A stretch of DNA of 16,257 nt, taken from positions 1 through 16,257 of the forward strand of contig JBLFWS010000064.1 of the NCBI GenBank assembly GCA_047611865.1. The letters run 5' to 3'. Shown here piece after piece: positions 1 through 16,257 of this stretch. The notes beneath the pieces were generated by a model that worked only from the letters and a program-made list of their open reading frames with translations, ran no database searches and was not told the DNA's origin. The stretch comes from Chlamydiales bacterium. GTDB lineage: Bacteria > Chlamydiota > Chlamydiia > Chlamydiales > JBDQID01. Made by a program: the position numbers and the translations under genes. Numbering within the stretch: the stretch's first letter is position 1; each line of letters opens with the position of its first letter.

Positions 1-467
1 ATTTAGGCCCCGCAGCAACCCTCGTAAAAAGTTTGAAATATTCAAATCAGTTTTATTTGAGCAAAGGATCAGGAGCCCATATGGCATCTTACCTGTTAAA
101 TCTAGGTTGGCCTATTCCTGATGTCATCATCCCCGTTCCCATCACATTAACCCACTGGTTACAAAGGGGCTTCAATCAAAGTCGGCTTCTAGCTGATAGC
201 ATGTCAGAAATCCTCACATGCCCCGTCCAAGAAGCCCTAAAACGAGACAACCTCGCCTATTCCCAAGCTGAGTTGAGTTTAAAACAACGGCTTCAAATGA
301 AAGAAAACAGCTTTACCCTGAAAAAAAAGCAAAATCTGTCTGACAAAGTAGTCCTAATCGTTGACGATGTAAGCACAACAGGCACAACATTAAACAGATG
401 TGCTGCAACCATTCTCCCCGAATGCCCCACCGCCATCTATGCCTTAACCCTTTGCCTAGCGCCTTAA
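1..467 (+). CDS. comF: ComF family protein (phosphoribosyltransferase-like), 5'-truncated by the window edge
   Basis: The frame is open from base 3 (LGPAATLVKSLKY...), so the TTG at 33 is internal. It has the ComF motifs IIPVP...RGFNQS and the PRPP-binding loop VVLIVDDVSTTGTT. Stop TAA at 465-467. Confidence 0.85.
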   Translation, partial: LGPAATLVKSLKYSNQFYLSKGSGAHMASYLLNLGWPIPDVIIPVPITLTHWLQRGFNQSRLLADSMSEILTCPVQEALKRDNLAYSQAELSLKQRLQMKENSFTLKKKQNLSDKVVLIVDDVSTTGTTLNRCAATILPECPTAIYALTLCLAP

Positions 468-621
468 GTGTCTAATAGCTCTAATTCGCTGATAAATAGT
501 TGAAATATCTTTATAGTCTCTTTAAACTCCATTAATAATACGTTAATGTTTTAATGGTAATATATTAATATAAATGAAAGGCGTATACTAATATGCAGTC
601 TGAATCAGGAGAATTACAGTT

Positions 622-933
622 ATGACCAAAAATAAGGGTCAAAAGATAGCCACACCGAACAAGGGAAGCGAATTAAAACGCCTCGAATTTGAAATTGAAG
701 CTTTAGAAAGAGAGACTGCTGAGCTATTCAAGAAATTGGATATTACACCTGAAAAAATTCAGGCATTCCTTGATAAGGATAATTATTCCGAAAAAGAATG
801 GGACTATATTCAAAAAGAACGGGCCAAATTCGAAGAACAACTCGAAAGGGAGCTCAACAGCATTGACGATCCCGAAAGAAAAAAACAAGCCTTCGCAGAG
901 TTGAAAAATACAGCTTCCTGGATGAGAATCTAG
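622..933 (+). CDS. Small, highly charged, predicted coiled-coil hypothetical protein (103 aa)
   Basis: AGGAG SD at 607-611 ahead of ATG 622. E/K-rich heptad-like sequence (LKRLEFEIEALERETAELFKKL) with a C-terminal aromatic motif SWMRI. Confidence 0.8.
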   Translation: MTKNKGQKIATPNKGSELKRLEFEIEALERETAELFKKLDITPEKIQAFLDKDNYSEKEWDYIQKERAKFEEQLERELNSIDDPERKKQAFAELKNTASWMRI

Positions 934-1009
934 ACTTTTTTTTTCCTTTACTTGACAATTTCCTAAAATTACTTTTTCCTTGTGGGACATTACCCAAGGA
1001 TTTCCCATC

Positions 1010-2470
1010 ATGCCAAAACAACATTATCCAATCGTTGTCCTTGGAGCTGGAGCTGCTGGCCTAGTTGTTGCCATTGGCGCAGCTAAAGCAGGAAAACGAG
1101 TACTCCTTATCGAAAAAGGGAACTACGGAGGGGATTGTACACACTTCGGCTGCGTTCCCAGCAAAGCACTTATTGCATCAGCACATGCTTCTCATGCCAT
1201 CCACTCAGGAAAGAAATATGGTATCGACATTCAAAGCAACAGTTTCAGCGCCGATAGAGCTTTGCAGAGAACTCGAGATATCGTAGCCTCTTTTGTATCT
1301 CATGAAAATCCAAAAGCCTTAAAAGATCTAGGTGTCAATACCATTACAGGAATAGCAAGCTTCACTTCTCCAAAAAATATCATTGTCACAGATGAAGAAG
1401 GAAAAGAAGATGCTATAAGTGGAGATCATATTGTTATTGCCACAGGATCACACCCCTTTATTCCTGACATTGAGGGGCTTGATACCGTTCCATTTCTCAC
1501 CAACGAAAACATCTTCGATTTAAAAGCTATTCCTGAAAGCCTAGCAATAATCGGTGCAGGAGCCATTGGCTGTGAACTAGGCCAAGCTTTTCAACGTCTG
1601 GGTGCAAAAGTAACCGTGGTAGAATTCCTTGACTCCTTAATTTTTAGAGAAGAACCCGAAGCCCAAGAAATACTGAAATCCTCATTCAACAACGAGGGCA
1701 TCACAACGATCCTTAATCACGAGACTGTGAAAGTAGAAAAAATCGAAAATAAGATTTCACTAACTCTTCGAAACCGAAATGACAAAAAGGAACATGTCAT
1801 TCAAGTTTCACATCTTCTAGTTGCAGTGGGAAGGCGCCCTAATCTAAAAAGCCTAGATCTTGAAAAAGCAAAAGTGCAGCACTCCCCAAAAGGCATTACT
1901 ATTGATTCGTATGGCCGTTCCTCGCAAAAACATATATGGGCAGCCGGTGATGTTACTGGTGAAGCACTATTTACTCACATGGCAGAAAACCGAGCAAGAA
2001 CCATACTCACCAATATTTTGCTTCCCTGGCCCCTACGTATTAAGCTCGATCTTAAACAAGCCGTTCCTCGCGTTACTTTCACCGACCCTGAGGTCGCCAG
2101 CATCGGAATAACAGAAAAGGAAGCTATCGATACATATAAGAAGCAAAGCCTGGCTACCTATATCGTCCCCTTTTCAGAACTCGACCGAGCAATAACAGCA
2201 GGCCGAACAGAAGGCATTGTCAAAATCATCACAAAAAAATGGAGCAGCAAAATACTTGGAGCAACTATTGTTTCACCAAGAGCTGGCGAGATGATTGGTG
2301 AAATCTCGGTTGCCATGCATAGTAATATTCCCCTGCGAAAACTAGCTTCTCTAATTCACCCTTACCCCAGTTATAGTCTGGCTATACGTAAAGCCGCTGA
2401 CCAATGGCTGAGTAAAACAATCTTTCCTCTCCTCACAAAATGGATATCAAAAACTCCCAATGAAAAATAA
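1010..2470 (+). CDS. Class I pyridine nucleotide-disulfide oxidoreductase (MerA/Lpd-like, but not a canonical MerA)
   Basis: FAD motif GAGAAG, redox disulfide GGDCTHFGCVPSK, NAD(P) motif GAGAIGCE, AAGD, and interface-domain IHPYPS. Start placed at ATG 1010 (AAGGA SD at 996-1000) rather than TTG 980. Confidence 0.9.
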   Translation: MPKQHYPIVVLGAGAAGLVVAIGAAKAGKRVLLIEKGNYGGDCTHFGCVPSKALIASAHASHAIHSGKKYGIDIQSNSFSADRALQRTRDIVASFVSHENPKALKDLGVNTITGIASFTSPKNIIVTDEEGKEDAISGDHIVIATGSHPFIPDIEGLDTVPFLTNENIFDLKAIPESLAIIGAGAIGCELGQAFQRLGAKVTVVEFLDSLIFREEPEAQEILKSSFNNEGITTILNHETVKVEKIENKISLTLRNRNDKKEHVIQVSHLLVAVGRRPNLKSLDLEKAKVQHSPKGITIDSYGRSSQKHIWAAGDVTGEALFTHMAENRARTILTNILLPWPLRIKLDLKQAVPRVTFTDPEVASIGITEKEAIDTYKKQSLATYIVPFSELDRAITAGRTEGIVKIITKKWSSKILGATIVSPRAGEMIGEISVAMHSNIPLRKLASLIHPYPSYSLAIRKAADQWLSKTIFPLLTKWISKTPNEK

Positions 2471-3182
2471 TTTTCCCTCCAGAGTTAAAAGATTCCTTCC
2501 GTTACTACTACTTCTTAGCTGTATGCTTCTGGCTTATATCTCCGGTATTGGGGACTTTCTTAATCTGGAGACTCTAAAACAACACCGGCAAGAACTTATT
2601 TCATTCGTAGAGAGTTACCCCCTTCTAGCTCCTATTACCTACATTTTATGCTATATCATCGCCACAGCCCTCTCCATACCAGGAGCTATCCTTCTTACGT
2701 TGACCGGTGGCTTTTTGTTCCCGCAGCCCTTCTGCACGATTTATACCATCACCGGAGCCTCCATTGGAGCTTGTATTATCTTTCTCATTGCCAGGACGAC
2801 CCTTGGTGATTCTTTAAAACAGAAGGCCGGGAAATTCATGAATAAAATGGAATCCGGCTTGAAAGAGAACGCCGTTAGTTACCTTCTATTCTTACGATTT
2901 GTCCCTATTTTCCCCTTTTGGGTTGCCAACTTAGCTCCTGCATTTTTCGGAGTAAGTTTTTTCACCTACGCGTGGACAACAGTTATTGGAATAACCCCAG
3001 GATCTTTTGTTTTTACTCAAGCAGGAGCAGGTTTAGGAGCCATATTAGATTCAGAAGAAAAATTCTCCGTATCCACGATACTCAACAATGATATGAAAAT
3101 TGCCTTACTTGCTTTAGGGATTTTTGCTTTAATTCCCATCCTATTGAAAAAACTCCAAAATAAGAATTCAGAAAATGATTGA
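2460..3182 (+). CDS. DedA/TVP38/TMEM64 (VTT domain) membrane protein
   Basis: Motifs SIPGAILLTLTGGFLF, GASIGACIIFLIAR and LLFLRFVPIFPFWVAN. Hydrophobic. Overlaps the upstream gene by 11 nt. Confidence 0.9.
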   Translation: MKNNFPSRVKRFLPLLLLLSCMLLAYISGIGDFLNLETLKQHRQELISFVESYPLLAPITYILCYIIATALSIPGAILLTLTGGFLFPQPFCTIYTITGASIGACIIFLIARTTLGDSLKQKAGKFMNKMESGLKENAVSYLLFLRFVPIFPFWVANLAPAFFGVSFFTYAWTTVIGITPGSFVFTQAGAGLGAILDSEEKFSVSTILNNDMKIALLALGIFALIPILLKKLQNKNSEND

Positions 3183-3768
3183 TTCCTACTACCGAGATAA
3201 ATACCAAGCTATTCTCGTCAGGCCTATCGTGAAAATAATCTCCCGTTCAACTACTATCCACCCTAAACTCGTTACCTTAGTTGCCTGTTGCTCTGGAATC
3301 CTCATCATCCCCCTATTGGCATTTTCTTACCCCTACACAGCCCTTATCTTCATGCTCATTTCTGGATATCTAGATACTTTCGACGGCAGCCTTGCCAGAG
3401 AAACTCATAAAGAATCTCCTCAAGGAGCCGTACTTGATATAATTTGTGACCGCATTGTGGAATTCAGCATTATTCTCGGCCTATATTTTGTCGATCCTGT
3501 TTCAAGGAGTCTTTTATGCCTATTCATGCTTGGTAGTGTACTAATCTGTATTACTTCTTTCCTTGTAGTCGGGATATTTATTGAAAATGCTACAAATAAA
3601 AGTTTTCACTACAGTCCAGGTCTAATGGAGCGCTCAGAAGCGTTCTGCCTCTTTGCTCTAATGATACTTTTCCCAAGCTACTTTTCTTGGTTCGCAAGTC
3701 TTTTCAGTATATTAGTGTTTTGGACAGCTCTGATAAGAGTAAAAGAATTTCAAGAAAATACCCCCTAA
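3175..3768 (+). CDS. CDP-alcohol phosphatidyltransferase family protein (YnjF-like)
   Basis: Signature DxxDGxxAR...GxxLDxxxD is present as DTFDGSLARETHKESPQGAVLDIICD, plus a C-terminal GLMERSE. Overlaps the upstream gene by 8 nt. Confidence 0.88.
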   Translation: MIDSYYRDKYQAILVRPIVKIISRSTTIHPKLVTLVACCSGILIIPLLAFSYPYTALIFMLISGYLDTFDGSLARETHKESPQGAVLDIICDRIVEFSIILGLYFVDPVSRSLLCLFMLGSVLICITSFLVVGIFIENATNKSFHYSPGLMERSEAFCLFALMILFPSYFSWFASLFSILVFWTALIRVKEFQENTP

Positions 3769-3951
3769 AGCGTGTTTTCAAATAGCGAAACGCTGCTTTT
3801 GGAACCTATTTTCGCACTTTTGGATCGCACCCAACTCACTTATTTGTCTGTTTTGTCGCATTGACACATCCTTCATGAGGAACAAAGTTCCATACACATC
3901 AAGCTAAGGTTCTAAGTGGCCGTAAGAGAAAGGATAAGATAAAATAATCCT

Positions 3952-4204
3952 TACCCACGAAGTGGGTTGCAGAAGGTAGCCCAGTGCAAGAGCGAGACAT
4001 GCAGCTCTGGGTATCTGAATAAACAAAATCTTAACCCTTGAAAAGGGTGATGGAAATGCTAAAACATCTAACGGGCTTAAGAGATTTCCAGCACCCTTTT
4101 CAAGAGTGCACAATTAAATTCGCACATAACCAGAGCTACGTGTCTCGGTCGCAAGCTCCCTCGCTCTTGCACTGGGCTATCTTCTATAACCCACTTCGTG
4201 GGTA
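3952..4204. repeat. Inverted repeat pairs C (3952-3996 / 4160-4204) and D (3993-4014 / 4126-4147)
   Basis: C matches 42/45 and D matches 19/22. The two are offset by a 16-nt indel on the right arm bounded by CTCG direct repeats. Confidence 0.95.
4037..4104. repeat. Innermost inverted repeat pair E: 4037-4057 / 4084-4104
   Basis: CTTGAAAAGGGTGATGGAAAT against ATTTCCAGCACCCTTTTCAAG, 20/21, with a 26-nt central loop. Confidence 0.95.
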
Positions 4205-4445
4205 TCTTCGCTTACACTTTTTATTTACGAATTCTTTGCGCTAAAATGTAAAATTACTTAATTTTCAGCAAAACAAATCGCTACAGATTTAATTTAATAT
4301 TTACCCAAACAACTCTTTTATGATCACTTACATTCTTAGCTTGATGCGTATGGAACTTCGTTCCTCATGAAGGCTTAACCAATGCCACAAAAGATCAAAA
4401 AAAAGCGTTTCGTAATTTTAATACACGACCTAGACTGTCCGTAGG

Positions 4446-5303
4446 CTATCTACAATCCAGAGAGAACTCTAAGACAAGTTGTTCATAAGCAGCACTCAAA
4501 TCTTCCTCGAAATCCAGATCTCGAGAAAACCGTCGGTCTTGGATCTTCGTCACAGCTTGAAAATGATGCATTGAATTGCATAGAAAGACATAAGCATCAT
4601 CTGGTATTTCAGATATGGTCGCTTTGACATAATGTACATTCAGGCCCAATGAAGCTTCTGCAGCACTAAGTATCGTCATCAAAGCAACACCAAATGATAA
4701 AGGAAGATCCGGGTCAGGCGTATACAGAAATCCATCCTTTACCCAAAATATATTGGAAAAAGAAGCCTCAAGGATCTGGCCTTCTGGGTTAGTTAGTAGA
4801 AAATCATCAACACCTTTGACTTTCGCTTCAGAAGAAAAACCACACCTCCCTGATATTACGACACTATGAACACGAGAAAAAGACTCCTCTGTTGAAAGAG
4901 AAAGCATCCCCAAGCTCAACGGTTCTCTAAAACTCTTCGGGGTTTCTCTGACAGTCATAAGAAAATGGGAAAAAGATCTAAAAGCTCTATCTTCTCTTAT
5001 TTCTTCACGATCTATTGCAAATAATTTAAGCTCCCAAATCCCCTTCACCGCATTATTAAAATGGAGTAGGTCTGCAACCCAGTGCTCCATAACGAAGGGA
5101 GAGTACATAGAAATCTCATGACAATGGGTATCAAACACTCTCAAATGAGTGACGAAACTTTCAACTACACCATTGTCTATTCTAAGAGTGGAATAAATCC
5201 CCTCATCATCGAGGGAGAAACCATCGAAGATGGGGCTTCTTAACTTATCAACAGTTACGAAGACCCCATCCATAAAGGCTATTTGATTATTTTCAGAACC
5301 CAT
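4446..5303 (-). CDS. Aminotransferase class IV / PabC (aminodeoxychorismate lyase)-like protein, apparently degenerate
   Basis: Fold-IV motif DDFLLTNPEGQILEASFSNIFWVKDGFLYTP and ...DDAYVFLCNSM...VTKI. Starts 12 nt downstream of the nqrF stop. Confidence 0.75.
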   Translation of the reverse strand: MGSENNQIAFMDGVFVTVDKLRSPIFDGFSLDDEGIYSTLRIDNGVVESFVTHLRVFDTHCHEISMYSPFVMEHWVADLLHFNNAVKGIWELKLFAIDREEIREDRAFRSFSHFLMTVRETPKSFREPLSLGMLSLSTEESFSRVHSVVISGRCGFSSEAKVKGVDDFLLTNPEGQILEASFSNIFWVKDGFLYTPDPDLPLSFGVALMTILSAAEASLGLNVHYVKATISEIPDDAYVFLCNSMHHFQAVTKIQDRRFSRDLDFEEDLSAAYEQLVLEFSLDCR

Positions 5304-5315
5304 AAGATATGTCGT

Positions 5316-6647
5316 CTAACTTCCGAAGTCATCCAGCATAATGTTGTCACGTGGAACACCGTAGTCTTCCAGGAGTCTCATTACACTGAGGTTATGCATT
5401 GGAGGTCCACATACATAAAAAAGACATTCTTCTGGCTCATCCATCTTCTTCAACTGACCTATTTCAAAAGACTTAAAGAGATATCCTGTTTTTACCGGAT
5501 CATCTTTTGGCCAGCCTGCTTTAATATCTTCTTCTAGTGGCTCTGACAGAACAAGATTGTAAGTGAAGTTCTCGTGTTCCTTTGCGAGGCTCTCGTATTC
5601 TTCTTGGTAAATGTTCTCTTTGGCGGATCTTGCGCCATACCACATGGTGATCTTTCTTTTGCTGTTTTCCGTGTTTAACAAATGAAGGATGTGACTTCTG
5701 CCAAAGGAAGAACCCGCTCCACCAATCAGGAAAACCAACTCTCGGTCGTCGTTAATCATGTAAGACTCACCGTAAGGACCTGAAAGCTTTAGCTTGTCCC
5801 CGGGCTTCAAACCGAATGTATAGCTCGAGCAAATACCCCATGGGATCTTGTCGTCCATAACCCCTTTAACAAAGGGCGGAGTCGCGATCCGGATATTAAA
5901 CATAAGCTTTCTGCCTTCAGCAGGATAAGAAGCCATAGAGTAGGCCCTAATAACATCGTCTTCTGGCAAATGACTAAAGTCGACAGTATTATCGAAAAGA
6001 CCAAATTTCTCCCAGTCTTCGAAATACTTTTCCTCCATCGTTTCCTTCCAATCCGATGTCATGGTCGTGAAAGGAGGAACATGGCACTGCAGGTATCCGC
6101 CAGACTTGTAAGGCACATCCTCAGGAACTTCTACCACAAGCTCTTTAATAAAAGTCGCTACATTTTCATTACTTACTACAGTAGCTTCCCAAGACTTTAC
6201 GTCCATAAGCTCTTCAGGAATTTCCACGTGGATACTGTTCTTCACTTTACATTGGCAAGATAAACGCCATCCGTCCTGGACTTCTTTTTTTGAGAATGTC
6301 GATTTATCGGTTTCCAAGGCGTCTCCAGCACCTTCAGTAACTTGAATTCTGCATTGCTTGCATGTGGCTTTTCCACCACATGGGGAAGGAACTGGAATTC
6401 CTTGAGAGGTAAGAGTTTCCAGAAGCGTTCCCCCACTAAACACAGTTTTAGTCATAGAGGGGTCGTCGTTAATCTGGATGTAACACTCTTCGACGGTAAC
6501 CAATTTATTTTTGGTTACAAGGATCATGGCCGCCAAAAGCACTCCGATAACGATGGATGCGAGGGCTGCAAAAAATGTTATCAACACGTCACTCGCTGGG
6601 CCAGCAGGCGCTGATGCAAGAAAAAATGAAACAGTCAAAATACTCAT
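5316..6647 (-). CDS. nqrF: Na(+)-translocating NADH:quinone oxidoreductase subunit F
   Basis: N-terminal TM helix, 2Fe-2S motif CGGKATCKQC...RLSCQ, NENVATFIKEL, RAYSMASYP, NIRIATPP, YVCGPP and C-terminal DDFGS. Confidence 0.96.
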   Translation of the reverse strand: MSILTVSFFLASAPAGPASDVLITFFAALASIVIGVLLAAMILVTKNKLVTVEECYIQINDDPSMTKTVFSGGTLLETLTSQGIPVPSPCGGKATCKQCRIQVTEGAGDALETDKSTFSKKEVQDGWRLSCQCKVKNSIHVEIPEELMDVKSWEATVVSNENVATFIKELVVEVPEDVPYKSGGYLQCHVPPFTTMTSDWKETMEEKYFEDWEKFGLFDNTVDFSHLPEDDVIRAYSMASYPAEGRKLMFNIRIATPPFVKGVMDDKIPWGICSSYTFGLKPGDKLKLSGPYGESYMINDDRELVFLIGGAGSSFGRSHILHLLNTENSKRKITMWYGARSAKENIYQEEYESLAKEHENFTYNLVLSEPLEEDIKAGWPKDDPVKTGYLFKSFEIGQLKKMDEPEECLFYVCGPPMHNLSVMRLLEDYGVPRDNIMLDDFGS

Positions 6648-6925
6648 GGGCTACCACAGAGATAAACAATTCATTGTTAAGATATATTGAAACTTCTAAC
6701 TGAACGATATCCTGTTAAGGAATTCTCTTCAAATCCAATTTGACAAAGTTTCAAAATCCTCTTAGTGAATAATCTGCATCTCAGATGAACTTATTAAAAA
6801 ATTTATTAATCATAAGCCCGTATCTAATTTGACAAAAGGAAGAGATATACCAAAGAACTGAACACTCTAGGACTGAATTAAAACAAACTATACAGTTAAA
6901 TATGACTTACGGGTTCACATTAATT

Positions 6926-6951
6926 AAAGTACTGGTTAAAATCAGTACTTT
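6926..6951. promoter_or_regulatory. Operator-like palindrome AAAGTACTG-N8-CAGTACTTT
   Basis: Perfect 9-bp arms in the divergent nqrF / symporter intergenic region, about 100 nt upstream of ATG 7053. Confidence 0.45.
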
Positions 6952-7052
6952 CAATTTTGCTAACTTTCCTTTATTTAAGCTCTTTATCTTTAGAGTTCTG
7001 AAGATAAAAATTTGAGAAATAAAGGGATAAAATCCATTTCGGCTTTATACAG

Positions 7053-8435
7053 ATGAAAAATAGAGAGCACTGGAGTTCCAGCCTGGGATTCATTCTCGCT
7101 GCAGCAGGATCTGCTGTAGGCCTTGGAAGCCTTTGGAGGTTTCCTTACTATACTGGAGAAAATGGAGGCGGTCTGTTCGTCCTCTGTTATCTTTTTTTTA
7201 CTTTCTTTGTAGGCTTACCGGTTTTTATGGCTGAACTAGTCATTGGCCGTCGTGCGCAAAAAAGCCCTGTGGGAGCACTATCAGAACTGTCCAACCACTC
7301 AGACAACTGGAAAATGTTGGGATGGTTTTGTGTTTTTTCCAACTTTATCATCCTATCTTTTTACAGTGTCGTAGCAGGCTGGGGAGTCAACTATGCTCTT
7401 ATGAGCATGTGTCACTTTACCGAAAATCGCAGCCCAGAAGAAATCCGTTCTGTCTTCGACGTCATCTACCGCTCCGGGGACATCAACATGTTCTGGCACA
7501 GTATTTTTATGATGATAACCGTAGGAATTGTTTTCGGTGGTGTTCGAAAAGGTATTGAGTTTTGGAGTAAAATACTAATGCCCGCTCTTTTAATAATCCT
7601 TTTTGGCTTATTCATTTACAGCACTACTCTAAGTGGATTTCAGGAAGCGGTACATTTTGTTTTGTATCCCGACCCCTCAAAGTTTGGTCCCCATAGTATT
7701 TTGAAAGCCTTGGGAATGTCTTTTTTCACTTTAAGCCTAGGCCTTGGGATCGTCCTTACCTATGGCAGCTACATGAGACCAGATGACGACATCCCCAAGA
7801 CTGCCCTCATTATCTCTTGTATCAATGTATTCGTTTCCATTATCGCCAGCTTGATGATTTTCCCGATAATTTTCACCTTTGGCTTTCAGCCAGAAGAAGG
7901 TCCAGGGCTTGTTTTCAAAACCATGCCTGTACTATTTGAAAAATTACAGGGCGGAACATTCCTGGCTACCACCTTTTTTATGGTGCTTGTATTTACAGCC
8001 ATAACCTCTTCTATTTCTCTCTTGGAGGTACTAGTAGCAAATTTTATTGAGCTTCTTGACTGGTCAAGAAAACGTGCGGCTGTTGCCGTAGGTATAGGCG
8101 CTTTCATTTTTGGAATTCCCAGTGCTTTGGCAGGATCTGGAACTCTTTTTTCCACATGGGAAGAAATTTACGGAAAGGATTTCTTCAACACCCTTAGCGA
8201 TGCTCCGGATATGCTTCTATCCTTAGGAGGGCTAGGCATAGCCATTTTTGTTGGCTGGTACCTGGACAAAGATCTAGTAAAAGATGAGTTCTGTAAAGGG
8301 ACAGCCTATCCATGGGTATTTACCCCTTGGCGCTTTCTAGTTCGATGGATAGCTCCGACCGCTATCCTTGCGATCATACTACACCAAGGGAACCATGGTG
8401 TTATGGAAAGCTTGTTACAATTCCTTTGGAAATAA
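7053..8435 (+). CDS. Sodium-dependent transporter, NSS/SLC6 (LeuT/TnaT-like) family
   Basis: REHWSSSLGFILAAAGSAVGLGSLWRFPY, NGGGLF, FFTLSLGLG..TYGSY, GPGLVF and AITSSISLLE motifs. Multiple TM segments. Confidence 0.93.
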   Translation: MKNREHWSSSLGFILAAAGSAVGLGSLWRFPYYTGENGGGLFVLCYLFFTFFVGLPVFMAELVIGRRAQKSPVGALSELSNHSDNWKMLGWFCVFSNFIILSFYSVVAGWGVNYALMSMCHFTENRSPEEIRSVFDVIYRSGDINMFWHSIFMMITVGIVFGGVRKGIEFWSKILMPALLIILFGLFIYSTTLSGFQEAVHFVLYPDPSKFGPHSILKALGMSFFTLSLGLGIVLTYGSYMRPDDDIPKTALIISCINVFVSIIASLMIFPIIFTFGFQPEEGPGLVFKTMPVLFEKLQGGTFLATTFFMVLVFTAITSSISLLEVLVANFIELLDWSRKRAAVAVGIGAFIFGIPSALAGSGTLFSTWEEIYGKDFFNTLSDAPDMLLSLGGLGIAIFVGWYLDKDLVKDEFCKGTAYPWVFTPWRFLVRWIAPTAILAIILHQGNHGVMESLLQFLWK

Positions 8436-8481
8436 AACGATTCACTAAATTAATTTAACTTTTTACGAGGTAAACAGTTTC

Positions 8482-10335
8482 ATGAGTACAGGAACATTAA
8501 AAATTCATAGTGAGAATATTCTCCCTATCATCAAACAGTGGCTATATTCTGACAAAGACATTTTCGTCCGAGAACTGGTTTCCAATGCCTGTGATGCCAT
8601 TCAAAAAACCAAAGTCCTTCGTGACCTCGGAGACGTTGAAGCTCTTGACGAAGACTTTCGCATTGAAATTAAGGTCAACGAAGAAGAGAAAACGCTGACG
8701 TTTATCGATAACGGTATCGGTATGAATGCTGAGGAAGTTGAAAAATATATCGCTGAGCTTGCTTTTTCTGGAGCAGAAGACTTTGTGAAGAAATACACAA
8801 GCGAAGATGAAAAGGACCAAATCATTGGTCACTTTGGTCTAGGATTTTACTCCACTTACATGGTCGCTGACAAAGTTGAGATAAACACCTTATCTTACAA
8901 AGCTGATGCCGATCCAGCACTCTGGTCCTGTGATGGAACTGCTGAATACGATCTTTCTAAAGGCTCTCGTGAAAATCGAGGAACAGAAATCACTTTACAC
9001 GTTATGGATGACGAGAAGGAATTTCTTGACGTTTCAAAACTTACAGAAATATTGACACGTTACTGCTCTTTCCTTCCCTATCCCATTTACTTAAATGACA
9101 CTCATATCAACAAGGCTGAACCCCTCTGGGTAAAATCGCCTGCAGACTGCACCGATGAAGACTACCTCAACTTCTATCACCAACTCTACCCAATGGAAGC
9201 TGACCCTTTGTTTTGGGTTCATTTAAATGTAGACTTTCCCTTCCATCTCAAAGGAATTCTCTATTTCCCAAAAATCCGTAATAATTACGATTTCAGCAAA
9301 AACAATATGCGCCTGTTCTGCAACAGAGTTTTTGTTTCTGATGATTGCCGAGACCTCGTTCCTGACTTTCTTACCATGCTTCAAGGTGCCATTGACAGTC
9401 CCGATATTCCATTAAATGTCTCCCGAAGCACATTACAAATGGATAGAAATGTGCGCCAGATGGGCACACATATATCCAAGAAAATCTCTGACCGTCTAAG
9501 CAACGTTTATAAGGCTGATAGAGAAAAGTTCATTACATTCTGGGAAGATATTGAAGTCATCGTAAAGCTTGGTGCCATGCAAGATGAGAAGTTTTACTCC
9601 CGAGTAAAAGAACTCCTTTTGTGGAAAAATGCCCAAAGCGAATGGACCAATATCGAAGACTACCTTGAGAGAAACAAGGAAAAACATGAAAACGTTGCCT
9701 ATTACTCAATAGAAGAAAACCGGACTTCCAATTTTCTTGAGCTCTACAAGCAACAAGGTATTGAAGTTCTTTGCACAGCTTCCTCTGTAGATGTTCATTT
9801 GATAAGCTTTTTAGAAAGTAAACTCCAACCCGCCAAATTCAAGCGCATTGACAGCAGTACTGACGATGTAATTCTCGATAAAAGCAAAGAGAAAACACTC
9901 CTTGATACGGAAGGTAAAACCGAGGCTATAAAGCTCGCTGAGTTTGTAAAAACAAAGCTTGATTTGAAAAACGTTGAAGTCGAAGCCAAAAGCCTCGCTA
10001 GTGATTCTGTTCCAGGCTTCGTGATGTTTGATGAAAACGCTCGGCGTATGCGCGACTACCTTGCCTCAAGCAATGGTCAGTTAGACATCGTGGACGACAC
10101 AATCATGGGAAAGCGCACGTTTGTTGTAAATACCAACAACAGCCTTATCAACTCCCTCGAAGAACTCAACAAGCAAGACAGCGACCTTGCGAAAGAGCTC
10201 GTTCAGCATGTTTATCAGTTATCTCTTCTTTCTCAAAAGGAAATGCCTGCACAAACTTTGAATGAATTTATCACACGTAGTAGTGATGTTATTCAAAAGT
10301 TAACAGACATAGCCACGAAAAAGAAAGAAAGCTAA
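8482..10335 (+). CDS. htpG: Molecular chaperone HtpG (Hsp90)
   Basis: LYSDKDIFVRELVSNACDA, DNGIGM, IGHFGLGFYS, IDSPDIPLNVSRS. GAGG SD near 8467-8470. Confidence 0.97.
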   Translation: MSTGTLKIHSENILPIIKQWLYSDKDIFVRELVSNACDAIQKTKVLRDLGDVEALDEDFRIEIKVNEEEKTLTFIDNGIGMNAEEVEKYIAELAFSGAEDFVKKYTSEDEKDQIIGHFGLGFYSTYMVADKVEINTLSYKADADPALWSCDGTAEYDLSKGSRENRGTEITLHVMDDEKEFLDVSKLTEILTRYCSFLPYPIYLNDTHINKAEPLWVKSPADCTDEDYLNFYHQLYPMEADPLFWVHLNVDFPFHLKGILYFPKIRNNYDFSKNNMRLFCNRVFVSDDCRDLVPDFLTMLQGAIDSPDIPLNVSRSTLQMDRNVRQMGTHISKKISDRLSNVYKADREKFITFWEDIEVIVKLGAMQDEKFYSRVKELLLWKNAQSEWTNIEDYLERNKEKHENVAYYSIEENRTSNFLELYKQQGIEVLCTASSVDVHLISFLESKLQPAKFKRIDSSTDDVILDKSKEKTLLDTEGKTEAIKLAEFVKTKLDLKNVEVEAKSLASDSVPGFVMFDENARRMRDYLASSNGQLDIVDDTIMGKRTFVVNTNNSLINSLEELNKQDSDLAKELVQHVYQLSLLSQKEMPAQTLNEFITRSSDVIQKLTDIATKKKES

Positions 10336-10376
10336 GCTTTTACTCTTTGTTTTCTAAAGAGTTCTAAAGAACACAG

Positions 10377-10434
10377 AGAGCCCAAGTTTCGAGTCTGACT
10401 GAGAAGTCCCCCTCGTAACTTGGGCTCTTTTTTT
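10377..10434 (+). terminator. Rho-independent terminator after htpG
   Basis: Perfect 12-bp stem AGAGCCCAAGTT (10377-10388) / AACTTGGGCTCT (10417-10428), continued by CGAG/CTCG and GACT-GAGA-AGTC, followed by a T run. It lies between convergent genes. Confidence 0.8.
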
Positions 10435-10492
10435 GCCTACTATAAGATCTAAAATCCCAGGTAGGAATTTACCAAGCTCACTTAAAATTCAT

Positions 10493-11428
10493 TCAATTCA
10501 TCATTAAGGGAGTTACGACGGGACTTTCTTCCTTATTCCCCTCCTTCAGAGAATCAAGAACATAAAAAGCCTCAATAAATCGGTCCATCACAGCTTGTTC
10601 AACTCGGGCTTTAAAGTGACTAGGACTTGGCATATAGAGTGTCATTAGCAAGTTCTCGGGATCCTTAACCGTAAGCATTACTCGGGGTTCCATTGATGGT
10701 AGCTCAAGGCTACGACGTCTCTCCAGTTGCTGTATCCGACGACGAGCTCTATCTATATAATTTTCAGACTCTTCTATCGCAATATTTAGCAAAAGTTTCC
10801 TAGCCTTTCTCCAATCATCAGAAACTTTTATGGGTATCTCGATGTTATGAAGATAAAAGTCTTCCAAAAATGACTCGTTTACCACGAAACTATTAAGTAG
10901 CATACTGTTAGGAAAAGTAATAGAACGGCCCGTTTGATGATGAATCCCAGAACTTGGTCCAACCTCCATCACCGTTGTTGCAAAGAGGTTTATATCTATC
11001 ACATCACCCCGTAAACCATTTATCTCAATTCTATCTCCCAGGTCATAGGAATGCCCCCGAACACGGAGAAATGATCCATTGAAACACAAAAGCATCTCTT
11101 TAATAGCCAACACAATAGCAAGAGCAATGGCAAAAAGTGAAAGGGCTAGCGTATGCACTTCCTCCGACCAGATATAAAATAACCCAATCAGCATGATCCA
11201 TAAGTACGTAGTTCTTGTGGTTCCAATCCAACGCAATCGTTGTTCCGGAGACCATAATTTCTTAGAATCACGAATGGACTTCACGGCGACATATCGCATA
11301 AAGATAATCATACATAGAAAAAGCGCAGTGTGAATTGCATTAGTAACGAAATACGATTCGAATAACCAATATGGCAAGAATTCCAGGAACATCATCAGCG
11401 CTACCCCCCCCTTGTGAGATTTTCTCAT
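10493..11428 (-). CDS. MscS family mechanosensitive channel
   Basis: TM region followed by YDLGDRIEINGLRGDVIDINLFATTV and ITFPNSMLL..VVN. The true start may be ATG 11395 or 11392. Confidence 0.88.
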   Translation of the reverse strand: MRKSHKGGVALMMFLEFLPYWLFESYFVTNAIHTALFLCMIIFMRYVAVKSIRDSKKLWSPEQRLRWIGTTRTTYLWIMLIGLFYIWSEEVHTLALSLFAIALAIVLAIKEMLLCFNGSFLRVRGHSYDLGDRIEINGLRGDVIDINLFATTVMEVGPSSGIHHQTGRSITFPNSMLLNSFVVNESFLEDFYLHNIEIPIKVSDDWRKARKLLLNIAIEESENYIDRARRRIQQLERRRSLELPSMEPRVMLTVKDPENLLMTLYMPSPSHFKARVEQAVMDRFIEAFYVLDSLKEGNKEESPVVTPLMMN

Positions 11429-11581
11429 CCTCCTTTAAAGAGAACGAGAGCCTGCCCTTGATCAGAATTACTACTATTTTTTTTAAGAAAGACAAAAAAA
11501 TTATAACAACTGTATCTTTTTTTTGCTATGATGACGAAAGGAAAAGCTTTTTTTAACAAAGTAAAATTGCCGTGATACTCT

Positions 11582-14500
11582 ATGAAAAAAACTTTACTAC
11601 TTCTCTTAGTACTTCTACTATCCCTTCCAGCTTGGACAATCTCCCAAGAAGCCGATAGTAAAAATGAACAGGCTATTGAAAACTATTCCGGGGCTTATCA
11701 ACTATTTCCCGTTGACGGCCCTATCGAAGTAAAGACTCACCCCGGCTACCTATATACCCATGTTGAAGGGATCGCACCCAATTGGAAATTAGGAACATTA
11801 GGTGAAGTTCTAAAAAAACACGAATCTGTCATGGGTGATGGTACTGTTAAAGTTTTCAGAGCCTCGATAAATTCAGGCTTTCATGTTGTTGAAGAGCAGC
11901 ATGCCATCGGCACCCTTCTCTTAAAGTTAAAAGGCGATCACCGTGAAAATTTTCGCTATTTTATTCGCCAAGGGCCCGTGACTGTTGCCGAGGGAGAAGT
12001 TAACGAATCACAACTCGACGCCATTCCAGAAATTAACTTGCCCCATGGTGGTTATACTTTTCAGGCTATTTCCCAAGGTTTTGCCACTCCCCAGCCAATA
12101 CCTTTCAACATTACTAAAGAAACTACCCCTGTAAGCCTTGATGTCTCTCTTAATATCGATGATGTTCTTCTCCGCGTCTCCACCACCCCCAATAACATTA
12201 CCCATGGTAGAAAAGGTATTCTTCGTAACATCTCCGTTGATGAAGAGAAAGTTATTTGGTCTCGTGAAATAGACCTCAGCGGAAATATCATTGCCATCGA
12301 AGAGGGACAATATACCCTCGAATTCCCTAAAGTCGATGGCTACGATGGCCCAGGAAGAACCAATATAATGGGGCGTTTCAACCTAACTTCCGTTAACTCT
12401 CCATATAACATCATCGGAAAATACAGCGTTCCACAAAGTCGCCTTGTTGTTCGTTATAGCACGGGTCCCAAACAAGAACGAATCGACAGAGTTCGCTTTT
12501 GGGTTATTGACAATGATGGCAATCGCTTCATGTATCCTAAAGAATTTGAGTACTACGATGATCCCGAAACTTTTGAGCGCGAAATTGTCGTGGAGCCATT
12601 AAAACCTGGTAACTACACCCTAGAATTTCTTGTACCCAACGCCGATGGTTTATTTCCTATGGTGCCCAAGCACGAGCTGAGCATATTGGAAGGTAAGACC
12701 ACAAGAATCAATCAACCCATCATTCCACAGTATGGATCCATCTCAGCCAACATTGACATACAACCCCGAAAAGAAGTCATCTCAATAACAGAAGCCATAG
12801 ATAGCGACACCTTCAAAAAAATTCCTTTTATCGCCGTCTTCGACGAAAAAGGTGATGTAAAAGCATCTTCCGCAACAGGAGAGCTCACCGCTGACTACCT
12901 TGTCCCCGGAGAGTATACCCTTGTTTTCGGAGACCTCGACTTCTATATCACGCCTCCAGAGACCCGCGTAAGCATAGAACCTAGTGAACGTATCGGCCCA
13001 GTCACAGGCCTTTACGCTACTGAAGCTGTGGAGCTTTCTATCGACACCAACAAACCCGATCAAAAGTGGACCCTCCGCCATCGCGACAAAGTTTTGCTCT
13101 CCAATATCGGTGACAGCGGCCCCCTCTTCCTTCCTCCTGGAGAAGATTATTCCATCGAGGCAGATGACCTTGCAAGTTTTGATGTGGACGTTGCCCCCGG
13201 TGAAGAATTTGACTTGATTTTCGAAGAGCCCGTCCACGCCCTCATTACTTATACCCCTGAGTACGGCAGTCTTTCTTTTGATAGCCCCATTGAGCTTGTT
13301 GATGAAGATACCATTACCATTCAGTTCACTTCTCATGACGGTGGCACCCATCAGTCTCGCTCCTTTTACGAAGAAAACGGAAGACTCTTTTGGGAAGAGC
13401 AAAATTTCCCTGCAGGATCCTACATCGTTAATTACGATGTCCCTCCCTATTACGCCCCAATGGACGCCGAACACATTGTCATTGAAAAAGGACAATATCT
13501 CCGAGTCACTCCCCAATTTAAGCTAAACCGGGCCCTCTTTGTTCATACCAATAATCCTGAGGCCCTTTTCACCCTCACCTCTGAGGATGGGAAGAAGCAA
13601 GTTGATGGTGGTGGAATGGAACACACCTTTGCCCAATTGCTACCAGGAAAATACACTCTCAGTTTTTCTGCTACGGATTTAAACAATGTCATCGTTCCAG
13701 AAGATATTGAAGTCACGATCCCTAAAAAAATTGATGTTCCCGTCGAGGCGAACTATTCTTATAGTGCTCATCTTACCGTTACTTCTAACGTCAAAACATT
13801 TCCGATCTCTATTACAAATTTAAGTAAAGGTCCCGACAACAAACGAATGGAAGTTGTCGAGAACAAAGGGAGAACTTTCACTCTTCCTGAGGGAAAATAT
13901 CGAATAAATTTTCATGCCCTCGAAGGAGACTGGAACGGTCGCTTTGGAGAGAATCACCCCGATCCTGTAGAGATTGAATTAGAAGCCACCCAAACCGAAT
14001 ATATCCATGCCGTGTATGAAGCCAATAGAGGAAGCCTCGCAGTAACCAGCAACTTAAATGAAGCCTCCTATACCGTCTGGGATGTCTCCGAAGCCGAACC
14101 ACTTGTTATTGGAGCTTTTAGAGGAAAGCACTCCGTTATCCCTCTCACATTTGTTGGGAAATACAAAGTTGTGTTTGATGAGCTTCCCAACCACAGAACT
14201 CCCGAGTCTGCCACGATTCAAATCAGTCCCAATAAAAGAGAGACGGTAGGTGGCGAGTACAACCCCCTTCAAAAAGTAGTTGCCGTTCCCGCTGGTCCGA
14301 CTATTATTGGGGATACATTCGGTGATGGAGGGATGGATGAAAAACCCAGCCGAACAGTTGATTTGAATGCTTTCTCTATCGCTGTTTACGAAGTTACAAA
14401 CGACCAATACGCTGAATGGCTAACACGAGCAAAGAAAGAAGGTAAGGTCGAGTACCTTACCAAAAAGGGACTGAAGGGACAAGTCAGAGACCTCGAAGGT

Positions 14501-15190
14501 CGCCTCCTTTTTGAAACACTAGAAGCTGATAGCGATAGCCAGATCGAAGCAGAAGAAAGAGAAGGCACTGTATTTTTCACTCCGATAATGGGTAAAGAAA
14601 ACCACCCTGTTATAGAAGTGTCCTGGTATGGCGCCACCATGTATTGTCAAGATAATGGTTTTCGCCTTCCGACAGAAACTGAGTGGGAGAAAGCCGCAGG
14701 TATTGCCCCCACACCCTCAGGCCGTCCCCTGAAAAAATACTACTATGGATTTGGAAGAGATCATATTTCCAAAACTTTAGCCAACTATACGGAAGAGTAC
14801 GGAAAGATCCGGACGAGTCAGGTCAGGACCTCCCCTGTGGGATTTTACGATGGAATCAGTATTATCGCTTTCAATGAAGACGTCCTCAAAGACCTCATGA
14901 ATAAGCCAGAGATGATTCATACATCCTACGGCAGCAATCTTTCCAAAAGTCCCGCAGGCTGTTACGATATGAGTGGTAATGTCCGGGAGTGGGTCAACGA
15001 TTGGTATGACCCTGATTATTATAACTATATCGAAAGTCTCAATCCTATAGGACCCGGCCACGGAAGCTTAAAGGTTACTAAAGGAGGCTCTTACAACAGC
15101 GTTCCTTATGAATTGCGAACATCTTCAAGGATGCCACTGCCTCCAGAAAACACCGATTCACTCACAGGCTTTAGGATTGTTGTAGAATAG
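11582..15190 (+). CDS. Large secreted protein: signal peptide, ~9 PEGA/Ig-like beta-sandwich repeats, and a C-terminal formylglycine-generating enzyme (FGE/SUMF1)-like domain
   Basis: N-terminus MKKTLLLLLVLLLSLPAW. Recurrent xPGxYxxxF motifs. FGE-family motifs YEVTNDQY, HPVIEVSW, RLPTETEWEKAA, GCYDMSGNVREW, KGGSY and TGFR. Confidence 0.85.
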   Translation: MKKTLLLLLVLLLSLPAWTISQEADSKNEQAIENYSGAYQLFPVDGPIEVKTHPGYLYTHVEGIAPNWKLGTLGEVLKKHESVMGDGTVKVFRASINSGFHVVEEQHAIGTLLLKLKGDHRENFRYFIRQGPVTVAEGEVNESQLDAIPEINLPHGGYTFQAISQGFATPQPIPFNITKETTPVSLDVSLNIDDVLLRVSTTPNNITHGRKGILRNISVDEEKVIWSREIDLSGNIIAIEEGQYTLEFPKVDGYDGPGRTNIMGRFNLTSVNSPYNIIGKYSVPQSRLVVRYSTGPKQERIDRVRFWVIDNDGNRFMYPKEFEYYDDPETFEREIVVEPLKPGNYTLEFLVPNADGLFPMVPKHELSILEGKTTRINQPIIPQYGSISANIDIQPRKEVISITEAIDSDTFKKIPFIAVFDEKGDVKASSATGELTADYLVPGEYTLVFGDLDFYITPPETRVSIEPSERIGPVTGLYATEAVELSIDTNKPDQKWTLRHRDKVLLSNIGDSGPLFLPPGEDYSIEADDLASFDVDVAPGEEFDLIFEEPVHALITYTPEYGSLSFDSPIELVDEDTITIQFTSHDGGTHQSRSFYEENGRLFWEEQNFPAGSYIVNYDVPPYYAPMDAEHIVIEKGQYLRVTPQFKLNRALFVHTNNPEALFTLTSEDGKKQVDGGGMEHTFAQLLPGKYTLSFSATDLNNVIVPEDIEVTIPKKIDVPVEANYSYSAHLTVTSNVKTFPISITNLSKGPDNKRMEVVENKGRTFTLPEGKYRINFHALEGDWNGRFGENHPDPVEIELEATQTEYIHAVYEANRGSLAVTSNLNEASYTVWDVSEAEPLVIGAFRGKHSVIPLTFVGKYKVVFDELPNHRTPESATIQISPNKRETVGGEYNPLQKVVAVPAGPTIIGDTFGDGGMDEKPSRTVDLNAFSIAVYEVTNDQYAEWLTRAKKEGKVEYLTKKGLKGQVRDLEGRLLFETLEADSDSQIEAEEREGTVFFTPIMGKENHPVIEVSWYGATMYCQDNGFRLPTETEWEKAAGIAPTPSGRPLKKYYYGFGRDHISKTLANYTEEYGKIRTSQVRTSPVGFYDGISIIAFNEDVLKDLMNKPEMIHTSYGSNLSKSPAGCYDMSGNVREWVNDWYDPDYYNYIESLNPIGPGHGSLKVTKGGSYNSVPYELRTSSRMPLPPENTDSLTGFRIVVE

Positions 15191-15794
15191 TTGTAAACCA
15201 CGGAACTAATCCTTTAGTCATTTTTTCTAAGTTACTCGTTATCAGCAAAATAGGCAGACTTCGTCTAAATTCCCTTTTTTTCTGAAATTCTATAAAAGCA
15301 ATGATGTCAATTACATCGTGAGACTTTATAGCTTTGCGCCAAAGTTATACTACTCTTAGAATATTCTAATACAATAGCTTATGCCAAAAAGCCCCCTTCC
15401 GTAGAGGATGGTGCAGCGAGCTAAAATCCGAGCAAAACATAGTTGGGTCAGGTCAAAAGGAAAAAATAAAAGAACTGCAACAGCTAAAGCACTAATAAGC
15501 AAGATCATCGCTTCTCTTGATCCCTCGATCTAATAAGCAAGCCCTCTTCCAATAAATCGTCTTTTTAACAAAATCTTACAATCCTCTTTTAAACATCTTT
15601 AAAAACCTTAGTTTTTTACATAATTAAGCCACATAAGTTTTCACATTATTACTATATATTGTAGAATTGTATTAACATGTAACTATAACTTCATTTTATA
15701 CGTATCTAACTACTCATAGAAAATGTGACTCCTTGGTTTAGCAATAAGGACAAAATATGGTCTATAAACACTTCAACCCCAAAGGGAACTAAAG

Positions 15795-16257
15795 ATGAGT
15801 AGTTTTGGGGAAATAAGTAGAAACCCACCACCATCCATCATTAGTGGAGCTTGGGATGCTGACAAGAAAGAACTTGTAGTCAAAAAGGGTGGTCATGCCT
15901 TTAAGGTTCTGACTCTTGATAACCTTAAAGAGACGGACATGAAAGGAGCTAATGTCCAAGAAACAGCAACTAAAATAGCCAAGCTGTTTATGAAATATCA
16001 AGACACAGCAGCCGGACTTGGAATTGCAGGAGTCGGGAAGGAACTACAAGAAGGTGATACTCTCAGTGCAAAGGAACTTTCAAGAGAAGGTGGTACTTTA
16101 ATCGACCACCAAGCTGAAGTGGCCGCCACCTGCGCCAAGATTATGAAGGATATTCTAGGCCATATTCATGGTACAGCAGGATCTGATGGAGAAAGCACAG
16201 GAGGAGCAGTTCCTGGCGGAACTCCCCATAGTCCTCAAGGAGGAACTACAGGAGTCG
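15795..16257 (+). CDS. Hypothetical protein, 3'-truncated; candidate type III secretion substrate
   Basis: Not in the ORF track because there is no stop in the window. AAAGGGA SD at 15781-15787, ATG 15795, open for 154 codons to the window end: MSSFGEISRNPPPSIISGAWDADKKELVVKKGGHAFKV...GSDGESTGGAVPGGTPHSPQGGTTGV. Confidence 0.75.
   Translation, partial: MSSFGEISRNPPPSIISGAWDADKKELVVKKGGHAFKVLTLDNLKETDMKGANVQETATKIAKLFMKYQDTAAGLGIAGVGKELQEGDTLSAKELSREGGTLIDHQAEVAATCAKIMKDILGHIHGTAGSDGESTGGAVPGGTPHSPQGGTTGV

Follow-up and report, generated by a model that had tools for sequence, protein, structure and literature searches.

A giant intergenic fold-back in a Chlamydiales bacterium as a probable Russian-doll composite of four non-autonomous mobile elements

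The window (the whole 16,257-nt stretch of Chlamydiales DNA analyzed here) contains a fold-back at positions 3768-4430, in the gap that separates a CDP-alcohol phosphatidyltransferase gene from a convergent gene for a class IV aminotransferase, and the question is how so long and concentric a symmetry could arise there. The five inverted-repeat pairs described in a first-pass annotation were reproduced with exactly the same counts of Watson-Crick pairs, namely 20/24 in pair A (3771-3794/4404-4427), 64/79 in pair B (3851-3929/4314-4392), 42/45 in pair C (3952-3996/4160-4204), 19/22 in pair D (3993-4014/4126-4147) and 20/21 in pair E (4037-4057/4084-4104), and a repeat search recovered the same concentric pairs. 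Mismatches across the five pairs comprise 8 G.T, 7 A.C and 11 others, i.e., those of the wobble type occur on both strands, as had been noticed. The predicted minimum free energy of the fold-back is -272.5 kcal/mol on the plus strand and -297.7 kcal/mol on the minus strand (z = -17.7 and -21.6, respectively), none of 20 shuffles being as stable on either strand. In agreement with the annotation, no enzyme gene lies in cis. According to our analysis the stack consists of four small gene-less mobile elements of three transposase classes (Table 1), and the gap is very probably a Russian-doll composite, in which each of the four non-autonomous elements is symmetric on its own and the nest was shaped by hairpin targeting and an interior deletion.

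Table 1. Features of the fold-back (positions in the window)
Feature	Position	Strand	Remark
Left TA target duplication of the outer MITE	3766..3767	+	TA on both sides in 35/44 paired family copies
Layer 1 left: terminal repeat plus left half of alpha, a 163-bp MITE	3768..3849	+	Dispersed family copies
Layer 2 left: outer beta-doublet arm with a GAA-type hairpin at its end	3850..3890	+	
Layer 3: gamma, 462-bp MITE with IS4-family (IS231-subgroup) ends	3891..4352	.	18-bp terminal inverted repeats
Layer 4 left: three-hairpin unit delta	3953..4048	-	Middle stem branched, 16-nt deletion
Layer 4 right: second delta unit, inverted	4091..4203	+	
Layer 2 right: beta hairpin and outer arm	4353..4392	+	11-mer 4353-4363
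Layer 1 right: outer MITE end, matching the left one in type and forming pair A with it	4393..4430	+	
Right TA target duplication of the outer MITE	4431..4432	+	

Pair B is composed of two repeats meeting at 3890/3891 and 4352/4353 (33/40 and 31/39 pairs), and pairs C, D and E form a single ~120-nt unit as one gapped inverted repeat, the offset between C and D being due to the 16-nt deletion in the left copy of this unit. The shells A, B, C/D and E, previously regarded as unrelated to each other and built of five pairs, are thus replaced by four layers, with C, D and E belonging to one unit present in two copies. Each layer has other copies in the source genome, and the layers occur there singly or renested: alpha alone, intact beta within alpha-type ends (C16), gamma alone (C39 and C84), gamma in beta (C40) and delta free (C12). 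The arms were therefore found alone and in other nestings, as the earlier idea of a DNA-level nest of non-autonomous palindromic elements implied; its alternative, a single composite fold-back element, holds only weakly, insofar as the ends of the outer MITE could mobilize everything they enclose.

In the outermost layer, the left TA and the first base of the element make up the TAA stop codon (3766-3768) of the CDP-alcohol phosphatidyltransferase gene, and the stop codon of the convergent aminotransferase gene (4446-4448) lies 13 bp beyond the right TA. The segment 3771-3849 is 72-87% identical to many dispersed copies in the source genome, where the alpha end pattern has 102 matches. Among the 44 paired copies, 19 have the basic form of 161-163 bp and 35 possess TA on both sides, within YTAR; alpha thus displays the terminal inverted repeats and the YTAR duplication of an IS5-family MITE. 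The end pattern was detected in 2 of 400 other chlamydial genomes (one match each, unpaired and inside long open frames; a further scan scored 400 of 401 genomes), in two metagenome matches, also unpaired, and in 10 viral matches, and a plasmid search gave four short weak matches, the one in Bacillus being an unannotated end-like sequence. An autonomous transposase with alpha's own ends was found neither in this genome nor in other chlamydiae, and the profiles PF13586 and PF13359, applied to the search for the parent, had no matches in the source genome. Nearest to the alpha ends is an IS5 fragment on C236 (6/20 mismatches), and IS5 ends in other chlamydiae show 5/20 mismatches. IS630, listed in Table 1 of PMC2577343 as likewise duplicating TA, in CTAG, is represented in the source genome by 12 loci, whose own ends never match alpha. 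Since the IS5-type ends are similar to those of alpha and not identical, alpha is likely a member of the IS5 family with a parent not found, and the enzyme moving it would presumably be of this kind. A transposase beside an alpha end on C18 was ruled out as the parent, as it carries other ends; we take it to resemble an ISAs1-type insertion. The junction of alpha with beta is a mosaic without clear duplication. Alpha-type ends also surround ~1.1 kb of unique, apparently coding sequence at G000 C163:2666-3811, a possible gene capture, and an element of ~200-220 bp with apparent 9-bp direct repeats, the sequence of which also adjoins a broken Y1 gene, occupies varied positions in the 163-bp MITE (G000 C51:1578-1958, C41, C4:23888 and C103).

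Intact beta was found at C16:20352-20755. In the window, the 11-mer target 3880-3890 abuts gamma at the left, and the 11-mer abutting it at the right is its inverse, with no direct copy. These flanking inverted 11-mers are beta's two outer hairpins. In intact beta, 209 bp lie between these hairpins; in the window this interior is absent, and gamma stands in its place. The right beta/gamma junction recurs at C191 and its mirror (left) junction at C198. The suggestion that elements were successively inserted into the centre of earlier ones did not hold, as gamma replaced the interior of beta between inverted hairpins and, at C40, lies off-centre inside an intact beta. Insertion of gamma into a collapsed single-hairpin beta, such as that at C140, was rejected, because it predicts a direct and not an inverted 11-mer. 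The beta arms gave no signal of homogenization (33.3/40 within a locus versus 32.8/40 between loci, six pairs), and the beta of C40, missed by the pattern, appeared homogenized by eye. Beyond its last hairpin the beta arm has 29 further nucleotides, for which the four-layer explanation does not account. At seven other places (G000 C9, C97, C20, C36, C70, C205 and C270) a sequence judged by eye to be group II intron-like occupies one and the same spot in the beta centre.

The terminal inverted repeats of gamma are located at 3891-3908 and 4335-4352, and the element is 91% identical to its counterpart at C39. Both ends in the window, as well as those of the C39 and C84 copies, carry the signature CAT-------AA--TAA, given in Table 1 of PMC2266710 for the IS231 subgroup together with 10-12-bp duplications. 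Direct repeats flank gamma at C39 (11 bp), C84 (10 bp) and C40 (10/11, an 11-bp near-direct repeat), and the window copy has inverted flanks. The transposase of gamma belongs, by profile matches, to the IS4 family: at C135 a gamma-type end precedes a transposase ORF recognized by NF033592 with 156 bits (cut-off 115) in two frames, at L084 a 459-aa frame between gamma-type ends scores 191 bits on the same profile, and further pieces of the IS4-family element are present at C93, C159 and C173. Gamma-related ends occur in named chlamydial records, too. The interior of gamma is asymmetric, and the same in C39 and C84; in C84 a single hairpin stands where delta sits in the window, leaving a clean gap of ~236 nt. 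The unequal spacers between pairs B and C, measured as annotated (22 nt at the left versus 109 nt at the right), simply represent this interior of gamma.

The targets of gamma are 11-mers centred on small hairpin loops. Eighteen of the 26 pattern-matched ends in the source genome, about four of which are chance matches, are adjacent to an 11-mer in which 3 or more of 4 pairs are formed, versus 5.7% in the background, in agreement with the GGG-N5-CCC target that PMC2577343, in the part cited here, reports for IS231A. Among at least 124 loci scanned for foreign gamma-type elements, 42 had full flanks (four edge cases were excluded). These 42, counted among the matches listed, fall into 18 with direct repeats of 9-11 bp, 5 with direct repeats of 19-21 bp, 7 with inverted flanks and 12 of neither class, and shuffled flank pairs were inverted in only 4 of 1722 cases. 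Seven loci in Chloroflexota and Blastocatellia (L056, L084, L092, L093, L104, L110 and L122) combine IS231-type ends with 19-21-bp direct repeats, each duplicating a whole REP-like palindrome, i.e., approximately two helical turns where one is usual. In another chlamydia, L073:2501-2866 and L130:2424-2950 are IS231-ended MITEs in the form of near-perfect palindromes with ~170-bp arms, the latter being, in addition, enclosed by inverted Y1-type repeat arms. With its ~530 bp, L130 represents an independent fold-back, constructed in the manner of that in the window.

The innermost layer is a delta doublet with outer hairpins at 3953-3967 and 4189-4203 and inner ones at 4034-4048 and 4091-4109 (left and right unit, respectively). 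Delta occurs elsewhere free (C12) and in a different MITE (C19, C148 and C12). Between loci, left units resemble each other at 93-97% and right units at 93-98%, whereas the left and right units of one locus share just 81-85%. This left-left and right-right clustering indicates that the doublet is copied as a block, as a passenger, and that its arms do not track each other; the cross-locus comparison revealed no arm-to-arm compensation between delta copies. At G000 C198, C191, C73, C147 and C177 an element with GAGGCT-type ends interrupts delta at hairpin loops, being followed by a DDE transposase on C198 and C147.

Beta and delta share one unit plan: a hairpin, a ~20-nt spacer, a CCYAG stem, ~10 nt and a hairpin with a TTC/GAA loop. 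The plan flanks both Y1 genes of the source genome that carry such repeats. By a descriptor of the three-hairpin unit, 24 of 70 Y1 loci have it pointing outward, none inward, and 46 lack it, a proportion that is partly circular, because the descriptor was derived from these same loci; on the reversed genome it found 0 units versus 13. The right delta is 77.5% identical over 120 nt to a repeat adjoining a Y1 gene of G214 (E 2e-19) and 76.7% identical to a copy 10 bp from the G214 Y1 gene (L261; E 2e-18), and beta resembles sequence flanking a G020 Y1 gene (72% over 87 nt). The L261 ORF (150 aa) carries the Y---Q--HH and WQ motifs characteristic of subclass 1.2, the Y motif is present at 67 of the 70 Y1 loci, and the Y1 partners of delta and beta in other genomes bear the subclass 1.2 Y---Q--HH signature. 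The local hairpins covary: in 11 units from four genomes, both partners have changed in 8 of 22 pairs (0 of 500 shuffles), a figure inflated by related sequences. Loops of the C-GAA-G type are stable DNA mini-hairpins, and those observed here fit a single-stranded DNA substrate. Considering these sequence relations, we infer that a Y1 enzyme acted on beta and delta. The source assembly contains five Y1 matches, and neither beta nor delta flanks any of them; no Y1 relatives were found in viral contigs. In G000 (C30, C18, C100, C14 and C24; L001), three units flank an intact Y1 gene of subclass 1.2, and gene-less inverted doublets of this L001 unit occur elsewhere. In the table of PMC6006769, TnpA-Y1 subclass 1.2 is entered as 'REP: no'.

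The order of events, and the route by which the interior of beta was lost, may be reconstructed as follows. The three-hairpin repeat would normally flank IS200-like Y1 (HUH) genes of subclass 1.2, and beta and delta doublets would arise as gene-less ends of such Y1 units, enter DDE-type MITEs and then spread with them. An IS231-type element that targets 11-mers centred on small hairpin loops would find in a doublet two inverted targets. Insertion at one beta hairpin, followed by a second event at its mirror partner, would leave one gamma between the outer arms, the second event removing the 209-bp interior of beta either by a local hop with recombination or by a single aberrant insertion; deletions at IS junctions through local hopping are documented in the part of PMC5009759 cited here. 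The IS5-type ends would surround the whole, with their TA target lying within a stop codon, where the insertion would do no harm. The result is concentric because all layers are inverted repeats and the deletion ended at mirror sites, so the long rod would be a by-product, and the symmetry as a whole most plausibly a side effect of hairpin targeting and of deletion between inverted targets.

The two-step route competes with a one-step capture, in which an IS231-type transpososome engages two hairpin half-targets in a single reaction, the inverted flanks and 19-21-bp duplications being its direct products. This would account for the two length clusters of the listed duplications, 9-11 bp (roughly one helical turn) and 19-21 bp (roughly two), for the copying of whole palindromes by the long ones (the seven loci listed), for inverted flanks in 7 of the 42 listed elements and for the co-occurrence of a direct (L073) and an inverted (L130) form of one MITE in one genome, and PMC5009759, as far as cited here, leaves a single aberrant insertion possible for such junctions. 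However, sequence cannot separate it from two insertions with recombination, and the long duplications belong to other phyla and other transposases, none being present in the source genome; we consider one-step capture rather unlikely. A broader proposal is speculative, and we rate it as somewhat doubtful: subclass 1.2 Y1 would be an unrecognized REP-like system, its gene-less doublets persisting enzyme-free inside DDE MITEs, and IS231-type transposases would read hairpins as two flexible half-targets (one turn, two turns or mirror hairpins), repeatedly building concentric giant fold-backs.

It is quite improbable that selection maintains the rod, be it as a structured RNA or as a bidirectional terminator or RNase III substrate serving both convergent operons, despite its very stable fold on both strands, its position (beginning at one stop codon and ending 15 bp from the other) and the finding of 0 terminator-like sites in 3700-4500, where 0.8 are expected. 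A TA inside a stop codon at 31 of 142 alpha-type ends, versus 1.3% of YTAG sites, could be read in the same sense, but this bias is explained by insertion at TAG/TAA being harmless. Moreover, the wobble-type mismatches are even between strands, the composite is specific to the source genome, Rfam gave four sub-threshold miRNA-hairpin matches far below the gathering score, and arm-to-arm compensation is absent: covariation, which the annotation had proposed to look for, is confined to the local hairpins. An RNA role of the rod thus appears to draw no support beyond the predicted folding energy. Still less probable is that the symmetry stems from inverted duplication at the locus (fold-back template switching) or from repeat misassembly. 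The near-perfect palindromic MITEs of L073 and L130 and a motif typical of right arms in the window's left beta arm point that way, and the whole element is spanned by no listed contig piece of four Logan runs, one of which may be the source sample. On the other hand, the arms are just 80-93% complementary, at other loci the left and the right version are each passed on separately, and the interior of gamma is asymmetric. The left junctions lie on one contig in three runs (3000-3972 is covered with zero differences in three of the four, and 4408-5200 in two), and the longest exact match of the element elsewhere in the genome is just 77 nt, which makes an assembly chimera unlikely. No joint skipping the element was detected among the contigs of the four runs. 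An empty site in relatives, which the annotation had proposed to look for, did not turn up either: in a comparison with 40 relatives, matches never extended beyond the gamma ends, and no close relative was found. The source assembly is 95.5% complete in 272 contigs. Outside the fold-back, the window encodes a 1202-aa protein (11582-15190) with a probable signal peptide, a C-terminal FGE-sulfatase domain and a long central part in which all Pfam matches are weak or below threshold, a 103-aa charged protein (622-933) and, after a ~600-bp AT-rich gap, a partial ORF (15795-16257), the last two having no Pfam match.

All parts of the stack belong to, or work like, known kinds: an IS5-type MITE, an IS231-type MITE and REPIN/TIRtron-like doublets. 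Gamma shares ends, GG-N-CC targets and, in its copies outside the window, 10-11-bp duplications with the IS231 subgroup of the IS4 family, MIC231 and IS186 of E. coli, and resembles the MIC231 derivatives of IS231, gene-less forms mobilized in trans, as far as described in the cited parts of these sources (PMC2266710, PMC6199540, PMC5009759 and PMC2577343), where the subgroup is reported as nearly restricted to Firmicutes, whereas gamma resides in a chlamydia. Gamma also differs in that its targets include the non-G-rich hairpins of Y1 repeats, unlike the GG-N-CC palindromes of IS231, and in that its cargo is a hairpin doublet, not a gene; the inverted flanks and 19-21-bp duplications of its relatives fall outside the 10-12 bp tabulated for IS231 (PMC2266710, Table 1). 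As in REPIN/RAYT, TIRtron/TIRYT and TnpA-Y1 1.2 systems, in the portions of the reports consulted (PMC6006769, PMC3733652 and 10.1101/2021.07.10.451892), a Y1 HUH gene lies between inverted repeats and gene-less doublets are dispersed between genes. Beta and delta are, like REPINs, two inverted palindromic units with a short spacer scattered intergenically, but their units are of ~100-120 nt with three hairpins, not single-hairpin REPs of 20-65 nt, no GTAG/GTGG foot is conserved in alignments A1 and A2, and no cognate RAYT (group 2/3) was seen in the 95.5%-complete assembly; unlike REPIN and TIRtron doublets, they ride as passengers of DDE MITEs. Alpha has the short terminal inverted repeats, the TA in YTAR and the ~100 ends per genome of IS5-family (YTAR) or IS630-type MITEs, yet differs from them in the missing parent with the same ends, the mosaic of half-elements and the large nested cargo. 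Landing of one mobile element on the hairpin (REP) of another is reported for IS1397, IS621 and IS1594 in the cited part of PMC3184786, as for gamma; in the window, in contrast, four layers stack and a deletion between inverted targets yields a concentric fold-back. In the open-access literature surveyed, we found no description of these motifs and this nesting, of three-hairpin repeats for subclass 1.2, of doublets in DDE MITEs, or of recurrent inverted flanks and 19-21-bp duplications for IS231-type ends.

Taken together, these results provide a traceable recipe by which very long intergenic fold-backs can be built without selection for RNA, which is of importance to ncRNA screens, as these would score the region at z near -20. 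They offer a concrete three-hairpin candidate substrate for the uncharacterized Y1 enzymes of subclass 1.2 and raise the question of its recognition, together with that of flexible, hairpin-guided target spacing (10-11 versus 19-21 bp, or two mirror sites) in IS231-type transposases.

What the first reader, a model, noticed from the sequence alone, without database searches (positions are those of the whole stretch)
3784..4364. The repeat shells carry strand-polarised GAA/AAA-triloop mini-hairpins
Seen: left arms hold AGCG-AAA-CGCT (3784-3794), GGAAC-AAA-GTTCC (3879-3891), ACCCAC-GAA-GTGGGT (3953-3967) and ACCCTT-GAA-AAGGGT (4034-4048). Right arms hold GCACCCTT-TTC-AAGAGTGC (4091-4109), ACCCAC-TTC-GTGGGT (4189-4203) and GGAAC-TTC-GTTCC (4352-4364). 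The stems differ but the loop is shared, so each strand read 5'->3' into the element meets purine-triloop hairpins first. Established: GNA-triloop hairpins are exceptionally stable in ssDNA, and HUH nucleases (RAYT/TnpA-REP, IS200/IS605 TnpA) recognise short ssDNA hairpins, with REPINs being inverted doublets of such hairpins. Inference: these are structure-coded recognition sites for an enzyme acting in trans, possibly an undescribed REPIN-like family.
Basis: partly seen in the sequence, partly recalled or inferred. Interest (0 to 1): 0.75.

Follow-up and report, generated by a model that had tools for sequence, protein, structure and literature searches.

The report
Hairpin repeats tied to Y1 nucleases
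The small GAA-looped DNA hairpins are real parts of a gene-free, mirror-image repeat that in related environmental chlamydiae brackets a small single-strand-DNA nuclease gene, so they look like shape signals of a little-known cousin of the bacterial REP/RAYT system, here buried inside other jumping elements.

Summary
The right-arm ones are reverse complements of the left-arm ones, so there are four independent hairpins. One of these, AGCG-AAA-CGCT, is peculiar to this copy.

The 660-bp intergenic palindrome is a nest of mobile elements:
- an outer MITE with an IS630-like end;
- a non-autonomous IS1182-like element that lands in GGG-N5-CCC-type hairpins and duplicates 10-11 bp;
- at the core, a 253-bp inverted doublet of a ~120-nt three-hairpin unit: GAA hairpin, (G/A)TAG spacer, long CCCAG..CTGGG hairpin, GAA hairpin.

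The same unit directly flanks a Y1 (HUH) gene in another chlamydial family. I surveyed 46 Y1 genes of this type, 44 of which carry the Y...Q..HH signature of TnpA-Y1 subclass 1.2. In their flanks, 85 of 184 hairpins have GNA/GNNA-type loops on the strand reading toward the gene, against 6 on the opposite strand. Stems vary (33 inner stems). None of 30 canonical IS200 loci shows the paired pattern.

So the REPIN-like, HUH-linked reading is largely right. No enzyme activity is shown, and no cognate gene for this unit is in the assembly.

The scan described the same Y1/three-hairpin pairing before, on another chlamydial genome (e1-2368947).

The parts
3175..3768 (+). CDP-alcohol phosphatidyltransferase gene, left neighbour. 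Its TAA stop (3766-3768) overlaps the TA that abuts the outer repeat.
   Evidence: ORF; Pfam PF01066, 55.9 bits; sequence
3768..4430 (.). Outer shell: a degenerate member of a MITE superfamily whose modal size is 161 bp. The TIR is GGTCGTGTATTAAAATTA: the left copy at 3768-3785 is degenerate, the right copy at 4413-4430 is intact. TA lies on both sides (3766-3767, 4431-4432).
   Evidence: 138 genome hits of the terminal 21-mer. 50 end pairs, 16 of them 160-169 bp. 31 of 38 pairs have TA on both sides. The IS630-like assignment is inferred; no partner transposase was found.
3784..3794 (+). AGCG-AAA-CGCT hairpin in the outer repeat: peculiar to this copy, incidental.
   Evidence: 0 of 63 homologous termini have an AAA-loop stem >=4 bp
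3851..3891 (+). Left arm (Y') of a second REP-like unit (U2), ending in hairpin GGAAC-AAA-GTTCC at 3879-3891. In full copies it continues as a 13-nt spacer ending ATAG, then a CCTAG..CTAGG hairpin.
   Evidence: contigs C97, C9; C52, C212 variants GGGAC-GAA-GTCCC
3891..4352 (.). Non-autonomous IS1182-like element 'CE'. TIRs are CATACACATCAAGCTAAGG (3891-3909) and CCTTAGCTTGATGCGTATG (4334-4352). It is flanked by the hairpin halves GAACAAAGTTC (3880-3890) and GAACTTCGTTC (4353-4363).
   Evidence: Alignment of copies with flanks. Four other copies have direct 10-11-bp duplications: GGGCAAGGCCC, GGGTGAAGCCC, GGGTAATACCC, GGGCTTGCCC. The same left end lies next to a DDE ORF on contig C198, which scores NCBIfam IS1182 111 bits on a truncated ORF.
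3952..4204 (.). Element D: an inverted doublet of the three-hairpin unit U (left unit 3951-4055, right unit 4086-4205), joined H3-to-H3 by a 42-nt spacer.
   Evidence: I2 arms 93% complementary; 17 aligned units; single units and doublets elsewhere in the genome
3953..3967 (+). H1 of the left unit: ACCCAC-GAA-GTGGGT, with a C-G closing pair.
   Evidence: conserved in own copies and in G117 and G120
3968..3979 (+). Spacer TGCAGAAGGTAG, ending in GTAG at the foot of H2.
   Evidence: (G/A)TAG in all aligned units
3980..4011 (+). H2 of the left unit (CCCAGTGC..GCTCTGGG). It carries a 16-nt internal deletion relative to other copies.
   Evidence: outer stem covaries with G117 (CCCCGACC/GGTCGGGG)
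4034..4048 (+). H3 of the left unit: ACCCTT-GAA-AAGGGT.
   Evidence: the stem differs in G117 (CACCCAC/GTGGGTG), G120 (CACCCTC/GAGGGTG) and G083 (GGCCT/AGGCC), with loop GAA or GAAT (one G083 arm reads GGA)
4091..4109 (-). H3 of the right unit. On the + strand it reads GCACCCTT-TTC-AAGAGTGC, with one mismatch.
   Evidence: I4
4129..4176 (-). H2 of the right unit, full length, with the conserved core GAGGGAGCTTGCGACCGAGACACGTAGCTC.
4189..4203 (-). H1 of the right unit. On the + strand it reads ACCCAC-TTC-GTGGGT.
4352..4392 (+). Right arm (Y) of unit U2, starting with hairpin GGAAC-TTC-GTTCC at 4352-4364.
4446..5303 (-). Class IV aminotransferase gene, right neighbour, convergent with the left gene.
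   Evidence: ORF; Pfam PF01063, 77 bits

Best explanation
The hairpins at 3879-3891/4352-4364, 3953-3967/4189-4203 and 4034-4048/4091-4109 are the small outer and inner hairpins (H1, H3) of REP-like three-hairpin DNA units.

Each unit has four parts in order:
- a small hairpin with a GNA/GNNA loop, mostly GAA and mostly closed by C-G;
- a spacer of about 12 nt ending in (G/A)TAG or CAG;
- a longer hairpin starting CCNAG;
- a second small hairpin.

In environmental chlamydiae, two such units in mirror orientation bracket genes of the Y1 HUH nuclease/transposase group 'TnpA-Y1 subclass 1.2'. The GNA strand always reads toward the gene.

Element D in the window (and the remains of a second unit type around it) is the same mirror pair without the gene. 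That makes it a REPIN-like, non-autonomous doublet.

Most likely mechanism (inferred). When the DNA is single-stranded, only the GNA strand folds into extra-stable mini-hairpins. These mark the strand and the unit borders for the Y1 enzyme. The enzyme binds the central (G/A)TAG-footed hairpin and cuts and rejoins single strands, so gene-free doublets are copied or moved in trans.

The concentric 'shells' arise because other structure-seeking elements landed in or next to these hairpins: an IS1182-like element that duplicates 10-11 bp of GGG-N5-CCC-type hairpins, an IS630-like MITE and, elsewhere in the genome, group II introns.

Shown: the anatomy, the families, stem covariation with a kept loop, the physical link to Y1 genes, and loop polarity across 46 loci.
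Inferred: recognition and cleavage by the Y1 enzyme, action in trans, and the role of the loop.
For: (1) D is an inverted doublet of a ~120-nt unit that also occurs as single copies.

(2) Unit homologues exist in 3 of the other 199 scored genomes of the order, in three other families. This is a floor, because only 2 candidates per genome were scored. They keep all three hairpins with other stems:
- H1: ACCCAC or GCCC.
- H3: ACCCTT, CACCCAC, CACCCTC or GGCCT.
- H2 outer stem: CCCAGTGC, CCCCGACC, CCCAGGCC or CCCAGGGC.
- Loops: GAA or GAAT; one arm has GGA.

(3) In G117 a complete unit lies 30 nt from a Y1 gene, with a second copy behind it and an H3-type hairpin on the other side (locus L141). 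Own and G117 units align at 78% mean column identity. On that alignment 94.6% of cells are paired and 6 pairs changed on both sides (4 of 500 shuffles reach this). The covariation score is 0.277 against 0.107 (0 of 500).

(4) In this genome the Y1 gene on contig C24 is bracketed by dispersed ~90-nt units of the same layout: AAGGCC-GAA-GGCCTT, then CAATACTGCCAG, then CCCAGGGC-AAC-GCCCTGGG, then AGCTCT-GTA-AGAGCG. These also occur as gene-free doublets on C30, C18 and C100.

(5) Survey of 46 Y1 loci of the lower-scoring class, from 34 genomes in 17 families:
- 44 of 46 carry Y...Q..HH; 0 of 30 canonical loci do.
- Within 150 nt, upstream loops contain GAA 27 times and TTC once; downstream loops contain TTC 37 times and GAA 3 times.
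- In toward-gene orientation, 64 of 184 hairpins contain GAA, with 33 distinct inner stems.
- These fall in 27 of 46 loci, 24 of 34 genomes and 13 of 17 families.
- GNA/GNNA plus T-GNA-G loops number 85 of 184, against 6 on the other strand. The closing pair is C-G in 50 of 71.
- Shuffled flanks give 1.76 upstream GAA and 1.71 downstream TTC per set. Loci with both average 0.04, with a maximum of 1 in 100 shuffles.
- No canonical IS200-type locus shows the paired pattern: 0 of 30.

(6) d(GCGAAGC)/d(GCGAAAGC)-type mini-hairpins are extraordinarily stable and nuclease-resistant, whereas TTC-loop hairpins are not (passages of PMC13037366). GNA stability depends on the closing pair (abstract of PMC3201870). 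This gives a physical reason for a one-strand signal.

(7) Genome-wide, GAA/TTC triloop hairpins number 336 against about 198 expected, and 147 of them lie in recurrent 13-mers of several repeat families.
Against: - No Y1 gene in this assembly is flanked by the window's own unit types U or U2.
- The best match in this genome to the G117 unit-linked protein is only 43% identical. So for this locus the enzyme link rests on another genome.
- 19 of 46 surveyed loci have no GAA-loop hairpin within 150 nt, and 12 of 46 have no GNA/GNNA-type loop.
- The surveyed loci are relatives, not independent samples.
- I fixed the loop measure after seeing five loci.
- Start codons were guessed crudely, so flanks are offset in many loci.
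- The proteins score as IS200-type in NCBIfam (72.2 bits, cut-off 55) and not as RAYT.
- Same-stem inverted pairs genome-wide are few: GAA..TTC 6, TTC..GAA 3.
- Contigs of public runs show no excision or empty site at this locus.
- Some loops (GGAA, GAAA, GTAA, GTGA) are also good RNA tetraloops.
Confidence: 0.65

Rival explanations
1. Nothing but nested cut-and-paste MITEs. The hairpins are only parts of terminal inverted repeats, or preferred target palindromes of DDE transposases, and have no link to a Y1 enzyme.
For: - The outer shell has a conserved 18-21-nt TIR with TA on both sides in 31 of 38 pairs.
- The CE element has TIRs and 10-11-bp direct duplications of hairpin targets in four copies.
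- CE has a DDE-carrying relative.
- The GGAAC hairpin borders CE on both sides in the window.
- The genome holds many DDE transposase genes.
Against: - D has no DDE partner.
- D's unit is conserved across families with covarying stems.
- The unit abuts a Y1 gene in G117.
- The loop polarity around 46 Y1 genes is not explained by DDE elements.
Confidence: 0.12
2. The hairpins act in RNA. They would be terminators, 3'-end protectors or small RNAs between convergent genes, with GNRA-like loops selected for RNA stability.
For: - The region lies between two convergent genes.
- Some unit loops are GNRA tetraloops: GGAA, GAAA, GTAA, GTGA.
- G-T pairs occur in one stem in the unit orientation.
Against: - No Rfam family matches at the gathering score or at E<=10 beyond generic long-hairpin hits.
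- Mirror arrangement puts GAA on opposite strands on the two sides of genes and doublets. A transcript would therefore carry GAA on one side and UUC on the other.
- GAA triloops, GGTA and GGCA are DNA mini-hairpin types, not RNA tetraloops.
Confidence: 0.1
3. The hairpins are kept because another structure-reading agent uses them, not the Y1 enzyme. Candidates are group II introns that home next to them, the IS1182-like transposase, or a small hairpin nuclease.
For: - ORF-less group II introns (RF00029, 49.9 and 46.1 bits) sit 4 nt after GAA hairpins in several copies.
- CE lands in hairpins.
- Earlier scan notes mention GIY-YIG hairpin nucleases in other phyla.
Against: - Parasites that use a site do not explain why the host element keeps it.
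- The link with Y1 genes is direct and recurrent.
- I did not search this genome for GIY-YIG nucleases.
Confidence: 0.08

Closest known systems
REP / REPIN - RAYT (TnpA-REP) systems of Proteobacteria (E. coli REPtron, Pseudomonas REPINs)
   Same: - Short intergenic palindromic units dispersed in the genome.
- Inverted doublets without a gene.
- Mirror copies bracketing a Y1 HUH gene.
- A conserved (G/A)TAG tetranucleotide at the 5' foot of the main hairpin.
Sources: section 12 and passages of PMC6006769; search listings and abstracts of PMC3116915 and PMC3337134.
   Different: - The protein is not a class 2 TnpA-REP: REP_Tyr_transpos scores 24.4 bits against a cut-off of 80.
- The unit is about 90-120 nt with three hairpins instead of one 20-40-nt hairpin.
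- The two small hairpins carry GNA/GNNA loops.
- This genome holds at least two near-identical gene copies plus a broken one.
TnpA-Y1 subclass 1.2 (Quentin, Siguier, Chandler & Fichant 2018, PMC6006769)
   Same: The Y...Q..HH signature is present in 44 of 46 surveyed proteins, along with a conserved C-terminal stretch. The proteins are close to IS200 transposases by HMM.
   Different: Section 18 of the paper (read) describes the subclass as generally lacking typical terminal IS200 secondary structures and as mostly restricted to Cyanobacteria and Bacteroidetes. It reports no REP-like partner. Here the genes sit in chlamydiae between mirror three-hairpin units that also exist as gene-free copies. 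I did not open the paper's supplementary tables.
IS200/IS605 family (IS608, ISDra2)
   Same: A Y1 HUH enzyme; single-strand chemistry that reads subterminal hairpins on one strand. The closest solved structures are IS608- and ISDra2-type TnpA, weakly (E about 1e-3).
   Different: IS200/IS605 ends are two different hairpins, not mirror copies (recalled, and background of PMC6006769). None of 30 canonical loci in the same order shows the paired upstream-GAA / downstream-TTC pattern: 0 of 30 have both, although 8 of 30 have some GAA- or TTC-containing loop in the 300-nt flanks. No TnpB-like second gene was seen beside the six loci whose sequence I read in full.
REP/BIME sequences as landing sites of insertion sequences (Tobes & Pareja 2006, PMC1525189; search listing and abstract only)
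   Same: Other mobile elements insert into the palindromes, giving mosaic, nested intergenic regions.
   Different: Here the invaders are an IS1182-like element with a 10-11-bp duplication of the hairpin, an IS630-like MITE shell and group II introns.
DNA mini-hairpins d(GCGAAGC)/d(GCGAAAGC) (Hirao and co-workers; review PMC13037366, passages read)
   Same: C-GAA-G and C-GNNA-G loop-closing motifs. The closing pair is C-G in 50 of 71 GNA/GNNA loops.
   Different: The known natural examples named in the review are phage replication origins and promoters. A role in transposon-like repeats does not appear in the passages I read.

Membership tests
REP/REPIN-RAYT system | Short palindromic unit dispersed in many intergenic copies | tested here: met
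   17 U units on 11 contigs. R units are on C24, C30, C18, C14, C100, C55, C244, C103, C177, C179 and C261.
REP/REPIN-RAYT system | Inverted doublets (REPINs) without a gene | tested here: met
   D at 3952-4204, and doublets on C39, C40, C12 and C175. R doublets on C30, C18 and C100.
REP/REPIN-RAYT system | Units flank a Y1 HUH gene in mirror orientation (REPtron) | tested here: inconclusive
   Met for R units in this genome (C24) and for U in G117. Not met for U or U2 in this assembly; the assembly has 272 contigs and is 95.5% complete.
REP/REPIN-RAYT system | Conserved GT[AG]G at the 5' foot of the hairpin | tested here: inconclusive
   GTAG or ATAG precedes H2 in all aligned U units. R units have CCAG, and other loci have CTAG, ATAG or CAG.
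REP/REPIN-RAYT system | Protein belongs to TnpA-REP (class 2 / RAYT) | tested here: not met
   NCBIfam REP_Tyr_transpos 24.4 bits (cut-off 80); transpos_IS200 72.2 bits (cut-off 55). Y...Q..HH signature in 44 of 46.
REP/REPIN-RAYT system | Enzyme cleaves and rejoins its REP in single-stranded form | not testable with these tools
   Needs protein and oligonucleotide assays.
TnpA-Y1 subclass 1.2 | Y motif Y---Q--HH and a conserved C-terminal domain | tested here: met
   44 of 46 proteins. The C24 protein has YIANQRKHH and ...SFQEEYRRLLNKNGVEFNERYVWD. Definition read in section 18 of PMC6006769.
IS200/IS605 insertion sequence | Two different subterminal hairpins, no inverted repeats, multicopy whole element | tested here: not met
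   Flanks are mirror copies of one unit. The canonical loci of the order lack the paired pattern: 0 of 30.
MITE of a DDE transposon (outer shell and CE) | Terminal inverted repeats plus target-site duplication, many short copies | tested here: met
   Outer shell: TIR in 189 termini, modal size 161 bp, TA on both sides in 31 of 38 pairs. CE: TIRs and 10-11-bp direct duplications in 4 copies.
Acido-Lenti-1 RNA motif (RF01687), suggested by an earlier scan note for a three-hairpin module in another chlamydia | Match to the Rfam covariance model | tested here: not met
   No match in the window at E<=10 nor in seven unit-bearing loci at E<=1.

The most novel reading that the evidence does not exclude
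Chlamydial TnpA-Y1 subclass 1.2 proteins, published without any DNA partner, would run a distinct REP-like system. Their substrate would be a composite three-hairpin unit. The two small C(GNA)G / C(GNNA)G mini-hairpins would be the functional strand markers, or the actual cut sites, of single-strand transposition.

Chimeric joints between different hairpins fall exactly in the GAA(G) loop on C147, C198 and C177. The stable hairpins then also serve as landing pads for IS1182-like elements and group II introns, which would build the nested palindromes seen in many environmental chlamydiae.
Probability: 0.3. Interest if true: 0.75.

Novelty: new variant of a known kind. Interest (0 to 1): 0.6.

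Why it matters
REP/RAYT systems are the best-known case of a domesticated or semi-domesticated transposase living with a population of hairpin repeats, and they have been studied almost only in Proteobacteria.

Here an orphan branch of the same enzyme superfamily (subclass 1.2) gets a candidate DNA partner. The partner has an unusual, easily testable feature: loops of the extra-stable DNA mini-hairpin type on one strand only. That gives a concrete assay, with top and bottom strand oligonucleotides and loop swaps.

It would also explain the long nested palindromes that recur in genomes of environmental chlamydiae and that break their assemblies.

Tried and rejected
- **Rfam.** There was no family at gathering score in the window. 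At E<=10 on 3700-4500, and at E<=1 on seven unit-bearing loci, only generic long-hairpin (miRNA-model) hits appeared.
- **tRNA/tmRNA.** None in the window.
- **Scan of genome contigs with the conserved H2 core.** 0 matches.
- **Scan of genome contigs with 16 nt of the outer TIR.** 64 are single matches. 2 loci, both in one Omnitrophota MAG, hold 6 and 2 matches. I judged them all chance and did not use them.
- **Same-family relative.** No match; that genome is 68% complete.
- **Partner transposase for the outer MITE.** 12 DDE_3 matches. None has the TIR at its ends: one TIR lies about 1.1 kb from the C11 gene, and the IS630-type element there has other TIRs.
- **IS110 (PF01548).** 0 matches in the assembly.
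- **Y1 genes of this genome.** Their flanks hold no U, U2, CE or outer-TIR motifs, except one distant degenerate TIR.
- **Public runs.** No RNA holder was listed.
- **Contigs of four DNA runs laid on 3300-4900.** Contigs stop inside the repeats. The one skipping joint (3962 to 4218, with 10 other letters between) matches other genomic CE copies without D. There is no evidence of excision or of an empty site.
- **RNAalifold on 17 units.** It found only part of H2 because loop-length differences misalign H1 and H3. I used a hand-set structure on a smaller alignment instead.
- **Two of my regex searches were too loose.** They gave thousands or hundreds of chance hits. I used only the X-terminus tally and read a few rows by eye.
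- **IS231/IS4 idea.** My early idea that CE is an IS231/IS4-type element came from recalled target preferences. The HMMs point to IS1182.
Full report
**Observation**

The seven hairpins are in the sequence at the stated places. A script recovers the six perfect ones. In 3769-4433 there are 6 triloop hairpins with stem >=4 and loop GAA/TTC/AAA/TTT, against a mean of 0.45 (max 3) in 1000 dinucleotide-preserving shuffles. There are 4 with stem >=5 and loop GAA/TTC, against 0.03 (max 1). The seventh, at 4091-4109, has one mismatch.

They are not seven independent facts. The region is a set of concentric inverted repeats:
- I3: 3771-3803 / 4395-4427
- I1: 3840-3929 / 4314-4403
- I2: 3952-3996 / 4160-4204, 93% complementary
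- I4: 4034-4057 / 4084-4107

Every TTC hairpin on the right is therefore the reverse complement of a GAA or AAA hairpin on the left. Within the window, the 'strand polarity' follows from mirror symmetry alone.

**Setting**

The window is a whole 16,257-bp contig of a 3.59-Mb, 272-contig assembly. Earlier notes of this scan call the organism an uncultured chlamydia-like bacterium.

The region lies between two convergent housekeeping genes: a CDP-alcohol phosphatidyltransferase (3175-3768, +) and a class IV aminotransferase (4446-5303, -). No tRNA and no Rfam family is present.

**Anatomy: a nest of dispersed repeats**

The 677-nt region has 96 matches elsewhere in the genome. Match depth changes in steps at 3771, 3849/3851, 3890/3891, 3952, 4204, 4352/4353 and 4433. 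The shells are therefore separate repeat families.

(a) *Outer shell.* The terminal 21-mer ending at 4433 occurs 138 times with up to 3 mismatches. A 14-nt core gives 189 termini and 50 inward-facing pairs, 16 of them 160-169 bp long. 31 of 38 pairs of 100-1300 bp have TA on both sides, mostly inside CTAG. Abutting elements share one TA.
- This is a MITE superfamily with TIR GGTCGTGTATTAAAATTA.
- The TA/CTAG pattern recalls IS630. That is my recollection of IS630's target preference, not a test.
- No partner transposase with this TIR was found.
- The window's left end is degenerate, and its flanking TA lies in the stop codon of the left gene.
- The AGCG-AAA-CGCT hairpin sits in this shell and is peculiar to this copy: 0 of 63 homologous termini have an AAA-loop stem of 4 bp or more.

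(b) *Element CE (3891-4352).* It has 19-nt TIRs (CATACACATCAAGCTAAGG / CCTTAGCTTGATGCGTATG).
- Four other copies are flanked by direct duplications of a short palindrome. They are GGGCAAGGCCC (C39), GGGTGAAGCCC (one copy split over C177 and C46), GGGTAATACCC (C270 and C42), and GGGCTTGCCC (C84, 10 bp).
- The same left end continues on C198 into a DDE ORF that runs off the contig. That ORF scores NCBIfam IS1182 at 111 bits, below the cut-off of 270 because it is truncated, and also hits Pfam DDE_Tnp_1_6 and DDE_Tnp_1.
- CE is thus a non-autonomous IS1182-like element that lands in GGG-N4-5-CCC hairpins and duplicates them.
- In the window, and in the copy on C198/C191, it is bordered by the GGAAC hairpins in inverted rather than direct relation. 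This could result from two insertions and a recombination. That is inference.

(c) *Element D (3952-4204).* It is a mirror pair of a ~120-nt unit U.

**The unit**

U reads as follows:
- H1: ACCCAC-GAA(T)-GTGGGT
- a 12-nt spacer ending in GTAG or ATAG
- H2: a long hairpin CCCAGTGC..GCTCTGGG around the conserved core GAGGGAGCTTGCGACCGAGACACGYAGCTC
- a spacer of about 20 nt
- H3: (C)ACCCTT-GAA-AAGGGT(G), followed by CTGGAA or ATGGAA

I aligned 17 units. They include singles (C19, C148, C12, C147) and doublets (the window, C39, C40, C12, C175). The left unit in the window has a 16-nt deletion in H2.

One copy on C22 keeps the H2 core between two quite different hairpins, GTCGC-GGAA-GCGAC and GCCAC-GGAA-GTGGC.

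The GGAAC hairpin belongs to a second unit type, U2. In full copies it reads GGAAC-GAA-GTTCC, then GCTACAGTAATAG, then CCTAG..CTAGG. Variants are GGGAC-GAA-GTCCC, GATACACCAATAG, CCTAGGGC-GTAA-GCCCTAGG ... GCGCT-GAA-AGCGC. GGAGC/GCTCC also occurs. In the window, CE has replaced the inner part of that doublet.

**Relatives elsewhere**

The H2 core pattern has no exact match in 185,579 species genomes; own-genome records may be left out of that scan. BLAST over 200 scored genomes of the order finds the unit in three other genomes of three other families. Only two candidates per genome were scored, so this is a floor.

Their sequences keep the three hairpins with other stems and the same kind of loop:
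- G117: H1 ACCCAC-GAA; H2 CCCCGACC/GGTCGGGG; H3 CACCCAC-GAA-GTGGGTG.
- G083 (doublets): H1 GCCC-GAA-GGGC; H2 CCCAGGCC/GGCCTGGG; H3 GGCCT-GAA(T)-AGGCC, with GGA in one arm.
- G120: H1 ACCCAC-GAA plus solo H1 copies; a short H2 CCCAGGGC-N11-GCCCTGGG; H3 CACCCTC-GAA-GAGGGTG.

I aligned four own units with three G117 units, giving 78% mean column identity. On this alignment my three-helix structure has 94.6% of cells paired. Six pairs changed on both sides (4 of 500 shuffles reach this). The covariation score is 0.277 against 0.107 (0 of 500). Slid controls reach at most 48% paired. Only two lineages are in that alignment, so few independent events are counted.

**Link to a Y1 HUH gene**

The genome has five Y1_Tnp matches.

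*C24.* The complete gene on C24 encodes 150 aa from its ATG and scores Pfam 89.9 bits. It is bracketed by ~90-nt units R at 29136-29244, 29332-29421 (inverted) and 29979-30087. R units recur on ten other contigs, as gene-free doublets on C30, C18 and C100.
- R reads AAGGCC-GAA-GGCCTT, then CAATACTGCCAG, then CCCAGGGC-AAC-GCCCTGGG, a spacer, then AGCTCT-GTA-AGAGCG.
- The first stem also occurs as AAGACC/GGTCTT and GAGGCC/GGTCTC.
- This is the same layout as U, and the central stem matches the H2 of G120.

*C51.* A broken Y1 gene on C51 has mirror flanks with AGCCC-GAA-GGGCT, GCCTAGGGC-GAT-GCCCTAGGC and GCAGCC-TGAAG-GGCTGC.

*The decisive case is G117.* A 150-aa Y1 ORF has a complete U unit 30 nt from one end, a second U 255 nt further on, and an H3-type hairpin with the CTGGAAA tail on the other side (L141). 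Y1 genes of G083, G120 and a second G117 locus have mirror units of the same layout with other stems.

**Survey**

Y1_Tnp is found in 85 of 200 scored genomes of the order and falls into two score classes.

*Sample.* I fetched 40 loci of the lower class. The criteria were 85-106 bits, near full length, no stops, and spread over genomes. Not all such rows were taken. I added six loci I already held, giving 46 loci from 34 genomes in 17 families. The 30 loci the tool returned for the top-scoring class serve as contrast.

*Protein signature.* 44 of 46 lower-class proteins carry Y...Q..HH, against 0 of 30. That is the signature of TnpA-Y1 subclass 1.2 in Quentin et al. 2018 (PMC6006769, section 18, read).

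*Hairpin counts.* I counted perfect stems >=5 with loops of 3-5 nt.
- Within 150 nt upstream of the gene, 27 loops contain GAA and 1 contains TTC. Downstream, 37 contain TTC and 3 contain GAA.
- 17 of 46 loci have both upstream GAA and downstream TTC, against 0 of 30 in the contrast class. In 100 shuffles of the 300-nt flanks the mean is 0.04 and the maximum 1.
- Oriented toward the gene, 64 of 184 hairpins have GAA in the loop, with 33 distinct inner stems, against 4 with TTC. The plain GAA triloop is the commonest loop: 32 cases, 19 stems, 17 loci.
- These fall in 27 of 46 loci, 24 of 34 genomes and 13 of 17 families.
- Widening to G-N-A, G-N-N-A and T-GNA-G loops gives 85 of 184 against 6 on the other strand, in 34 of 46 loci. 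The closing pair is C-G in 50 of 71. In the contrast class the figures are 1 of 51 against 5.

*Caveats.*
- The loci are relatives, not independent samples.
- The start codon was often not found, so many 'upstream' flanks begin at the preceding stop. This can only lose hairpins.
- 19 of 46 loci have no GAA loop within 150 nt.

Reading the flanks directly shows that the upstream flank and the reverse complement of the downstream flank are the same unit, with H3 next to the gene. Element D has exactly this arrangement, with a 42-nt spacer in place of the gene.

**How it probably works**

Y1 HUH enzymes of the IS200/IS605 and REP families act on single-stranded DNA. They read hairpins plus a short guide at the hairpin foot (background and section 12 of PMC6006769).

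d(GCGAAGC)- and d(GCGAAAGC)-type mini-hairpins have a sheared G-A pair. They melt near 76 degrees C and resist nucleases, whereas TTC-loop hairpins do not (passages of PMC13037366). GNA stability depends on the closing pair (abstract of PMC3201870).

From this I infer four steps:
- In a single-stranded state, only the GNA strand of a unit folds into very stable H1 and H3.
- That marks the strand and frames the (G/A)TAG-footed H2, which is the REP-like binding site.
- The Y1 enzyme then cuts and rejoins that strand.
- Gene-free doublets such as D are moved or copied in trans.

A hint that breaks occur at the loops comes from three joints. On C147 the left arm of H3 is joined at GAAG to the right half of a different hairpin, the one found in the IS1182-like element of C198. 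CE copies on C177 and C198 carry ACCCAC or AGCCAC, then GAAG, then AGGCT, where D-bearing copies have the full H1. This rests on three joints and has other possible histories.

Nothing here shows binding, cleavage or movement. For U and U2, no cognate gene is in this assembly. The best relative of the G117 protein in this genome is 43% identical.

**Why the shells are concentric**

Several elements seek these hairpins.
- CE duplicates GGG-N5-CCC-type hairpins, including the R hairpin (copies on C177 and C224) and the GGAAC hairpin.
- ORF-less group II introns lie 4 nt after GAA hairpins. They score RF00029 at 49.9 and 46.1 bits on C97 and C9. The joints read GCACT-GAA-AGTGC GACA|GTGCG and GGGAC-GAA-GTCCC GACA|GTGCG.
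- Genome-wide, GAA/TTC triloop hairpins with stems >=5 number 336 against about 198 in three Markov simulations. 147 of them lie in 13-mers that recur three or more times, from at least eight repeat families.

**Comparison with what is known**

*Works like:* REP/REPIN-RAYT.

*Membership:* the DNA side fits, with dispersed palindromic units, inverted doublets, mirror flanks of a Y1 gene and a TAG-type foot. The protein side does not: it scores as IS200-like, not as REP_Tyr_transpos.

*Best protein label:* TnpA-Y1 subclass 1.2. Section 18 of the 2018 survey describes this subclass as low-copy, mostly cyanobacterial or Bacteroidetes, and generally without typical IS200 end structures. It reports no REP-like partner. 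I did not read that paper's supplements.

*GTAG-tagged REPs in the PVC group:* Di Nocera et al. 2013 (PMC3733652) report them there. The passages I saw name only Planctomycetes and Opitutus terrae.

*Literature searches:* the term sets 'RAYT' + 'Chlamydia'; 'REPIN/RAYT/hairpin/GTAG'; 'TnpAY1' or 'subclass 1.2'; and 'Chlamydiae' with 'repetitive extragenic palindromic' or 'IS200' turned up no description of this pairing.

*Within this scan it is not new:*
- Note e1-2368947 describes a subclass-1.2 Y1 gene between mirror three-hairpin repeats in another chlamydial genome.
- Notes e1-3238118, e1-5150363, e1-4083400 and e1-3872818 describe related nested palindromes in other chlamydiae.

- the tie between a gene-free nested doublet and a Y1-flanking unit in another family;
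- the 46-against-30 survey of loop polarity;
- the GNA/GNNA, C-G-closed generalisation;
- the identities of the invading elements.

**Verdict**

The polarity inside the window is trivial, but relative to the unit it is real. The REPIN-like, HUH-linked interpretation is largely right for three of the four independent hairpins and wrong for the fourth.

It is a new variant of a known kind of system, of moderate to good interest, and it comes with a clear bench test.

Noticed in passing
G000 contigs C9:29770-30971 (L065) and C97:5571-6562 (L064); also C36, C70, C66, C20: ORF-less group II introns of about 770 nt lie inside the palindromic elements. Rfam Intron_gpII scores 46.1 and 49.9 bits. They are always inserted 4 nt (GACA) after a GAA-loop hairpin, in either orientation, which looks like stem-loop-directed homing.
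   Followed up: partly
G000 C198:5122-6218 and C147:1-1000 (L060, L057): This is the likely autonomous relative of element CE: the same left TIR next to an IS1182-like DDE ORF, split over two contig ends. On C147 its end region is fused to a U unit exactly at a GAAG loop.
   Followed up: partly
window 3765-3768: The TA that abuts the outer repeat lies inside the TAA stop codon of the phosphatidyltransferase gene. The insertion therefore sits flush with, or supplies part of, the stop codon.
   Followed up: no
G000 C163:2667-3810: A pair of outer-type TIRs encloses 1144 bp with a 269-aa ORF that looks like a membrane protein and not a transposase. It may be a passenger gene.
   Followed up: no
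G000 C112:6790-6847 (L033): A 22-23-bp perfect palindrome (TTTACGACATATCGTAAAATAGT...) and related repeats lie just upstream of a weaker Y1_Tnp match (53.8 bits, 338-aa open frame). This is a different Y1 context from the three-hairpin units.
   Followed up: no
G000 C25, C27, C30, C58, C130, C85, C149, C244: Another repeat family reads GAGGGCTGGCCCTTTGGTGGGGTTT followed by GGGGC-GAA-GCCCC or GGGAT-GAA-ATCCC. Its GGG-N5-CCC hairpins are of the type that CE duplicates.
   Followed up: no
window 10377-10428: A 24-nt inverted repeat (83% complementary, 4 nt apart) lies right after the htpG-like gene. It is possibly a terminator or another small repeat.
   Followed up: no
window 3988-4003 versus other U copies: The left unit of D lacks 16 nt of the H2 core that the right unit and all other doublets keep. 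This copy is therefore decayed.
   Followed up: partly
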